From: a virus | Taxonomy: Duplodnaviria; Caudoviricetes | Virus record (IMG/VR): IMGVR_UViG_3300025011_000016 | Reading direction: 5' to 3' (one strand) | Length of the DNA stretch: 64,000 nucleotides | Part shown: positions 1-64,000 of the stretch, piece after piece | Numbering within the stretch: the first letter of the stretch is position 1 | How the letters are laid out: every line of letters starts with the position of its first letter | Notes under the pieces: model-generated | The model's database searches: none | What the model was told of the DNA's origin: nothing | What the model saw: the letters and a program-made list of their open reading frames with translations, nothing else | Position numbers and translations under genes: made by a program

Positions 1-1
1 T

Positions 2-154
2 GTCTATCCAAACATTGAAGCATACAATGGATATTATTACTTGCTTGGAACTGGAAATAGTTCGACTAGTGTATATCTTAGAAAATTTGACTTGTTGCCT
101 TACGCAAATCTTGATATATCAAATAGAATGGTAAGTTTATTTGATATTCAGTAG
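2..154 (+). CDS. 3' end of a hypothetical protein truncated by the window edge
   Basis: Open frame 2..151 (VYPNIEAYNGYYYLLGTG...LFDIQ) ending in TAG 152-154; start not visible. Confidence 0.35.
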   Translation, partial: VYPNIEAYNGYYYLLGTGNSSTSVYLRKFDLLPYANLDISNRMVSLFDIQ

Positions 155-281
155 GTCGTAGTTGACGCATTATACGTCATAGTTGATACTCAATATATTA
201 ATTAAAATAATACCAAATAGAATTTAAATTCTATTTGGTATTATTTATTTTTAATCAATTAGTATATTCTCCTCTATCAAG

Positions 282-291
282 TATATATTAT
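282..291 (+). promoter_or_regulatory. Putative early promoter motif TATATATTAT
   Basis: Exact copy of recurrent intergenic 10-mer upstream of RBS. Confidence 0.55.
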
Positions 292-330
292 AATAGTATA
301 ATATTAAAAACTAATAGAGGAGAGATTAAA

Positions 331-963
331 ATGACCGATTTAGAGATGGTGTTAAAAGATCCTTTAAACATTTTATTTATTGATAATCCAAGTAAAGAGT
401 TGCAACTAATTGCTGTAAAACAAAATGGGTATGCTATTCATTATATTAGAAATCCAGATAATGAAATTCAAATGGCTGCAGTAATTAACAATGGTATTAA
501 TATCAAGTATATCGATAATCCAAGCTTAGATGTTCAATTAACTGCTGTTAAGGATGATGGTAGGGCTATATATTATATTGATAAACCAACTAAAGAAATG
601 CAATTATTTGCTGTTAACGATGGTAGCTCTATTAGATATATTGATAATCCTGATACAGATATCCAATTGGCATCTATAAATAAGAATAGTGCATCAATAC
701 GATTTATCAATAAACCGGATAAATACATTCAACTATTAGCAGTACAAAGAGATAGTTCAAATATACAACATATTACAAATCCAGATATAAATATGCAATT
801 TGCAGCTATACAAAATAATATATTTGATATTAAATATATTAAAAATCCTGATAGAGATATACAGTTATTGTGTGTATATAAAGATAAAAGAGTAATTAAA
901 TATATTTATGATCCTCATCCAGATGTAATAGAATATTGTCAACAAAAATTATGTGCTAGATAA
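331..963 (+). CDS. DUF4116-like helical repeat protein
   Basis: About 9 repeats of NPxxxxQLxAVxxxGxxIxYI; GAGGAG RBS supports ATG 331 rather than 235. Confidence 0.75.
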   Translation: MTDLEMVLKDPLNILFIDNPSKELQLIAVKQNGYAIHYIRNPDNEIQMAAVINNGINIKYIDNPSLDVQLTAVKDDGRAIYYIDKPTKEMQLFAVNDGSSIRYIDNPDTDIQLASINKNSASIRFINKPDKYIQLLAVQRDSSNIQHITNPDINMQFAAIQNNIFDIKYIKNPDRDIQLLCVYKDKRVIKYIYDPHPDVIEYCQQKLCAR

Positions 964-969
964 TTCAAG

Positions 970-979
970 TATATATTAT
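970..979 (+). promoter_or_regulatory. Putative early promoter motif TATATATTAT
   Basis: Exact 10-mer just after the stop of the upstream gene. Confidence 0.55.
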
Positions 980-1022
980 ACGTATACGATACCTAAATTA
1001 TATAAAGGGAGATGTTGATAAA

Positions 1023-1325
1023 ATGTATGATTTTAATTTACTCGGTAACAGTATGAGTTTTATTTCTAAATTAAGAAAGCATTTATACGCCGGAGATTGT
1101 GAAAGAGTAAAGGATTATCTATGTGCCGCATATGATACGTTTAATCCAAGTCCAGAAACTATTAAATTACATCCATGTTTCGATCTTATTCAAGATGCAA
1201 TTAAGTTCATCAAATCTAAAGGTTGGGAAGTGGGGAGTGGTTCATGGGGGAATATTGGTTGCCAATTAACTATAATTTCCCCTGCTGGCGAGTATTATCA
1301 CAGTAAGTTTAAGCATACTGTATAA
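1023..1325 (+). CDS. hypothetical protein
   Basis: ORF with AAGGGAG RBS. Confidence 0.7.
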   Translation: MYDFNLLGNSMSFISKLRKHLYAGDCERVKDYLCAAYDTFNPSPETIKLHPCFDLIQDAIKFIKSKGWEVGSGSWGNIGCQLTIISPAGEYYHSKFKHTV

Positions 1326-1355
1326 AACATAAAATTATGACAGGAGGTTTGAAAA

Positions 1356-1544
1356 ATGCCCAAAAGAATTTTCTTTAAATGTAAATTTAATCATATTACA
1401 AAAAGTTTAATTGGAGATAATGAGTGCCCCCTCTGTCGTTTACTTTGCCAATCGTCTAGAGCTGGAAAACCTACAGAAATTGAATTCGAGGAAATCTTAC
1501 CTGGGAAATGGTGGAATAATGAGGAGGGGGAAATTTCTGAGTGA
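1356..1544 (+). CDS. small Cys-containing hypothetical protein
   Basis: AGGAGG RBS; CxxxH and CxxC. Confidence 0.6.
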   Translation: MPKRIFFKCKFNHITKSLIGDNECPLCRLLCQSSRAGKPTEIEFEEILPGKWWNNEEGEISE

Positions 1545-1582
1545 ATGTGGTAAATTTAAAATAAAGAAAGGAGTGATATAGA

Positions 1583-1762
1583 ATGGAAGAGGTAATATTT
1601 GCAATGATTTCCTCATATCACGAGTGTTGGAACTGTGCGAGTGAGAAATCCCAATGTCCAACATGTGAAGACACATCTAATTTTACACGTAAGTGTACAT
1701 GTGGTTCAGGCGAACATTGGGCCACGTGTCCCGCCCCAAATGGTTGGAGTGAATGTGGTTAA
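1583..1762 (+). CDS. Cys-rich small protein (SEC-C-like CTCGSG motif)
   Basis: 59-aa ORF missing from the track, AAGGAG RBS; MEEVIF...CTCGSGEHWATC. Confidence 0.55.
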   Translation: MEEVIFAMISSYHECWNCASEKSQCPTCEDTSNFTRKCTCGSGEHWATCPAPNGWSECG

Positions 1763-1789
1763 GTATTAAAAAGAAAGAGGTAATGTAAA

Positions 1790-2188
1790 ATGGAAAACAC
1801 TTGTATGTTTTGTGGAAAAAAGAATGTCACGGGATTTTGTTCATGTAAAGATGCTTATGGAATGCCTATTGCAATCTTATCAACAACTATTATTCCACTG
1901 GATGGTTGTTATGAAATCAATTCTATTAACATCTCAGAAATTCCTGATCTAACTGGAATTTCCCATTATATTGGGCATCCAACCACAAAGGAAATCGTTG
2001 AGTCTTTTGGGGCAGTAAAGGCCCCAACTAATCTCTTTAAAGGGTTAGAAAAGGCCGGAGAATATGCTCTATGTTTTTCAATTAAACAAGGGATGTCGAC
2101 TCGTAAAGAAGAAGGTTTTACAACCCCACACCAAAATGTTGATTTATCAATGTTAGATGTGAGAGTTTTGAAAAGGAGATTTTATTAG
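1790..2188 (+). CDS. DUF1874/STIV B116-like protein, candidate AcrIII-1 ring nuclease
   Basis: IAILSTTIIPLDGCY, IGHPTT, GEYALCF and RKEEG match the YddF/AcrIII-1 motif order; short Cys-rich N-terminal extension. Confidence 0.6.
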   Translation: MENTCMFCGKKNVTGFCSCKDAYGMPIAILSTTIIPLDGCYEINSINISEIPDLTGISHYIGHPTTKEIVESFGAVKAPTNLFKGLEKAGEYALCFSIKQGMSTRKEEGFTTPHQNVDLSMLDVRVLKRRFY

Positions 2189-2189
2189 A

Positions 2190-2462
2190 ATGGATAAAGA
2201 CTTAACAAATAAAGATCATACAACTAGATTAGTTTCCAGAGGAATGGGATTTGTCATTTATTCGGGTGTAATCAAAGTGAATGAAATTCAATACTCGTAT
2301 ATCTTAATATCAAATAGTGAGAATTCGATCAAATGCGATATTGAGATCTTTGAGGTGCATTCACTTATTGGTGATGATGAGCCTTGGTTAACATCTATTA
2401 ACTCAAACGCTATTATTTGGCATAAGATAGAGTCTGAAATATTAAAGGATTTTAGACGTTAA
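2190..2462 (+). CDS. hypothetical protein
   Basis: ORF coupled to upstream stop. Confidence 0.6.
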   Translation: MDKDLTNKDHTTRLVSRGMGFVIYSGVIKVNEIQYSYILISNSENSIKCDIEIFEVHSLIGDDEPWLTSINSNAIIWHKIESEILKDFRR

Positions 2463-2502
2463 AATAAAGGAGTACCAATTAAGGTACTCCTTTATTTTTT
2501 TT
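2462..2502 (+). terminator. intrinsic terminator
   Basis: 15-bp inverted repeat aaataaaggagtacc/ggtactcctttattt plus T-run. Confidence 0.8.
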
Positions 2503-2729
2503 GTACTATTTCTCATACGAGTGTATGTAAACAACCCTCAATTTAAGAACCAAGCCCCCAAATATGTCGGGATTCATTAAAGTGATATCATAGAGCAGAA
2601 GTCCAGCTTTTGTCATCTATAACCTTATGAAGTAATTAAATTATTTCATTACTATTATGTTCCATTCAAATAATTTATAATTTAATTAAGATGGTAACAG
2701 TTAAGTAAAAGGTCATAATAATTTTAAAT

Positions 2730-2739
2730 TATATATTAT
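2730..2739 (+). promoter_or_regulatory. Putative early promoter motif TATATATTAT
   Basis: Exact 10-mer upstream of 2782 gene. Confidence 0.55.
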
Positions 2740-2781
2740 TATAGTATACTACATATAAAACAGAAGGGAGAAGATTGATTA

Positions 2782-3087
2782 ATGAAAAAACAAGTAGATA
2801 TAGCATCGGAAATGTTTAATGCTTTATTTGGTCATTTCACTAAGAAGAAACAAATGGAAATTATTAAATCAAATAATGATGAGTATATTAAACGTATTGA
2901 AAATCCATGTAAAAAAGCTCAGGTGGCTCTCATTAAGTTAAAGGGTGGTAAATATATTAGACAGTTTGACAACCCTTGTAAAAAGGCTCAGATGCTTGCT
3001 GTAAAGCAAAATATTAAGTATATCAAATATATCGAAAATCCTTGTGTGAAAGTATTAGATTATGTACGAGAAAGAGGAGGAATTTAA
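2782..3087 (+). CDS. DUF4116-like repeat protein (short)
   Basis: NPCKKAQ..AVKQNIKYIKYI repeats. Confidence 0.7.
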   Translation: MKKQVDIASEMFNALFGHFTKKKQMEIIKSNNDEYIKRIENPCKKAQVALIKLKGGKYIRQFDNPCKKAQMLAVKQNIKYIKYIENPCVKVLDYVRERGGI

Positions 3088-3088
3088 C

Positions 3089-3829
3089 ATGAACTTATTA
3101 AAACATCAATTAGAGATGGTGACAAAGGAGCCTTTAACTATTAAGTTAATTCAAGACCCCTGTAAAGAAATACAATTAGCTGCCGTTAAACAATCGGGTG
3201 ATATTATTCAGTATATTAAAAACCCCGATAAAGATGTGCAAATAGAGGCTGTAAGAAAAAGTGGGCCTGCTATTCAGTATATCGAAGATCCTGATGAAGA
3301 TGTTCAAATAGTTGCAGTTAGACAGAATGGGTATTCTATTCGGTATATAAATGACCCACAATATGCTGTACAGATACTTGCAGTTCAAGAAGATGCTTAT
3401 GCAATTCAGCATATTAAAAATCCAGATTTAATTTTACAGATGATTGCGATAAATTCGCATGGATTTATAATCAAATATATTAAAAATCCTAGTATGGCTA
3501 TTCAGTTACTTGCTATCACTAAAGATAAAAATACTATAGCCCATATTATAAATCCACACAAAGATGTTCAATTATACAGTATGGGTCAAGATGGTTGTAA
3601 TATTAGGCATATTCAAAATCCAGATACTGAGGTTCAATTAGCTGCGGTGCGACAAGATGGACTTGCTATTCAGTATATCGATAATCCCTCAAAAGAAATA
3701 CAACTTGCTGCCATTTGTCAGAATCCGTATGCTGTTCTATATATTAAAGGAGATATTCTTGTTTCAATTAATAATGAATTACGATATATAATCGATACGG
3801 TAAAATTAATGAATGGGGAGGCTAACTAA
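3089..3829 (+). CDS. DUF4116-like helical repeat protein
   Basis: About 10 repeats; GAGGAGG RBS supports ATG 3089. Confidence 0.75.
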   Translation: MNLLKHQLEMVTKEPLTIKLIQDPCKEIQLAAVKQSGDIIQYIKNPDKDVQIEAVRKSGPAIQYIEDPDEDVQIVAVRQNGYSIRYINDPQYAVQILAVQEDAYAIQHIKNPDLILQMIAINSHGFIIKYIKNPSMAIQLLAITKDKNTIAHIINPHKDVQLYSMGQDGCNIRHIQNPDTEVQLAAVRQDGLAIQYIDNPSKEIQLAAICQNPYAVLYIKGDILVSINNELRYIIDTVKLMNGEAN

Positions 3830-3830
3830 C

Positions 3831-4169
3831 ATGACTAAATTACAAAAGAAAATTGCTGCTATATTAGCAGCCGCAGGTGACTTATCTATTGCATTGGCAA
3901 ACAAACCTAGTCATGAACTAATGGTAGCTGCAGTAAGACATAATGGTAGTAATATCAGATATGTCAAGAATCCAGGTAGGAAATTACAGATGATCGCTGT
4001 ACGGCATAGTGCTAAGAATATTGTCCATATTCAAAACCCAGATCCTAAAGTTCTGATGTACATTAAAATGTACTGTGAGAATAAAGGGGTTAATAAGGGT
4101 GTTGTCCGTAAACGAATGAAAGAGGAAGCAATGGCAATAGGTAAAATACATATTGAGATAAAGGAGTGA
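3831..4169 (+). CDS. DUF4116-like repeat protein (short)
   Basis: AAVRHNGSNIRYVKNP repeats; GGGGAGG RBS before ATG 3831. Confidence 0.7.
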   Translation: MTKLQKKIAAILAAAGDLSIALANKPSHELMVAAVRHNGSNIRYVKNPGRKLQMIAVRHSAKNIVHIQNPDPKVLMYIKMYCENKGVNKGVVRKRMKEEAMAIGKIHIEIKE

Positions 4170-4178
4170 TGATTAAAA

Positions 4179-4472
4179 TTGAGTGGAATTCAACTCATAA
4201 CGATCGGTAATGTTGACATTACCGATCAAAAATATCGCAATGGGTCTTTAAAAAGTCCCGAATTAATTAAATTCGAATATGAATTGATATGTGAATTAGT
4301 TAAGAGCCGAAAAGAAAAGAGTCTTACCCAAAGAAATTTGGCTGAAATACTTGGATTTAGACAACAAAATATTTCAATGATTGAAAATCAACATGTTTCT
4401 CCAAGTTTAAGTACTATTCTTAGAATTGCAGATGTCCTTGACTTGAAACTAATATTTGTATCAAAAACGTAA
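4179..4472 (+). CDS. XRE-family helix-turn-helix protein
   Basis: RKEKSLTQRNLAEILGFRQQNISMIEN....PSLSTILRIADVL. Confidence 0.85.
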   Translation: MSGIQLITIGNVDITDQKYRNGSLKSPELIKFEYELICELVKSRKEKSLTQRNLAEILGFRQQNISMIENQHVSPSLSTILRIADVLDLKLIFVSKT

Positions 4473-4497
4473 TTAATGATTATAATAGGAGGATTTT

Positions 4498-4901
4498 ATG
4501 TTAATCAATATAAACATTGAAAGTCCTAAAGAAGAACTTGAATTAACAGATGGAATGGCTGAACGGAATGATGATATCTATAACAGTGTATTTGATTGTA
4601 TCCGTACATTGACTGAACAGCCGGATATGGAATGGGATATGGGGGTATCGGAGAAGTTACCGATGTTATTATTGATGAATTGACAACACTTGGATTACCA
4701 GTAAGATATCCAAGTGTTGTAACGGAAAATGATGGTACACAACATTATGAAGATCAGTTTAAACCATCTGATTTTTTAATAACCCCACATCCAATAACTA
4801 TTAGTGTTATTAAAAAATCACCATACGGTGATACGTTACCACCCACAAAAGAATTAGTACAACTAATGGAAGCTGGGAAAGTTGTTATTACTGAGTTTTA
4901 A
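4498..4901 (+). pseudogene. single gene split by a 1-nt frameshift (track ORFs 4498..4683 and 4632..4901)
   Basis: EWDMG continues as IGEVTDVII..YPSVVT in the other frame across G5 run 4641-4645; one RBS only. Confidence 0.55.
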
Positions 4902-4921
4902 TAATTAAGGAGGATAATAAA

Positions 4922-5680
4922 ATGAAAAATATCGTTACTAATGTTGTAGATTCAAATGAGTGTAAAAAGGTTGTGAAAACAACAACCTTTTTACACCATG
5001 AAGAAGATAATATTGTCACTGATTGTGAATATAATGAATCCATGGATGATATGGAGGCGGTACAAATCGATCCATTATTCATTACATTCATTAACGATCC
5101 AAGTGTTGAGGTGCAATTAGCTGCTGTCACTAAAGATGATTGGGCTATTAGCCATATTAGAAAGCCATGTATTGAAGCCCAGATGGAGTCTGTATCTCAG
5201 AACTGGGATAATATTCAGTATATTAGAAATCCCGATATAAACGTTCAAATACATGCTGTGACAGGCTGTGGTAATACTATTAAATACATTAAGAATCCGA
5301 GTGTTGAAATTCAGTTGCTTGCTGTAAAGAGAAACGGTCATAGTATTCAATATATAGAGAATCCTAATATATTGGTTCAAATAACTGCCATTGGAAGTTA
5401 TAGTTCATCTATTCAATATATCAAAGACCCTGGTTTATTCATCCAGGCATTATCAATTGGTTTAGATCCATTCAATATTCAATTAATAACCAATCCGTCT
5501 GAAGAAGTTCAATTAGCCGCCCTGGTAAATGATACTGATATTATTAGAGTTCTTAAAAATCCAAGTTGTATGGTACAATTATTCGCAGTTAAAATTGATC
5601 CGGGGTGTATTACATGCATTAAAGAACCACACCCAGAAGTTTTAGAATATTTAGAATCGATTAATTTTAAAATTGATTAA
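4922..5680 (+). CDS. DUF4116-like helical repeat protein with acidic N-terminus
   Basis: About 9 NP..VQL.AV repeats; AAGGAGG RBS. Confidence 0.75.
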   Translation: MKNIVTNVVDSNECKKVVKTTTFLHHEEDNIVTDCEYNESMDDMEAVQIDPLFITFINDPSVEVQLAAVTKDDWAISHIRKPCIEAQMESVSQNWDNIQYIRNPDINVQIHAVTGCGNTIKYIKNPSVEIQLLAVKRNGHSIQYIENPNILVQITAIGSYSSSIQYIKDPGLFIQALSIGLDPFNIQLITNPSEEVQLAALVNDTDIIRVLKNPSCMVQLFAVKIDPGCITCIKEPHPEVLEYLESINFKID

Positions 5681-5705
5681 CTCTATTAATTAGGAGGAGA
5701 TTAAA

Positions 5706-5951
5706 ATGCCAATTAATCCTATGAAGTTAACTACGTTTATTGGGTTTGCAATTCCACGAAATGTATTACTTAAACTTGATACAATTAATCTACCAAATTT
5801 TATTACCGTTGCCGAACGTGGTAACAAGGTTATACTTGGTGATAGTGGTATAAGCAATCTGGAGCATAGGACCTCTAGGATAAAGAAGGTTCTTAATCTC
5901 CTCGGCCTTAGTGAATACAAATTAAGATTATTTTGTTTTGTTGAAGTTTAA
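5706..5951 (+). CDS. hypothetical protein
   Basis: AGGAGG RBS. Confidence 0.6.
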   Translation: MPINPMKLTTFIGFAIPRNVLLKLDTINLPNFITVAERGNKVILGDSGISNLEHRTSRIKKVLNLLGLSEYKLRLFCFVEV

Positions 5952-5978
5952 TATGATGGGGGGGGGGTATTAATTAAT

Positions 5979-6200
5979 ATGAGAATATTTATTAACGGTG
6001 AGACACATGAGATTGATTCAACTATTCTATCATATGATGAGATTATACAACTAGCTTTTCCAAAAACTGATCCTAATATTGTGTATGCTGTGATAGCCAC
6101 TCATCGTAAAACTGAGTTTAAAGAAATAGTGCTTAGGGATTGTTTTGTTGCTATAACACAAGATATGAGATTTAGTGTCGGTAGAACTGATAATGCCTGA
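5979..6200 (+). CDS. stand-alone multi-ubiquitin (Multi_ubiq-like beta-grasp) protein
   Basis: IFINGETHEI..LSYDEIIQLAF..NIVYAV...V.I..DMRFSVGRTDNA follows the Multi_ubiq pattern. Confidence 0.6.
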   Translation: MRIFINGETHEIDSTILSYDEIIQLAFPKTDPNIVYAVIATHRKTEFKEIVLRDCFVAITQDMRFSVGRTDNA

Positions 6201-6201
6201 C

Positions 6202-6237
6202 AAAAAAAGAATACCCATTAATGGGTATTCTTTTTTT
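6202..6237 (+). terminator. intrinsic terminator
   Basis: 17-bp inverted repeat with A-tract/T-tract. Confidence 0.8.
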
Positions 6238-6257
6238 CTATGTACCAAGAGTATAAA

Positions 6258-6267
6258 TATATATTAT
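6258..6267 (+). promoter_or_regulatory. Putative early promoter motif TATATATTAT
   Basis: Exact 10-mer directly after a terminator. Confidence 0.55.
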
Positions 6268-6311
6268 TATATTGGTAAAAACATTATTACAATAAAGGGG
6301 GGATAAACTTT

Positions 6312-6401
6312 ATGAAACAAAAGAAAATTAATATGTCTATAAAAGAAATTGTGGAATGGATGAAAGAAGTTAAAACTATTTATACTAAATATAAGGGGTG
6401 A
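6312..6401 (+). CDS. 29-aa small protein
   Basis: AAAGGGGG RBS downstream of promoter motif; MKQKKINMSIKEIVEWMKEV.. Confidence 0.45.
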   Translation: MKQKKINMSIKEIVEWMKEVKTIYTKYKG

Positions 6402-6408
6402 TTAAATA

Positions 6409-6708
6409 ATGAAGAAAGTGTTACAAGTGTTTGAAGAAATTATTGCCGACGTAGAAAAATCTATTCAGGCGAGTAAGGATTTTGAAACATGTTCCGGGTG
6501 TTATATAACTGATAGTAGTTGGGATCAAATAATGCATCAAATGTATAAACTCAATAAGATTAAAGAAAAGTTAAGTGAATTAAAAAGTCTTCCCGAATGC
6601 AAATGTTCTAATTTACGTAAGGTTTGGACACCATTTAAAAAAATATATAGTAATTATTTTAACATAAATATTTACCAATGTAAGAAATGTAATAATTATT
6701 ATTCTTAA
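6409..6708 (+). CDS. hypothetical protein with C-terminal Zn ribbon
   Basis: CKC...CKKC. Confidence 0.6.
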   Translation: MKKVLQVFEEIIADVEKSIQASKDFETCSGCYITDSSWDQIMHQMYKLNKIKEKLSELKSLPECKCSNLRKVWTPFKKIYSNYFNINIYQCKKCNNYYS

Positions 6709-6740
6709 TAAAATAATATGCAAAGGAGTTGTTTTGATTA

Positions 6741-7178
6741 GTGAGGAGTATATTTAAAGGCAGGAGAATAAAAAAGTTATATTATTTTGAGAAATTATCT
6801 AAAAGTGTATTTGGTGTACGAGAACTAAGAAAAGTGGTTGGAACCCCAACCATTATGACAATTGATATACCAGAACCTATATTAAAAATTGGTGATAAAT
6901 TTTATGATATTAGAGATAATACATCATATTCTATTATAGATGTTATGCGAGGATCTGAAAATACAATGATCTATTTTACAGATACTGTCTTATCAACTAT
7001 TACCGATACTAAGTCTAAAAAGGATGCTGAAATAAATAAAGCAAGATATAATGATGAAATGAATACTATGAATAAAACGGATGAATTAAATATTTATTCG
7101 GAGGATAAAATTAAGAATAGTGAACAATCATGGTTGAATGAATTAGTTAAGTATATAAAAGGAGTGTTTGATAAATGA
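6741..7178 (+). CDS. hypothetical protein
   Basis: GTG start with AAGGAG RBS. Confidence 0.65.
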   Translation: MRSIFKGRRIKKLYYFEKLSKSVFGVRELRKVVGTPTIMTIDIPEPILKIGDKFYDIRDNTSYSIIDVMRGSENTMIYFTDTVLSTITDTKSKKDAEINKARYNDEMNTMNKTDELNIYSEDKIKNSEQSWLNELVKYIKGVFDK

Positions 7179-7750
7179 TTGAAATGGAATTTACTACAAG
7201 GACTTTTAACTTAATAAAGAATACTTTTCGAGAGTTTTATGATGTACCAGTTAAGTTAATTATAACAGATAGTTTGCAAATATTAAAGGAAGGTGGAATA
7301 GCCCGATTAAATACAAAAATCAAAGATTTAAATCCAGTCGAACATACAATATTCATTTGTGATGATTTATTTGTTATTGAAAAAGAGAGTTATGAGAATG
7401 ATTATGCGTTTTTATTAGACACCAATGTGGAATTTCTAAATTCACTCAATATTGAAATTTCACACAAGGCATTAATTGTATCTATGTTATTACATGAATT
7501 TGGACATTTATCTCAAATTATTAAATTCATGAAATCTTCAAATATCAAAGATTTATCAAGTTTAGAACGAATTAACACTGAATTTATTTACGTCATTCGT
7601 AGAATGAATAAAGAAAAGGCTAAGTCAAACAAATATGAAGATTCATTATACTATACCCTCATGTTTACTGATCTATATGCTGAAATGTTTAAATTCAAAT
7701 ATTTCTATAAAATTTGGAATTTAATTAGACTTAGGGAGGGGAATTCTTAA
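7175..7750 (+). CDS. putative zincin-like metallopeptidase
   Basis: LLHEFGH (HExxH) motif; ATGA overlap with upstream gene. Confidence 0.5.
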   Translation: MIEMEFTTRTFNLIKNTFREFYDVPVKLIITDSLQILKEGGIARLNTKIKDLNPVEHTIFICDDLFVIEKESYENDYAFLLDTNVEFLNSLNIEISHKALIVSMLLHEFGHLSQIIKFMKSSNIKDLSSLERINTEFIYVIRRMNKEKAKSNKYEDSLYYTLMFTDLYAEMFKFKYFYKIWNLIRLREGNS

Positions 7751-8008
7751 ATGAAAATAACACAGGTTGAAGATGTACACATTAATATGATCGTTAGTCT
7801 TATTACTAAACAGTCATATGAGTTAAATACAAAAGTTTCACCATTAATATACATCTGCAAAATATCAATGTATTTAGCTGAACGGATAACCAGATATTTT
7901 AAATATAAAGGATATAATATTAAATGGTATTCCCATTTGGGTTATCCAGATCATATAGTTTTTAATATTACCCCACAAATAATTAACACTATGGATTGTG
8001 TTGTATAA
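7751..8008 (+). CDS. hypothetical protein
   Basis: Tightly packed ORF with RBS. Confidence 0.55.
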   Translation: MKITQVEDVHINMIVSLITKQSYELNTKVSPLIYICKISMYLAERITRYFKYKGYNIKWYSHLGYPDHIVFNITPQIINTMDCVV

Positions 8009-8217
8009 TGAGAGTTAAAAGAGTTATCCAGCTTATTACTAATGTGCATAGAATACACTATAGTGATTATTCATATGGTTGGAAGATATCATTCATACCA
8101 ATTGGTTTATTTACAGTTCCTCTTTGGAACAGAGGTGGTTATGTGAAATTTAATAAACGACTTCATATAATCAATCGAAACGATTATCATAATTGTACAT
8201 TAACTGGGAGGTATTAA
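7996..8217 (+). CDS. hypothetical protein
   Basis: Packed ORF; start may be ATG 8008. Confidence 0.5.
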   Translation: MCCIMRVKRVIQLITNVHRIHYSDYSYGWKISFIPIGLFTVPLWNRGGYVKFNKRLHIINRNDYHNCTLTGRY

Positions 8218-8218
8218 T

Positions 8219-8479
8219 ATGGAAATTATAAAAATGGTTCTAAAAGAAGTTGAAGAAATTGTAGGTTATAAATGTGATGTTTGTAATATAGATCTAAAAA
8301 TCGATTCTAGTTTGGATCTTAATACTGTGACATATTCAGAACCTAGTGATAGTAATATGACAAATTTTAATACTATTAGAAAACACGTCTGCAGTATTAA
8401 ATGTCTCAATGATGTGTTAAGAAATACTTATTTCGGAGCAAATATATTTCTATCCGATAAATTGATTAAAGGAGTTTGA
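8219..8479 (+). CDS. hypothetical protein with CxxC...HxC
   Basis: GGGAGG RBS; YKCDVC, HVCSIKC. Confidence 0.65.
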   Translation: MEIIKMVLKEVEEIVGYKCDVCNIDLKIDSSLDLNTVTYSEPSDSNMTNFNTIRKHVCSIKCLNDVLRNTYFGANIFLSDKLIKGV

Positions 8480-8483
8480 TTAA

Positions 8484-8693
8484 ATGAAGTTAATATTATT
8501 TACTCTCTCCATTGCATCTCTATTTATAATGTCATATTTATCTGGTATGGTAATGATGACCGATAGAAAAATTACATTTATGGAGTTATACAAGAATATA
8601 CCCGCTAAAGGAAATGAGAAATTATTCGGAATATTATATGGATTAACATGGGTTTCAATAATGACTACTCTACTAATATATCATTTTAAATAA
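8484..8693 (+). CDS. small membrane protein
   Basis: Two hydrophobic segments; AAGGAG RBS. Confidence 0.6.
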   Translation: MKLILFTLSIASLFIMSYLSGMVMMTDRKITFMELYKNIPAKGNEKLFGILYGLTWVSIMTTLLIYHFK

Positions 8694-8709
8694 AGGAGTT
8701 GAATGAATA

Positions 8710-8970
8710 ATGGTATTTCCGATAAGTGAAGCTAGAAGAAATAAATTAGATTCATTATTAAAAGATGATGATTTTATCGCTAAAATTGATAAAATGATTG
8801 AAGCTGAATCATCTGTACCGAAGGAGTATTATGTAATAGAATATATATGTGTGCTATCGATTGACTTAGTTAATAAAATTATTAAGAAATATTTAGATGA
8901 AGGTTATGAGGCTTATTGGAGTGTCTATTATAATCTTGTTAATTGTAAGATAATTACTATAAGGTGGTAA
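8710..8970 (+). CDS. hypothetical protein
   Basis: AAGGAG RBS. Confidence 0.6.
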   Translation: MVFPISEARRNKLDSLLKDDDFIAKIDKMIEAESSVPKEYYVIEYICVLSIDLVNKIIKKYLDEGYEAYWSVYYNLVNCKIITIRW

Positions 8971-8974
8971 TTTA

Positions 8975-9130
8975 ATGAAAATACACATACTAAAGTCAGT
9001 ATTTAAATGGATGTCTAAAATGTCATTCGTGGAAGGTGTATATATTTTATATGTTACTGGATATAATGACGTGTTAATTATATCAATCTTTATATCTATT
9101 ATAGGGTGGACTATTGAATCCACCCTATAA
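8975..9130 (+). CDS. small hydrophobic protein
   Basis: 51-aa ORF missing from the track, AAGGTGG RBS. Confidence 0.4.
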   Translation: MKIHILKSVFKWMSKMSFVEGVYILYVTGYNDVLIISIFISIIGWTIESTL

Positions 9131-9157
9131 TTTTTTATTGATATATGAATATATATA

Positions 9158-9167
9158 TATATATTAT
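9158..9167 (+). promoter_or_regulatory. Putative early promoter motif TATATATTAT
   Basis: 10-mer at the end of a (TA)n run upstream of 9205. Confidence 0.5.
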
Positions 9168-9204
9168 ATACTTAGAATAAACAAACTTAGAGGAGTGTAA
9201 TTAA

Positions 9205-9714
9205 GTGAATATAATCTTTTTAGATATCGAAGGCGTATTAAACAATCATACGCATACTTTAAAGCAAGTAAAAGATAATGGTGGAACATACAACGAAGAG
9301 ATGCAATTCGATTTCTGTCCAACATCTCTTGAGAATTTAAGACAGATTGTTGAGGCTACTGATGCCAACATTGTTATATCATCAACATGGAGAAATTCTG
9401 CTAATGTTTCATATATTCATCCCCTTCGAAGATATTGGAAAGCTATATTGATTAATTTAGGTAAAGTTGGTATTCATAGAAGAGTAATGGATACCACTCC
9501 ATGGCTTCAAAATAATGTAACTAGAGGGGAGGAAATAACTGCATGGTTAATACAACATGATTCAGACATTAACTTTGTAATCATTGATGATGATCAAGAT
9601 ATGGGAGATTTAATTGGTCACTTAGCTCTTTGTGAATTAAACGGTGCTGGCATAACCGATGAGGTTAGAAATAAAGCCATACAAATTTTAAATAAAGGAG
9701 TATTATCATCATGA
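9205..9714 (+). CDS. HAD-superfamily (Swiss Army Knife RNA-repair-like) phosphatase
   Basis: IIFLDIEGVLN, IVISSTWR, RGEEI..WL, FVIIDD; second Asp of DxD is Glu. Confidence 0.8.
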   Translation: MNIIFLDIEGVLNNHTHTLKQVKDNGGTYNEEMQFDFCPTSLENLRQIVEATDANIVISSTWRNSANVSYIHPLRRYWKAILINLGKVGIHRRVMDTTPWLQNNVTRGEEITAWLIQHDSDINFVIIDDDQDMGDLIGHLALCELNGAGITDEVRNKAIQILNKGVLSS

Positions 9715-9856
9715 AATCACCACAATTTAATTCATCTGTTAATAAAGCAATTACAAAAACTATTCCCGAATATCTTAAAAAAATATTACTGTTACTAACC
9801 AGTAAGTAAAAGATTAATTCTTATACTAAATAATAAAAAGAGGGGTGTGTTTATAA

Positions 9857-10498
9857 ATGTTATTAATATTCACAGGTGGATTAAAACTATTTAATGAATA
9901 TCAGAACGTAATAGGACAGCAATTGTCAATGGATGTTTCTACACAAATGGATTCTAGAATTAATATCTTTGGTGATGGCTTTAAGATTGAATTTTATCCT
10001 GAAGAAGGTATGCTAGGTATTGTTATCAAGGATTTCGATGAGAATCAGAAAATAGAATGCTCTATTAATGTCTCGTTCAATAAGAAAGAGCTGATGGAAT
10101 TAATATGTTTACTGGGTCAAATTCAAAGTAAACTTCCATTTAAAAGAAGAAATTTAATACTTTTAAATGGTACACCAAACGCCAATATTCATCAAGCTAT
10201 GTGTGTATGGTATAATATACTTGTAACCAATATGCAAAAGAAGTTAAAGTTACTCCAACATCAAGTAGATTTATTAAAGTATATGGGGCCTGGTGGAAAA
10301 AATATATATCATATATTTGGAAATAATTTTACGATTAAGATTATCCCCGAAAATAACGAAGGATATTTTAGTTTGAATTTTACAGATTATAAAGAAGGTG
10401 GTATAACTGAGCTGAACAATATTAGTGATATTAGTTTTAACGATATTGAATTATCACAGCTCATGTCTCTATTACAGTCTATATACGATACAATATAA
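9857..10498 (+). CDS. hypothetical protein with internal domain duplication
   Basis: IFGDGFKIEFYPE..SFNKKEL.EL..LL.QI repeated as IFGNNFTIKIIPE..SFNDIEL.QL..LL.SI. Confidence 0.65.
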   Translation: MLLIFTGGLKLFNEYQNVIGQQLSMDVSTQMDSRINIFGDGFKIEFYPEEGMLGIVIKDFDENQKIECSINVSFNKKELMELICLLGQIQSKLPFKRRNLILLNGTPNANIHQAMCVWYNILVTNMQKKLKLLQHQVDLLKYMGPGGKNIYHIFGNNFTIKIIPENNEGYFSLNFTDYKEGGITELNNISDISFNDIELSQLMSLLQSIYDTI

Positions 10499-10513
10499 TT
10501 TATCTATAAACTA

Positions 10514-10556
10514 AATAATAAAGAGGATACAATGTATCCCCTTTATTATTTTTTTT
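10514..10556 (+). terminator. intrinsic terminator
   Basis: Near-perfect 17-bp inverted repeat plus T-run. Confidence 0.75.
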
Positions 10557-10559
10557 AAA

Positions 10560-10569
10560 TATATATTAT
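10560..10569 (+). promoter_or_regulatory. Putative early promoter motif TATATATTAT
   Basis: Exact 10-mer directly after a terminator. Confidence 0.55.
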
Positions 10570-10602
10570 ATACGTATAAAGAGAGTAGAGGAGGATATTG
10601 AA

Positions 10603-11394
10603 ATGGAAAAGAGTATTACTAAAAACAAAATTATAGAGGAGTTAGGCCGTATTAATAATAGACCATATTATGTTTTATTCGATGATCAACCGGAGAGTAT
10701 TCAATTAGATTTTGTTAGAAATAATGGTCCTATGATACAATTTATCAGAAATCCCTCAGAGGTGGTTCAAATTGAAGCTGTTAAAAATAATAGTGAATCC
10801 ATAGTTTATATCGACAAACCTTCTGAAAAGGTGCAGTTAGAAACTATACTTACTAATCCAGATTCTATTAAATTTATTCATAATCCAAAATTTAAAATAC
10901 AATTAGCTGCAGTAAAACAAGACTGTACATCTATTCAATTCATTAAACATCCTCATGAATCAGTACAATTAGCTTCAGTGAGACAAAGTTTACACATGAT
11001 TAAACATATCAGAAATCCTACTCAAAATGTATTAAATTATGTGGCATTTAAGTTAAAATTAATAAACGAAAATTATATTATACCGAAGACACAATTGACT
11101 AATCATGTGACTATATTTAGAAGTGCGGCATTCGTTTCAGGTCGATTACTAACTATGACAAAAACGAATACTAATACCCGAATAACCGTGGATTTTTCAG
11201 AAGATAAAACTACTATGTTTATTAAAATGACTACATCGGGTTTGAAACTTTCAAAGATCACAACTAGTTTTTCTGGACGTTCATTTAGCATTGTGGGCCT
11301 TAAGAAAAAGTTTGGTGATGATATCATAGGTTCGTATGAATATGTGAATTATTCTAAAGAGGACAATATTATAACCCTGAAGAAAATAACTTAA
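10603..11394 (+). CDS. DUF4116-like repeat protein fused to an unrelated C-terminal domain
   Basis: About 5-6 repeats, then a beta-rich basic C-terminal ~100 aa. Confidence 0.7.
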   Translation: MEKSITKNKIIEELGRINNRPYYVLFDDQPESIQLDFVRNNGPMIQFIRNPSEVVQIEAVKNNSESIVYIDKPSEKVQLETILTNPDSIKFIHNPKFKIQLAAVKQDCTSIQFIKHPHESVQLASVRQSLHMIKHIRNPTQNVLNYVAFKLKLINENYIIPKTQLTNHVTIFRSAAFVSGRLLTMTKTNTNTRITVDFSEDKTTMFIKMTTSGLKLSKITTSFSGRSFSIVGLKKKFGDDIIGSYEYVNYSKEDNIITLKKIT

Positions 11395-11619
11395 TTGAGA
11401 AAGGGGATATTTATATCTATGACAGATCAACTAAAAGGTTTGGTAGTTACATTAGAAGTTGATGTTAGAGAAGATTGCGCCAAAAACATTATTAATGCTA
11501 TTAAAATGATAAAAGGAGTTGCATCAGTTGATGAAGTAATTGCAAATCCAGATGATCATATCAACCGTCAAAGAATTAAAATAGAATTAACCAGAAAATT
11601 ATTTACTGTATTGGAATAA
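11395..11619 (+). CDS. hypothetical protein
   Basis: ORF; likely start is the internal ATG (MTDQLKG) after AAAGGGG RBS. Confidence 0.6.
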   Translation: MRKGIFISMTDQLKGLVVTLEVDVREDCAKNIINAIKMIKGVASVDEVIANPDDHINRQRIKIELTRKLFTVLE

Positions 11620-11641
11620 TTAAGAAAGGGATTGATATATA

Positions 11642-11902
11642 ATGTTAATCGATGAATTAAATTTGGATGAGCCTTGGGATATGGAGCCCTTATCTGATTA
11701 TGAAGATAAGGCAAGAATAATTCATGATTTCTTCAATGAGATAGAAAAAATTTATAAAAAATACAATCTATCGATTGGTTATGAACATGGTAACTCGGTT
11801 ATTAATGCCAATATATCTGAAAATATTGAATGGATGCAACGTGCAACTATATATTTAAATACTATTCAAAATCTAGTTGATCCTAAACTAAATCAAAAAT
11901 AA
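11642..11902 (+). CDS. hypothetical protein
   Basis: AAAGGG RBS. Confidence 0.6.
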   Translation: MLIDELNLDEPWDMEPLSDYEDKARIIHDFFNEIEKIYKKYNLSIGYEHGNSVINANISENIEWMQRATIYLNTIQNLVDPKLNQK

Positions 11903-11941
11903 AGAGACTGGTTTAATTAAGGAAAGAGGAGGATATTAAAT

Positions 11942-13282
11942 ATGGCTGTAGGATTAGATAAAAGTCTAGAATCATCGTTAGTTAGATTAGTAAACGAGGA
12001 TTTAATGAATCTTGATGTTTATTTGGAAAAGTATCAGAAAGTGGATCTCTATGTATATAGTGAGGAAGTTATTAAAGAGATCCTCAAAACATTTAAATTC
12101 AAAAACATAGGTAATGTATATGATTTCCCAGATTCATTACCTCAACCGGATACTATCAATGGATTTGATATGTCTATGAACTTTGATATATTCCAAAGGA
12201 TTGCAGTATCCAGAAAGATTAATTCCATTGTGTTCTATACCACCAATGGGCATAATATCCATTGTACATTTCTTATTGACATTGAACATCTTAAGAAGTT
12301 CTCTAAAGTATCAAAGACACTACTTCAACAAGATTCACACTCTAATATGTTTGAAAAGACTAATTTTGAATGTGCTGATAATGAATATATTGAGATATCC
12401 GAGGCTCATGAGGATAGTTTGAAACATACTGAGGCTATAAAGAAGAAAGTTCCTAAAGAAAAACTTGTCTTTGTTAAGAACTCAATACTGTCTGATATCA
12501 TGGGAGATATAACCATCTTCTTTAAAGATGAAACCCGTAAGTTATATGAGAAAATGCAGATCGCTTATAAACGCGGGATCATTCTTTATGGTGATCCCGG
12601 CAATGGTAAGAGTGCTCTTATACGGGAAGTTATTAGGCATAACTCTAAAGTAATTAAAGTGATGATTAATCCTAATGTAGAAAATATCACTAAGATTTTA
12701 TCAGCGTTAATTAAATCATTAGCCGGTAAATATGTAATTATCATAATTGAAGATATTGATTCATTGATTACTAATCGTAATAGATCTGAATTCTTAAATA
12801 TTCTTGATGGTGTTGATATCAAATCTGGCATATACTTTATTGGTACAACTAACTATCCGGATCAAATTGATCCTGCCTTTATGAATAGATCCGGTCGTTT
12901 TGATCGTACTTATAAAGTTGAAAATCCTACTGCTGAAGTTCGTCTAGCATACTTTAGAGACAGGAATATTGGTGAATTGCTGTCTGAGTATAAGGTGTAT
13001 AAGGATGATTCCAAACCTGATAACGACGAGGGAGTGGTCGACCTATTTGTTAAAAATAGTGCTGATTTAGCCATGGCAACTTTGAAAGAAGTTATGACAA
13101 GTACTCAATATATGTTAGCTGGGAATCCTGACATGAGTGTTGAGGAAGCTGTTGAAAAGACATATAATCTTCTCACTACCAGTAGGAATGAACACGCTGA
13201 AGCTCATGACAAGTACAAGCAGAGGACCACCAATGATTTTAGATTATCAGGAGTTCGTAAAAATTCATATAATGATATTTAA
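11942..13282 (+). CDS. AAA+ ATPase
   Basis: Walker A GDPGNGKS, Walker B IIIIEDID, TTNYPDQIDPAFMNRSGRFD. Confidence 0.9.
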   Translation: MAVGLDKSLESSLVRLVNEDLMNLDVYLEKYQKVDLYVYSEEVIKEILKTFKFKNIGNVYDFPDSLPQPDTINGFDMSMNFDIFQRIAVSRKINSIVFYTTNGHNIHCTFLIDIEHLKKFSKVSKTLLQQDSHSNMFEKTNFECADNEYIEISEAHEDSLKHTEAIKKKVPKEKLVFVKNSILSDIMGDITIFFKDETRKLYEKMQIAYKRGIILYGDPGNGKSALIREVIRHNSKVIKVMINPNVENITKILSALIKSLAGKYVIIIIEDIDSLITNRNRSEFLNILDGVDIKSGIYFIGTTNYPDQIDPAFMNRSGRFDRTYKVENPTAEVRLAYFRDRNIGELLSEYKVYKDDSKPDNDEGVVDLFVKNSADLAMATLKEVMTSTQYMLAGNPDMSVEEAVEKTYNLLTTSRNEHAEAHDKYKQRTTNDFRLSGVRKNSYNDI

Positions 13283-13296
13283 GGAAAAAATATGAG

Positions 13297-13842
13297 ATGA
13301 GTGATATTGTGAGTACCGATATTAACTTTTTAATGGAAATTAAAAAGAATGGGATTTGGATGCCTGTTGGGAAAAAGGTAGTTGATTATTATCTTACCTA
13401 TGAATTTAAACGGAGTGTACTAACATGCGATTCACTAATCCCTTTAATCTTTTGTCAAAGAATAGTATCAGGAGGATATAATATAGATTTAATTCCTTTT
13501 ATCAGAAACGATTGTAATGGTGCACCAAACGATATGAGTTCAGAAGCTTTAGAGTATCTTAAATATGCCGATTATAAAATATCCGGTTTCGTGACAAGAC
13601 ATGAAATAGATAATTTTAATTGGGACTTTAAAATTTATTATCAATGTCAGACAACTTCAAAAGAAAAAGAGATTTACCTATCAACAGGAAAGATTCCAGA
13701 ATATACAGCATCATTCGGAACATCTCTTGTTGATATTGAATTCACACGGTCATTTCTAGATACATACCGTGAATGGTTTAATGAAATTGAATATCTTAAA
13801 TTCTTAGGGAAAGATTATCGATACCTATATTACTTTAACTAG
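13297..13842 (+). CDS. hypothetical protein
   Basis: 181-aa ORF. Confidence 0.65.
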   Translation: MSDIVSTDINFLMEIKKNGIWMPVGKKVVDYYLTYEFKRSVLTCDSLIPLIFCQRIVSGGYNIDLIPFIRNDCNGAPNDMSSEALEYLKYADYKISGFVTRHEIDNFNWDFKIYYQCQTTSKEKEIYLSTGKIPEYTASFGTSLVDIEFTRSFLDTYREWFNEIEYLKFLGKDYRYLYYFN

Positions 13843-13891
13843 TTGATGATGATAAATTTATAATGACTTCTTATTTACCATTAAACTTTAT

Positions 13892-13928
13892 AATAAAGAG
13901 GGTTTTAAATAATCCTCTTTATTTTTTT
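13892..13928 (+). terminator. intrinsic terminator
   Basis: aataaagagg/cctctttatt stem plus T-run. Confidence 0.65.
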
Positions 13929-13947
13929 ATAATTAGGAGGAATTAAA

Positions 13948-14592
13948 ATGGATTATTTAAAAGAACTTGGAATTGATAGGGACTCGTTAAGTATTAGGGA
14001 GAGAGTAGATAAATCTAAAGAACTATTAATGGCGACATTACAACTTAATGGTTTTTTGATCGGAAACATTATGCCCCAACGTAAAGAATTTCAATTATTG
14101 GCCGTAAACCAACATCCGGATTCTATCAAATGTATTGAGAATCCGGATGTTGAAGTCCAATTAGCTGCCATACGAAGGTGTTGTTTTAGTATACAACACA
14201 TAAAAAATCCAGCAGTTGAAGTTCAATTAGAGACAGTTAGAGAGGACGGTTATACGATCCAATATATTGAAAATCCCAATTATGAAGTACAACTAGCTGC
14301 TGTTAAACAAAATGTTATTGTTGTTTCTTATATAAAGAATCGTTGCTCACAAGTCGTTGAATATGTTGATAATTATTTTGGAAAGAAAACATTTTTGATT
14401 CATAGGTGGTGTGGTGGTTGGGTTACTAACGATACATTAATGGTTAAAGAAGATCCTTTTATGATACGATATATGAAGAATCCAGACAGGAATGTGCAAT
14501 TAGCTGCTGTTGAAACTGATGTACGATCAGTTTATTGTATTAAAGACCCACATCCAGATGTTTTTAAATATTTGGAAAATAAAGTAGATTAA
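13948..14592 (+). CDS. DUF4116-like helical repeat protein
   Basis: NPDVEVQLAAI, NPAVEVQLETV, NPNYEVQLAAV repeats; AGGAGG RBS. Confidence 0.75.
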   Translation: MDYLKELGIDRDSLSIRERVDKSKELLMATLQLNGFLIGNIMPQRKEFQLLAVNQHPDSIKCIENPDVEVQLAAIRRCCFSIQHIKNPAVEVQLETVREDGYTIQYIENPNYEVQLAAVKQNVIVVSYIKNRCSQVVEYVDNYFGKKTFLIHRWCGGWVTNDTLMVKEDPFMIRYMKNPDRNVQLAAVETDVRSVYCIKDPHPDVFKYLENKVD

Positions 14593-14599
14593 TAGCTAT

Positions 14600-14634
14600 A
14601 AATAAAGAGGATAACATTATCCTCTTTATTTTTT
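14600..14634 (+). terminator. intrinsic terminator
   Basis: 15-bp inverted repeat plus T-run. Confidence 0.8.
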
Positions 14635-14637
14635 AAA

Positions 14638-14647
14638 TATATATTAT
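14638..14647 (+). promoter_or_regulatory. Putative early promoter motif TATATATTAT
   Basis: Exact 10-mer directly after a terminator. Confidence 0.55.
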
Positions 14648-14837
14648 TATCATAAGAAATAAAGGAGGTTGAATGTGTAATAACGTAGTGATTATAACCA
14701 TCACATTGAGAGGAAAGCTTATATATCAAGCACGAAATATTTTTATGTATTGAATAATTGCCGAAAAAACATCTAGAATTATAATGTTCTCATATATGTG
14801 AATAAATCATTTGATATATTAAAAAGGAGTGTTATAA

Positions 14838-15176
14838 ATGAAAATTTGTATTTCGTTAGATATAAAGGCGGTAGATGACATCAAAGTAAAATATGATGGA
14901 TCATATCCTAATGCATGTGGAGGTATATTAAGAGTAATTAAGGCAGGTAATGTAATATTTGAAACTAAAGAATACTCTTTTCGTTCAACCGGTTCAGTTT
15001 CATTTACAGAAGAGTGGGAAGAAATTATTACCCCTGGAATTTTAAAATGGAACGATGATGATGAATATACAAGATTTTTAAATTTTACAAACACTCACCC
15101 GAATAAGTATTATATATTATCTGAAGTTGAAACAATTATGGAGTCAATCGATGTTTGTTGTGGAGGCTGTGTATGA
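14838..15176 (+). CDS. hypothetical protein (C-terminal CCGGCV)
   Basis: AAGGAG RBS. Confidence 0.7.
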   Translation: MKICISLDIKAVDDIKVKYDGSYPNACGGILRVIKAGNVIFETKEYSFRSTGSVSFTEEWEEIITPGILKWNDDDEYTRFLNFTNTHPNKYYILSEVETIMESIDVCCGGCV

Positions 15177-15679
15177 AATTTCCTGAAGAGTATATAATCC
15201 TAGGCAAGAAAGAATTAAATAAAGAATCATTTAAACCAGTTAAAAATGGAATAAACCCCAATAAACCAATTGGTGGAATATGGGCATCTCCATATTCCAC
15301 CAATAATGAATATGTATCTGAATGGCATAAATGGTGTTCTAGTGAAATGGAAGAATGGTTATCGAATGATGCTATAATATTGAAACTTAAAAATGATGCT
15401 AAAATTTATACCATAAATACACAAGATGATTTAATTGAATTAATAAGTATAGTGGGTGAACCACATACTAAATTTCTAAAATTTCAGTGTATACCAGATT
15501 TCGAAAATGCAGCCAAATTATTTGATGTATTATACTTAACTGAAGATGGGCAATATAATACAAGGATGCCAGATATTAAAATGGAATATAATTTATACGG
15601 GTGGGATTGTGAAAGTATTATGATACTAAATTTTGATTGTATCAGCGAGTGGAGATATGAAAAATTAAATATTTTATAG
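15173..15679 (+). CDS. hypothetical phage protein
   Basis: ATGA overlap with upstream gene; KPIGGIWASP motif. Confidence 0.7.
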   Translation: MKFPEEYIILGKKELNKESFKPVKNGINPNKPIGGIWASPYSTNNEYVSEWHKWCSSEMEEWLSNDAIILKLKNDAKIYTINTQDDLIELISIVGEPHTKFLKFQCIPDFENAAKLFDVLYLTEDGQYNTRMPDIKMEYNLYGWDCESIMILNFDCISEWRYEKLNIL

Positions 15680-15687
15680 GAAGGAGA

Positions 15688-16197
15688 ATGTATATGCAGT
15701 ATTGTAGTGATTGTAAACATAATCTAAGTCCATATAATGTAACTTGGTTAATGCATAAAGAGGATTGTGAATTGAATATTAAGCGCGAATCTCCAGAAGG
15801 ATTAATGTTTTATAGTGATTGTGATCAATTCGAACAAGCTGATCAATCATGTCCAGAATCATGTAAATGGTGTTTATGGAAAGAGAAGGATCAAACTTGT
15901 GCCATTCATAAATATCCAAAAAGAATTATCAAATGTGCATATTATCAGAAACCCAGTAAGAATGTAGTAACATGGTCAGTTCAATGTACACCTAGAGGTT
16001 ATTATCCAGATGGAGTACAATTCTGCCAGTGCTTTGTAGTCGGTAATGATCCTAAGGCGATATATAAATTACAATTAGAATGTATACAAAGAACTATAGA
16101 AGATTATGATTTTGAACCTAGTGTACCTACTAAATTTAGTAGTATAACAATCGATCAATTTAAAAAGAAGATTAATTGTTCTAAAAGGAGTGTATAA
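15688..16197 (+). CDS. Cys-rich hypothetical protein
   Basis: Multiple CxxC pairs. Confidence 0.65.
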   Translation: MYMQYCSDCKHNLSPYNVTWLMHKEDCELNIKRESPEGLMFYSDCDQFEQADQSCPESCKWCLWKEKDQTCAIHKYPKRIIKCAYYQKPSKNVVTWSVQCTPRGYYPDGVQFCQCFVVGNDPKAIYKLQLECIQRTIEDYDFEPSVPTKFSSITIDQFKKKINCSKRSV

Positions 16198-16540
16198 AAT
16201 TATGAGTAGATGTTATTTATGTGGTTGCGGTAAGCCATTATATCTATGTCAATGTGTATGTGATGAATCTATTACATGTATCTCACCAAAGAAACGAGTA
16301 TTAACAATAGATGGAAAAGTATTAGCTCCAAACCTTCATATACAACCAGATCAACAAATATCCGATATTCAATCCCAAGTGAAAGATAAACTATTAACAT
16401 CTAATGATATCATAGATTCTAATTTAGTATACGTATGTAATATATGTGGAAAATCAATATGTTCTAATATAATTAATAATAAAAGTACAGTTCCCAGTCA
16501 TGATTGTAAACTAAAAATAATAAAAAGGAGTGTTGAATAA
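16190..16540 (+). CDS. Cys-rich hypothetical protein
   Basis: CYLCGCG..CQCVC, CNICG. Confidence 0.6.
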   Translation: MYKIMSRCYLCGCGKPLYLCQCVCDESITCISPKKRVLTIDGKVLAPNLHIQPDQQISDIQSQVKDKLLTSNDIIDSNLVYVCNICGKSICSNIINNKSTVPSHDCKLKIIKRSVE

Positions 16541-17021
16541 AATGAGTGGTGAAGTTAAAGAAGTTATTGAGAGACTCAAATTATTGGAAGTGTGTGTACA
16601 ACATCGATCGGCAAAGAAAGATGTTAATAATATGCAAGTTTTACTTGAAATGAAAAATATTGTTGGAAATATCATTTCAGACAACAGTTTTAATTTTACA
16701 GTAAAATCGGATGAAGAAACTGCTATTGACTTCTATAAAGCTACACATGTATTATGTAAAGCTTATAAATTGTATATACCAAGAATACTAAACTTTATCG
16801 GTAATCAATACAATGTATTCATATGTTCTAAATGTGATAAAGTTATTTTTAAACATCCGGTGGCTTCAGATATGAATGTTGTAACTGAAACTGTTGATGA
16901 TATTGTTAAGATATATAAAACTCCAAAATGTAATTGTACATCCGATGATGAGAAAAGTAGCGATAAACATATTTATGAATGTGGTCTTAAAATGTTAATG
17001 GAGTCTCATGAATGTATATAA
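16530..17021 (+). CDS. hypothetical protein with CxxC
   Basis: Overlapping operon arrangement. Confidence 0.6.
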   Translation: MLNKMSGEVKEVIERLKLLEVCVQHRSAKKDVNNMQVLLEMKNIVGNIISDNSFNFTVKSDEETAIDFYKATHVLCKAYKLYIPRILNFIGNQYNVFICSKCDKVIFKHPVASDMNVVTETVDDIVKIYKTPKCNCTSDDEKSSDKHIYECGLKMLMESHECI

Positions 17022-17056
17022 CCAAAATTTAGAATTAATTGTGGGGGTGAATTTGT

Positions 17057-17248
17057 ATGTACCAAGTTAAAATTATTGATTGTAGTGGATCTTATAAGGC
17101 GTCAAGTAGATTTTTGATGAATTTGGAAGCTGAAATTAACAAATGGTTTACTTTAAATCCTAATATAAAATTAATAAAACTTAAGAGATCTGGCATGATA
17201 GCTTTAATCATATATAAGGTGAAAGTGGATAAAGAGGATGGTATATAA
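17057..17248 (+). CDS. small hypothetical protein (weak Cse60-like pattern)
   Basis: MYQVKII..LEAEINKWF..NPNIKLI; GGGGGTG RBS. Confidence 0.55.
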   Translation: MYQVKIIDCSGSYKASSRFLMNLEAEINKWFTLNPNIKLIKLKRSGMIALIIYKVKVDKEDGI

Positions 17249-17551
17249 ATGGGTATAAAACTTTTGGTTGTTATAATAATATTATTCACACTCACGTTAA
17301 TCTTATTTAGAGTTATATATACAAATAAACGAATGGATGAAGTAGCCGAACTTATAGGAATTCATATCATGAGTAATATTTATATGAATTCATATGAAGT
17401 ATATATCCCAATGGTAATTAAAATGAGAATACCATATATTAAGTACCTCGTATCATTACATCTATGGGGAAAATACTCAGCTATTAAACCTGAGTATAAA
17501 GAGTTGTTATTACCAAATCAAGTAAATAATATATGGTATATGCTTAATTAG
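17249..17551 (+). CDS. membrane-anchored hypothetical protein
   Basis: N-terminal hydrophobic segment. Confidence 0.6.
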   Translation: MGIKLLVVIIILFTLTLILFRVIYTNKRMDEVAELIGIHIMSNIYMNSYEVYIPMVIKMRIPYIKYLVSLHLWGKYSAIKPEYKELLLPNQVNNIWYMLN

Positions 17552-17571
17552 TTTTAAAGGAGGATATTTAT

Positions 17572-17922
17572 ATGTATCAACTTAAAGTAATTGGTCCTTA
17601 TTCGGATACATAAAATAAAAATATTGGTTTAGAAGGTAATGTTTGTGAATGGCTGGAAAATAATCCTGGTATTGAAGTAATGTCTTTTAATAGCACAGGT
17701 CTTGAGATTCATATATTATATAAGTTGAACGAACAACCGGTCGTTGAAATTAAGAAGAGTATTCTTAGAGGTAATCGAAAACCTTTAGTTATAAATCAGT
17801 TATCTGATATTAATGATGAGTGGTGTGATACTTTTATATGTTCCAACTGTAATTATAAAGGTATTAAACGTGACTATAATTTTTGTCCAAGATGTGGTAA
17901 ATCAATTGTTGTAACAGGTTAA
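17572..17922 (+). pseudogene. paralogue of the 17057 gene plus Zn ribbon, with in-frame TAA at 17611
   Basis: AAGGAGG RBS and ATG 17572 in frame with track ORF 17680; MYQLKVIG..*..LEGNVCEWL..NPGIEV. Confidence 0.6.
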
Positions 17923-18068
17923 ATAAAACTTCGATGAGATGTTTTTAATGAAACTATGATCACATTATAGTGGATAAGCGTTAGTTATCTTATATGTGAT
18001 GGGTGACTTATTTTTAGTCACCTTTCTTTTATTTAACTATATTAGAAATAAGTTATATGTAAGAGGAG

Positions 18069-19274
18069 ATGGGTTGTTCAATGAGTTTAATTAGTAACGT
18101 ATATGGTGTTATTACAAATAATCAGATTTTAGCAACTGGATTGGGATTAAGTGGTGCTGGTATTTTAACATTTTGGATTAAAGATGTGCCGAGATCAATT
18201 TATAAATTATTAAAAAGAGAATTAACCACTGAATTGATAATAACTAGTTCTAATATATCCTTTCATAATATATTAAAGTGGATAGAAAAAAATTATACGG
18301 TTAAAAATTTCAGAAAACTAAAGATGACTAATGGTAAATGGGGTGAAGATCGTACAACGACTTCAATAGGATATGGATTGCATTTTATTAAATATAGAAC
18401 CCATCACTTTATCATTGAATTAATAAAAGATTCATCCAATCAAACTGAACGTGATAGGGAGACATTAATCATAACTAAAATGGGGAGGGGTCGAAAAGTA
18501 TTTGATGAATTCATTAATGAAGTAGAAACATTAGATTATGATTTAACTAAAACTAAATTATATAAGATGGAACGGTGTTGGGTATTCATTAAGGATCAAC
18601 GAACGAGAAATTTTGACAGTATTTTTATAGAAAAATCGAGATTGGAATCATTATTAAGAAATTTAGATAAATTTATAACTAGTGAAGAATGGTATATTAA
18701 TAATGGTATACCATATCAATTAGGAATACTTTTATATGGTCCTCCTGGAACTGGTAAAACTAGTCTTATAAAAGCAATAGCGGGTTATTTAAATTATTCA
18801 ATATACTATTTATCACCAGAAAATCTTGGGAATATAGAACTTGCTATGTGTACAATAGCAGATAAAAGTTTAGTGGTAATTGAGGATATAGACAGTAATT
18901 TTTTAACACACGCACGTAGTCATAATCATGTCAATAAGCTTGAAGATATAGACATTAATGCACCAAGTCTATCCGAAGTTTTAAATTCTTTGGATGGTAT
19001 GTTTTCGTCTCATGGTAGAATATTAGTGGCAACTACAAATCATATTGAAGATTTGGACCCTGCATTAATACGACCAGGTAGAATAGATTTGAAAGTTAAT
19101 ATTGACTATGTAAATAAAGATGTATTAAAGGATTTTATGGATCATTTCTTTCCTAATAATAATATAGATTTTAATGGATTTAATATGAAATCAGATATAA
19201 CTATTGCAATGATACAAGGTATGGTATTACAAGGTTATGATGAAAATTCAATAATAGAATTTATTCAGAAATAA
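18069..19274 (+). CDS. BCS1-like AAA+ ATPase
   Basis: N-terminal hydrophobic helix, GIPYQLGILLYGPPGTGKTS, VVIEDID, LSEVLNSLDG, TTNHIEDLDPALIRPGRID; start may be 18081. Confidence 0.85.
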   Translation: MGCSMSLISNVYGVITNNQILATGLGLSGAGILTFWIKDVPRSIYKLLKRELTTELIITSSNISFHNILKWIEKNYTVKNFRKLKMTNGKWGEDRTTTSIGYGLHFIKYRTHHFIIELIKDSSNQTERDRETLIITKMGRGRKVFDEFINEVETLDYDLTKTKLYKMERCWVFIKDQRTRNFDSIFIEKSRLESLLRNLDKFITSEEWYINNGIPYQLGILLYGPPGTGKTSLIKAIAGYLNYSIYYLSPENLGNIELAMCTIADKSLVVIEDIDSNFLTHARSHNHVNKLEDIDINAPSLSEVLNSLDGMFSSHGRILVATTNHIEDLDPALIRPGRIDLKVNIDYVNKDVLKDFMDHFFPNNNIDFNGFNMKSDITIAMIQGMVLQGYDENSIIEFIQK

Positions 19275-19294
19275 AATAATAGGAGGAATTTATA

Positions 19295-20131
19295 ATGGAT
19301 GATTTAGTTATAAGTAGAATAGTTTGTGATCAGAAGCTTACTAGAAAGAGGTACGCATGGTGGTATTATCTTATTAAAGATAATACCATTTCATTAGGAC
19401 CATTGAAAGAAGAAATGCCGTCATTAGATTCTTTATTGTTTTCATTAATAGTGGATAAAGAATTCATCAGAAACTATCTAACTAATAGATTTGAAATGGA
19501 AAGTATGTATATGGAAGCTTATGCAATAGTTGCTGGTGGGTTTAAGCATTACTGTATAAAGAATACTACTAATAAGAGTAGTATAAAAACGGAGGTTATA
19601 TTAAGTGAAAGAGATAATAGTTTTGTAAATGATATTACTAATTTACCTATAGAGTATTTAATACTTATATTAATGAATGAGCATCCAAAATTATTTATTC
19701 AAACTTCATATAAGAATATACCTTATATAAAAATAAAATTACCTACTGAGAGTAAGACTGGATCTTGGAATGAAGAAAATCGGGTTCTTAATGAGAGCTT
19801 TAATAACATGAATGTAGATAAGAAATTTAGATATTTCATATTTAAATACTTTGGGGGTTTGGCTAAAGGGAATAACAAATTAAAAATATACCCATTTGGA
19901 CTTTCATATGATTGGTACAAACCCTTTAATACTGATAAGAGCTTCTATGAGTATCTGAAAAAGATATATGGTGGTAAGTTTAGGAAAATGTTTATTATGT
20001 TTTTTATTAATGGTTATGATATGAGTCCCCTCATAACAAATAAGGAGACTGGTCTTACTGAAAAGTTATCTAAATCAAAAATGAAAAGGATTCAAAATCT
20101 CTTTATAAAAAATAAGTGTAAATTCACTTAA
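19295..20131 (+). CDS. hypothetical protein
   Basis: 278-aa ORF with AGGAGG RBS. Confidence 0.7.
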   Translation: MDDLVISRIVCDQKLTRKRYAWWYYLIKDNTISLGPLKEEMPSLDSLLFSLIVDKEFIRNYLTNRFEMESMYMEAYAIVAGGFKHYCIKNTTNKSSIKTEVILSERDNSFVNDITNLPIEYLILILMNEHPKLFIQTSYKNIPYIKIKLPTESKTGSWNEENRVLNESFNNMNVDKKFRYFIFKYFGGLAKGNNKLKIYPFGLSYDWYKPFNTDKSFYEYLKKIYGGKFRKMFIMFFINGYDMSPLITNKETGLTEKLSKSKMKRIQNLFIKNKCKFT

Positions 20132-20230
20132 TTAAATAAAATTCATATAACATATTAGTAAGTATATTTGAGAATATTATAATTAGTTCAATAAGATTAT
20201 AATATTCTCTTAATTAGATAAAATTTATAT

Positions 20231-20242
20231 AACATAATAGTA
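20231..20242 (+). promoter_or_regulatory. AACA-N6-TA late-promoter-like motif
   Basis: AACA taatag TA just upstream of the GC-rich structured element. Confidence 0.35.
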
Positions 20243-20536
20243 ATTAAAATTCGCGTAGGGCTGGTCATTGACATTTAAGCCCCCTCCCAATATAGTAGAT
20301 AAGAGATAAAGAATATTTTTATATTTTTTATTCAAATCTGCCGTATTGGGAGGGGCGAAATCGTCGAGATATGAAAACTATGGGATTAAGATAATATGGT
20401 ATAAAGGGAGAGTAGGAAGGGAGAAACGGGAGGATAAAAAGGGGATGACCAGAGGGAAGACTAAAGCAAATTATAAAGATAAGAATATATACTAATATAC
20501 ATTCAATAGATGTGTATATTAGTATATATTTTTTTT
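20242..20536. other. GC-rich structured non-coding element (ncRNA or cis-acting DNA site)
   Basis: Nested inverted repeats ctggtcat 20261-68/atgaccag 20445-52 and cccctcccaata 20281-92/tattgggagggg 20344-55; no ORF. Confidence 0.45.
20484..20536 (+). terminator. hairpin with T-run
   Basis: 18-bp perfect arms 20484-20501/20513-20530 followed by T6. Confidence 0.6.
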
Positions 20537-20790
20537 AATGTCTTATATAAGTTCTAATATCTATTAGTACTATATAGTAAGAATATATAATTATATCTAT
20601 TAAAACTACTATGTAATACTCTATGATGCTATAATTGCATACATATCTTTGAATATGTCTATGGTATATACCCAATACATACTATTCTAATTAACTAACT
20701 AATAAACTATATATAATTAACTACTATAAATCAAATATATTTTCATATAAAATACCTATAAGTTCTAATAAAGAAAGAGGGTAATTAATA

Positions 20791-21093
20791 ATGGATCTAA
20801 GTAATATTAGTTATGGTAATGTACTCAATGTTACTAAAAATGGTATTGTAGATGATTATACAACTAAATTCTTTAATAAACACTACAGTATTATACTCTA
20901 TACTACTATTAGTGGTAGAATAACTTATGGTAGAATAATACGTACTCTAGAAGAATTAGATGATGAGTATATTAAAAATTATTGTAGACAATATTATATG
21001 AATCCTAGAAGATTAAAATATAATAATTATTGTAGTTTACAACAATTATTATTTATAAAAACACCTACTATATTTTATAAAAAAATCAGATAA
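20791..21093 (+). CDS. hypothetical protein
   Basis: GAGGG RBS; extremely AT-rich. Confidence 0.5.
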   Translation: MDLSNISYGNVLNVTKNGIVDDYTTKFFNKHYSIILYTTISGRITYGRIIRTLEELDDEYIKNYCRQYYMNPRRLKYNNYCSLQQLLFIKTPTIFYKKIR

Positions 21094-21112
21094 TTACATA
21101 TAGAAACTTAAA

Positions 21113-21122
21113 TATATATTAT
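21113..21122 (+). promoter_or_regulatory. Putative early promoter motif TATATATTAT
   Basis: Exact 10-mer upstream of 21158. Confidence 0.55.
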
Positions 21123-21157
21123 TAATTAGTAAATACATATAAAAATAATTAGGAGGA

Positions 21158-21415
21158 TTGATTAAAATGGATGTTAAAAAATTGATGGAAGAATATGCTT
21201 ATGAAAAATCAGTTAATCAAAAATTAGATGTTATCAAAGATGAAGTCATATCTCTATTATTATCAAAACAAATTATAACTAAACCTGGAAGTGATATTGA
21301 TAGAACTCCTATTACCATTAAACAAGCTAAACATATTCTTTCAATGATTGAAATTGAAATTGATAGGGGTAGTGTATCTCAACCATTGAATATAGTATTG
21401 TCTAAGAAAAAATAA
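21158..21415 (+). CDS. hypothetical protein, member of local EI..LL.SKQ..PIT family
   Basis: DEVISLLLSKQ...PITIKQAKHIL resembles repeats in 22107..23240. Confidence 0.65.
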   Translation: MIKMDVKKLMEEYAYEKSVNQKLDVIKDEVISLLLSKQIITKPGSDIDRTPITIKQAKHILSMIEIEIDRGSVSQPLNIVLSKKK

Positions 21416-21432
21416 TTAGGAGGTTATTAAAA

Positions 21433-22105
21433 ATGAAAACTGATTTAGAGATGGTTTTAAAAAATCCTATTAATATTCAAAAAGTTAAGAAACCAAGTAA
21501 GGAGTTACAGATACTTGCTGTATCGAAAAGAGGGTATGTTATAAAGTATATCAAGAATCCTGATATTGATGTACAGTTGGAGGCGGTTAAACAAGATGGA
21601 GAAGCCATTATGTTTATTAAAAATCCTATTAAGGAATGCAGTTAAACAAAAAGGTCACTCTATTAAATATATTGATGATCCTGATAATGATGTTCAACTG
21701 GCGGCTGTGTATAGAAATGGTTATTCTATTGCACATATCAAAAATCCTAGTAAGATTATTCAAATAATTGCTGTGAAAGATGAGCCTTCATCTATTAGAT
21801 ATATTGATAATCCTTTGAAGGAAGTTGTTCTTCGTGCAGTAATGTATGATTGGAAAAGTATTGAATATGTTAAAGAACCGTATAAAAATGATATTGAGGT
21901 TCAACTAGCTGCACTTAAAGAAAACATTAATGCTATGGCATTCATTGATGAGTTACAACCAGAGGCTATAGCGTATGTACGGGATAGATGTAAAGCATCA
22001 ATATTCCCTGAATACTTTGAGTACGATGAAGATGATTATTGTGATGATGATGATGAATGTGATGATGATGAATTTAATATTATTAAATCAGAGGAGGAAA
22101 ACTAA
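21433..22105 (+). pseudogene. DUF4116-like repeat gene with frameshift near 21636, acidic C-terminal tail
   Basis: NPIKE then AVKQKGHSIKYI in the next frame; the usual VQLx codons are missing (about 11-nt deletion). Confidence 0.65.
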
Positions 22106-22106
22106 A

Positions 22107-23240
22107 GTGGATCATTCGACTAAAGTATGTAAGGTAACAGAATGTGATAAGAATCAACATGAAGTTATTATTAGAAATGAAATTCTATCGTTGTTAACTT
22201 CAAAACAGTTTCCTAGTGAATTTAATGGGGAAAGTCTTGAACCTATTACTGTAGGTAGGATCAAGAAGATCCTTAAAGAAACTATTGATCATATTGAACT
22301 CTGTGGAGATTTCCAATCTTTGGGGGCTTTAATGGGCGAGACTAACGACGTTGTATATTACTATTATATAGCATATATCATCAACGAATCCGGTAAGGAC
22401 AGAATTCATAGGATGTTATTTTCTCATACTGAAGAATTTTCATCAGATGAATTAAGTGCAAAGGTGGATGGGCTTTTGTCAGTTATGTGGGCATATTTTT
22501 GCGTAACTGATCTTGGGTGTGTAATCCATACTCAGGCAGGTACAAAATTCATTCGGGAGAAGATGGAGTCCGGGTATAATTTTAAATTTATTGATTCAGT
22601 GGGAAGTCGGTCGGATGTTTGCATCCGGTATTGTTCTGGAAAGAGAGAGGTTAATAAAATGGGTATAAATGAAGTTCATCCGGTTAATACATTGAATAAT
22701 GTAGAGAGTGAAATTATCAATGAAATAATAACTCTGTTATTAACAAAAGAATTACCAACGAGTCAATATGGCACTGTCAATAAGCCTATCACTGTAAAGC
22801 AGTTAAAGGACATCCTTAAATCAACTATTGAAACGGTTGAGATTCTTGAAAATTCTCGACTGGCTTCAAGTCTATTTGGAAAAATCGATCTGGAGGTTGC
22901 CTCGGATACTAAATCTAATGATGTTAATTTATATTATTACTACGTGGACTTTATTAGTCCCAACTCAATGGGAATTGTACCTACAAGACTCGGATTTTCC
23001 CACACCATAAGATTTAGTAAAGATTTGATGGTTCAAAAAATTCATGATATTATGACAAGAGCAACGATAACTTTTAATATACGCAATCTCAATTTATGGG
23101 CGAAACATATTACTGGTGAAATGATATCATTACATGGTTTCGCATTAATGACTCCTGTTGAATGTAAATATAAATTTACTCGTGGTGTTACATTAAGTTT
23201 AAATGATACACATTACGAATTGATTGGAATGGAGAGATGA
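22107..23240 (+). CDS. hypothetical protein with two tandem homologous domains
   Basis: GTG 22107 after GAGGAGG RBS; duplicated NEI..LL..K..P...PITV..IK.IL...YYYY..FSHT. Confidence 0.7.
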   Translation: MDHSTKVCKVTECDKNQHEVIIRNEILSLLTSKQFPSEFNGESLEPITVGRIKKILKETIDHIELCGDFQSLGALMGETNDVVYYYYIAYIINESGKDRIHRMLFSHTEEFSSDELSAKVDGLLSVMWAYFCVTDLGCVIHTQAGTKFIREKMESGYNFKFIDSVGSRSDVCIRYCSGKREVNKMGINEVHPVNTLNNVESEIINEIITLLLTKELPTSQYGTVNKPITVKQLKDILKSTIETVEILENSRLASSLFGKIDLEVASDTKSNDVNLYYYYVDFISPNSMGIVPTRLGFSHTIRFSKDLMVQKIHDIMTRATITFNIRNLNLWAKHITGEMISLHGFALMTPVECKYKFTRGVTLSLNDTHYELIGMER

Positions 23241-23244
23241 ATTA

Positions 23245-23538
23245 ATGGAAAATTCTGTTTTAGGATTAGTTCAACGCGACTCAAGTAATATCAAAATGAT
23301 TGAGAATCCAAGTGAAGAGTTACAGTTAGTTGCCGTTAGAGATAATGGATATTCTATTAGATTTATTAAGAATCCAAGCCTTAAAGTTCAAATGGCTGCT
23401 GTCGAAGAGGATTGTTTCGCTATACAATATATCAACAATCCTGCTATAGTAGTACAAGCGTTGGCACTACGTTCCGACCCTCGGGTTATTAGTTTTATCA
23501 AAGGTGTAGATCCAGAACTTATGAGTTGTATCAAATAA
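23245..23538 (+). CDS. DUF4116-like repeat protein (short)
   Basis: NPSEELQLVAV, NPSLKVQMAAV, NPAIVVQALAL. Confidence 0.7.
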   Translation: MENSVLGLVQRDSSNIKMIENPSEELQLVAVRDNGYSIRFIKNPSLKVQMAAVEEDCFAIQYINNPAIVVQALALRSDPRVISFIKGVDPELMSCIK

Positions 23539-23556
23539 CTTATCATTAATACTTAG

Positions 23557-23592
23557 AATAAAGAAGTTATTAATAACTTCTTTATTTTTTTT
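23557..23592 (+). terminator. intrinsic terminator
   Basis: Perfect 30-bp palindrome plus T-run. Confidence 0.75.
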
Positions 23593-23595
23593 AAA

Positions 23596-23605
23596 TATAT
23601 ATTAT
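23596..23605 (+). promoter_or_regulatory. Putative early promoter motif TATATATTAT
   Basis: Exact 10-mer directly after a terminator. Confidence 0.55.
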
Positions 23606-23645
23606 ATACATAGTTAAAATAAAAAGAGGGTGGTGTGAATAACAA

Positions 23646-23854
23646 ATGAATAAGTCGTGTATTGTAGTAGAGATTCTGAAACTACTGGCATCTAAATAGT
23701 TACCAAGTTCAGTACCTAGTATTGAAAATCCCCTGTAAGTATTAAAGATGTAATGGGATATATTGAATGACATACTTAATACCATAGATATTTTTGATGA
23801 ATCTTTATATGTAAGAAATTTAATGAATCTTGTGGATTCAATAATGAAAGCTAA
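23646..23854 (+). pseudogene. decayed copy of the 21158/22107 domain family
   Basis: IVVEILKLLASK*LPS then ILNDILNTIDIFDES in another frame; TAG 23697 where paralogues have Q/E. Confidence 0.45.
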
Positions 23855-23877
23855 AATGAATCATTAAAAGGAGGAAT

Positions 23878-24177
23878 TTGTTAATGAGTGAAAAATATTC
23901 GTTTATACCAGATGGAGGTAAAATACCTTTCAATGGAGTTAAAGTAAATACCATGTTTCTTTCATCCACTAATGACTTATGTTTAAAACATAGTAATGTT
24001 AAGATTTCTAATATAACTAAATGTAAATTAATTGAAAGTAATTTCACTGGTACTCTTATTGATCCCGATGAGTTAGTTCAACCTATGATTAGGAAAGAAC
24101 AATCTAGTGCTCCAACATCATCAATAAATACTGATATATGTTATGCTTTATCAGAAATGGCTCTAAATATGAAATAA
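23878..24177 (+). CDS. hypothetical protein
   Basis: AGGAGG RBS. Confidence 0.55.
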   Translation: MLMSEKYSFIPDGGKIPFNGVKVNTMFLSSTNDLCLKHSNVKISNITKCKLIESNFTGTLIDPDELVQPMIRKEQSSAPTSSINTDICYALSEMALNMK

Positions 24178-24312
24178 TTACATACGGTACATTAATGTAA
24201 TTATGATCAATTTATTAATAAAAATAAATTGGTCATAATTAATAATATACTATGGAAACTAGATCATTGGGTTTATTTCTTATAATATACAATTAAGAGA
24301 GGAAGATTAAAA

Positions 24313-24828
24313 ATGATTCTATGTATTAATGGATTGAGATCAAGTAAACTATTTGGAGAAGATTATAATCAAAGGGAGTATATTAATATTATAGGAGATA
24401 TTGTATTACATTTAGTTAATAACCCTAAGATCGAAGAAGTAATAATTGGTATGAGAACTGGTATAGATTTACTAGTAGGATTAGCAGTAATAAAATTTAA
24501 TAAAGATTTTGGTAAAAGAATACAACTACAATGTGTAATACCATGCAGTAATCAAACTCAATACTATCATGAAGATGAAATTAAAATCTATAATGAAATA
24601 CTTGAATCTGCAGATACTGTAGTAATAATGACACATAAGTTGTGTGATCCTAATGTACTAAAGAAATGTAATAGATTCATAATTGATAATTCAGATGAGT
24701 TATTATCTTATTGGGATGGACAAAAATTTAAATCCAATTCATTCGATATGATACGCTATGCTGTTAGTACTTGTACATTAGTTAATATTATTAATCCATT
24801 CAATCTAAATATGAGATATGAATATTAA
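24313..24828 (+). CDS. YspA/SLOG-family (DUF1273-like) protein
   Basis: IIGMRTGIDL, CVIPCSNQ, ILESAD, NRFIIDNSDELLSYWDG. Confidence 0.7.
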   Translation: MILCINGLRSSKLFGEDYNQREYINIIGDIVLHLVNNPKIEEVIIGMRTGIDLLVGLAVIKFNKDFGKRIQLQCVIPCSNQTQYYHEDEIKIYNEILESADTVVIMTHKLCDPNVLKKCNRFIIDNSDELLSYWDGQKFKSNSFDMIRYAVSTCTLVNIINPFNLNMRYEY

Positions 24829-24851
24829 AAGGAAAGTAGGTTATTATAATT

Positions 24852-25079
24852 ATGAATACAAATTTGGTTATATGTATAATATCATTAATAATAATCATAA
24901 TATCTGGCATAGGTTATGAGAGAAGAATACGATTATTATTATTCGAAAGATTCAAATATAAAACTAAGATTGAATTATATAAGAGATTATGTGAGTATAA
25001 TAATATACTAACTCCAAAAATTGATAAGATTGAATTTGTAAGTAAAGGTAAAAAGTTTTATGCATTTCAAAAAGAATAG
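24852..25079 (+). CDS. small membrane-anchored protein
   Basis: N-terminal hydrophobic helix. Confidence 0.55.
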   Translation: MNTNLVICIISLIIIIISGIGYERRIRLLLFERFKYKTKIELYKRLCEYNNILTPKIDKIEFVSKGKKFYAFQKE

Positions 25080-25146
25080 GTGTAATTTATACACCTATTC
25101 TTTTTTACTTTATGTTAAATAATAATATAAGGAGGGATTTAGAAAT

Positions 25147-25656
25147 ATGAAATTATATATATTATATAATAACAAGGACAAAGTATTAATAGCTATATCT
25201 GAGATTAAAGAATATCTATATAGGTATATAATCCAAAATAATTATTCTGATTCATATAAGGTTATTAAGATAGTTGATAATAAGACTATCGATAAATATT
25301 TATTATTATATGATAATTTATATCTGGATGAAATTGAAGGTATAATATTAACTCTAGATGAAAGGAGAATAATATATTCAGAGATTAATCAATGTGAAGC
25401 ATTAGTAGAAGATACTATATTAAATTTATCATCTATATTAAATGAGTTTAATCTTAATGATAAAGAGTACAAACATATTCAAAAAACTATAAAAATATTA
25501 TCCAATAATATTAAACCTAAGAAAATGAATATATTTTTTAATATCAAAGAGTGTATTGTCAGACTATTCATTATGAAACGTGATAATGTCACAGATATAT
25601 TTAAAGAACACAACGAACTGAGAGATAAATATCTTATTAAGATTAATTTAAAGTAA
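25147..25656 (+). CDS. hypothetical protein (paralogue of 29488 and 30008)
   Basis: AAGGAGG RBS; shared N-terminal and helical pattern. Confidence 0.7.
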   Translation: MKLYILYNNKDKVLIAISEIKEYLYRYIIQNNYSDSYKVIKIVDNKTIDKYLLLYDNLYLDEIEGIILTLDERRIIYSEINQCEALVEDTILNLSSILNEFNLNDKEYKHIQKTIKILSNNIKPKKMNIFFNIKECIVRLFIMKRDNVTDIFKEHNELRDKYLIKINLK

Positions 25657-25673
25657 AAGAGAGGAAGTTTATT

Positions 25674-26414
25674 ATGTTAAAGAGAAAAGGTTTTCTTATT
25701 GTGTTTGAAGCAACAGATTCATGTGGTAAAGAAACACAAGCTAAAGAATTATATCATAGATTACTATCAGAAGGGAAAGAAGTTAGAATGATTTCTTTCC
25801 CTAGATATGATAAAGATTCATCAGATTTAGTAAAAATGTATTTAAAGGGAGATTTTGGTGATAGAGCAAAAGATGTAAATCCTCGTACGGCATCAAGATG
25901 TTACGCTATTGATAGATATGAATCATATAAGGAAGACTGGGAAGAATTTTATCTAAACGGTGGTATACTTATCATGGATAGATATACACAATCTAATATG
26001 ATTCATCAAGGTGGAACTATTAAGGATTTGAAAGAAAGAAATGAATTTATAGATTGGGTATGGAATCTTGAGTATACAGTGTATGGTCTACCAATACCAG
26101 ACCTTATCTTTTTTTTAGATGTTCCGACGCAATACAGTCAAAAATTAATAGAATATAGAAAGAATAAAATTACAAATGAAAATGAAAAAGATATTCTTGA
26201 GAAAGATATTAACCATTTACAAGACTCATATGATTGCGCTAGTAGTCTTGCATATAAATATAAATGGATAAGAATCAAATGTGTAAATACTAATCAACTA
26301 AGAAGTATACAAGATATTGCCAATGAGATATATTTCAAAGCTACATTTAAAATAGATAGTCAGAATCTCTACATTGATAAGATCAATGAAGTTTTAATTA
26401 GTAATAATAAATAA
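25674..26414 (+). CDS. tmk: thymidylate (dTMP) kinase
   Basis: IVFEATDSCGKETQ P-loop variant, FPRY, IMDRY, PDLIFFLDVP. Confidence 0.9.
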   Translation: MLKRKGFLIVFEATDSCGKETQAKELYHRLLSEGKEVRMISFPRYDKDSSDLVKMYLKGDFGDRAKDVNPRTASRCYAIDRYESYKEDWEEFYLNGGILIMDRYTQSNMIHQGGTIKDLKERNEFIDWVWNLEYTVYGLPIPDLIFFLDVPTQYSQKLIEYRKNKITNENEKDILEKDINHLQDSYDCASSLAYKYKWIRIKCVNTNQLRSIQDIANEIYFKATFKIDSQNLYIDKINEVLISNNK

Positions 26415-26467
26415 TTACATTTTATTTTTATATAAACTTAATCTTAATATAAAGAGGAGGAAAAATA

Positions 26468-27700
26468 ATGAAGATTAAATTATTTTATCATGGTTTAGAT
26501 CTAGATGGTAATTCAAGTAGAGTTGTAATACATTTTATCTATGATACAGACAAAGAGATTGATGAATCCCCAGAGGATTATCATACAATTGATAGTTCAC
26601 TAACTAAATTTATTACAGATAAGGAGTATTTGAAGTATGATGAAGTATTCATAGTTGACATCAATATTAATTTAGAAACTGCTAAATTAATCCAAGATGT
26701 AATGGGTAATCCATTTAATAAGTGTGTATTTAGATATATCGATCATCATGATAAATTTATGAATGAATTAAATGCATATGATTGGGCTACTGTAAAGGTT
26801 GTTGACGGATTTGGTATTAAAATATCAGCAACTAAATTATTATACACTATGTTTTCCCCTTATATAAGTGGAGTATATCGTGATGAATTAACTAAATTTG
26901 TTAATTTGGTAAGTTTATATGATACTTATGACTGGAAGTTAATGAAGATACAAGAAGCTCAAGATCTGCATATACTAATGTCGTTATATGGTAAAGATAA
27001 CTTTGTTAATCAAGTGATACAAAAGATATTAAATACTCCATCTAATTCAGACCCATATAATTTTTCAGATACTGATAAAATTCTTTTAAGTATGGAAAAG
27101 AACAGAATTAAATTATATATGGATGAGAAAATGGAACAGGTTAAAATATATAATATATTTGATCAATCTATTGGTATTGTGTTTGTTGAAGCACGACAAT
27201 ATTGTAGTGAGTTAGGTCAATTAATATGTAACCAATTAAATTGTGATATTGCTCTTATGATTGATATAGCTAAAAGAGAAGTTAGTTTACGCTCAGTTAA
27301 AAATGATTTTCATTTAGGTAAATGGGTTAATGAATTTTTTGGTGGTGGTGGTCATCCTAAAGCTGCGGGTTATCAAATTAATAATGATTTATACGAGTTT
27401 ATTATACATCAAATATTATTTGAACCAAAAAATAGTTTCATGCCAATAACTGAATTACAAGAATTGGGCCTACTATATGAAGTAAATAGAACATTTTTCC
27501 ATCCTTTGGGTTTAGCATTAACTATCATTACTGGAGAAAATACTGATTATTTAGTTGGTATTAGGGACGATAGAAATGATCCTGAGGGAATTATATTCGG
27601 TAGATTTGATTTAGATAAAATTAGTAAAGCTCAACAATTTATATCTGAAAGACACGCTATGAGGAAATCAACATTAGGGTATATAATTCAGGATAGATAA
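26468..27700 (+). CDS. DHH/DHHA1 phosphoesterase with extra C-terminal domain
   Basis: [32 protein letters not shown]. Confidence 0.85.
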
Positions 27701-27747
27701 TTACAGTTATTTTTTTCATAATTAAAATGTATTGGGAGGAATGTAAA

Positions 27748-28539
27748 ATGGGATCTGCAGACAAACAATATCTGGATATTGTTAGAAATATTCTGGATAA
27801 TGGTTATTATGATAATAATAGAACATCCACACCAACTTTTAAATTACCACATTGTCAATTTACTTTTGATCTTTCAAAAGAATTTCCTATTTTAACAACA
27901 AAATTTGTATCTTTTAAAACAGCAGTTAAAGAATTATTATGGATCTTTAAATATCAATCAAATGATGTAACGCTATTACAAAATCAAGATGTTCAAATTT
28001 GGAATGAGTGGGCGAGAGAAGATAATACTATAGGTAAAGCATATGGTTATCAAATTAAGAAGTTTGATCAGATAAATAAATTGATTAAACAGCTAAGGGA
28101 AAACCCTCAAGATAGGCGAATGATGATGTCATTATGGAATATTGAGGATTTACCAGATATGGCACTACAACCATGTTGTTTTTTAACTATGTGGGATGTA
28201 AGTGATGGTCATTTAAATTGTGCTATGATACAAAGATCTGGAGATATACCATTAGGCGTTCCTTTTAATATGACACAATATGCTGTTTTGGTACATTTAA
28301 TAGCTCAAGTCACAGGTTTGATGCCTGGACTATTTACTCATTTTATCAACAATGCTCATATATATGAGAATCAAGTTGAAGGTATGAGGTTACAATTAAA
28401 GAGAGCGGATTTAATATATGGCCAACCAACTCTAAAACTAAACAAAGATATTAAAGAATTTATAGATTTTACTATAGGTGATATAAATCTTGAAAATTAT
28501 ACATACCATGATAAAATTCATATGGATATATCTATTTAA
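27748..28539 (+). CDS. thyA: thymidylate synthase ThyA
   Basis: MALQPCC catalytic Cys, [20 protein letters not shown]; GGGAGG RBS supports ATG 27748. Confidence 0.95.
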
Positions 28540-28601
28540 AAAAATAATTAAATCTTATTTTGTATTAAACAATAATTTAAAATAAAGGAGGTTTTTACAA
28601 A

Positions 28602-29096
28602 ATGATGCAAACAATGACAATTGATCAATCAGTTTTAGGAGCAGTACTTGCTATCGTAATGTGGCTTCTGGCACAGTTCACATTATTCATGAACTCCAAA
28701 ACGACTGAGGCTAAACAAAAGAATAAATATTCATCATTGAATACTTATATCGATCTTGCATTAAAGACTGTAATGGATACAGTCAATGCAGTTAACCAAA
28801 CAGTCGTTTTGGATCTAAAGAATAAAAGTGCCGACGGGAAATTAACGGATGTAGAAAAACAAGAGATACTTGCCGATGCTGTTAACAGTGTTATGGAGGC
28901 ATTATCTGATGATGTAAAATCCGTATTATCCAAAGTATTTACTGATATTCCAACGTGGATTGAACTACAAATGGAGAATTATATTAATCAAAAGAAATCG
29001 GAATATCCGATTACAACGCCGATTTATGCGGCACCGTTAATCTCATCTGGGGTTATAACAACTAGTGTAAATTCGGATATTCCACCGAGTATTTAA
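28602..29096 (+). CDS. membrane protein, possible LL-H-like holin
   Basis: One N-terminal TM then helical AVNQTVV..LK..DGKLT. Confidence 0.45.
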   Translation: MMQTMTIDQSVLGAVLAIVMWLLAQFTLFMNSKTTEAKQKNKYSSLNTYIDLALKTVMDTVNAVNQTVVLDLKNKSADGKLTDVEKQEILADAVNSVMEALSDDVKSVLSKVFTDIPTWIELQMENYINQKKSEYPITTPIYAAPLISSGVITTSVNSDIPPSI

Positions 29097-29126
29097 ACTT
29101 TCCTTTAAATTTAAGATAGATAGACT

Positions 29127-29170
29127 AAAGAATTAACAAGAAGAATAAAATCTTCTTGTTAATTCTTTTT
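29127..29170 (+). terminator. intrinsic terminator
   Basis: 18-bp inverted repeat plus T-run. Confidence 0.75.
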
Positions 29171-29197
29171 ATTATGATTTCTAATTCTATTAATGAA

Positions 29198-29207
29198 TAT
29201 ATATTAT
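29198..29207 (+). promoter_or_regulatory. Putative early promoter motif TATATATTAT
   Basis: Exact 10-mer after a terminator. Confidence 0.55.
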
Positions 29208-29242
29208 ATAATCAGTATAAATATGAAAGAAGGTTTTAAAGT

Positions 29243-29497
29243 ATGAGTAAACTCACAGATGAAGACATTGATTTAATTGATAAATTTGTTGATATTGCTG
29301 ATAGATCAGTTGAACAAGTTAAGCATTTTAGTGGATATATGAAATTTCAAGGCGAAGAAAATGAAATCGTAACTGATGGTTTAACGATATTACATGATAA
29401 GATTAAGCAAATGAAGAAAGCTAAAACCTTATCTAAACTAAAGGAGGTTTTAAAAGTAAAGAAAGTTCTAAAGAATAAAGATGGTAGTTGGTTATGA
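29243..29497 (+). CDS. hypothetical protein
   Basis: ORF with RBS. Confidence 0.65.
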   Translation: MSKLTDEDIDLIDKFVDIADRSVEQVKHFSGYMKFQGEENEIVTDGLTILHDKIKQMKKAKTLSKLKEVLKVKKVLKNKDGSWL

Positions 29498-29988
29498 AAT
29501 ATTATGTGGTGTTAGAGAAAAACGGTAGTTGTATGGGTTATACCACGGAGAGGGAAATGTTAGATTTATTTATTGAGCAGAGAAATGCATCTAGTTATAA
29601 CATCATAAAATTGGATGATACTAATAAAAAGAATGGGAAACTTATTAAGTCTATTATTGATGTCACAAACGAAATGGGCCTAACTGAAGGTACGATAACG
29701 TTTCCAAGTGAGGAAGAATATTTCTTTGAAAGTTTATCTCAGATGTTTATTGATCTACATATGTCTCTAGAACGATTATGTAAATTATTACAGTATTTTA
29801 ATCTAAATTCAGATGAAGGGGATAAAGTACGAAATAGTCTCGCTATTATACTAAAGACATGTAATACTGTCGATATGTTCTTAACTGGGGCTTATGATGA
29901 AGATGATATGGAAAATGATGAATTGGAATTAACTAACTTTCTGAAAATGGATGTTATGCTTAAGGTGATAATCGATGATCTAAAATAG
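29488..29988 (+). CDS. hypothetical protein (paralogue of 25147 and 30008)
   Basis: YYVV..NG..MGY....L..FIEQR...YNIIKL. Confidence 0.7.
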   Translation: MVMKYYVVLEKNGSCMGYTTEREMLDLFIEQRNASSYNIIKLDDTNKKNGKLIKSIIDVTNEMGLTEGTITFPSEEEYFFESLSQMFIDLHMSLERLCKLLQYFNLNSDEGDKVRNSLAIILKTCNTVDMFLTGAYDEDDMENDELELTNFLKMDVMLKVIIDDLK

Positions 29989-30007
29989 TTAAAAGGATGA
30001 TGATTAA

Positions 30008-30457
30008 ATGAGTAATCATATTATCTTTGATATTAATGGGAAATTCAAAGGCTATTCAGATAACCCTAAATGGTTAAAGTTATTCTTGAATCAGAGAAAA
30101 GATAAGTATAATGTATGTAAATTACATAAGAATAAATTACATCCAGAGTTAAGAAATGAAATTTTAGAAGATTGGAATAAAATTACAGCTTTAAAAATAT
30201 CAGGAGAAACTTTAATTGTAACATGTGCTGAAGGAGTTGAGTTTTTAAAATTTATTGATGAAGAAACTGAAATTCTTAAATATAATATTGATACTGTATT
30301 GAATATATTACCAGTTATTAAACTTACAGATAAAGAAAGAGTTATCATAGAGGAATGTCTTAGTATTATTGATATAGGTATTGATAATTATAACGAGTTA
30401 GGAGATGATTCTGATATATTAGATAAGTTCAAGTTATTTAAGAAATTCATAGAATGA
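30008..30457 (+). CDS. hypothetical protein (paralogue of 25147 and 29488)
   Basis: HIIF..NG..KGY....L..FLNQR..YNVCKL. Confidence 0.7.
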   Translation: MSNHIIFDINGKFKGYSDNPKWLKLFLNQRKDKYNVCKLHKNKLHPELRNEILEDWNKITALKISGETLIVTCAEGVEFLKFIDEETEILKYNIDTVLNILPVIKLTDKERVIIEECLSIIDIGIDNYNELGDDSDILDKFKLFKKFIE

Positions 30458-30477
30458 TAACACTCTACTCCATATAA

Positions 30478-30489
30478 AACATTATATTA
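30478..30489 (+). promoter_or_regulatory. AACA-N6-TA late-promoter-like motif
   Basis: AACA ttatat TA, about 27 nt before ATG 30516. Confidence 0.45.
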
Positions 30490-30515
30490 AAAATAATGAT
30501 ATATGGGGTGATAGA

Positions 30516-31175
30516 ATGAGACTTCCTAAAGTTGAAACATTTGATATCAGGAAGATTATTGAATTAAAACAGATTAACAAACTCCCGAAAGCTGAAAAGA
30601 GTATTTTAATAATGACTGATAAAGAAAAGGTCAAATTGATAAAAACTGTTGAGAAAGTAGTCAGAGGATCTATTGAGTATAAGCAATATATTCATTATTT
30701 ACGAGATGAAATTGATATGAATCTATGTTCCTTCTTCAATAATATAACTAATAAGGATGGTGACAAAGTATCGATAGAAATTCATCATGAACCCTTTACA
30801 CTATTTGATATAACTCAAATAGTTGTTGAAAAGTGTATGTCTAATGAAGTAGTTATCAATCCGTTATTATTAGCAGAAGAGGTTATGAAATTACATTATC
30901 AAAATAAAGTAGGATTAATTCCATTGTCAGTAACTGTACATCAATTAGTTACAGTTGGCAAATTATTCATTCCTCTTCAGAATGTATATGGAGATTTCAT
31001 ATCTTTCTTAGAAGAGTACGATAAATATATTACTGAAGATATTAAAGATATATTAGAATGTAAATTGAAAATGTCTAGAGAGTTAACTGAACTTGATTTA
31101 TCTAAATTAGAGAAAAAGTATATCTATTTGGAGATTGATGGAATGACATTTCCTCAACCTTTGGATATAGAATAA
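30516..31175 (+). CDS. HNH-like fold protein (paralogue of 38837..39493)
   Basis: C...IEIHHEPFTLFD...N...PLSVTVHQ. Confidence 0.5.
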   Translation: MRLPKVETFDIRKIIELKQINKLPKAEKSILIMTDKEKVKLIKTVEKVVRGSIEYKQYIHYLRDEIDMNLCSFFNNITNKDGDKVSIEIHHEPFTLFDITQIVVEKCMSNEVVINPLLLAEEVMKLHYQNKVGLIPLSVTVHQLVTVGKLFIPLQNVYGDFISFLEEYDKYITEDIKDILECKLKMSRELTELDLSKLEKKYIYLEIDGMTFPQPLDIE

Positions 31176-31198
31176 AAAGTAAAGAGGAGTGGGAATTT

Positions 31199-31939
31199 AT
31201 GATTCTAAGTGGTAAGCAAATAATTGAAGAGGTTAGAGAAGGTAATATTTTCATCACGGATTTTGATGAGACACATATTAATCCAAACAGTTATAATTTG
31301 AAATTACATAATAAATTACTTATTTATACTGAACCTGTATTGGATATGAAAAAGAATAATCCTACTAGAGAACTTATAATACCTCCTGAGGGTTTAGTTC
31401 TTAAACCTGGAGAATTATACCTTGGTAGAACGGTTGAGTATACAGAAACCATTGGGTTTGTCCCAAAACTTGATGGGCGCAGCTCGATTGGTAGACTTGG
31501 GGTGTTTACCCATGTTACTGCAGGATTTGGAGATAATGGCTTCAAAGGTTATTGGACATTAGAGATTAAGGCTGTTAAACCAATAAGAGTGTACGCTGAT
31601 GTTGAATTTGTTCAAATCTATTATAATACCTTAAAAGGAGAACTTACTGAATATAAAAATGGTAAGTATCAGAGTAATGATGGTGTGCAATCAAGTATGT
31701 TATATAAAGATTTTCATGAAGATATACATGAAGAAGCTACAGAAAATACAATATTTGTTACTGAGTTAAAGGTAGGAGATATGCTCATTGAATCCTCTAT
31801 AACACCAACCCCTCAAGTTGTAACACGTATTGATATAGATCCAAGTATTGGAATGTATTATGTCTTTATTGGAAATTTACGTATTCCAATTGGAAGGCAT
31901 CAAACTGTAACTATACGTGAATATTATATGAGAGGATAA
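31199..31939 (+). CDS. dcd: dCTP deaminase with C-terminal extension
   Basis: MILSGKQI, INPNSYNL, DGRSSIGRLG, GFKGYWTLEI. Confidence 0.9.
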   Translation: MILSGKQIIEEVREGNIFITDFDETHINPNSYNLKLHNKLLIYTEPVLDMKKNNPTRELIIPPEGLVLKPGELYLGRTVEYTETIGFVPKLDGRSSIGRLGVFTHVTAGFGDNGFKGYWTLEIKAVKPIRVYADVEFVQIYYNTLKGELTEYKNGKYQSNDGVQSSMLYKDFHEDIHEEATENTIFVTELKVGDMLIESSITPTPQVVTRIDIDPSIGMYYVFIGNLRIPIGRHQTVTIREYYMRG

Positions 31940-31948
31940 TTTATAATT

Positions 31949-32466
31949 ATGAATTATTCATATACTGGAATTGGTTCTAGAGAAACTCCATCAGATATAA
32001 CATGCCTATTTGAAAAAATAGGCATGTTTTTAGCGAATAAAGGTTTTATACTAAGATCAGGCCATGCTCAGGGAGCTGATATTGCATTTGAAAAGGGATG
32101 TGATAAACTTAATGGGATAAAAGAGATATATTTGCCATGGAAAAATTTTGAGAATTCTGATTCTAATTTAATTGTTAAGGATATTAAAGCTTTTGAATTA
32201 GCAAAGAAAGTTCATCCTAATTGGGATAGATTATCTGACGGCGTTAAAAAGTTGCAAGCAAGAAATACTCATCAAGTTTTAGGAATGGATTTAAATAATC
32301 CATCTAAATTTATTCTCTGTTGGACTAAAGATGGTAAAGGTAAAGGTGTGGTACTGGCCAAGCCATTAGAATTGCCAAGTTATATAATATCCCAGTTTTT
32401 GATGCTGGTATTTATTTGGGTATTGAAAATATTAAATTAGGATTAAAAACCTTTTTATCAAAATAG
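31949..32466 (+). pseudogene. SLOG/DprA-like protein with 1-nt frameshift near 32348
   Basis: YTGIGSRETP, LRSGHAQGAD; family-typical GGTGQAIRIAKLYNIPVF lies in the other frame and ends at TAG 32464-66. Confidence 0.7.
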
Positions 32467-32470
32467 GGGA

Positions 32471-33184
32471 GTGGTATTTATGTTATGTGAGAACTGTGGT
32501 ACAAAACCTATAGCTCGGGGAATAAAAGAAATTGATTGTTTCATTTGCAGTAAAACTAAATTTATACCCGTTAATTATAAAAATATTTGTAATGACTGTT
32601 CTGACAGTTTACACTTATGTCAGAATTGTGGTGCTAATGATCATGTAAAATCGAAAGTGAACGCCTACGATTACTATATGAATGAAATTATATCTATTGC
32701 TAGACATTCTGAAACTAAGGATGATTTGATAATATCTAAAGATATTAATGGTAATTATTGGGTAGTTCCGTCAGTAGTGTGGAAAGATAAGAAAATATTG
32801 GACAATATGACCCCTACTATTGATAATAATTATGTATTTGGAACATCTATTGAGCTTGGTAAATTGTATACCCATTATAAAAAAGGAGATGAATATGAAG
32901 CTCAAATTCTTGCCCGACACGTGCTTACACAATCGGAATATATCATATACCAGGCTAAGTATGGTGATAAATTTATATGGGCCCGCCCTTTACCAATGTG
33001 GGGTGTGATGATCCCGGAGAATGATATAACTGAATTTGGTCAAAAGATACGATTTAAATTAAAAATTATTGATGAAGTTAAATCTATGAAACAGTGTATC
33101 ACTTCGAAACAATTGAAAGAACTAACACCTAATCAATTTAGGAAACTATGTACATTAATTTGGAGATGGGTATCATTCGTGTGA
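32471..33184 (+). CDS. Zn-finger plus DUF1653-like domain protein
   Basis: Four CxxC pairs; GKLYTHYKKG..Y...ARH..T....IIYQAKYG..IWARP. Confidence 0.7.
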   Translation: MVFMLCENCGTKPIARGIKEIDCFICSKTKFIPVNYKNICNDCSDSLHLCQNCGANDHVKSKVNAYDYYMNEIISIARHSETKDDLIISKDINGNYWVVPSVVWKDKKILDNMTPTIDNNYVFGTSIELGKLYTHYKKGDEYEAQILARHVLTQSEYIIYQAKYGDKFIWARPLPMWGVMIPENDITEFGQKIRFKLKIIDEVKSMKQCITSKQLKELTPNQFRKLCTLIWRWVSFV

Positions 33185-33230
33185 TCATGATAAAAAAATA
33201 TTAGATAATTTTCAAAAGGAGCATTCAACA

Positions 33231-33458
33231 TTGTATTTTCCAATATTAGAAAAAACTAATATTGGAAAATGTATTGAGATATTAGGATCAATAGAAATAC
33301 GAAATCGCTTACCTGTTATTAAACGAATTCATGAAGATGGGAAAGAGTATATTAAAATTGTGGTAGATACCAATAAAGGTGTTATTACCACAGATCAGTA
33401 TTATGAATCTCATGAACTCATTGATGCTTTATGGGAACTTATTAAATTAATACTGTAA
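33231..33458 (+). CDS. hypothetical protein
   Basis: TTG start with AAGGAG RBS. Confidence 0.55.
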   Translation: MYFPILEKTNIGKCIEILGSIEIRNRLPVIKRIHEDGKEYIKIVVDTNKGVITTDQYYESHELIDALWELIKLIL

Positions 33459-33469
33459 ATTATTAAGGG

Positions 33470-34072
33470 GTGATTTATATTAAAGACCGAATAGGTAATT
33501 ATTTCGAAACCTATACGGGAAAGAAATTCTATCCTTTAGATCCAAAACCAGAAGAAATTGATATAAGAGATATTGCCCACGCATTATCTCTTATATGTAA
33601 ATTCGGAGGTCATTGTCCTAAGTTTTATAGTATAGCTCAACATTCAATTTATTTATCAACTGAATTACGTAAATTAGGTTATAACTCTACTATGCAATTA
33701 TATGGTTTATTATACAATGCATCAGAAACTTATGTGGGAAGTATACCTAGATCAGTAAAGATTTCTCTTAGTGGTTATTTATTCACTGAGAAAAATATCC
33801 AAAATGCAATTTGGAGAACTTTTAAATTATATATACCTACTGAAAAAGATCATGTTATTATTAAAGAAGTTATTAATAATCTATTAATCCATGAGCGAGA
33901 ACAGCTCATGGGAAATTTTAATGATTGGAAAAGGAAAGTGTATACTAAGTTAGATTTCAAAATAAATATTATGCCTAATTATGAAGTTGAAAAAGCATTT
34001 ATTGATTTATATTGTGAACTTAGATTTCCGTTACTTAAGAAAAGTGATTATAAAGAAGGAGTGTTTAATTAA
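33470..34072 (+). CDS. YfbR-like HD-domain protein with degenerate HD motif
   Basis: DIAHALS.IC.FGGH...YSIAQHS; LLYNASETY in place of LLHDAxEAY. Confidence 0.75.
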   Translation: MIYIKDRIGNYFETYTGKKFYPLDPKPEEIDIRDIAHALSLICKFGGHCPKFYSIAQHSIYLSTELRKLGYNSTMQLYGLLYNASETYVGSIPRSVKISLSGYLFTEKNIQNAIWRTFKLYIPTEKDHVIIKEVINNLLIHEREQLMGNFNDWKRKVYTKLDFKINIMPNYEVEKAFIDLYCELRFPLLKKSDYKEGVFN

Positions 34073-34251
34073 TGAAAGAAGTTAGAATAGTTGCCGGTGA
34101 GGTAGATAACCTAGTTGAACTATTAAAGTCATTACCATCACATAAAAAGACTGAGGTTGGAATTCATACTGCCAATATAAATGGGTTCCACATTCATTTG
34201 GTTGAAGGTAGTAATAAAGGTGGAGGTTTAATGCGTATTACTAAGAAATAA
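34072..34251 (+). CDS. small hypothetical protein
   Basis: 59-aa ORF missing from the track, AAGGAG RBS. Confidence 0.45.
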   Translation: MKEVRIVAGEVDNLVELLKSLPSHKKTEVGIHTANINGFHIHLVEGSNKGGGLMRITKK

Positions 34252-34340
34252 TTTTTATCATAGAAGACATAATATTCTTCTATGATGAAAAATTAAATGT
34301 AAAATTCTTAATGATACAATATTGTTTTCATAAACTATTT

Positions 34341-34383
34341 AAATCTAGGTGTTATATACAATTATAATATAACACCTAGATTT
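34341..34383. repeat. 17-bp perfect inverted repeat
   Basis: aaatctaggtgttatat/atataacacctagattt. Confidence 0.8.
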
Positions 34384-34388
34384 GAAAT

Positions 34389-34398
34389 TATATATTAT
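34389..34398 (+). promoter_or_regulatory. Putative early promoter motif TATATATTAT
   Basis: Exact 10-mer after hairpin, upstream of 34437. Confidence 0.55.
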
Positions 34399-34436
34399 AA
34401 TTGTATCAACTGAAGATTAAGAGGAGGATTTTATAT

Positions 34437-35375
34437 ATGATTATACAAGGACAACCTGAGTTAAATTTGACTGAAGTATTTGTTACAGATTTTGGAGATA
34501 GTTATCATAAGTTAGCAACAGATCCATCTTCTGAATTAGAAAAAGATGCACGTAAAATTCGGCGACGATATAGAAGTGTTGCCGAGTATATGAGAGCTTT
34601 GTCCATATATAATGAGTATATGGAATGGTTGGTCCAGAAACATGGTGGTGGTCAATTGTTCGGTATAAAGAACAAATATGAACTCATTGAAGACTTTGTT
34701 CCCCCTAAACCAAGAATGCGTAATACCGTAATGAATAAGTATATTCTCAAGAATCGTATTTTATTAAGCAATATGAAACATTCTACACCATTAGATTCAA
34801 TTGAAGAATTCATTGATAGGACAGTTGTTATCGATAAAGATGTTGAATTCACAACTGTTAAAATGACAGATAAAGTTGCCCTTCGGATGTTAAAAGAAGA
34901 AGGTAATAACTTATCAGCAAAAGAGATTAAAGAGATAACTAACATTGATTATCTAGAAGAGTATTTCAAAACTAAAAATGTTATGAAGGAGAAGAAAGAA
35001 AAAGAGGTTAATATATCATTAAGAGAAATACTTAGTGGTGCATATGTTGATAAGATCAAAGATACCACTGAAGAAGATACTATTATATGGTATAAGGGTA
35101 ATTACATGAATCGGGAAACTGTTAATGAATTACAAGTATATCAAGATTTAAATGATAGTGGTTGGAACTCAATGAGATTGATGAAACATAAAAATGTTAG
35201 TAAACGTGTTACTAGAGTTATGCAAGACAAAGATCGTAGATCTAAGAAGAAAGGTAAGAAGAATAAAAAGAATGATGATTTCATAGTTAAAATTGTAACC
35301 GATAATGACTATGATACATTTAAAGATTTTGAAGAAGATATGAGAGACTTTACCGCAGGTAATTTATTTAGGTAA
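34437..35375 (+). CDS. hypothetical protein
   Basis: GAGGAGG RBS supports ATG 34437. Confidence 0.75.
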   Translation: MIIQGQPELNLTEVFVTDFGDSYHKLATDPSSELEKDARKIRRRYRSVAEYMRALSIYNEYMEWLVQKHGGGQLFGIKNKYELIEDFVPPKPRMRNTVMNKYILKNRILLSNMKHSTPLDSIEEFIDRTVVIDKDVEFTTVKMTDKVALRMLKEEGNNLSAKEIKEITNIDYLEEYFKTKNVMKEKKEKEVNISLREILSGAYVDKIKDTTEEDTIIWYKGNYMNRETVNELQVYQDLNDSGWNSMRLMKHKNVSKRVTRVMQDKDRRSKKKGKKNKKNDDFIVKIVTDNDYDTFKDFEEDMRDFTAGNLFR

Positions 35376-35415
35376 GCGTGTATTATGTTTCTAAAAAGAT
35401 GAGAGAGGTGTTATT

Positions 35416-36963
35416 ATGACAACCAAAGTAATACGTAGTAGAATTCTTGAACATTTTGAACCGGCTCTATTGAAAGATCTTTATAAAGTTTGTAAATCAA
35501 CTGGAACTTCTGATAATAATATCAAAACGGATATTATGTTAGAAGTACTACATCGTTATAAGAAAGATTTTACAGAATTAGGGCCTGGAACTAATAGGCT
35601 TGCAATTCTTATTGATAACTATGTATTTAAATTAGCCTTGGATAAGGCTGGTACTAGAGATAACATTAGTGAGTTTATAACCAGTGAAGAACTACAACCA
35701 TATGTTATTAAAACGTATGAAACCAATGGCTTAATTGCCGTTAGTGAATATATTACTGTCATATCACGTGAGGAATTTATTGATCGCCGAGAAGAGCTTC
35801 GTAAAATTTTATCTATATTATCTGAAAGTTACTTATTAGGTGACGTTGGTACTGTAGGTAAAAACTTCCTCAACTGGGGCTATCGTAATGACGGAGATTT
35901 GGCAATATTGGACTATGCCTACATTTATAGAATTAATGGTGAGGAAATGACTTGTAGGAATTGCCAATCATTAATTATATATGATGAAAATTATCATAAC
36001 TTATTATGTCCTAATTGTCATAGGAAGTATACTTTCACTGACATCAGAAGGCGCATTCCAATGGCTGTCGAAGAGAAGGATAATTTTATGGCCATGTCGT
36101 TAGCATATAAGCTAATAGAGCCATTACAAACATTCAATGATAGTCTTGAAGAAGATAATTCTTCTTCTGAAAATAAAAAGGAGGTCTATGAAATGGGTAA
36201 AGGTTTTGGTAAATTTGATGATTCGGATGAAATGCCGGGTATTGATGATTATCTCAAAGTATTAGAAAAGTTTAATGCCAACAAGAAATCGCAAGTTATT
36301 AATCCACCGGTAATCGATGGTGAGTTAAATGAAGATAATGTTCTTCAAACGGCTCAAATGTTGGTTGATCCAGATGAGACACTATTTGAGGAAGAATCTG
36401 AGGGTACTAATACAGTTACCAATGAATTTTTCCATATTGATAGGGAGATGTCTAATGATCCTGAATGTATCGATGAAACCACTGGTGAAGGTAACTGGCC
36501 ACAATGTTGTGGAAATGAATGTGCTGATACTCCAGTTGTAGTAGAACAGGAGTTTATAGTACTGAATGCTCACAATGCTACAGTCGGAGTGGATATGTGT
36601 GTGGATGGGAAGGACACTACCGTGTTGGTATCAGCCGATACTGATACTGGAAACGTTGAATCGATTCAAGTTATACAAACTTCTTCAGATATGCATGAAT
36701 ATATGTCCCAATTACCATCTAACATTAATATGGATATAGTAGATACTAGTTTAGTTTTGAACGTCGAACTGGAACAAGGTCCTCAGACAATTGATTTGAG
36801 GACCGACACCCCAGATGTAGCAAATTCAGTTCAGAATATGAGAGATTTGCTACGAATGGATATTGGCGATACTGGTCTTTCAGATGCAGAAAAAGACCAG
36901 TATGATAAAATGTTTGAAAAAGCTGGTCAGGATAGTCGGATTCATAGAGGAGGACATAAATAA
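35416..36963 (+). CDS. protein-kinase-like fold protein with Zn ribbon and acidic tail
   Basis: LGPGTNR, VFKLA, DNISE, LGDV..KN..NWG, ILDYAY; then CRNC..CPNC. Confidence 0.6.
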   Translation: MTTKVIRSRILEHFEPALLKDLYKVCKSTGTSDNNIKTDIMLEVLHRYKKDFTELGPGTNRLAILIDNYVFKLALDKAGTRDNISEFITSEELQPYVIKTYETNGLIAVSEYITVISREEFIDRREELRKILSILSESYLLGDVGTVGKNFLNWGYRNDGDLAILDYAYIYRINGEEMTCRNCQSLIIYDENYHNLLCPNCHRKYTFTDIRRRIPMAVEEKDNFMAMSLAYKLIEPLQTFNDSLEEDNSSSENKKEVYEMGKGFGKFDDSDEMPGIDDYLKVLEKFNANKKSQVINPPVIDGELNEDNVLQTAQMLVDPDETLFEEESEGTNTVTNEFFHIDREMSNDPECIDETTGEGNWPQCCGNECADTPVVVEQEFIVLNAHNATVGVDMCVDGKDTTVLVSADTDTGNVESIQVIQTSSDMHEYMSQLPSNINMDIVDTSLVLNVELEQGPQTIDLRTDTPDVANSVQNMRDLLRMDIGDTGLSDAEKDQYDKMFEKAGQDSRIHRGGHK

Positions 36964-36964
36964 T

Positions 36965-37621
36965 ATGGGGTGTGTAATCAGAATGAATTCTGAGGAGTTT
37001 ATTGCAGACTTCTTAAAAGAATTCAATCCAGATGATTTTCAGTTCATATTGATATCTGAAAATATCACTACAAAGAGGCGGTATAAAAATGTTATGCCTA
37101 TAAAGGCATTGATACCTCCACCTAATGTAGCCCAGATATTTATCAACGACGGTATGTGTAAATCATATGAGTCCAAGTATTTTGATTATCTCAAGAAGAA
37201 AGACGTTGAAGCTTTAATTACGATTATTGCTAAGTCGGCTTTATCTGGTATGAACCTAGTTCTTATTTGTTCAAAATCGGAAGATGATTTTAAATATCTA
37301 AAGATCATTTGTCAATTCATTGAAGAAGAGTATAGATTAAAAACATATACTCTCAAACGATTTATGAATGATCCACGTAAAGCCTCTAAGATTAAAAACG
37401 ATAGAGAGGTAACTTCCATCTTGATGAAGAAGATGGAGAAACTTCATGAAAATGTGAGTGAGATAAATCCCAATATAAATGAAGATAGTTTTATTAAGAA
37501 ACTGAAGAAATTTAGTAAAAAGGAGCTTACGAGTTATTGTAAAAATCGGATCAAGATCAAATCTAATATGTCGAAGAGAAAGATCCGTAAGAAGATAATC
37601 GACAAGTTATTTAACAACTAG
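36965..37621 (+). CDS. hypothetical protein
   Basis: GAGGAGG RBS supports ATG 36965. Confidence 0.7.
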   Translation: MGCVIRMNSEEFIADFLKEFNPDDFQFILISENITTKRRYKNVMPIKALIPPPNVAQIFINDGMCKSYESKYFDYLKKKDVEALITIIAKSALSGMNLVLICSKSEDDFKYLKIICQFIEEEYRLKTYTLKRFMNDPRKASKIKNDREVTSILMKKMEKLHENVSEINPNINEDSFIKKLKKFSKKELTSYCKNRIKIKSNMSKRKIRKKIIDKLFNN

Positions 37622-37630
37622 ACTTAACAA

Positions 37631-37670
37631 TGTCGTTATGTGAGTTTATTTCTAAACTCACATAACGACA
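37631..37670. repeat. 18-bp perfect inverted repeat without U-tail
   Basis: tgtcgttatgtgagttta tttc taaactcacataacgaca. Confidence 0.85.
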
Positions 37671-37689
37671 TATGGAAAGGTGGTATTAT

Positions 37690-38442
37690 ATGTTATATAA
37701 TAGACATAACTACTTAAATAAGAATATTGAATTTCTAGTATCTAATGAGATAATTGAATATGATATGCAATCGGCAGGTTTCAATATATTAAAGTATTAT
37801 AAATTAGTTAGTGATGATAAATTAAATTTTTTAGAATCTCTTGGTAAGAAAGAAAGACATGTTCAAATCGGATTGTATCAAAGGGCTGATAAAGTATTAG
37901 CTAGACAACTTAATGACAAATTTATTGAAACACGTAAATGGTTCTTTGAACAAAATGAGTTAATTGATGAAGATATTTTATCTATAAAGAAAGATGCAGT
38001 CATTACTTTCAAACGATGTTTAGTAACAGAACTAGATAATATTAAGTTTATTGAAAAGAATATATATACATCATATTACTATTTAAATAAATTGGAATTT
38101 TATTATAACAATAATGTCATTCATGTCAAAGGTATTAATGATGATTTGTTGAAATTACATTCAGAGTATATGCTAGACTTTTTACATATGTTTTTTCGAA
38201 TGAATGAAACTATTAAGGTTAAAAAGATCATTGAGTATTTAAAAGAGTTTTCACATTATTATAAAAATAGACATCTTGAAATTGGTTATTATAGAGAGTT
38301 GAATAAACAATCATTATTTAAATTAAATGATAGTCTATTTAATTCCCCATTAGGAATACGTGATATTGGTGACGTTGGTGAGATAAATATAGATTATAAT
38401 TATCTAAATTATCTTATTCCTTTGATCGGCATATTAATTTAA
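37690..38442 (+). CDS. hypothetical protein with family-B DNA polymerase palm-like motifs
   Basis: IIEYDMQSAG (motif A-like), ILSIKKDAV (motif C-like); no motif B seen. Confidence 0.4.
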   Translation: MLYNRHNYLNKNIEFLVSNEIIEYDMQSAGFNILKYYKLVSDDKLNFLESLGKKERHVQIGLYQRADKVLARQLNDKFIETRKWFFEQNELIDEDILSIKKDAVITFKRCLVTELDNIKFIEKNIYTSYYYLNKLEFYYNNNVIHVKGINDDLLKLHSEYMLDFLHMFFRMNETIKVKKIIEYLKEFSHYYKNRHLEIGYYRELNKQSLFKLNDSLFNSPLGIRDIGDVGEINIDYNYLNYLIPLIGILI

Positions 38443-38484
38443 AAAAATAAAGACTATGTATTTCTACATAGTCTTTATTTTTTT
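38441..38484. terminator. bidirectional terminator between convergent genes
   Basis: 20-bp arms with A7/T7 ends. Confidence 0.8.
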
Positions 38485-38844
38485 TGTATTTGTGAATTCC
38501 ATTAACATTATTTCAGTATATTTCGCAACATAACCAATTATATATTTACGTGTATAAAAGAATTCTAATTCTTTTATAAGTGAAGGGCTTAATGCATTCA
38601 TTGTCGCTCGGGTGATGTTATCTAATTCTTCTTGAAAGTTATAAAGCATAACAAGATCTTTTAATTCATATTCTAATTTATAACGCATTTCAAATTCACG
38701 TTTCATAGTTCCATTTAATATAAACATACACTCATCATGAGTTAGTCTAAGTTTCGGTTCATTCCAATCGGTTACATGTATAAATAATCGAAATAATAGA
38801 GCTAAGATAATACCAATTTCAATGACCAAAATGTAATTATTCAC
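38464..38844 (-). CDS. hypothetical protein with N-terminal TM helix
   Basis: YILVIEIGIILALLFRLFI. Confidence 0.65.
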   Translation of the reverse strand: MNNYILVIEIGIILALLFRLFIHVTDWNEPKLRLTHDECMFILNGTMKREFEMRYKLEYELKDLVMLYNFQEELDNITRATMNALSPSLIKELEFFYTRKYIIGYVAKYTEIMLMEFTNTKKIKTM

Positions 38845-39493
38845 TATACTTCCCCCATCTTTTAATGTTTTCTTTTAATTCCAATACGTTTTTATCAAAA
38901 CTATCATATTTTTCTGAGGCTTCGATATATTTATTAATTTTACTAATGTGTTCCTTATGAAGTCCTTTCTTATATTTTTTAATAAATGAATTTAAATCTC
39001 CAAATGCTTGACGGAGATTAATAAATATATTATTAATATGAACTTGTTGATGTACAGTTTTAGTTAACATAACTACTTGGATTAAGTTATTGAAATGTTC
39101 TTCAAGGATAATATCAGCAACTATATAACTATTAATTCTTCTATTGTTGAATATTAGATAATCAATTATTATGGTTACATAGTCAAATAATGTTAAAATT
39201 GGTCCGTGGTGCATCTCAATGTCTACTTCATCATCGTCAGTAATATTAGATAACACTTGACAAGTATTTAAACCAATATCTTTTTTTAGGTATTTGATAT
39301 ATCCAGAATAAAAGGTTGATGTTCTAATAAGTTTCTCAGTTGCTTTTACAAAAGATACAAAATTATCAATATCAGCAAAATATGTGCTATTTTTATAAAA
39401 AGGGAGTTCATATGACGCACTATTAGAATCAATTATAGGGAATTTGTCTTTTTTAAACTCTATGCCTGGTATAATATTCATAAATTTCATCAC
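38837..39493 (-). CDS. HNH-like fold protein (paralogue of 30516..31175)
   Basis: CQV...IEMHHGPILTLFD...EEHFNN...TKTVHQQVH. Confidence 0.55.
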   Translation of the reverse strand: MMKFMNIIPGIEFKKDKFPIIDSNSASYELPFYKNSTYFADIDNFVSFVKATEKLIRTSTFYSGYIKYLKKDIGLNTCQVLSNITDDDEVDIEMHHGPILTLFDYVTIIIDYLIFNNRRINSYIVADIILEEHFNNLIQVVMLTKTVHQQVHINNIFINLRQAFGDLNSFIKKYKKGLHKEHISKINKYIEASEKYDSFDKNVLELKENIKRWGKYSE

Positions 39494-39516
39494 TCTCTTT
39501 CATTCTAATTTTGTAC

Positions 39517-39533
39517 TACATTATAGTAATGTT
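39517..39533. promoter_or_regulatory. overlapping divergent late-promoter-like motifs
   Basis: Minus strand AACA ttacta TA (39533-39522); plus strand TACA ttatag TA (39517-39528). Confidence 0.4.
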
Positions 39534-39565
39534 GAATATTTGAAAAGGGAAGGTGATGATAGTAT

Positions 39566-42136
39566 ATGTTTATGCTTGATAATTTAATTAGAGATATACG
39601 GAGTATCATGAACTCTGTGGTAATAAAATATGAAAAAAATGCTAAGGTAATGGAAACTTTAGATATAGTAAAGGAATCTGATATGTATATATCGGCAACG
39701 TTACAACAAGATTCTTTTAATAGCTATATTAGATTTGATTTAGATTTAATAATGTCCTCTGGTGTAAATGATCCATTAGTTGCTCAAACATACTATGAAA
39801 ATAAAAGTTTAATTCCTTCTATATATAGAGAAATAATATTGGCTAAACAAAGGGCTCGTATCATAAATGATTATGTTGAAAAAAATAATTATTATCGAAT
39901 GCTTAATGGATTACCAGATATTGATGATATTGAAGTTATATATGTTGATTCGGAGATATGTATAGCAAATTCTTTAACCCCAAATACCCCGATTCATTTA
40001 TATCCACTAGAAGATATTTATACTCTAATGTATATAGGGGAAATAGATAAACTTATATTAAAGTATCCAACAAAGAAATATTTATTATATCTAGGACCCA
40101 ATCAGATAGATATAGTTCAAGCTAGGACAGCTAAGAATTTTATGATATTACGAATGACATCAGATATAAGTGACTCACTATACGCACAATTCAATGATTT
40201 TTATTTACAAAGTAGAGAATATTTTATGACTGTATTATATATTAAAGAGTATGCAAAGACTTATGAATTATATGATAATTTTATGGCAATGATGATAATG
40301 GTTATGACAATTCAGAAAACTGCAGTAAATCTATTTAAGAATGGTATTAATAGAGACTTCTATGATTTGGACTCCATTAAAATGTTATTAGATTCATATA
40401 AGATTCCATTCATGGTTGATCTTCCCATTGAATATCAAAGAGCCTTATTAAGAAACTTAAATAATCTATTACGCTATAAATCTACAGATAAAGTCTTATA
40501 TGATATTTGTTCATTAATGGGATTTGAACGAATGAAGATATTTAAATACTTTTTGATTAAAGAACATATCGTAGATGAAAACGGAGTACCTATTTTCCTA
40601 TATAAAGATGAAGTTAATGATGAGGGAGTTACTATAACTGTAGAAGACAAAGAAAATATGTATAATTTTTATTTTCAGAGGATTAATTTAACCGAAAAGA
40701 ATATTGCATTAGCCTTAACTGATGATACTATGAAAGTTGATTATGATATAGTAACTACCAATGATCCTTATTGGTGGGAAGATGAAAATCTGAAGAATAC
40801 TTTACTTACAGAAGATTTTAATTATATAGAATCAAAATATATGAATATGAATCTTATGTATCATTTAAGTGAAATGTTATTCGAAATAATATATGTGTTT
40901 AGATTAATAATAGATAAAAAAGACTCAATAGAATATATAACCATTAGATTGTCTAATATGTTTCTAAATAAACCCATTAAGTTATTCGATACATTAATTT
41001 TATTATGTGCGTTAATAGCTAAACGAGATCATATGGCTGGCAATATTTTAGTAGACCCATCAAAGATTTTATCAATTCTAGGTTTTAATTTTACTAATGA
41101 TTTTAAAATCATTCAAGATACAATTAAGAATAATCCACAAGTATATGATCAAGAGTTATTAACATATTTTGAGAATATGAATAAAACATCACCTCAAGAT
41201 ATTAATAATCTATTTACTAATATAAAAGGTTTGAATACTTTTCTTATCAATAAAATGAACACTAGTAGTAGTATTGAAGAATATAGAGCATATAAAAATC
41301 TATTTACAGCTTTAATGGTTTCCACTGAATCCACTACTTTATTTCAGAAATCAGATGGTACTCCAGCACTAACATTCAAAGATTACTTTAGTGATCATGA
41401 TAGTATAATATATGATTTTATTGATACTGTTGAATATGATAAAATTCCAGGGTATATCGATTATATTATTTTTAACTTAAATGATCTTCTTATAGATCTT
41501 AAGTATATTAAGTTCATAAATGACACTAATAATCCCATAATCAATGCTATTACAACATTAATAAACTTCTTTAAATCATACACAGTTAATTTAACTGACA
41601 TGAATATTTTTTATATATTAGATAGTAAAGCATATAACTTTATAACTTTAGTTGGAGATATCAAAACCATTAGTGGTATTATACCTTTAAATGATGATTC
41701 ATATTTAATGGATTCGTCTATGATAAGTAAAACTATTTCAAACATGGAATCATATAATTCATATGATACATTAAGAGATATAGTTTCTAATATATTAGTT
41801 AAAGATAATTTAAGTCTATTTAATACAATTACAGGTTTTAGTAAATTATTTACATTAAATACTAATTTACACATGGTTGATTTTCTTATTATATCTAAAC
41901 TGATTCAATTGAAAGATATGTGTAATTATTCAGATATGTTAAAACATATATCAACTACTATACTTAATAAAGATAAGTTAGAATTACTTAATATCATTAA
42001 ATCTATCACAACCAATCTACCTATTAATGATTCTAGTTTAATGATGGATTACCTTTTAGCTGATAAGGTTTTATTAATTAAAGATACTCTACTTATACTA
42101 GATAAAAATATTGAATTAATATATGAGCCCCAATAA
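39566..42136 (+). CDS. large putative virion structural protein
   Basis: 856 aa; in structural context; NYYRMLNGLP; C-terminal ~19-aa periodic region. Confidence 0.55.
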   Translation: MFMLDNLIRDIRSIMNSVVIKYEKNAKVMETLDIVKESDMYISATLQQDSFNSYIRFDLDLIMSSGVNDPLVAQTYYENKSLIPSIYREIILAKQRARIINDYVEKNNYYRMLNGLPDIDDIEVIYVDSEICIANSLTPNTPIHLYPLEDIYTLMYIGEIDKLILKYPTKKYLLYLGPNQIDIVQARTAKNFMILRMTSDISDSLYAQFNDFYLQSREYFMTVLYIKEYAKTYELYDNFMAMMIMVMTIQKTAVNLFKNGINRDFYDLDSIKMLLDSYKIPFMVDLPIEYQRALLRNLNNLLRYKSTDKVLYDICSLMGFERMKIFKYFLIKEHIVDENGVPIFLYKDEVNDEGVTITVEDKENMYNFYFQRINLTEKNIALALTDDTMKVDYDIVTTNDPYWWEDENLKNTLLTEDFNYIESKYMNMNLMYHLSEMLFEIIYVFRLIIDKKDSIEYITIRLSNMFLNKPIKLFDTLILLCALIAKRDHMAGNILVDPSKILSILGFNFTNDFKIIQDTIKNNPQVYDQELLTYFENMNKTSPQDINNLFTNIKGLNTFLINKMNTSSSIEEYRAYKNLFTALMVSTESTTLFQKSDGTPALTFKDYFSDHDSIIYDFIDTVEYDKIPGYIDYIIFNLNDLLIDLKYIKFINDTNNPIINAITTLINFFKSYTVNLTDMNIFYILDSKAYNFITLVGDIKTISGIIPLNDDSYLMDSSMISKTISNMESYNSYDTLRDIVSNILVKDNLSLFNTITGFSKLFTLNTNLHMVDFLIISKLIQLKDMCNYSDMLKHISTTILNKDKLELLNIIKSITTNLPINDSSLMMDYLLADKVLLIKDTLLILDKNIELIYEPQ

Positions 42137-42140
42137 TAGA

Positions 42141-42152
42141 AACATATCCATA
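42141..42152 (+). promoter_or_regulatory. AACA-N6-TA late-promoter-like motif
   Basis: AACA tatcca TA, about 30 nt before ATG 42183. Confidence 0.45.
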
Positions 42153-42182
42153 AAAGAAACTACGAATGGGAGTGAATTGTAA

Positions 42183-43055
42183 ATGACTGATAATATTTTA
42201 AGATTAGAAGATAGACTTGATGCCAGAGACGGTCTACAAATATCATACAAACCTTCGGTTCTACATAGAACTAAGATTATAGGTGGTTATGATCATTTCG
42301 TTGATAAACGTGGTATTAGTCAACTGGGTGAGGTATTATTTGATGAGGAAAATCAGATTGTTCTTGGTGGAGCATTATTTACCCTAGAGAAAATATTTGG
42401 TATACCTTCACCTTTAACAGTAGACTATTTAAATAATATCATGAATATCGCTACAACAGGATTACCCGTTACGGATATCTATCCTAAAGCAAATGTAGTT
42501 TGTTTATTTGGATTAGGTATCGGCGGTTGTGGAGATACTATTGCATCCATTCAAGATGTCAAGTTTTATGAGAGAGAAATAGTTACAATGATACCATTTA
42601 GAATCGCTTTGACGACCACATTAACAGTTCAGGAGAAGTTACAATATTGGTTTAAAAGACTTGATATTGCAACCGGGAAAACATCTTATTATCTCAAAGC
42701 ATTTGATTCGATACCACAAATTAAAGTATTATGGAAAGACGGTATTGGTGATGAAGATGGTACTGTCGTTCAAGATGGTGTGCAAGATACCACTAGAACT
42801 GAACCAATAGAAACATTTGTTGAATTGATATTAAAGATAAGTAAACTGGATGTTCGAGAATATTTCCAAGTCAATGGGAATATTGAACAGACTAGAATCA
42901 ATAGCATTGGCTTATTCACTGGTGTACCCAGTATTCTTGCGGACGGTTCCACTGATTATAAGCAAGTAAAATTATTCTCTAAATTGAATATCAACAATGA
43001 GATGTTGACCCTTGCTAAAGATTTAACTATTATTTATCGTATATATACTTCTTAG
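42183..43055 (+). CDS. putative virion structural (baseplate/tail-like) protein
   Basis: 290 aa; INSIGLFTG..LFSKLNI..E.L..KDLTIIYRIY resembles baseplate/tail-fibre attachment proteins. Confidence 0.5.
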   Translation: MTDNILRLEDRLDARDGLQISYKPSVLHRTKIIGGYDHFVDKRGISQLGEVLFDEENQIVLGGALFTLEKIFGIPSPLTVDYLNNIMNIATTGLPVTDIYPKANVVCLFGLGIGGCGDTIASIQDVKFYEREIVTMIPFRIALTTTLTVQEKLQYWFKRLDIATGKTSYYLKAFDSIPQIKVLWKDGIGDEDGTVVQDGVQDTTRTEPIETFVELILKISKLDVREYFQVNGNIEQTRINSIGLFTGVPSILADGSTDYKQVKLFSKLNINNEMLTLAKDLTIIYRIYTS

Positions 43056-43062
43056 TTTTATT

Positions 43063-43096
43063 AATTAGATGCTGTATTTAAATACAGCATCTAATT
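43063..43096. repeat. perfect 34-bp palindrome
   Basis: aattagatgctgtattt aaatacagcatctaatt. Confidence 0.85.
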
Positions 43097-43107
43097 TTAT
43101 TTATCAA

Positions 43108-43119
43108 AACATTTTTATA
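43108..43119 (+). promoter_or_regulatory. AACA-N6-TA late-promoter-like motif
   Basis: AACA ttttta TA, 20 nt before ATG 43139. Confidence 0.45.
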
Positions 43120-43138
43120 ATAGAAAGGGGATTTATAA

Positions 43139-44628
43139 ATGGCTAAATTATCAGAGGCAAATAAGTTATATTTATTAAGTCTAAACCCAGATGATATTAC
43201 TTTTGATCTTTTATTAGAATTATTTGCCCATACAACTAAAAAAGATAAAGATAATAAAGTATCTGTAGTTAAAGGTAGAATGAATATAACTGATGAATTT
43301 GAATTAAAACCTAATGAATACTTTAATAAAGTTAAAGTAAGAACTACTGCAGGTCAGTTCATATATAACAAATTAATTATTGAAACTGAATTAAGTGAAG
43401 TATTAGGATATATAAGTGACCCTTTAAATAGTAAACGATTAAAAGAATTGGAAGATGTTTTATCTAAAGCTTTATTAACAGATAAAATAACTGTTGAAAC
43501 TATGGTTAACTATCTAAATAAAGTACAATGGCTGGCACTTCAGTTTCATTCAGTTATAAGTGGTTCATTTACTATGAATACTTTAAAACCAAACAAAGTT
43601 GTAACTGCAAGACGAAATAAATTGTTAAAAGATAACGCCGAGAAAATAAAAAATGGTGATGTTATTACAGCAGTTAATATTGAAAAAGAATTATTGAAAG
43701 TTGCACAAGAAGAATTGAAAAATGATCACGGTATGGATCTTTATAAATCTGGTGCCAGAGGATCATTTGGTAATAACTTTAAGAATATATCTGTTATAAA
43801 AGGTCCAGTATTCAATCCATCGAAAGGTGTATTTGATATAGTCACTTCTAACCTAATGGAAGGTATACAGAAGAACGAGCTTACATCAGCAGGTAATAGT
43901 ATTATCAGTGGTGCTTACCCTAAAATATATTGGGGCAATATAGCGTAAGGTATATTGAAAACTATTTAAATTGACGGGAAACTCCTTAGGACTTTATATA
44001 ATAAAGATTGGACAATCCGCAGCCAAGATTCTATAATAGAATAAGGTTCAACGACTAGAGTGAGAACTCGTAAATATTAATAGTATTGAAAATGATGGGA
44101 TCTTCGTATTGGAGATTATGATATAGTCTTGTATCCTAATTAATAATAGGGAAGTTCATAAGAGAACTGTATAGATTAATAATCTATATGAAAATAACGA
44201 AAGCCATAGGAACTGCTGTGTCAGGCTATTTTGCTAAACAAATGGTTGCCTCTTTACAAGCAGTAGTATTAGATTCTATTGGTTCAGATTGTAAATCAAA
44301 AGGAACCTTAAAAGTATTTCTTACTAAAAGTCTAGCGAATGATTTCCTATATAGATATATTGTAGAAGGAAGTAAATTGATTCTATTAGACGATAATAAT
44401 ATATCAAAATATATTGATAAATTTATACAGGTGAGATCTCCTATGTATTGTATATCATCCAAGTTATGCAGGGCCTGTGCGGGACAGATGTACAACAAGC
44501 TTAAGATTGATAATATAGGATTAACAGCCGCTAAAGTTTCAACCACTTTAACCAATTTATCAATGAAAAAATTTCATAATTCATCACAAAGTATAGTTTC
44601 CCTAAAAGTGGATGAATTATGTATCTAA
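43139..44628 (+). CDS. phage RNA polymerase beta' C-terminal subunit, spliced join(43139..43921,44200..44628), 403 aa
   Basis: Splicing gives GAYP|KAIGTAVSGYFAKQMVASL (bridge helix) and GLTAAKVSTTLTNLSMKKFH (trigger loop); SGARG motif; frame preserved. Confidence 0.85.
43922..44199 (+). mobile_element. group I intron 1 (278 nt, no ORF)
   Basis: P1 CCCU^AA/UUGGGG with U.G; ttgacgggaaactcc, aatccgcagc, ggttcaacgacta, gatatagtct; terminal G. Confidence 0.9.
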
Positions 44629-44647
44629 ACACCATCTTGATTTAAAT

Positions 44648-44657
44648 TATATATTAT
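44648..44657 (+). promoter_or_regulatory. Putative early promoter motif TATATATTAT
   Basis: Exact 10-mer between the two RNAP genes. Confidence 0.5.
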
Positions 44658-44717
44658 TAAAGTAATAATAAGAAAGGGGTTGATTAAGATGTAAATATAT
44701 TATTAGCCTATTAAAAT

Positions 44718-44750
44718 AAGAGATGATAAGTTTTAAACTTATCATCTCTT
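44718..44750. repeat. 16-bp inverted repeat in the leader of the beta'N gene
   Basis: aagagatgataagttt t aaacttatcatctctt. Confidence 0.75.
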
Positions 44751-44830
44751 TATATTATTTGTTAAAAATGAGAATTTAATATGTAATGGACAATAACATA
44801 AGGTCTACGAATAAAAGGAGGATAATTTAT

Positions 44831-47800
44831 ATGAGCCAACCCACAGGAGTGAAATTAGTTAAATTAGATTGGAATAAGGAGTGTGAAAAAGATTTTATAA
44901 CTGGTAAAGGTTTTGAAATTACTGAAGTTGCTTTTAAGAAAAAGGATGAGAAAACCTTTAAAGGGAAACCTGATGATTCAAATGGTAAGAAAGAAAAATC
45001 ATATAATGGTATGCACTCAAGTAGATACGCTTCGGATTAATTATTAGTCCCTTCATGTAGTAATACATGTTGTAAACTCTCTTAATTGCGGGGATCTCCT
45101 TAGAGCTTAAACTACTTATATAGTAATAACGTTTAAGATTGTATGATCCGCATCCAAAATTCTATTAAATAGATATGGTTCAACGACTAGAGAAATCTCG
45201 TAAATATAATTGTTATATTGAAATAGAGAGCAACCTAATTAATTAGGTTGATGATATAGTCTTGTATCCTAATTAACATTAGGGAAGTTCATTTGAGAAC
45301 TGTATAGAGTTACAATCTATATGAAAGTATCGTGGGGGGATGAAGATGCATTTGCAGAAAGATATTCCTGTAAATGTAAAGATTTAAAAGGTAGAGTTTA
45401 CGAAGATGAAATATGTAAAATGTGTGGTACTAAAGTAGTTTTTAAAGATGTTGATATGAAAATCACAGGATGGATAAAACTACAACATCATGAAATTATT
45501 CATCCGATATTCTATAAGATGATTAAATCTATTATAGGTGATAAAGTATTTAATGAGATAATTGAATATGATAAGGACATAACTAGAGAAGGAATTGCTT
45601 TAAGTAAAGAGGGTAAGAATCCATTTAAAGGTATTGGTTTGATTGAATTCAGAGAACGTTTCGATGAAATCTTGTTTTATTATAAAGATAAGAAAAAGAA
45701 TAAGATTGACTTAGTTAATGAAGTATTAGCTGAAAGAGAAAAAGTATTTACATTTTGTTTACCAGTTTATTCTTCTGTTTTAAGACCAGTATCATTTAAA
45801 GGTGAAAGTTATTACTATAACTTTATTGATAGAAAGTATAATGCCATATTTTCATTATCACGATTATTAAATACTAAAGGTCCAATGCCTAATGTTAATG
45901 GCATGAAAGTTAAAACAAGTAAGATGGATGAACCAACTATATTACAATCAATGCAAAAGAAAGTTATTGATCTATGGCAATTAATCTTCTCTGAAATTAA
46001 TCAGAAGTCGGGCCACATAAAGGATGGAGTTTGTCCCATCGTAGAGTGATTTACGTTGAAAACTATTTTTAATTGCGGGAATATTCTTAGAACTTCTTTA
46101 TGGAAGATTGGGCAATCCGCATCCAAGTCTCTTTTATATAAGAGAAAGGTTCAACGACTATCCTTTAGTGTTGAAATACACAATAGGAGTAGGGCCTAAG
46201 TAGGTGGGTGAGATTCCCTTAAATCGAAATAAAATGCATCTCGTTGGAGATGATGATATAGTCTGAACTTCTATTGAAAGATAGAGAGAGGTGAAATTCC
46301 TTTGCATTATTTTACAAATAATGTCTACGACTGCAAATTCTCGGTGGTAGGATCAACTTTAGTTCAAGAAATGTAATTATACCGGACCCACAACTAAAAT
46401 CCGATGAAATAAGATTAGGGTATCTTGCTTTTCTAGAGCTATTTAAATATGAAATAATTGCTCATGTCGTTAAGATGAATGATATTTCTGAAAATGAAGC
46501 ATATGAGCAATGGTTTAAAGCAAGTATCAACTATAACAAGAAGATTTATGAAGTGATGATGTACCTAGTTAAGAAAAGAAAACCACGAGTGATCATAAAC
46601 CGAAACCCTAAATAATGTGGGGCGTTATAGAGTGATCTATAAGAGTAAACTATTTTAATTGACGGGAAACTCCTTAGGGCTTCGTAAATGAAGATTGGAC
46701 AATCCGCAGCCAAGTCTCTTATATAAGAGAAAGGTTCAACGACTATCCTTTAGTGTTGAAATACACAATAGGAGTAGGGCCTAAGTAGGTGGGTGAGATT
46801 CCCTTAAATCGAAATGAAAGCATCTTTATAAGATGAAGATATAGTCTTATATCCTAATGAAAGTTAGGGAAGTTCATAAGAGAACTGAGCTACGTTACGT
46901 GTATCTCGAACTCGGGACAATTAATTACGGATCTGAACTCTTAATGAAGATAGTTGATATTAAAAATGAATATAAAGATGATTATACTATGAGTTTACCT
47001 ATTCAAATATTACGAGTACTAAACGCGGATTTGTAACAAAGTCCGGTTATAATAGTAATATTATAACGAGTTCCATGTGAACGCCTAACAAGCGGTGTGA
47101 GAGATATATTATGCTCTTGCTAACGGTAGAAGCGAAATATGCAGAATAAGCTTCGTAAGAGAATCTACGGTCCTGAAATATGGATAGCGTGACAATACCG
47201 TGCCAAGTTCCTATTAATTGTAAGTTCGCAAACAATCTACAAACAGTTAGGATGGTGAAATATCTTGCGTATACTGATTAAACCATATGGGGTAGTTTAT
47301 ATAATGAGAAATTTAATAGATACTAAGGTATATATCGGACAGACTGTAAATCTTGAGAGGCGAAAAAATGAACATAAAAACCGTAAATCCTCATCCAGTA
47401 AGAGATATAATTTTCATATTACTAAAGTTATAGAAGAATATGGATATGAAAATTTTGAATTTAAAGTTTTAGATGAAGCGTTTTCTAAAAAAGACTTAGA
47501 CGATAAAGAGAAATATTTTATATCCTTATTTAAATCCAATGATCCTAAATATGGATATAATTCAAGAGGAGGTAATTTACAAGAACCATTAAATCAGAGA
47601 ACTAAAGATTTAATGTCTAGTTCTCATATAGGCTTGACTGAAACTGCCATAACTAAAAGAAAAAAGTCTCATAAAATTTTAGCATTTAAAGATAATGTAT
47701 GTCTAATTGTGGATAGTGGTAAATTATTTGGTGATATGATTGGAAAAGATAGAAATAATGTAACAAATGCTTTACGAAAGGGAATAAAAATAAAAGGTTA

Positions 47801-48515
47801 CTATGTATTTTATCTAAGTAGTAAAAAACGTGAAGAAGTAATTAAGAAATCTGATGATTGGGCTTATTGCGAACTAAGCCGATTAATAGGAAACGGTGTA
47901 GAGGCCATCGAGCAATCGTATGTTATAGATTATATAACATATGATTGAGTAGAGTACTGGTCGGTTTGCGGGCCGATTGGGAAGCGCATGGCTCCAATAC
48001 TATAGATATATAATATTGGATGAAGATATGGTCCACCCCTATATGAAAATATAGGATGTGGTGTTCGACGGCCAATGTATATGACCGGTGATTCTTTAAT
48101 TGACGGGAATATCCTTAAAGCTTAGACTACTAATGTAATAATGTTTAAGATTGGACAATCCGCAGCCAAGTCTCTTATATAAGAGAAAGGTTCAACGACT
48201 AGAGTGAGAACTCGTAGATACTTTATGTATTGAAATGGGAAACCGATAGATTAAATCTATCGAAGATATAGTCTATTATCCTAATGAGTATTAGGGAAGT
48301 TCATAAGAGAACTGTATAGATTTATAATCTATATGAATATAAAGGATATATTGAATATTATTTCACTGAAGACTAAGAAACTAATTAAAGCTTATGATAA
48401 GACATTTAATCCGAGAAAGAATATGTTCATTTCTAGAAATGATGGATTATTTAATGATGATTTCAATCTACTAAAAGATCAACTTATTGGTCTATATGAG
48501 TTTAACAATATTTAA
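44831..48515 (+). CDS. phage RNA polymerase beta' N-terminal catalytic subunit, join(44831..45037,45333..46025,46334..46609,46917..47030,48064..48072,48345..48515), 489 aa
   Basis: Splicing restores Zn finger CKC..CKMC, KD|QILGGRINFSSRNVI, NRNP|TIN and NAD|FDG|DILN; all exons in frame; AAGGAGG RBS before ATG 44831. Confidence 0.88.
45038..45332 (+). mobile_element. group I intron 2 (295 nt, no ORF)
   Basis: P1 GGAU^UAA/UUAGUCC; ttgcggga, atccgcatcc, ggttcaacgacta, gatatagtct; terminal G. Confidence 0.9.
46026..46333 (+). mobile_element. group I intron 3 (308 nt, no ORF)
   Basis: P1 GGAU^/GUCC; ttgcgggaa, aatccgcatcc, ggttcaacgacta, gatatagtct; terminal G. Confidence 0.88.
46610..46916 (+). 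mobile_element. group I intron 4 (307 nt, no ORF)
   Basis: P1 CCCU^A/UGGGG; ttgacgggaaactcc, aatccgcagc, ggttcaacgacta, aagatatagtct; terminal G. Confidence 0.88.
47031..48063 (+). mobile_element. group I intron 5 (1033 nt) with homing endonuclease ORF, divergent core
   Basis: P1 CGGAU^UU/AAGUCCG; aataccgtgccaag; P7 ggcca 47903-07/tggtc 48029-33; terminal G. Confidence 0.82.
47265..47948 (+). CDS. intron-encoded GIY-YIG homing endonuclease
   Basis: GVVY..N.ID.KVYIGQT..LERR..EH, E.YFI..F....GYN; NUMOD3-like TKDLMSSSHIG; TTG start. Confidence 0.88.
   Translation: MRILIKPYGVVYIMRNLIDTKVYIGQTVNLERRKNEHKNRKSSSSKRYNFHITKVIEEYGYENFEFKVLDEAFSKKDLDDKEKYFISLFKSNDPKYGYNSRGGNLQEPLNQRTKDLMSSSHIGLTETAITKRKKSHKILAFKDNVCLIVDSGKLFGDMIGKDRNNVTNALRKGIKIKGYYVFYLSSKKREEVIKKSDDWAYCELSRLIGNGVEAIEQSYVIDYITYD
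48064..48072 (+). other. 9-nt micro-exon TTCGACGGC (Phe-Asp-Gly) of the RNAP active site
   Basis: Only sequence between the terminal G of intron 5 and intron 6; completes NADFDGD. Confidence 0.8.
48073..48344 (+). mobile_element. group I intron 6 (272 nt, no ORF)
   Basis: ttgacgggaa, aatccgcagc, ggttcaacgacta, aagatatagtct; 3' end atatg+9 nt ending in G as in introns 1 and 2. Confidence 0.85.
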
Positions 48516-48532
48516 AAAGAGGGGTGGGTAGT

Positions 48533-48604
48533 ATGAAACGTTTATTTAGTATTGTCTATTGGTCACTATTAGTGGGATTAATATACTATATATTCTTTAA
48601 ATAA
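48533..48604 (+). CDS. 23-aa membrane peptide
   Basis: GAGGGGTG RBS; MKRLFSIVYWSLLVGLIYYIFFK. Confidence 0.45.
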   Translation: MKRLFSIVYWSLLVGLIYYIFFK

Positions 48605-48621
48605 AATGGAGGTATGAATAT

Positions 48622-48930
48622 ATGGCAAAGAAAACTATCGATCATGTATTTAATTTATTTGGAACAAGTTTAGGATATTATGATTTAATTGCTGTAAAGT
48701 TAGTAGAATCTGATAACTATTATGTTATTAATTGTAATTTCACAAATATGTTTATTAATAACAAATTATTAAGTCCAGGTACGATTATATCATCATTTAT
48801 ATTCAGTCAGTTGATCCTCAAATGCAATAGGCCGTTGGTATTAAATGATGATACTGTTGATATGGATAAAGTGAAAGAATATTGTAGACTACTCGGTTTT
48901 TATGGAATATCTAAGATCACAGTGGTATAA
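48622..48930 (+). CDS. hypothetical protein
   Basis: GGAGG RBS. Confidence 0.65.
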   Translation: MAKKTIDHVFNLFGTSLGYYDLIAVKLVESDNYYVINCNFTNMFINNKLLSPGTIISSFIFSQLILKCNRPLVLNDDTVDMDKVKEYCRLLGFYGISKITVV

Positions 48931-48987
48931 ACTATATGAGGGAGTTAAAAAACTTCCTCATATTCTTAAATTTAAAGGAGGAAAATT

Positions 48988-49356
48988 ATGTTATTTTTGA
49001 TTTATTCAATAATAGGTATATTGATATGTGTTGCTGTTGGCTCAATACACATTTATTTAAAACGACCACTCGCTATTGTGGAAAATGATTTTATATATGT
49101 GAATGATATGTATTTAAAGGTTCATGAAATTTCAATATTCAAAGGTTATTCTCTTGATACCGCTACACTCCGATGTTCACGTAATATTGAGAAACGACAT
49201 CTTAACACATTTAAGAGGATTAATGTTGGTACAACATTAAAAGTATTAGAAAAGAACCTCACAGTACGATCACATATGACTATTGCTCATATTAGAATAA
49301 CAGATAGATCGCCAATAATCGTTGATATTGAGTTAGATAATGATTTCTTTGGGTGA
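48988..49356 (+). CDS. membrane-anchored beta-rich protein (paralogue of 49574)
   Basis: N-terminal TM; AAGGAGG RBS. Confidence 0.65.
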   Translation: MLFLIYSIIGILICVAVGSIHIYLKRPLAIVENDFIYVNDMYLKVHEISIFKGYSLDTATLRCSRNIEKRHLNTFKRINVGTTLKVLEKNLTVRSHMTIAHIRITDRSPIIVDIELDNDFFG

Positions 49357-49377
49357 TAAATATTTGAAGGGAGGGAA

Positions 49378-49560
49378 TTGATGGACAATAAGTTAAACTA
49401 TTGTATTCATGGAATATTTATTAATTGTAAATTAGAAGTTTGTCTATCTCAAACATGTATCCGGAAAGTGAAAGAATATCCCAATAATTCAAATCTCATA
49501 ATGTCTGATATTACCAAAGTTAACTCATCTAAAGTTAAAAAGGAAATATTAAAAGTATGA
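49378..49560 (+). CDS. small hypothetical protein
   Basis: AAGGGAGG RBS. Confidence 0.5.
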   Translation: MMDNKLNYCIHGIFINCKLEVCLSQTCIRKVKEYPNNSNLIMSDITKVNSSKVKKEILKV

Positions 49561-49573
49561 GGGGGAGTAAATT

Positions 49574-49981
49574 ATGTGGTTTATTATATGCTGGTTATTG
49601 CTTTCTGTGGGATGTCTTATAGCAACAGGTGTATTGATTATGATTGATGGTATACCCTATAATATTAAAACTGGTGGTATTATAAATATCGATGGATTGA
49701 ATTTAAGAGTTGATAAAGTAAAAATATTATATGGTCCGACGTTTGATACTGTCATTATATATGGATTTCCACTTATACGTAAAGTATCGGGAGTGCGTGA
49801 ATTGATGAACGGAACTAATGTTAATGTAGTAAATTCAAAGAGTGGTATACATATAAAAATGATGGCCGCTAACATTAGTATTGTTTCTCGTACACGGACA
49901 GTTACTATTATCCAAATTGATAATAATATGTTTTATAGTAAGTATAACGGATCAGTCCCTAAAGTGCCACAACGATTATAA
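49574..49981 (+). CDS. membrane-anchored beta-rich protein (paralogue of 48988)
   Basis: N-terminal TM; GGGGGAG RBS. Confidence 0.65.
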   Translation: MWFIICWLLLSVGCLIATGVLIMIDGIPYNIKTGGIINIDGLNLRVDKVKILYGPTFDTVIIYGFPLIRKVSGVRELMNGTNVNVVNSKSGIHIKMMAANISIVSRTRTVTIIQIDNNMFYSKYNGSVPKVPQRL

Positions 49982-49986
49982 GTGAT

Positions 49987-50025
49987 AAAAATAAAGGATG
50001 ATTTTTACATCACCTTTATTTTTTT
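49987..50025 (+). terminator. intrinsic terminator
   Basis: aaataaagg.tg/ca.ctttattt stem plus T-run. Confidence 0.7.
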
Positions 50026-50036
50026 ATCTTATGGTC

Positions 50037-50048
50037 AACATTTATTTA
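50037..50048 (+). promoter_or_regulatory. AACA-N6-TA late-promoter-like motif
   Basis: AACA tttatt TA after a terminator, upstream of 50090. Confidence 0.45.
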
Positions 50049-50089
50049 ATATAATGATCGTTATAAAATATAGATAGAGGTGATGAAAT

Positions 50090-51334
50090 ATGGAATATGC
50101 ATTAGCTTCAACATCAATGGCTCATACATATGGAAATGTAACTGCATTCATAACAGAGTTTGTTAAGAATATATTTCCCAAGCACTATTTTAAAACAACT
50201 CATATAAGTTCAACTATAGCATATAGAGAATTTAATATATTTCAAAATTCAACTAAAGAATTTATGAAAAAGAATAAACCAATATTATTAATACGACCAC
50301 GTATTGAGTTAAATGATCAAGATAACTTTCTATATGGAACATTTTTAACTCAACGTATTACAGATAATTACATGGATTTAGATTTTAGTAATTTACAAGA
50401 GTTTATTGGAGATACTGAAAAAGGAATTTACATGAAATTTCTACTTAATAGAATAAAGATGTTTTTTGATATATCAGTAATAGTTGAATCTCAAATGGAG
50501 CAAATTAACCAAGTTATGTTTTTAAAAAATAAGATACGACAAGATCATAATTTTTATTTAGAAACTGCTTTAGAAAGCTTTGTTCCTAAGGAATTATTAG
50601 GGGTATTAGCATCGGATATTAATATACCGTTATATGATGAGAATATGAGTGTTAAACCTTTTCTTGATTATATTAATAATAAATCAGCGTATCCCGTAAC
50701 ATACAAAATGAAAAACTCAACTGGTAGAGATGAATTCTTTCGATTTTATCCTGCAAAAATTGATACTGTATTTACTAACTTAAGTGTAGATGATGGTAGT
50801 AAGAAGGGTTTTATATCTGATGCATTTACGATTAATTTTACAATATCCACTGAATTTAATACGGCGGGCCTATACTATTATTTCACTCAAAATCCGGACG
50901 TTATACGCAATATTGATTTATCTATCATAGCTGATAGTAATACAATAATACCAGTATTTACTATAAGTAATTTATTTGATGAAACCATCCCAGAAGGATG
51001 GAATATGTACTCATCTTCAATGTATGGTGTTGATAGTGATCGACAACCGGACGAAATGGATATATCAACATTGTTCAATAATAGTTTAATTGACATCATT
51101 CAATATCATATAGATAAAGGAATACCTACAAGTGTATTCTTAAAAATATCAATTATGAAAGACAATGCATTATTAGATCCACTCAATAATGACTACTCAA
51201 TCGATATGACTAAACTTATACTGACAACTAATGTAGTTAATACAATTTCAACATATAGATTAGTAGTATATGTAAATACGTTATATATTAACAATTTAAT
51301 AGAAACTCTATATGGATTTACTGAAGAAAAATAA
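50090..51334 (+). CDS. putative virion structural protein
   Basis: 414 aa; late-motif promoter; no enzyme motif. Confidence 0.5.
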   Translation: MEYALASTSMAHTYGNVTAFITEFVKNIFPKHYFKTTHISSTIAYREFNIFQNSTKEFMKKNKPILLIRPRIELNDQDNFLYGTFLTQRITDNYMDLDFSNLQEFIGDTEKGIYMKFLLNRIKMFFDISVIVESQMEQINQVMFLKNKIRQDHNFYLETALESFVPKELLGVLASDINIPLYDENMSVKPFLDYINNKSAYPVTYKMKNSTGRDEFFRFYPAKIDTVFTNLSVDDGSKKGFISDAFTINFTISTEFNTAGLYYYFTQNPDVIRNIDLSIIADSNTIIPVFTISNLFDETIPEGWNMYSSSMYGVDSDRQPDEMDISTLFNNSLIDIIQYHIDKGIPTSVFLKISIMKDNALLDPLNNDYSIDMTKLILTTNVVNTISTYRLVVYVNTLYINNLIETLYGFTEEK

Positions 51335-51351
51335 TAGGGGGTAATAGAAAA

Positions 51352-51678
51352 TTGGATTATGAAACAATAGTCAAAAAACTTTGGTTGACTCCTCATAATA
51401 ATTTAAAGATAACCTTATATATTAAAGATAAATCAATTGTTAATGAAATTGAAGTGAATAAAATGATAACATTAGATGTTCCTATAATTATAAACGGTGT
51501 TGTCACGACATGTGATGTATTTAAAATCGATATAATCGATAAGACATTTTCCATATCTCTATTTAAACATGATAATAATGTTATGTATACAACTAGATAT
51601 AATTCTGTGAATACTAGTATACGAATTACTGAAAGAGAAAAGAATGTAATAATTAATATCTATGAAGATTTTGATTGA
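51352..51678 (+). CDS. hypothetical protein
   Basis: TTG start with AGGGGG RBS. Confidence 0.55.
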   Translation: MDYETIVKKLWLTPHNNLKITLYIKDKSIVNEIEVNKMITLDVPIIINGVVTTCDVFKIDIIDKTFSISLFKHDNNVMYTTRYNSVNTSIRITEREKNVIINIYEDFD

Positions 51679-51723
51679 TATCGGAAACGATATCAATCTC
51701 TTTTTTTTATCTATTTTTTTAAG

Positions 51724-51733
51724 TATATATTAT
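51724..51733 (+). promoter_or_regulatory. Putative early promoter motif TATATATTAT
   Basis: Exact 10-mer after a hairpin/T-run, upstream of ppk1. Confidence 0.55.
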
Positions 51734-51770
51734 AATGTCATACATAATAAAATAAACGGAGGAATGGATA

Positions 51771-53906
51771 ATGAATTATACTGATATCAATGATGCATAC
51801 CATAAAGAGATACTTGATCTAGCATCTAAATTTGACGCACCGAAGTATTATATAAATCGAGAATTGAGTTTTCTTGATTTTAATAAACGGGTGTTACATC
51901 AAGCATTAAGGAAAGAGATTCCATTATTAGAAAAATTAAAGTATCTTGGAATCACTGCTTCAAACTTAGATGAATTTACAATGGTTAGATTTTCATACTT
52001 ATTAAATAAGCTTGATTTAAATAGTGATCAAGAAGAATTGTCAGGTTTAACAGCTATGGAAGAATATGAACAAACTCTTGATGAAATACTTAAATTTAAA
52101 CATCTTCAATTACAGACATATGAAAAGTTAGTCAGTAAGCTCAATAAAAATAACATTCATATTTGTAAATTTAGTGAATTGAGCAGTAAAGAGAAAGGAT
52201 ATGTTGAAAAGTTATTCTCTCGTAATATATACCCATTAATAACTCCTATCACTTATGATACTTCTAAAGAACTTCCTTCACTGAAATCTAGACAACTTAA
52301 TATAGTGGTTTCATTAAAGGATAATCATAATCGAAATCTAGAGGTCATATCATTAATAACCCTAGATAAATCTTTAGATCGAATCTATAAGATAGAAAGT
52401 GATGACATTGAGGAGGATAAATATATCTTATTAGAAGAGATAGTATTTAATTTCCTTCATAGAATATTCATCAATAAAACTATTTTATATAAAGGTTGTA
52501 TGAGGATACTAAAGGAAGCTAATATAGATCTAGATAATGATACGGATATCTATATCACAGATCGTATGAAACAGAATTTACTTCAAAGGGAGTTAAGTCA
52601 ACCAATATTCATGGATGTGACAGAAGATATTCCCAAACACATTCTAAAGTTATTGGTAAATATATTCGATTTAAATAAACGACATATTTTTAAATCGAAT
52701 ATGATATTAAACTTATCATTCCTATCTAATTCACCAATCAAAAATGCTTCATTGGAATATGTCCCATTCAGTCCTCAGTTTCCTCAAGAATTGATAGGTG
52801 AACATGATATGTTTACAGCAATTGATACTAATGATATAATTCTCCACCATCCATATGAGAGTTATTCCCCTGTTGTAAATTTCATTGAACATGCATCTGT
52901 TGATCCAAATGTACTTGCCATTAAGCAAACTCTATATAGAGTATCCTCACCAGATTCACCAATAGTTGAGGCTTTATGTAGAGCTGCTGAGAATGGTAAA
53001 CAAGTTAGTGTATTATTAGAAATAAAGGCTCGTTTTGATGAAGATCGAAATATATCTTTAATTGAAAAATTAAAACTATCTGGATGTAAATTGATCTATG
53101 GAGTCGAGGAATTTAAAACTCATTGTAAATTTATTATTGTAGTTAGGAAAAGTAATAAGGGTTTACGATTATATTCTCATCTCGGAACTGGTAATTATAA
53201 CGATACTACAGCGAAGATATATACCGATCTATCATACTTTACATCTAAGGAAAAGATTGGTGAGGATTTACTGACAGTTTTCAATATACTATCAGGATTT
53301 TCAGAACCAACTATTGAAGTGAATAAGTTATTCTTTTCTCCTTATAATTTAAGAAGTAAGTTATATGAACTAATTGATCGTGAAATAGCTATAGCCAAAG
53401 AAGGTAATAAAGCTTCTATTACTTTCAAATTAAATTCATTATCTGATAAGGGGATGATTAAGAAACTTTATAAAGCATCCGAGGCTGGAGTTAAAATTAA
53501 TCTCATATGTAGAGGAATTTGCTCAATGAAAGCTATTAACAAGAATATATCCATTAGAAGTATTGTGGGTAGATTCTTAGAGCATAGTCGAATATATTAT
53601 TTCTACAATTCAAATAAACCATTGTTATTTATATCCAGTGCCGATTTATTAACTCGTAATTTAAATAAGAGATTTGAATTATTAATTCCATTAACTGACG
53701 CTGAGGTTAGAAGTAAACTATTAAATATACTAGATTCATATTTTAAAGATAACTTCAATACTTATTTAATGGATGATAAAGGATGTTATAAGTTACTTAA
53801 AGATACCAATGTTTTTAACATTCATGAGTACTTTATGAATAGGGCTATAGAGAATTACAAGCTAAAGAATATACCTAAGATGAGTTTTAAGAAAAAGAAA
53901 AAGTAA
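51771..53906 (+). CDS. ppk1: polyphosphate kinase 1
   Basis: YINRELSFLDFNKRV, SNLDEF, LHHPYESY, IKQTLYR, EIKARFDE, KTHCK (phospho-His), GTGNYN, SIVGRFLEHSRI, ISSAD. Confidence 0.95.
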   Translation: MNYTDINDAYHKEILDLASKFDAPKYYINRELSFLDFNKRVLHQALRKEIPLLEKLKYLGITASNLDEFTMVRFSYLLNKLDLNSDQEELSGLTAMEEYEQTLDEILKFKHLQLQTYEKLVSKLNKNNIHICKFSELSSKEKGYVEKLFSRNIYPLITPITYDTSKELPSLKSRQLNIVVSLKDNHNRNLEVISLITLDKSLDRIYKIESDDIEEDKYILLEEIVFNFLHRIFINKTILYKGCMRILKEANIDLDNDTDIYITDRMKQNLLQRELSQPIFMDVTEDIPKHILKLLVNIFDLNKRHIFKSNMILNLSFLSNSPIKNASLEYVPFSPQFPQELIGEHDMFTAIDTNDIILHHPYESYSPVVNFIEHASVDPNVLAIKQTLYRVSSPDSPIVEALCRAAENGKQVSVLLEIKARFDEDRNISLIEKLKLSGCKLIYGVEEFKTHCKFIIVVRKSNKGLRLYSHLGTGNYNDTTAKIYTDLSYFTSKEKIGEDLLTVFNILSGFSEPTIEVNKLFFSPYNLRSKLYELIDREIAIAKEGNKASITFKLNSLSDKGMIKKLYKASEAGVKINLICRGICSMKAINKNISIRSIVGRFLEHSRIYYFYNSNKPLLFISSADLLTRNLNKRFELLIPLTDAEVRSKLLNILDSYFKDNFNTYLMDDKGCYKLLKDTNVFNIHEYFMNRAIENYKLKNIPKMSFKKKKK

Positions 53907-53907
53907 G

Positions 53908-53940
53908 TGTGTAAGGCTATAAAAAGCCTTACACATATTT
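53908..53940. terminator. terminator between convergent genes
   Basis: tgtgtaaggct/agccttacaca stem, T-rich downstream. Confidence 0.65.
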
Positions 53941-53942
53941 TT

Positions 53943-54425
53943 TTAGATCTCCCTCGATACTTCATCTAATTGATCTTGAGTTATATACCCTTTCTCAACC
54001 AATATAGCACCAATCTTTTTTTTATTAGCAATACAATAACAATCAGTTCGCATTTTATATAATACCATCTTATACTCAGTTAATTGACTTATAAATTCAA
54101 TATATCGTTTAGATGATAATTCATCTTGTTTGATAAATAATTCCAACATATCATGTCGGTCTGTAATCCCAATTCCCAATCTATTCGTTATTTCATTAAA
54201 TGATTGCGTGATATGGGCATTTTGATTATTTAGAGTTTGTAGTAAAGCTGCCAGTAAATCTTTAAGGTCATCAAAAGAATCATTCTTCTGTGTTACTAAA
54301 TTAGTTATAAGAAGTTCAAATTGTTTACTTTGTTTGTTAAATAAATTATATGCTACTGTTATAAATACAAAACAAATGACTCCTAAAGCTCCATACTGTA
54401 AGAACGGTTCAATGGTTGGCATCAT
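53943..54425 (-). CDS. BhlA/UviB-like membrane protein (possible holin) with C-terminal MshEN-like motif
   Basis: FLQYGALGVICFVFI TM, coiled coil, then KIGAILVEKGYITQDQL. Confidence 0.55.
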   Translation of the reverse strand: MMPTIEPFLQYGALGVICFVFITVAYNLFNKQSKQFELLITNLVTQKNDSFDDLKDLLAALLQTLNNQNAHITQSFNEITNRLGIGITDRHDMLELFIKQDELSSKRYIEFISQLTEYKMVLYKMRTDCYCIANKKKIGAILVEKGYITQDQLDEVSREI

Positions 54426-54437
54426 TAATCGCCCCTT

Positions 54438-55016
54438 TTAAATATCAAATACAGTTCCCCTCAATACCTGTTCCAATTCACCATTTAAATCATTAATAGT
54501 CTTTTCAGCATCAATAATGGTTAATCTGAAAGCAAATAGTAATATATCTAAAGATGCAGCAATTTTTTCATATGGTGAGTCATAAAAACAACTTTCACCA
54601 ATGGACTTTAAAGCTTCAAATGCAATTTCAATATGACATGAATGCCATTCTCTAAATTTATCTATGAATATAATAGGTATATATTTACGGACAGCTTCCT
54701 CTTCATATTCAGAAATACAATCAAGAAATACTTTCTTTATATTTACATCATTAGTATTACTATCAACAGTATTTATGTAATCTAAGAAATTCTTCTCAAA
54801 TATATTGAATTTAATCTTTAGAAATTTACTAATGACCCTCTTCTTTATCTTATTCTGTACAGGTATATTATCAATTTCCACATTTATCCAGTAATTTATT
54901 AATATAAAAAATTGATGATTTTTCAATCTTTTATATTTACTGGAACGATTTAAGCCTAGGAAGGAACATAGATCTCTAAATGGTTTTAGAATATTCATTA
55001 AACTCACCCCACTCAT
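54438..55016 (-). CDS. hypothetical protein
   Basis: 192-aa ORF co-oriented with the holin-like gene. Confidence 0.7.
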   Translation of the reverse strand: MSGVSLMNILKPFRDLCSFLGLNRSSKYKRLKNHQFFILINYWINVEIDNIPVQNKIKKRVISKFLKIKFNIFEKNFLDYINTVDSNTNDVNIKKVFLDCISEYEEEAVRKYIPIIFIDKFREWHSCHIEIAFEALKSIGESCFYDSPYEKIAASLDILLFAFRLTIIDAEKTINDLNGELEQVLRGTVFDI

Positions 55017-55028
55017 TTATTTTATATT

Positions 55029-55040
55029 TATTATAATGTT
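55029..55040 (-). promoter_or_regulatory. AACA-N6-TA late-promoter-like motif
   Basis: Minus-strand AACA ttataa TA, 13 nt before the start of 55016. Confidence 0.4.
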
Positions 55041-55051
55041 AATTCATAATA

Positions 55052-55095
55052 AACAGAATTCATAGAGTTTATTGATAAACTCTATGAATTCTGTT
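55052..55095. repeat. 21-bp perfect inverted repeat
   Basis: aacagaattcatagagtttat tg ataaactctatgaattctgtt. Confidence 0.85.
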
Positions 55096-55100
55096 GTGTA

Positions 55101-55661
55101 TTACATATGAGCCACATAAAGATCAGTAAACTCAACTTCAGCAGATGGTTGTAGTTTAGTTATAATAATCTTTACACCAATAGCCCAATTAGATGTCGTT
55201 TTAATGTTATTAGTGAATCCATAAAAAAGCCCATATGAATATTCAGTACTCATTGTTTCCCATGTGGGGACTTCATCAAGAGCATTATTGCATACTTGTA
55301 TTTCGTAAGATAAATTTAGTGGATCAGTAACAATCTTTCTATCAATAACTTTAATCCTTTTTCGTTTATCGTATGTAACAACAGGATTCATAATAAAAGT
55401 TAAACTGGGTGATGCTGAAATCATTAGTTTACCAGGAATGAAAACTCCGCTGATTAAATCAATACTATCGAGACTATCCATATTAATAGTATATATATGA
55501 TTCATTTTAAATGGCTTTGTAATATAAGCAGGCATATTCATTACTAGTGTAAGTAAATCATCAATAATACCATCCTGATTAGTATTAACCAGTGATGTTA
55601 AGATATTTGCTAATCCTAGATTATTCTGTATTTTTTTTATAAATTTAAAAGTAGCGGACAT
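55101..55661 (-). CDS. putative virion protein
   Basis: Structural cluster; beta-rich. Confidence 0.55.
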   Translation of the reverse strand: MSATFKFIKKIQNNLGLANILTSLVNTNQDGIIDDLLTLVMNMPAYITKPFKMNHIYTINMDSLDSIDLISGVFIPGKLMISASPSLTFIMNPVVTYDKRKRIKVIDRKIVTDPLNLSYEIQVCNNALDEVPTWETMSTEYSYGLFYGFTNNIKTTSNWAIGVKIIITKLQPSAEVEFTDLYVAHM

Positions 55662-56329
55662 GTCGCATCAACCACCTTAATATAATCTTCCGATAAAACT
55701 AAAATGCTATGCACTATATTTTTAACCACACGATCAATAATAATATTAGAATTTCGTACAATAGATATCTCTGTTAATGACATGGTATAATCGACTGGGT
55801 TAGCGGTCAGAGGTAATAATTTTACTGGTTCCAGAACGAATATATTATTTTCTGATAATACCGACACTAATGAATATGATAGCGGAGTATCAACCCCATT
55901 AGTTATAGTAAAGGACATCCTTATAGATGGCTCAACCTCAATTAAAGTTTGATCCCCAACAACTTCAACACAATCCATATCTATACTAATAAGTATTTTA
56001 ACTGGAATATTTGTTATAATGTATGGTTCTAAAAGTAAATTAGATTCATCTAGGATAACCTCAGGTAATTCTATATCACTCAATTCAAGAGAATATAGAT
56101 TACCATCAATATTCAGATTATATGCAACGAATGTTGTATTATCAATATGATTTCTAAGTCTTGTTAAACTGTCGTATGATATAACGTTACCATCAACAGT
56201 CTTAAGTAAAATCTGCCCAGAGGCTTTATGGATCATTAATTCTTGAGGTACTGCATCATCTTTATATTCACGGGACAGTAATGATACTGCAAATCTATTC
56301 AGTAATGTCATAATTCCACTCCTATTCAT
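55637..56329 (-). CDS. putative virion protein
   Basis: Structural cluster; start may be 56311. Confidence 0.55.
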   Translation of the reverse strand: MNRSGIMTLLNRFAVSLLSREYKDDAVPQELMIHKASGQILLKTVDGNVISYDSLTRLRNHIDNTTFVAYNLNIDGNLYSLELSDIELPEVILDESNLLLEPYIITNIPVKILISIDMDCVEVVGDQTLIEVEPSIRMSFTITNGVDTPLSYSLVSVLSENNIFVLEPVKLLPLTANPVDYTMSLTEISIVRNSNIIIDRVVKNIVHSILVLSEDYIKVVDATCPLLLNL

Positions 56330-56339
56330 TATTGTTTTT

Positions 56340-56351
56340 TATACTATTGTT
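56340..56351 (-). promoter_or_regulatory. AACA-N6-TA late-promoter-like motif
   Basis: Minus-strand AACA atagta TA. Confidence 0.4.
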
Positions 56352-56387
56352 TGATAATAGTAAAGTAAAGAAATTTACTTAGTTATA

Positions 56388-59018
56388 TTAAAGAGTAGTA
56401 ATAGTGGGAAAAATATTCATAATGATATTTGAACCGACACCATCATCTGGATTCATTAATAATACTTTATCGGGTGAGAATATAAACGGGTATTCATTAA
56501 TAATATCTTGTGAAAATACTCCAGTTATATCTGGATTTATAAACATATTTGAATTCATAATAAGTAAATAGAAATCATATAATTGAGGGCCTCTTTTATC
56601 AATAAGATCAGTTATCATATCGTCGAGTATATCGTTGATTACTGGACGAATAGCAGTCATTGACGTTCCTATTGTTGGTATATTATCCCATAGAGTATCT
56701 GATACTGATACTGGATTTGGCCCCATTGGTAATAATTCATCTTCAATAACCCTTTCAAAAACAGTAAAGTTCTTAAGAGTAATAACATTTTTCACAAATA
56801 TTTTTGTTGGTGAAAGTATATCAATATTATTTTTATTTAGTCTATAACCATTCAGATAAGCATCATACCATTTTAAATCAAAAGGTTTAGTTATGAAACC
56901 TTTCATATCAACAAATCCATTTTGAGGTATAATTTCTTGATAAAAGATCTGTCTATATTTAGTTGGCGTATATTCAACGATATATTTATCACCTATCTGT
57001 ACAACAATATTAGTTGTTACACGATAATCATCACCCGCGTATTTTGGAAAAGCAACATTAAATAACTCAGTCATCATCAATTGACCATTTCTGAATAATC
57101 TAAAATTACGTGGATCATTATTCACTATTTCATTAGAACTAAATGTGGATACATTAAATATATTATCAACATTAGTTATTTCAAATTCATGAGTAAAAGC
57201 AATCTTATTAATATATAATGTCAAATCTTGACCAAGTAAATTAGTATCCGCAATTCTTAATTTGAAATCAGTTAGATTAAATGATGAGGTTTTATCTAAA
57301 TCTATCAGTTCACCGTTGGTTTCAATTGATATAATAAGTGATGTTGGATCTACATATACTCCACCGTTAGAATTATTTATAATAAATATATCATTTATCA
57401 TTACTTCCATATCAGATTTCAGTATTGTGATATCTATTACATCTTCAATTGAAGCGAAACTTAAATTGGTATTAAAAGAGAAACTTTCAGGTTTTTCCAA
57501 TTCGATAATAGAATTTTGTGTTATTAAAGTTACTGGGATATAGTAATAATTATAATCATTATCTACATTAAATTTATCTGGAGTATATAATAACCCATCT
57601 ATAAAAAATTTTAGATCGGTTAAATCATTTGAATACCCATTACCTAATATAAATAAATAACGGGGTTCCAGAAAATCCTCTTGTTCAGACACAACACTTA
57701 TCTCTTGTCTATTATCCAATCTATATTTAGAAGCTAAATCCATAGTGGATACATCAAGATATGATCCAGTTCCATTCGTTAATTGTTTGAATAGATATGA
57801 TTTTAATATCTCACTATTTTGATTACACCAAGCTTGAAATTTATCAAGTTTGTATCTTAAAGGATCAGAAGCTGTATCTGTAAAGTCTTTAATATCATAT
57901 ACAAATTCTATCGGAGAGAAATTCTTTATAATGTCAGGTATGGTACTATCTTTATATTTATCTAAGATATTCGTACTTGCATTATAATATAGAGCTAACT
58001 CATTTTGATAACTTAGAGTTACAACATTAGGGGTATCGTCAGAATATAATACAAAGAAGGTTAAGTCATTATCAGCAGTATTTCCAATTACTTCATAAAT
58101 GTTAGGATAATATAATCTTAGAGTTATATCATGAGCAAAATATTTTATTTCATTGATAGTTTTAAATATCAAGATGTTTTCTACTGGAATGGGCATATTT
58201 TGAATTGGTATATCAAAATATTTTGTCGCTCCAGTAATATCAATCTTCTTTAGAAGATGTGGTATACCAAAAACATTTAAATGCACGTATCGATTATCAA
58301 ATGTATTCTGAGCACTACTATAGAATTTAAGTATTCCTGTCGATTTAACTACATTGGCAATTATAGCTGAGAATTTCAGATTTAATGTATTTATATAATT
58401 AATATAATTTGTCGATGTATCAATATGAGTACCTAAGCTTAATTCAGGTAAAGTTAAATTATTCTTATATTTTTGTAATACTGTATTGTCAGTATTATAT
58501 ACGTTATACGCACAATTTGGTAAAAATAAAATAGTTACTTTTGAATTAGCACTCACTAACGTATTAAAATATGTTTGAGTGATCACAGTATCTATATTAA
58601 ATATTATATAGGTTACATCATCTTTAACCGTTATTGTGGCGGAATCAAAAAACTTACCTTCGATAAAGACTAAAAATGTATATGAGAAAATATCAGAGTT
58701 GGAAACAGTATCAAATACTCCTATTTCTTTATTATAAAACTTAGAATTTTTATACCTTTTTTTGTTTTGATTTGATACAAAATCAAAATCTATAGTCCTA
58801 ATGTATTTCTTAGGATATGTTACACGATCTTTATATGGATTCATCAATAATAAATCACTCATTAGTAAATCAATTCGCTTATATCCAATTAATTGAAGTT
58901 GGGTTGAATAAAGATACTTAAATGAATTTATTTTAACTTCATTTATAGTATCTTCCAACATATCTAAATTAAATGTACCGTTGGTATATAACTGTTTCTC
59001 AAGATCACTTAACGTCAT
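56388..59018 (-). CDS. large putative virion structural protein
   Basis: 876 aa, beta-rich, repeated LFxNG/YLNG-type motifs. Confidence 0.6.
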   Translation of the reverse strand: MTLSDLEKQLYTNGTFNLDMLEDTINEVKINSFKYLYSTQLQLIGYKRIDLLMSDLLLMNPYKDRVTYPKKYIRTIDFDFVSNQNKKRYKNSKFYNKEIGVFDTVSNSDIFSYTFLVFIEGKFFDSATITVKDDVTYIIFNIDTVITQTYFNTLVSANSKVTILFLPNCAYNVYNTDNTVLQKYKNNLTLPELSLGTHIDTSTNYINYINTLNLKFSAIIANVVKSTGILKFYSSAQNTFDNRYVHLNVFGIPHLLKKIDITGATKYFDIPIQNMPIPVENILIFKTINEIKYFAHDITLRLYYPNIYEVIGNTADNDLTFFVLYSDDTPNVVTLSYQNELALYYNASTNILDKYKDSTIPDIIKNFSPIEFVYDIKDFTDTASDPLRYKLDKFQAWCNQNSEILKSYLFKQLTNGTGSYLDVSTMDLASKYRLDNRQEISVVSEQEDFLEPRYLFILGNGYSNDLTDLKFFIDGLLYTPDKFNVDNDYNYYYIPVTLITQNSIIELEKPESFSFNTNLSFASIEDVIDITILKSDMEVMINDIFIINNSNGGVYVDPTSLIISIETNGELIDLDKTSSFNLTDFKLRIADTNLLGQDLTLYINKIAFTHEFEITNVDNIFNVSTFSSNEIVNNDPRNFRLFRNGQLMMTELFNVAFPKYAGDDYRVTTNIVVQIGDKYIVEYTPTKYRQIFYQEIIPQNGFVDMKGFITKPFDLKWYDAYLNGYRLNKNNIDILSPTKIFVKNVITLKNFTVFERVIEDELLPMGPNPVSVSDTLWDNIPTIGTSMTAIRPVINDILDDMITDLIDKRGPQLYDFYLLIMNSNMFINPDITGVFSQDIINEYPFIFSPDKVLLMNPDDGVGSNIIMNIFPTITTL

Positions 59019-59047
59019 AATATATCACCCTTTCTTTTGCATATCAT

Positions 59048-59059
59048 TAATAGTATGTT
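59048..59059 (-). promoter_or_regulatory. AACA-N6-TA late-promoter-like motif
   Basis: Minus-strand AACA tactat TA, about 30 nt before the start of 59018. Confidence 0.45.
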
Positions 59060-59080
59060 GAAATAAATAATAATCCCCAT

Positions 59081-59127
59081 AAAAAAGAAAGTGTAATGAG
59101 AGTTTTATTCTCATTACACTTTCTTTT
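59081..59127 (-). terminator. intrinsic terminator after the amidase
   Basis: 19-bp inverted repeat with A/T tracts. Confidence 0.75.
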
Positions 59128-59132
59128 AATTG

Positions 59133-60173
59133 TTAAAATTTAGTGAATTTACCATTGTATTGTACATAACCACTCTTCGTATTAACGCCCTTTACGGTTG
59201 TATATACAACATGTAATTTACCATTCTTTCTATATAAGGGGGTTGCTGATTCCCCTGGCTCCAGTCTTCCTATGGTTGATCCAACATTATCATATACAGT
59301 TTCGCTACTCGAACCATTTTCCCATTGATTTTGAAAGTAATAGTTGATATTTGATGATAATTTAATATACCCGCTTCTTACAACACCAGAACTTGTGGGA
59401 TATTCTACTAAAGCCAATTGTTTAGAATAACTTACATCTAAAACTGTAATATTATCACCGTTTGATACATATCGTCCAGATAATATATTACCGTTTATAT
59501 CGCGAATGGGTAAGTCCGAATTAATACATTTTGCATTATTATCATATGAAAAGTTTGATGGTGTAGTATGAGTTAATGTAATTATTGATGATGGTTGAAT
59601 ATTGATAGTTCCATTATAATTAATGCCTAAAAAATTCAACACACCTTTTGCAATGGCAACTGCTGCAATATCCATCTTAGCTAAAATTACAGCCTCTTCA
59701 CTATCAATAAATCCATATTCTACAAGACATGCACTCGTTATAGTTTTGTCGAATTTACGAGTAACATATAAATTACTTATTTTAACCCCACGATCTATCA
59801 TTTCTAAGAGAGATGCCATTTGACTCTGAATACTTTCTGCTAACCGATAATCACTCCCAGCGCTTTTATAACAGTGGGTTTCATTCCCCTTTGCTTGCGT
59901 ATTAAAACTATTATTGTGTAAACTTACAAATACATCAGGATTAAATTGTTTTGCAATTGTAATTCGATTTAATAGATCGACATTTACATCAAAAACACCA
60001 GAACAAAAATCTTTATCTGTTGTTCTGGTGTAATGGATATTCATATCATGTTGTTGAAGTATTTTACCAACTTTTAATCCTAGTATTAAATTGTTATTTT
60101 TTTCATAAGTTGTTTTTCCAAGGGCTCCAGGATCTCTACCCCCATGCCCAATATCAAGTACTACATTATACAT
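59133..60173 (-). CDS. N-acetylmuramoyl-L-alanine amidase (Amidase_3) endolysin with two SH3-like wall-binding modules
   Basis: LDIGHGG.DPGA, EK, SLHNN, LVEYGFI; C-terminal ..VEYPT..VRSGY and ..VVYTT..TKSGY. Confidence 0.9.
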   Translation of the reverse strand: MYNVVLDIGHGGRDPGALGKTTYEKNNNLILGLKVGKILQQHDMNIHYTRTTDKDFCSGVFDVNVDLLNRITIAKQFNPDVFVSLHNNSFNTQAKGNETHCYKSAGSDYRLAESIQSQMASLLEMIDRGVKISNLYVTRKFDKTITSACLVEYGFIDSEEAVILAKMDIAAVAIAKGVLNFLGINYNGTINIQPSSIITLTHTTPSNFSYDNNAKCINSDLPIRDINGNILSGRYVSNGDNITVLDVSYSKQLALVEYPTSSGVVRSGYIKLSSNINYYFQNQWENGSSSETVYDNVGSTIGRLEPGESATPLYRKNGKLHVVYTTVKGVNTKSGYVQYNGKFTKF

Positions 60174-60294
60174 ATATTATCACCATCCTTCTAATAGTTT
60201 ATAAATTAATTTTTAATTATTATGTCACATAATGCGTCTACTGTTCATTAACGATTTATCACGTTCATTTGTAACCATATCAACACCCTTTAAT

Positions 60295-62034
60295 TTAATT
60301 CTCATACACTAATATCTTAGGACTTACGATCATATCAACAGTTTGACCATTTAAAACCTTAACGCTAATCCCCGTTACCTCTGTATCCACTGTAAAATAA
60401 TTATAAATTTCGTTTATGCCAGACATTACGACCGTTGTACCTGTTTTAAAAATATTCAGCGTGGCCATTGGTGAGCCGACAGCCATCACCTTATGATTTT
60501 TAGGTATGGTGAAAACACTCTCCCCACCATAAGCACCGATGAACCAGAAAGTTGTGTCAGCGATTGCAGTACCTGTCATTTGATATACTCCTGGCTTTAA
60601 AAGTTTAACTGTGATTCCTGTTGTCGTAACTGGCACGACAATTGTAAAATCAGGAGTAATATCATAATAATAATCCCGAAAATTAACCCTGTTTAATACT
60701 ATTTGGTTATACTCCGTTGTGGATAAATCAATTAACTTAGTTGTGTGTAAACCATCAACAGAAGCCACAATATTGTTATTTTTAAAGGTATTGGTTGAAA
60801 TATAAAGCCCTGTTTGTTCATAAATGGCCCCAAAATTAGTATTGTTTTTACAAATAATAGTCACTTGATTTTCTTTTCCGTCTACAAAAACAGCACCATA
60901 TGTCATTGGATTGTTACCCATATTATTTCTATCGCAAATAATATCAAGTTGGTTTTGTATTGCGCCAGTTAGCAACACGCCAGCATAATAATTTTCCTGT
61001 GCTTCAATACAGGAATACTGTGAGGTTGTAGAAGCAATAATAATACCTGGTTTTGCGTTTGCATAATTCCCTGAAAACCATACCTTAACATTACTAACCT
61101 TAGTGTTTCCTCCGCCAAAATACGCGCCCTCTGTCCCGCCAGTAACACCGCAATTGGAAACATAGATACCATTAAGTGTACCGTCATACCCACCATAATA
61201 TAGACCCTGTTTATCGCATAGATCAATATATATGTCTTTAAGATTGGGTATTAAGCATCGACCGTTTACATAAATGCCTTCTAACGCGAAGTTTTGTAAA
61301 TATAAATCTTTGACATAGCACGTACCCACAATATAATTTGCGTCATTAGTATCGTAAAGAATACCTCTAGCAACTGCACCATTAGCTTTATTACCGTCCA
61401 AGACTAACTTACTAAGACTAACATACCATGTATATTTATAAAATTTAAAAATGGCATCAATCGTTGCACCATCTTTAACTTTAATTCTCCGGCCCTTGTT
61501 ATCAGATGTAATATTATAAAAATCATTAATAAGTATAACTTGTGAAACGATTACATCTGAATTTAATTTTAGTTCAAGTCTGTTTGATGCAATAAAACTC
61601 AAAGCTTTTAAAAATTGCGTTGTATCATCAACCAGACCTGTAATACCAAATTGTTTTGTATTGATACTATCCGCAACCATTAGTCCTGCGAATATTAACC
61701 CTGTAATATGGTGATATGATCCACCATCGTCGACAAAAGGGCCACTCACAATCCTGTACTTTGCCCCTCCACCATCGGCAACGGATAAATAACCATGAGT
61801 TGTAACAATAGTCCCTACACTTAAACTAGTGTCAGATTTCATGTCAGCAACGGTTTTGTAATACGTATTCTCCGCCTTATGCGCATCAAGACTACTTTGT
61901 TTAGCCAATTCAATATTTCCATCAGGTCCACCTATAAAGGGCCTTTTTGTATCGGTAGTGAGTGCCAATTCGGATACTGGTAATATTGGTAAGTTAACTT
62001 CTAAACCTCTTTTATGTTGAATTCTTCTAGCCAT
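60295..62034 (-). CDS. tailspike/tail fibre with pectate-lyase-like beta-helix (putative depolymerase)
   Basis: N-terminal IQHKRG...GELAxTTDT-like anchor, TVADMK...GY....DGGGA.Y, DDTTQF..AL, Asn/Gly-rich beta-helix. Confidence 0.75.
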   Translation of the reverse strand: MARRIQHKRGLEVNLPILPVSELALTTDTKRPFIGGPDGNIELAKQSSLDAHKAENTYYKTVADMKSDTSLSVGTIVTTHGYLSVADGGGAKYRIVSGPFVDDGGSYHHITGLIFAGLMVADSINTKQFGITGLVDDTTQFLKALSFIASNRLELKLNSDVIVSQVILINDFYNITSDNKGRRIKVKDGATIDAIFKFYKYTWYVSLSKLVLDGNKANGAVARGILYDTNDANYIVGTCYVKDLYLQNFALEGIYVNGRCLIPNLKDIYIDLCDKQGLYYGGYDGTLNGIYVSNCGVTGGTEGAYFGGGNTKVSNVKVWFSGNYANAKPGIIIASTTSQYSCIEAQENYYAGVLLTGAIQNQLDIICDRNNMGNNPMTYGAVFVDGKENQVTIICKNNTNFGAIYEQTGLYISTNTFKNNNIVASVDGLHTTKLIDLSTTEYNQIVLNRVNFRDYYYDITPDFTIVVPVTTTGITVKLLKPGVYQMTGTAIADTTFWFIGAYGGESVFTIPKNHKVMAVGSPMATLNIFKTGTTVVMSGINEIYNYFTVDTEVTGISVKVLNGQTVDMIVSPKILVYEN

Positions 62035-62669
62035 TAAAATGTACCCCCGTCTATCGTTTGCTCATCATTAACATCACCGAACATTCCAGCATCAATATCA
62101 GATTCACTTGTGTCTATATCTATCCCAACAGGTATATTTTTTAAGATAATCATTGCAATAGTTGTACTATCGGCAAGTATTCCACTTATTAAAGTCGAAT
62201 CGGTAAATCTAATAAAACCATTTACTGAAGGGGATCTAGTTGCACTAGTTAAAGTATATTTATCTGAAGTTATAAAAGTTGTATTTTTATAAACTATAAT
62301 AGTATCCATGTCTTTATCATAGGTTGGTAAAGGTATTGTAAAAATAGTTTGTCCGTCAGTTTCTGTTGGTACAGCATAATTATAAGATACTAATCTAGAA
62401 AGTTTATTATCAATTAGTGAAGTATTTACAATATCCCAATTACTATTATTAAAAGCTCCTGTAGTTCCATTATATTTACATTTATAGATAATATGTTTAT
62501 TTGTATCAGTATCAAACATATAAACAAATTGATCCATGTTATAAACGTTATTAGGGGTAAAATCCGTGACATCCCCTATATCTGAGAATATAAAATCGGA
62601 AATAAGACTGATTATGTTGTTAGTATCAACTTTTTTTAAATGTCCCTTTAGAATATCAATACTTTTCAT
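62034..62669 (-). CDS. putative tail-associated protein
   Basis: C-terminal IDAGMF/IDGGTF motifs; coupled to the tailspike start. Confidence 0.6.
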   Translation of the reverse strand: MKSIDILKGHLKKVDTNNIISLISDFIFSDIGDVTDFTPNNVYNMDQFVYMFDTDTNKHIIYKCKYNGTTGAFNNSNWDIVNTSLIDNKLSRLVSYNYAVPTETDGQTIFTIPLPTYDKDMDTIIVYKNTTFITSDKYTLTSATRSPSVNGFIRFTDSTLISGILADSTTIAMIILKNIPVGIDIDTSESDIDAGMFGDVNDEQTIDGGTF

Positions 62670-62682
62670 ATTTTAATACCTC

Positions 62683-63690
62683 CTATTCGTTTAGATTAGC
62701 TAAATCAGAATATATTTTTACACCTTGTTGATCAACAATGTCTTCCATAATATATTGATTATTGATATAACTGCCATTAACAACAGCTAATATATTATAT
62801 AGTAGATAAGGAAAGGATTCTAATGCTAATAAAGCTGATGGATCATACATATTAATATACGATTCAAGATAATTTCTTACAGTTAAATCTTTAAAACCTA
62901 GATTTAATTCTTTCTTAGTAAGAGCTTGAATGAATGTAGATAAATCACTGTAGTCTTCAATCTTCATCATATCATTAACTTCTTTTAATATAAATAGATT
63001 GGCATTAACACAATTCTTAATAGAATAATTAAATGTCATTTCGGTATCTGAATGACCTAATATATTTATCATATAAAATTTAGATGCTAAAAATAAAACT
63101 TTTTGCATTTTATTCTTATCTGTATTAAGAGCATATTTCTTATTTAATACACGTGTAAATAAATTAGAGTATATAGACGAGCCATTAGTAATGATAACAT
63201 TTCGTCCAGAAACTTGATTACCATGATGGTAACATATCTTAGAAAGATAAGCTGCTTCCATGATACAATATAATTTCTTAGCGTCTATATTAATATCTCC
63301 ATTTTCTTTGTTCATTGTACCGTAACTATCAACGACTACAATAGCTACTACATTACCAGAATGATTACGGGTTAAGAAGAAAGGCATACACATTGGTAAT
63401 TTGGCATTATCGGGCGAATATATTAATACTATTTCACCAGATGATACAGCTTCAAGGATTTTAAATTTCAAAGGAAATTTAAAATTCTTATTTATAATTA
63501 TGAAAGATTCTTCTAAATTTTGCTGTTTAAGAATAGTACCATGTTGTAATATCTTATGTATATTACTGGAAAGGGCGTTGCCTGAGTTTAAATGTCTATA
63601 TACAAAAGTTTCTTCTAAAGATCTAAATGCCATATTATCAACCCCTTTATGTGGTTTTATTATAGAAATGTTGCTCATAAAACCTTCCAA
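62683..63690 (-). CDS. hypothetical protein (putative virion)
   Basis: 335-aa ORF upstream of tail genes. Confidence 0.7.
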   Translation of the reverse strand: MEGFMSNISIIKPHKGVDNMAFRSLEETFVYRHLNSGNALSSNIHKILQHGTILKQQNLEESFIIINKNFKFPLKFKILEAVSSGEIVLIYSPDNAKLPMCMPFFLTRNHSGNVVAIVVVDSYGTMNKENGDINIDAKKLYCIMEAAYLSKICYHHGNQVSGRNVIITNGSSIYSNLFTRVLNKKYALNTDKNKMQKVLFLASKFYMINILGHSDTEMTFNYSIKNCVNANLFILKEVNDMMKIEDYSDLSTFIQALTKKELNLGFKDLTVRNYLESYINMYDPSALLALESFPYLLYNILAVVNGSYINNQYIMEDIVDQQGVKIYSDLANLNE

Positions 63691-63772
63691 TTAAAGACTA
63701 ACTACTATTTTATTTCAAGAAGAACTTTATAATAAGACAAAGATAAATTTTATAAAAGAGAGGAAGAATATA

Positions 63773-64000
63773 TTGAAATATAGTACAGGACATACAGTTT
63801 ATATGAATGAGTTTGGGGTGGAAGTTCCCTCTGTAACTACGATATTAAAGATTTTAAATAAACCTGCCCTATTACATTGGGCTAACTATCTGGGATTTAA
63901 GCGATTAAATATTAAAGATGTATTAGAGAAGTCCTCAAATATAGGAACTTTAGTGCATTCAATGGTATACGCTTATTTAATGGATAGATATTTTATTTTT
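63773..64000 (+). CDS. 5' part of a putative PD-(D/E)XK/RecB-like phage exonuclease (truncated by the window)
   Basis: TTG with GAGAGG RBS; PSVTTILKILNKPALLHWAN..G...GTLVH. Confidence 0.6.
   Translation, partial: MKYSTGHTVYMNEFGVEVPSVTTILKILNKPALLHWANYLGFKRLNIKDVLEKSSNIGTLVHSMVYAYLMDRYFIF

Follow-up and report, generated by a model that had tools for sequence, protein, structure and literature searches.

Positions 43139-48515 of the window (the whole 64,000-nt stretch of DNA that was analysed) very probably hold two essential genes, each a transcription unit of its own, from an uncultured AR9-like jumbo phage; six group I introns, whose splicing is predicted, interrupt them. The phage derives from a groundwater metagenome, and its longest contig reaches 272.5 kb. 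The features of the locus are collected in Table 1, where the exact intron ends were set by alignment to intron-less homologues. Together the introns take up 2,493 nt of the 5,377-nt locus, in agreement with the initial annotation of this DNA, which had placed six introns of 272-1033 nt in about 2.5 kb of a 5.4-kb locus and must have rested on the same boundaries. An in-frame stop lies 0-8 codons past every one of the six 5' splice sites and gene callers cut the two genes into at least eight fragments, while excision of the introns yields open frames of 403 aa (gene 1) and 489 aa (gene 2). Two terminator-like hairpins, one ahead of gene 1 and the other between the genes, suggest that these are separate transcription units.

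Table 1. Predicted features of the intron-containing locus, in window coordinates; bit scores are those of matches to the Rfam group I model RF00028.
Feature	Position	Strand	Description
Terminator-like hairpin, second	43063-43096		upstream of gene 1; 15-bp stem, then T-rich tail
Gene 1 exon 1	43139-43921	+	261 aa, ends ...ISGAYP
Intron A	43922-44199	+	278 nt, ORF-less group I; P1 exon CCCU / IGS GGGG; final base G; RF00028 match 43911-44151 (+), 63.9 bits
Gene 1 exon 2	44200-44628	+	142 aa plus stop; bridge-helix region KAIGTAVSGYFAKQMV
Terminator-like hairpin	44718-44750	+	between gene 1 and gene 2; 15-bp stem, then T-rich tail
Gene 2 exon 1	44831-45037	+	69 aa, AAAGGAGG upstream, ends ...RYASD
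Intron B	45038-45332	+	295 nt, ORF-less group I; P1 GGAU / GUCC; final base G; RF00028 match 45028-45284 (+), 58.1 bits
Gene 2 exon 2	45333-46025	+	231 aa; Zn finger CKC...CKMC
Intron C	46026-46333	+	308 nt, ORF-less group I; P1 GGAU / GUCC; final base G; RF00028 match 45989-46286 (+), 69.0 bits
Gene 2 exon 3	46334-46609	+	92 aa, ends ...INRNP; Pfam RNA_pol_Rpb1_2 E=4e-5
Intron D	46610-46916	+	307 nt, ORF-less group I; P1 CCCU / GGGG; final base G; RF00028 match 46600-46869 (+), 100.7 bits
Gene 2 exon 4	46917-47030	+	38 aa, ends ...LRVLNAD
Intron E	47031-48063	+	1033 nt, other lineage than A-D/F; final base G48063
GIY-YIG homing-endonuclease ORF	47304-47948	+	214 aa, inside intron E; Pfam PF01541 E=2e-9
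Gene 2 exon 5 (micro-exon)	48064-48072	+	9 nt, TTCGACGGC, = F-D-G of NADFDGD
Intron F	48073-48344	+	272 nt, ORF-less group I, without P2; final base G48344; RF00028 match 48056-48296 (+), 58.8 bits
Gene 2 exon 6	48345-48515	+	56 aa plus stop, DILNIISLK...IGLYEFNNI

Gene 1, with its single intron (A), is a predicted homologue of the C-terminal half of the virion RNAP beta' subunit (AR9 gp264 type). In tblastn searches it matched AR9 g264 ('virion RNAP subunit') at 31% identity over 98% of the query (E=4e-32) and Staphylococcus phage genes labelled 'viral RNA polymerase beta-prime' at 33-37% identity; across AR9 g264, Listeria phage LPJP1 and Staphylococcus jumbo phages the identities ran from 31 to 37%, covering 95-98% of the query. 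Exon 2 gives a weak match to Pfam RNA_pol_Rpb1_5 and can be aligned to AR9 g264, to LPJP1 and to P0002-P0008, which are 402-aa intron-less relatives 63-70% identical to gene 1. Gene 2, which carries the other five introns (B-F), is assigned by homology to the N-terminal half of the non-virion RNAP beta' subunit (AR9 gp270 type). A profile of its close relatives matched the AR9 nvRNAP beta' chain (PDB 7S00/7S01 chain d) at E=1e-58, and the spliced product can be aligned over its full length with AR9 g270 and phiR1-37 g274, both of which are also matched by exon 2 in tblastn. The same exon is 70% identical to L007, and the syntenic intron-less alleles L007/L013 and L006 have 69-74% identity to gene 2. 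The initial annotation had read the locus as two adjacent RNAP beta' genes, and both do encode beta' parts, but of two enzymes and not one, the virion and the non-virion polymerase.

The intron positions are fixed by comparison with the intron-less alleles of metagenomic sister phages, which are 64-74% identical in protein, have no introns in these two genes and confirm all six junctions. Alignment is without gaps at each of them (L006 and L007 for gene 2, P0002-P0008 for gene 1), and every removal restores the frame, as had been proposed. Intron A lies in the bridge-helix region of gene 1, at a junction (AYP|KAIGT) that is the same in the intron-less P0002, P0003, P0004 and P0008. In gene 2, intron B precedes the first Zn-finger Cys by 11 residues, at a point where YASD|WGDED corresponds to YATD|WEDED in L007 and L006; intron C sits inside GHIKD|QILGGRINFSSR, with its junction GHIKD|QILGGRINFS the same in both alleles, as is the NRNP|TINYGS junction of intron D. 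The catalytic Mg-binding loop NADFDGD is split over three exons by intron E (NAD|FDG, as in L006 and L007) and intron F (FDG|DILNII), and is whole only once both have been removed. The micro-exon between them is required for gapless alignment to L006, L007, AR9 and phiR1-37, and its 9 nt and flanks are letter-identical to the intron-less L006 allele. The motifs named at the outset (bridge helix for A, Zn finger for B, switch region for C, NRNP for D, NADFDGD for E and F) had therefore been placed correctly.

The intron-containing 5.7 kb is 100% identical across three independent assemblies, and the short-read Logan contigs L026 and L027 stop inside intron A (~44007-44018). A search for near-identical DNA in a phage collection returned only a 52-nt intron-core match in Vibrio phages, a scan of IMG/VR with gene 2 exon 2 found no relatives, a search for RNA data sets containing the locus listed none, and its sequence words were next to absent from metatranscriptome runs of the same study. 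Scanning metagenomes with a single protein returned nothing; scanning with an alignment recovered the relatives.

The covariance-model search that the initial annotation had proposed (Rfam RF00028, Intron_gpI, gathering score 50 bits) returned five matches above the gathering score, for introns A, B, C, D and F (E-values 1e-12 to 1e-25), and a partial sixth for E. A terminal G closes all six introns at the homology-defined 3' junctions. In A, B, D and E the fold places a U·G pair at the 5' splice site inside a P1 hairpin; for C the U·G register is taken from homology with B, and the MFE fold of its P1 segment favours U-A at the junction. RNAalifold on the five ORF-less paralogues recovers P1, P2, P4, P5, P5a, P6, P7, P9, P9.1 and P9.2, with 26 of 62 pairs staying paired through two-sided changes, and the P1 guide covaries with the exon among the paralogues (CCCU/GGGG versus GGAU/GUCC). 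Group I splicing is predicted at all six junctions. The cores, P1 helices and terminal G that had been ascribed to every intron stand for the terminal G throughout and for the core in five introns, but E matches the model only in part and the P1 of F is without the U·G.

Introns A, B, C, D and F are, to judge from their sequences, ORF-less mosaic paralogues (272-308 nt) belonging to a family widespread in Firmicute phages. Their cores share the motifs AAUUG(A)CGGG, AAUCCGCAGCC, GUUCAACGACUA and GAUAUAGUC; blastn finds this core in 261 phage records, with Staphylococcus Twort/K-like phages predominating among the matches, and at 9-10 places in AR9-like genomes. The P1-P2 module pairs A with D (63%) and B with C (61%), whereas the core modules group otherwise, C with D in the P7.x region (87%) and A with F in the tail (94%). 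Placing the 3' splice sites of A, B and F directly after a shared 'CTATATG' was rejected; it would add three residues (PKI/T, KVS) relative to the intron-less homologues and, for F, land NIK inside DFDG-D. By those homologues, the true sites lie 9 nt beyond this motif.

The RF00028 match of intron E (47916-48055) scores 32.5 bits, below the gathering score, with E=1.6e-5 in a 5.9-kb search; it spans P8, J8/7, the 3' strand of P7 and P9, placed at 47993-48055, and the 5' half of the intron alone gave no group I match in Rfam. In the fold, a P1 of CGGAU(UU) / (AA)GUCCG is followed by a P2 hairpin, the ORF occupies a long internal stem, and P8 and P9 are visible; the P3-P7 assignment is tentative because an MFE fold cannot display the P3/P7 pseudoknot. 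Intron E is the only one of the six with room for a protein, which bears out the statement that five have no endonuclease. Its intact ORF is a predicted homing endonuclease, in which PF01541 matches an N-terminal domain (residues 2-78 of 214) at 38 bits against a cut-off of 22.6. The best phage tblastn matches are annotated as homing or GIY-YIG endonucleases, and gene calling picked up the ORF in L023 and L025.

The cleavage site of nearly every group I intron is marked by a U·G pair; at this position the otherwise continuous P1 of intron F (UCGACGG / CCGGUGA) sets C48072 opposite A48084. The boundary is set by FDG|DILN of the intron-less alleles, whose Gly codon also reads GGC or GGA, and alignment of the introns reveals a 22-nt deletion of P2 in F. 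According to PMC5769748, which cites Doudna et al. 1989, G·U in P1 can be replaced by the isosteric C·A+ pair. With a C·A pair and without P2, the autonomous activity of F is therefore the least certain. Its P1 takes up eight of the nine micro-exon nucleotides, and intron E would presumably also need these for docking of its 3' splice site. A reading of F as the orthologue of the intron in AR9 g270 was unsupported; F looks nearer to its local paralogues in a lenient pairwise alignment, the percentages of which are unreliable.

We propose that each intron would fold on the pre-mRNA, where its internal guide would pair with the last 4-7 nt of the exon to form P1. Free guanosine would attack after the wobble-paired U (or, in intron F, after the C opposite A), and the released exon end would then attack past the terminal G. 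The predicted ligated sequence across intron E, the micro-exon and intron F is ...GCGGAT-TTCGACGGC-GATATATTG, and the 403-aa and 489-aa products would have the same layout as the intron-less proteins of the sister phages. The earlier suggestion that six splicing events are required for phage transcription is reasonable if reworded: the virion polymerase would need one and an active non-virion polymerase five correct events on a single mRNA, two of them flanking the 9-nt exon. The introns may persist because an imprecise loss from the codons they occupy would be lethal. Intron E could home by means of its endonuclease, and the ORF-less introns would most likely spread, or be maintained, through recombination and co-conversion, both among genomes that co-infect a cell and among the intron copies themselves.

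It is possible, though on balance doubtful, that the ORF-less introns arrived instead by reverse splicing, an RNA-level transposition into guide-matching mRNA sites and not DNA-level homing or recombination. Introns A and D both follow ACCCU and carry the guide GGGG, while B and C both follow GGAU and carry GUCC, and a rough estimate with uniform bases puts the chance of such guide sharing at six sites below 1 in 1000; however, the unrelated intron E also combines GGAU with GUCC, so the codons involved (Asp GAU, Pro CCU) may account for some of the pattern. In dnaB, past the end of the window, no two of five introns have the same guide and exon pair, and because of this a universal guide is weak evidence as a sign of reverse splicing. 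The discordant grouping of P1-P2 modules and cores, and the existence of close relatives with none of these introns, would also fit arrival as RNA, but mosaicism shows that the copies have recombined as DNA, and this could move modules with no RNA step. Recombination and co-conversion are preferred here for the ORF-less introns.

Doubts of another kind concern whether genuine introns, above all F and possibly E, can all splice unaided. If at least one could not, a trans-acting protein or a splicing order would be needed, or gene 2 would, in this lineage, be in decay as a pseudogene, and we consider this improbable. The lack of P2 and the C·A pair in F raise the question, as do the presumed competition of E and F for the micro-exon and a 5' core in E that RF00028 does not recognise. 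Against these stand the intron of AR9 g270, which at the same site is likewise without P2 (28 nt from splice site to AAUUG) in a gene that GenBank annotates as joined, and the capacity of C·A+ to replace G·U in P1 (PMC5769748). A decaying gene 2 is hard to square with six exons that are all open, with no frameshift or stop and 64-74% identity to intact relatives, or with the recovery of identical sequence from several samples, as expected for a replicating phage. Scarcely credible at all is that the interruptions arose in assembly, belong to another kind of mobile element or mark a natural division of the genes into separately translated polypeptides. The beta and beta' genes of jumbo phages are indeed naturally split into separate ORFs (PMC7598289), and the short-read contigs do break inside intron A, but the three independent assemblies agree over the 5.7 kb, the group I model matches five of the insertions at 58-101 bits, and a three-codon exon, like the exons without start codon or ribosome-binding site, would be untranslatable alone. 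The reading of two essential genes interrupted by six group I introns is retained in what follows.

Five more introns lie in dnaB just beyond the window end and, with the six described here, make 11 in ~25 kb. The locus may, as a tentative suggestion that we do not press, be part of the densest viral group I intron swarm, in which ORF-less mini-introns would colonise conserved codons via P1-P2 exchange or reverse splicing, leave 9-nt active-site exons and tolerate C·A, with both polymerases gated by ribozyme folding. It offers a clean natural before-and-after system for the ribozyme load of an essential gene, which reaches one intron per ~290 nt of coding sequence, with intron-free sister alleles for comparison. 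Also testable here are the sharing of one 9-nt exon by two different introns for P1 and 3' splice-site docking, the function of a C·A pair at a natural splice site, and exon skipping between identical guides in one mRNA. Gene callers fragment both genes, and therefore, unless annotation allows for introns, polymerase subunits of metagenomic jumbo phages will be overlooked or given the wrong size. AR9 had already shown multi-intron RNAP genes, and the locus brings no new principle.

The six-intron density is real and unusual, yet AR9 provides a precedent. Its g189, encoding the N-terminal subunit of virion RNAP beta, is a join of six pieces in the GenBank annotation, with five pairs of TTCAACGACTA / GATATAGTC (R/S core) inside it; like gene 2, it is a multisubunit-RNAP gene of an AR9-like jumbo phage with five group I introns, which in g189 come from the core family found here, and a single endonuclease gene among them (HNH, g190). 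It differs in encoding beta and not beta', and in having an HNH enzyme where the locus here has GIY-YIG. Of the AR9 beta' homologues of the two genes, g270 has one intron and g264 none, as against five and one here. The g270 intron interrupts the same gene at the same point as F, directly after the Gly of D(F/Y)DGD and ahead of its final Asp (GAC GGT|...G|GAC GTA, the same codon boundary), and also is without P2; it differs in a canonical U·G (GACGGU/GCCGUC) and an HNH ORF (g271), where F has C·A and is ORF-less, and g270 is without a second intron 9 nt upstream.

Beyond AR9, orf142 of Staphylococcus phage Twort has three group I introns for which splicing and exon skipping were shown experimentally (Landthaler and Shub 1999, cited in PMC11878797). 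They belong to the same intron family, and similar guide sequences make exon skipping possible in both systems, although orf142 is another gene with three introns in place of five, and splicing here is predicted from sequence. In MarsHill-like Staphylococcus jumbo phages, which are AR9-like, introns break up genes for both virion and non-virion RNAP subunits, with exon numbers that vary among close relatives; in contrast to the five introns found here, their gene for the N-terminal half of non-virion beta' was reported intact (10.1101/2020.12.14.422802). The Pseudomonas chimallivirus PhiPA3 likewise combines a group I intron and a homing endonuclease in a jumbo-phage RNAP gene, but with a single intron and an HNH nickase, gp210, in place of GIY-YIG, and gp210 is able to cleave an intron-less allele brought in by a co-infecting relative (PMC11620839; reviewed in PMC12908238). 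By analogy, the intron-less sister phages L006 and L007 could be targets of the GIY-YIG enzyme of intron E.

The + strand ORFs at 43,139-48,515, a series of short reading frames resembling RNA-polymerase beta' pieces, are very probably the exons of two genes interrupted by six genuine group I introns, five of them ORF-less mosaic paralogues and one bearing a GIY-YIG ORF, which an uncultured jumbo phage resembling AR9 of Bacillus would have to splice out to make the C-half of its virion beta' and the N-half of its non-virion beta'. Among sequenced phages the exon translations have only distant relatives, at ~30-37% identity, in AR9/PBS1, vB_BpuM-BpSp, Yersinia phiR1-37, Listeria LPJP1, and Staphylococcus and Fusobacterium jumbo phages. 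Gene 1 (intron A) resembles AR9 g264, annotated as the virion-RNAP beta' C-terminal subunit, and gene 2 (introns B-F) resembles g270, the non-virion-RNAP (nvRNAP) beta' N-terminal subunit; a profile of close relatives of gene 2 matched the AR9 nvRNAP structure (7S00/7S01 chain d) at E=1e-58, followed by phiKZ nvRNAP and then cellular beta'/Rpb1. By their g264 and g270 matches, the two adjacent beta' genes of the initial annotation belong to different polymerases. Making both polymerase halves would require removal of all six introns. Terminator-like hairpins on either side of gene 1 suggest that the two genes are separate transcription units; terminator-like sites in the region number 7, against 1.4 expected from shuffles, and several are opposite-strand intron helices.

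The covariance model RF00028 (Rfam Intron_gpI, gathering score 50 bits) gave five + strand matches above threshold in the 64-kb window (58-101 bits, E 1e-12 to 1e-25) and none at threshold elsewhere in it. A less stringent scan, confined to the locus, added a partial match (32.5 bits, E=1.6e-5) spanning P8, J8/7, the P7 3' strand and P9 of the sixth element, intron E. As had been annotated, only this intron encodes an endonuclease, a 214-aa interior ORF with a GIY-YIG domain (PF01541, E=2e-9).

Introns and associated features (slashes mark junctions; contig coordinates for L-numbered metagenome contigs)
Feature	Position	Size	Junction	RF00028 match	P1 exon with guide
Intron A	43922-44199	278 nt	AYP/KAIGT	43911-44151 (+)	CCCU with GGGG
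Intron B	45038-45332	295 nt	YASD/WGDED	45028-45284 (+)	GGAU with GUCC
Intron C	46026-46333	308 nt	GHIKD/QILGG	45989-46286 (+)	GGAU with GUCC
Intron D	46610-46916	307 nt	NRNP/TINYG	46600-46869 (+)	CCCU with GGGG
Intron E	47031-48063	1033 nt	LNAD/FDG	47916-48055 (partial)	GGAU with GUCC
Intron F	48073-48344	272 nt	FDG/DILNII	48056-48296 (+)	
Terminator-like hairpin	43063-43096	15 bp			
Terminator-like hairpin	44718-44750	15 bp			
Uninterrupted gene 2 counterpart, L007	9524-10936	470-471 aa			
Uninterrupted gene 2 counterpart, L006	7010-8425	470-471 aa			
Sub-threshold group I match, L018	88-213				
Sub-threshold group I match, L018	2079-2511				
Sub-threshold group I match, L022	7197-7515				

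The junctions are fixed by intron-less alleles. A large protein collection holds many uninterrupted 402-aa relatives of gene 1 (63-70% identity), on contigs with syntenic surroundings in which the following RNAP gene is likewise uninterrupted. Against these relatives the predicted spliced products (403 aa for gene 1, 489 aa for gene 2) align without a gap at all six junctions, with frame restored, and the homologue-fixed intron lengths, 2,493 nt in total, equal the 272-1033 nt first proposed. The exon nucleotides bordering E and F, GCGGAT/TTCGACGGC/GATAT, match the uninterrupted L006 allele letter for letter. Placing the 3' splice sites of A, B and F immediately behind their common CTATATG was rejected, being 9 nt off by the intron-less homologues. 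Exon 1 of gene 2 (44930-44990) also encodes an N-terminal lysine-rich insertion of ~16 residues (…KKKDEKTFKGKPDDSNGKK…) that is missing from the 470-aa relatives on L006 and L007.

Splicing of all six introns is inferred from features of the sequence itself. Each ends in G, each has a P1 hairpin in which an internal guide pairs with the 5' exon end, and in-frame stops lie 0-8 codons past each 5' splice site. The RNAalifold consensus of the five short introns comprises P1, P2, P4, P5, P5a, P6, P7, P9, P9.1 and P9.2, and 26 of its 62 pairs are maintained through two-sided changes, as selection for a working ribozyme, but not the decay of repeats, would predict. Nor is the locus an assembly artefact, since three independent assemblies (ENA ERZ27254731, ENA ERZ28564079, JGI 3300025000) carry its 5.7 kb with 100% identity; the datasets listed as containing it are groundwater metagenomes, with no RNA dataset among them. 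Two Logan short-read contigs (window ~43,065-44,018) end within intron A, and assemblies of such genomes are probably fragmented by the repeated intron cores.

Introns A, B, C, D and F are paralogues (mean column identity 69%) whose closest pairs change from module to module: A-D (63%) and B-C (61%) in P1-P2, C-D (87%) in P7.x/P3'/P8, and A-F (94%) and A-B (85%) in the 3' tail, with a 55-nt identical core stretch common to D and F. This mosaic kinship points to recombination among the copies. The family is a common one of Firmicute phages, matched by blastn in 261 phage records, including Staphylococcus K/Twort-like phages, and at 9-10 places each in AR9 and Internexus. Intron E is unrelated to it in sequence, its sole DNA match being a 55-nt stretch in Clostridium phages. 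A 52-nt part of intron D (46836-46887, J8/7 to P9.1) is 94% identical to the N4-like Vibrio cholerae phages JA-1, VCO139 and JSF3, in a region annotated as an HNH homing endonuclease gene; there the stretch probably represents the 3' end of an intron missed in annotation.

The catalytic NADFDGD loop is divided among three exons, of which the middle one is only 9 nt (TTCGACGGC, F-D-G) and is flanked by introns of two different lineages. Compared with its paralogues, intron F has a 22-nt deletion that removes P2, and at its cleavage site C48072 lies opposite A48084 in an otherwise continuous P1 (UCGACGG-C-CA / UG-A-CCGGUGA), a splice-site pair that is rare among natural introns. The boundary is immovable, since the exons have to supply the conserved Gly-Asp and the Gly codon is GGC or GGA in intron-less alleles too. 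PMC5769748, citing Doudna et al. 1989, describes protonated C·A as isosteric with G·U and as a proven substitute for it in P1, which makes the pair plausible here. Eight of the nine micro-exon nucleotides are taken up by P1 of intron F, and docking of the intron E 3' splice site would need the same nucleotides, so splicing of E and splicing of F probably compete or follow a set order. Introns B, C and E share a 4-nt exon/guide pair, the U·G register of C being assigned by homology with B (the MFE fold favours a different one). This may amount to a Twort-like arrangement for exon skipping, which has been described in that phage with similar guides (Landthaler & Shub 1999, as cited in PMC11878797).

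Among close relatives (63-74% identity; contigs L006-L013) neither gene carries an intron, and RF00028 has no match at gathering score in these loci. Distant relatives (~32% identity) have sub-threshold group I matches in the same catalytic loop at other positions, MG/ADFDGD in L018 and NAD-Y(1 nt)/DGD in L022, and L018 also holds, a few codons beyond site A, a family member that shares the 3' tail. Truncated ORFs of 258-283 aa in gene 1 relatives (P0017, 283 aa; P0038, 262 aa; about a dozen others) stop at differing points around the bridge helix (...GAYPKAIGT...), which suggests that elsewhere in the clade introns have inserted at several nearby positions. Loop and bridge helix are therefore recurrent intron targets in these phages.

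The family also extends past the window end. Contig L028, identical to the window over 11,966 nt, has five more gathering-level RF00028 matches (57-89 bits) within 2.1 kb at 4341-6429 (- strand; window-equivalent 66,241-68,329), in a fragmented DnaB-like gene some of whose exons must be very short. These introns have the same core and 'aagttcataagagaactg...tatatgaaaataacg' tail as A, B and F, bringing verified family members to eleven in ~25 kb (locus plus dnaB). A 711-aa ORF (51771-53906, +) has counterparts in L028 and L007 with PP_kinase_N, PP_kinase and PP_kinase_C domains; PPK1-like genes are unusual among the auxiliary genes of phages.

Phage RNAP introns are known elsewhere, and a PhiPA3 RNAP intron endonuclease has a role in competition between co-infecting phages (PMC11620839, PMC12908238). 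In AR9 g270 a single intron, which carries an HNH ORF, occupies precisely the DG/D boundary of intron F and, like F, has no P2. AR9 g189, which encodes the N-half of virion RNAP beta, is annotated as six joined pieces, with five R/S core pairs of the family to which the short introns here belong and a single HNH gene. Given these precedents, five introns in one RNAP gene, mostly without endonucleases, are not new in kind, and the initial annotation, while right about the structure, overstated its novelty. What is new is the genes and sites hit, the density (five introns in 1.47 kb of coding sequence), the 9-nt active-site exon and the C·A splice site.

Follow-up and report, generated by a model that had tools for sequence, protein, structure and literature searches.

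A predicted 9-nt exon between two group I introns carries the second catalytic aspartate of a jumbo-phage RNA polymerase gene

Structure of the beta'-N gene

The window, i.e., the whole 64-kb stretch of phage DNA that was analysed, carries two neighbouring genes for subunits of a jumbo-phage RNA polymerase, which lie on the plus strand, as do all features described below. The beta'-C gene (43139..44628) contains one group I intron (43922-44199; RF00028, 63.9 bits), and its 404-aa spliced product reads from GAYP into KAIGTAVSGYF like the intron-less homologs. The split beta'-N gene (44831..48515) comprises six exons and five introns, with a predicted spliced product of 489 aa, the length also given by an earlier sequence-only reading of this DNA. 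The product ends shortly past the catalytic loop, and the separate beta'-C gene adjoins it, an arrangement that corresponds to the AR9/phiKZ-type split. In tblastn searches, the beta'-N gene was matched by phiR1-37 g274 (E 7e-22) and AR9 gp270 (E 1e-9). The NADFDGD motif is intact in the conceptually spliced product, which was aligned over its full length with both proteins and runs without gaps through ...NADFDGD(I/V)LN..., bearing out, for AR9 gp270, the expected agreement with beta' around this motif. Thus classified by homology, the predicted beta'-N is an AR9/phiKZ-type non-virion RNA polymerase subunit, the choice of non-virion over virion coming from best hits only.

Exon 1 (44831..45037) is preceded by the ribosome-binding site AAAGGAGG and ends in TCG GAT; its junction, where ASD continues into WGDEDAF, equals ATD followed by WEDEDAF in the intron-less relative. 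The group I intron I1 (45038..45332; RF00028, 58.1 bits) has the P1 helix GGAU/GUCC and the 3' tail TGAAAGTATCG, and its 3' splice site fits the tail rule of the intron family (see below) and was checked against intron-less relatives. Exon 2 (45333..46025) was delimited by alignment to homologs; used as a query against viral contigs, it gave no match. Next come the group I intron I2 (46026..46333; 69 bits), with a gap-free junction between HIKD and QILGGRINF, and exon 3 (46334..46609), which was likewise placed by alignment and which alone scores 24.3 bits against PF00623 (cut-off 25.3), the intron-less relative P0025 scoring 41.3 bits. The group I intron I3 (46610..46916; 100.7 bits; P1 CCCU/GGGG) joins NRNP to TINYGS without gaps. 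Exon 4 (46917..47030) ends in AAC GCG GAT, which encodes N-A-D with the first catalytic Asp. The last exon (48345..48515) begins with GAT ATA TTG AAT, supplies the third catalytic Asp and encodes 56 aa plus the stop; it shows 94.9% amino acid identity to the relative L004 and was aligned with D-VLNII... of AR9. Alignment to the intron-less P0025 and to L004, whose only intron is the one after NAD, leaves no gap at any of the five junctions. Between 43.9 and 48.3 kb, five group I introns exceed the Rfam threshold of RF00028. A near-identity search of phage genomes returned only 52-nt matches, to an intron element in Vibrio phages.

The upstream intron at the catalytic motif

The intron I4 (47031..48063; intron 5 of the sequence-only reading) is 1033 nt long, carries an endonuclease ORF and ends in G48063. 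Its P1 pairs 47026-47030 with 47041-47045, including U47030.G47041, and the hairpin folds at -9.2 kcal/mol (z -2.9). Orthologous introns occupy the same site in L004, L017, L019, L020, L021 and L095. Across seven orthologs, 94.6% of the P1/P2 cells are paired and nine of the 14 pairs have changed on both sides, a level that none of 500 shuffles attained; the U.G at the 5' splice site is present in 7/7, and the terminal G precedes TT(T/C)GA in all orthologs. The RF00028 model matched only the 3' 140 nt of I4 (47916-48055; 32.5 bits, under threshold), the core being interrupted by the ORF, and found no match in the ORF-less ortholog of L019. Since Rfam scores neither the whole I4 core nor the L019 ortholog, I4 is assigned to its class through orthology and covariation; six I4 orthologs show the conserved core. 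The ORF (47304..47948; 214 aa) encodes a predicted GIY-YIG homing endonuclease (PF01541, 38 bits, cut-off 22.6, matching residues 2-78), and an identical ORF was called in L007.

The 9-nt exon

Between I4 and the downstream intron I5 lies the micro-exon TTC GAC GGC (48064..48072), which encodes F-D-G and thereby the second catalytic Asp. The distribution of the three Asp codons over three exons, proposed from the sequence alone, is exact at AACGCGGAT (47022-47030), TTCGACGGC (48064-48072) and GATATATTGAAT (48345-48356), and beta' homologs align without gaps only if the 9 nt are included. The pattern G-TTYGAYGGN-C has one match on both strands of the window (0.08 expected), and this single match falls within the approximately 30-nt gap separating the I4 and I5 cores. 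DNA and comparison with relatives establish the exon as real, given that introns after NAD and between G and D occur together only in the window's phage, and its splicing is a prediction from these comparisons. Its GAC codon is synonymous with the GAT of relatives and creates the C48069-G48087 pair of the I5 P1 helix.

The downstream intron and its C.A pair

The group I intron I5 (48073..48344; intron 6 of the sequence-only reading) is 272 nt long, with no ORF and no P2. It is matched by RF00028 from the micro-exon onwards (48056-48296; 58.8 bits, threshold 50) and shows 77% identity to two introns of its own genome, 43922-44199 and 45038-45332. Its 5' splice site is set by DFDGD and the terminal G. 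At the 3' end, the tail TGAATATAAAG ends in G48344. More than 100 copies of the family end in a hairpin followed by TGAATATAACG and then the exon, a rule that intron-less homologs confirm for the two closest paralogous introns of this genome; the corresponding I5 tail, TGAANNNANNG, ends at G48344, and a paralogous intron copy diverges exactly after 48344.

The I5 P1 helix (48069-48074 with 48082-48087) is built with micro-exon bases, as the sequence-only reading had it: C48069-G48087, G48070-C48086 and G48071-C48085, with C48072 opposite A48084. Position -1 is thus C48072 rather than U in a U.G wobble. The introns of L129, L040 and L093, which also lack P2, have U.G in the same P1 register; their guide sequence is the four nucleotides just 5' of P3, the first of which, G, pairs with U(-1), and the four corresponding guide nucleotides of I5 are A48084 C48085 C48086 G48087. 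As the A sits where relatives carry G, C48072 opposite A48084 is probably a C.A wobble replacing the usual U.G, and we infer that this pair works in I5. The P1 hairpin is weak (-3.2 kcal/mol) and does not surpass shuffled sequence (z 0.46).

C at position -1 is unusual among group I introns. The Tetrahymena ribozyme is reportedly impaired at neutral pH when this C is paired with G (PMC13692252). For both of these reasons, I5 may splice poorly. It is conceivable, if improbable, that I5 is a naturally active ribozyme with C(-1).A in place of the near-universal U.G and that the C.A pair, together with the 9-nt exon, makes its splicing, and with it the inclusion of the second catalytic Asp, vary with conditions (pH, Mg, order of splicing), so that I5 would serve as a timer or valve for making the non-virion RNA polymerase. 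About equally improbable is the opposite reading, in which the C(-1) splice site would cripple I5 and leave the gene poorly expressed or turning into a pseudogene. The C in place of U, the weak P1 and the confinement of the insertion to the window's lineage would fit such decay, but the last exon is intact, with 95% protein identity to a relative, the remainder of the intron core passes the Rfam threshold, and the phage reaches a depth of ~250x with the same sequence in three samples. Moreover, an A opposite the C resembles a matched double change from G.U, unlike random decay.

Distribution of introns among related phages

Within the related phages, L003 and L029 lack an intron at the catalytic motif, whereas the six phages with I4 orthologs have the intron after NAD only, directly followed by the unbroken code TTT GAT GGN GAT. 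Over the related metagenomic phages, each codon boundary of DFDGD, from that after the first D to that after the last, bears an intron in some lineage, and a single intron family has about 15% of its sampled copies at this motif. The P0010 and P0024 contigs stop short of the catalytic motif. Literature searches for phage micro-exons or introns splitting DFDGD found no description of a 9-nt exon or a split catalytic triad. The triple split is new as such, in keeping with the sequence-only reading, which was not aware of another; its novelty is qualified by related 12-nt FDGD micro-exons, which are present in other metagenomic phages. As a separate observation, L127 has an LNADFDG exon between two introns, the second of which also places C opposite A; the downstream Asp codon was not found there, and L127 is therefore left out of the supporting cases.

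Proposed origin and alternative readings

We consider it likely that two distinct mobile group I introns were inserted in independent events, one between NAD and F and the other between G and D, leaving a genuine 9-nt exon. I4, with its GIY-YIG homing endonuclease, is common to at least six related phage lineages, and the ORF-less I5, located at the site of the AR9 g270 intron, comes from a family repeated many times in the window's genome. After transcription, each ribozyme would excise itself, I4 by means of P1 CGGAU/GUCCG with its U.G pair and the terminal G48063, and I5 by means of P1 CGGC/ACCG, whose exon side consists wholly of micro-exon bases, and the terminal G48344. Both excisions together would restore NADFDGD and the 489-aa subunit. 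The order of splicing would be free, because the micro-exon stays covalently attached to the RNA on at least one side; the ordered splicing raised in the sequence-only reading is therefore not required. Because relatives have one or zero introns at the motif, the arrangement is, on comparative grounds, one of selfish introns piling up at a hot spot on a conserved active-site sequence, with no designed switch.

A regulated switch would nevertheless follow if the two ribozymes competed for the 9-nt exon and its skipping, joining NAD to DILN, gave a dead and perhaps dominant-negative subunit; we regard this as slightly less probable than decay of I5. Omission of the micro-exon does preserve the reading frame, as had been pointed out from the sequence alone, and two ~250-nt ribozyme cores would presumably be hard to dock together on 9 nt. 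The weak I5 P1 with its C.A also means that the I5 rate could vary with conditions. In phage Twort, exon skipping at group I introns is reported for orf142, which counts in favour of such a switch. However, the competition for the same 9 nt envisaged in the sequence-only reading is contradicted by disjoint helices: the weak I4 P10 (U-A, U-A, C opposite A, G-C) is limited to 48064-48067, and the I5 P1 uses 48069-48072. The I4 guide sequence is not complementary to the last exon (GAUAUA), and P10 therefore lends no support to skipping; moreover, the layout is not conserved, as close relatives manage with one or zero introns at the motif. The earlier proposal of a post-transcriptional switch is pure speculation and finds no support here.

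In a very improbable reading, the 3' boundary of I5 would be shifted: splicing at G48335, after the last hairpin, would keep the frame and give NADFDG-NIK-DILN, with the third Asp out of place. G48335 stands directly after the hairpin, and AAUAUA could make a 5-bp P10 with 48078-48082, in the GAUAUA register. Yet its equivalent is present but unused in two paralogous introns, more than 100 copies obey the tail rule, intron-less homologs place the site 9 nt further on, and a three-residue extension at this point is seen in no homolog. Splice sites placed generally right after the last hairpin (following ctatatg), with a 492-aa product and an NIK isoform, were ruled out by the tail rule and by intron-less homologs.

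Assembly support

Over 46786-48164, DNA contigs from three groundwater samples show zero differences, including no variants at 48072 or 48084, and the independent JGI assembly L007 is identical across 48055-48360. In all three samples, one unitig runs from exon 4 through I4 and the micro-exon into the first 92 nt of I5. The middle of I5 (~48165-48292) is repeated ~20-fold in the metagenomes, which makes the link between the two halves of I5 assembler-dependent; independent assemblies nonetheless agree. Contig joints considered as possible intron-less alleles were rejected, as they join repeats, namely paralogous intron cores.

Least probable of all is that the FDG codons arose by chance or that introns were misjoined at repeated cores: such cores are repeated and unitigs break within them, but the continuous unitig, the identity of L007, the position of so rare a pattern exactly between both introns and the gap-free product alignment argue against an artefact.

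Significance

Gene callers give only ORF fragments of 242, 59 and 60 aa and miss the 9-nt exon entirely, so that the polymerase as annotated would appear to lack its catalytic loop; intron-rich jumbo phages call for splice-aware, homology-guided annotation. The locus clearly illustrates how mobile introns home to the sequence that can least change in an essential enzyme. Programmable trans-splicing is said to be limited by its requirement for U at -1 (PMC13692252), and a natural intron tolerating C(-1) through pairing with A, if true, would be relevant to ribozyme engineering. The general picture of phage introns is unchanged by the present findings, in which function is predicted.

Comparison with known systems

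The closest known counterpart is gene 270 of Bacillus phage AR9, a homologous gene whose intron, invoked in the sequence-only reading, does lie at the same boundary, in phase 0 between Gly and the last Asp of D(F/Y)DGD, and also forms its P1 from the exon bases ...GACGG(U/C). In contrast to the window, AR9 has a single intron at the motif, with the HNH endonuclease g271 and a normal U.G (GACGGU/GCCGUC), whereas I5 has no ORF, shows C.A and is accompanied by a second intron 9 nt upstream. Multiple introns in one phage gene are found in Twort, whose orf142 has three. The huge Jug phages are rich in such elements, at ~18.5 group I introns per genome (PMC12880540). In PhiPA3, gp210, a virion RNA polymerase subunit gene, is interrupted by a mobile group I intron that carries a homing endonuclease (PMC11620839). 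As in the window, the insertion lies next to conserved Asp residues in the RNA polymerase of a jumbo phage; it differs in affecting the beta subunit, in being single and in having its function shown in phage-phage competition.

Among organellar micro-exons between group I introns, placozoan cox1 has a 1-bp exon (PMC5436844). Tiny intron-flanked exons missed by standard annotation are common to both cases, having been found in organelles by alignment or RNA-seq, but the organellar cases are mitochondrial genes of eukaryotes, whereas the window's exon belongs to the RNA polymerase active site of a bacterial virus. For the Tetrahymena ribozyme, as summarized in PMC13692252 (Knitt 1994; Strobel & Cech 1995), position -1 and its partner in the guide sequence define the 5' splice site. 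The G.U studies covered in that summary used engineered substitutions, whereas I5 presents a natural, putative C(-1) opposite A.

Structure of the split beta'-N gene

A homology search identified the split gene as a homolog of beta'-N, the RNA polymerase subunit with the catalytic NADFDGD motif, of the AR9/phiR1-37 type of jumbo-phage RNA polymerase. The gene comprises six exons on the plus strand, at 44831-45037, 45333-46025, 46334-46609, 46917-47030 (exon 4, ending in AAC GCG GAT at 47030), 48064-48072 (a 9-nt micro-exon, TTC GAC GGC) and 48345-48515 (the last exon, beginning GAT ATA TTG AAT). The positions that the sequence-only reading had assigned to these three codon runs proved exact when the sequence was re-read, and joining the six exons reproduced its 489-aa product. 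This product aligns without a gap at all five junctions with its counterparts in the intron-less relative L003 (P0025) and in L004, which has one intron. Within the whole window, the pattern G-TTYGAYGGN-C matches once (0.08 expected), in the short gap between both intron cores. The polymerase genes are followed, a few kb downstream, by a full-length polyphosphate kinase 1 gene (51771-53906), a position kept in related phages (L004:9451-11451, L021:17454-18684).

Among the metagenomic relatives, L003 and L029 have an uninterrupted AAT GCA GAT TTT GAT GGN GAT. Six others (L004, L017, L019, L020, L021 and L095) carry an ortholog of the upstream intron directly after NAD, with G as its final base in all six, followed by an unbroken TTT GA(T/C) GGN GA(T/C) ATx CTx AAT. 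Among the relatives compared, both sites (NAD| and G|D) are occupied in the window phage alone. Copies of this phage from other assemblies share the arrangement: L007 matches the window exactly over 48055-48360, L009 and L010 do so as far as their ends, and unitigs of three groundwater samples show no difference over 46786-48164. On the evidence of the DNA and of the comparison between relatives, the micro-exon is confirmed as real, and from the sequence we infer splicing around it.

The upstream intron

An ORF of 214 aa within the upstream intron (47031-48063) encodes a GIY-YIG domain (38 bits). The intron's P1 is CGGAU/GUCCG with a U47030.G47041 pair, and the energy of the hairpin is -9.2 kcal/mol (z -2.9). 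Pairing in P1 and P2 reaches 94.6% across seven orthologs, with nine of 14 pairs altered on both sides (e.g., GCUGAU/GUCAG in L021); none of 500 shuffles scored as high, and the U.G at the 5' splice site is invariant. The intron's class rests on this pairing, covariation and U.G, because the weak Rfam group I match (47916-48055, 32.5 bits) covers the 3' part only, leaving the whole core unscored, and the ORF-less ortholog in L019 gave no Rfam group I match.

The downstream intron and its splice sites

The Rfam group I model detects five introns above threshold at 43.9-48.3 kb, one of which begins at the micro-exon (48056-48296, 58.8 bits). This downstream intron (48073-48344) lacks P2 and shares 77% identity with two further introns of this genome. 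Its 3' end follows from a family rule derived from a 21-nt intron element present in >114 metagenome contigs, in which the element is followed by a hairpin, an 11-nt tail (consensus TGAATATAACG) and then the exon. Intron-less homologs confirm the rule for the genome's two closest paralogous introns, at 45038-45332 in the same gene (junction ASD|WGDEDAF) and at 43922-44199 in the neighbouring beta'-C gene (GAYP|KAIGTAVSGYF). The tail of the downstream intron, TGAATATAAAG, lines up with both in every column and ends in G48344. Three 3' splice sites placed directly after the last hairpin were ruled out by the tail rule and the intron-less homologs.

Metagenome depth at intron cores (43955-44145, 46056-46246, 46629-46819 and 48157-48347) is 4 to 20x the phage baseline (~5000 vs ~260 in sample X1), indicating many paralogous copies within this genome or its community, and it is at these repeated cores that assemblies break. 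Within the 3' region of one intron, 52 nt (46836-46887) are 94% identical to Vibrio phages JA-1, VCO139 and JSF3, where the counterpart is annotated as an HNH homing endonuclease, so the element has spread far beyond this phage group.

With G48344 as the terminal base, DFDGD can be encoded only if the 5' cut comes after GGC, so that base -1 is C. In the lowest-energy local fold (bases numbered by the last two digits of 480xx), C69-G87, G70-C86 and G71-C85 are paired, C72 stands opposite A84, and C73-G83 and A74-U82 follow. This P1 would draw on 48069-48072, in agreement with the earlier proposal that it forms with the micro-exon; the fold is weak (-3.2 kcal/mol), and shuffled sequence does equally well. 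The predicted register is independently supported by three P2-less relatives (L129, L040 and L093), in which the guide is the four bases directly 5' of P3, its first base, a G, pairing with U(-1); the corresponding bases here are A84 C85 C86 G87. By this alignment, C72/A84 appears to have arisen from U.G by a matched change of both bases to C.A. In the Tetrahymena ribozyme, U at -1 is a requirement, and C paired with G is tolerated at low pH only (PMC13692252). Of the new points, the putative C.A splice site lends itself best to testing. The C69-G87 pair exists because the micro-exon has the synonymous GAC (TTC GAC GGC vs TTT GAT GGN in L004, L017, L019, L020 and L021), as could result from co-conversion with the intron or from adaptation at a later stage.

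On the minus strand of L127 (~80-500 of the reverse complement), two introns flank a 21-nt exon, TTAAATGCAGACTTTGATGGC (LNADFDG); at the second of them, the base preceding the cut is again a C that faces A (AUGGC/ACCAU). A third-Asp codon was sought downstream and not found.

Splicing order and a possible switch

The sequence-only reading envisaged ordered or competitive splicing, with both introns using the same 9 nt, and a possible post-transcriptional switch through skipping of the micro-exon. Skipping would indeed preserve the reading frame, but the guide of the upstream intron and the last exon are not complementary, and relatives carry one intron or none at the motif, so that the layout is not conserved. 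Nor would the introns compete: P10 pairing of the upstream intron would be confined to 48064-48067 (predicted pairs U-A, U-A, C x A, G-C), separate from the P1 bases. The helix is stronger in relatives, which read TTT in place of the window's TTC, C48066 breaking a pair. Whatever the order in which the four transesterification steps occur, the micro-exon would still be joined to the upstream intron or exon 4; a free 9-mer would never arise, and a fixed order would be unnecessary. The regulatory reading is thus unsupported and highly improbable.

An intron hot spot at the catalytic motif

Taken together, the lineages of metagenomic beta'-N orthologs leave no codon boundary of D|F|D|G|D| without an intron. 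The insertions follow the first Asp (L092, L084 and the window's upstream intron family), Phe (L112), the second Asp (L041, L042, L052), Gly (the window, AR9) and the third Asp (second intron in L084, L063, L074). Of the distinct sampled copies of the family with the 21-nt element, 17 of 111 are at this motif. In L084 (4668-5300), L063 (10515-11154, minus strand) and L074 (1265-1968, minus strand), two tandem group I introns, both starting CAAT(T)GGTCC after a GAT codon, flank a 12-nt micro-exon, TTTGATGGAGAT (AAD|FDGD|TLNIL). Another gene of L084 (2086-2669) has a second adjacent group I pair (Rfam 2086-2365 and 2401-2669), which suggests a further very short exon between them.

Comparison with known systems

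Introns are known in jumbo-phage RNA polymerase genes (10.1101/2020.12.14.422802, PMC11620839), intron-rich huge phages have been described (PMC12880540), mobile introns prefer active sites (PMC12908238), and micro-exons occur in organelles (PMC5436844). Neither a 9-nt exon nor a triple split of the catalytic Asp residues is described in the literature searched, in line with the earlier view that the latter is apparently undescribed. The one intron of AR9 g270 contains an HNH gene and splits DYDG|D between GGT and GAC; its P1 is GACGGU/GCCGUC. The window represents the extreme of the recurrent intron hot spot at this motif.
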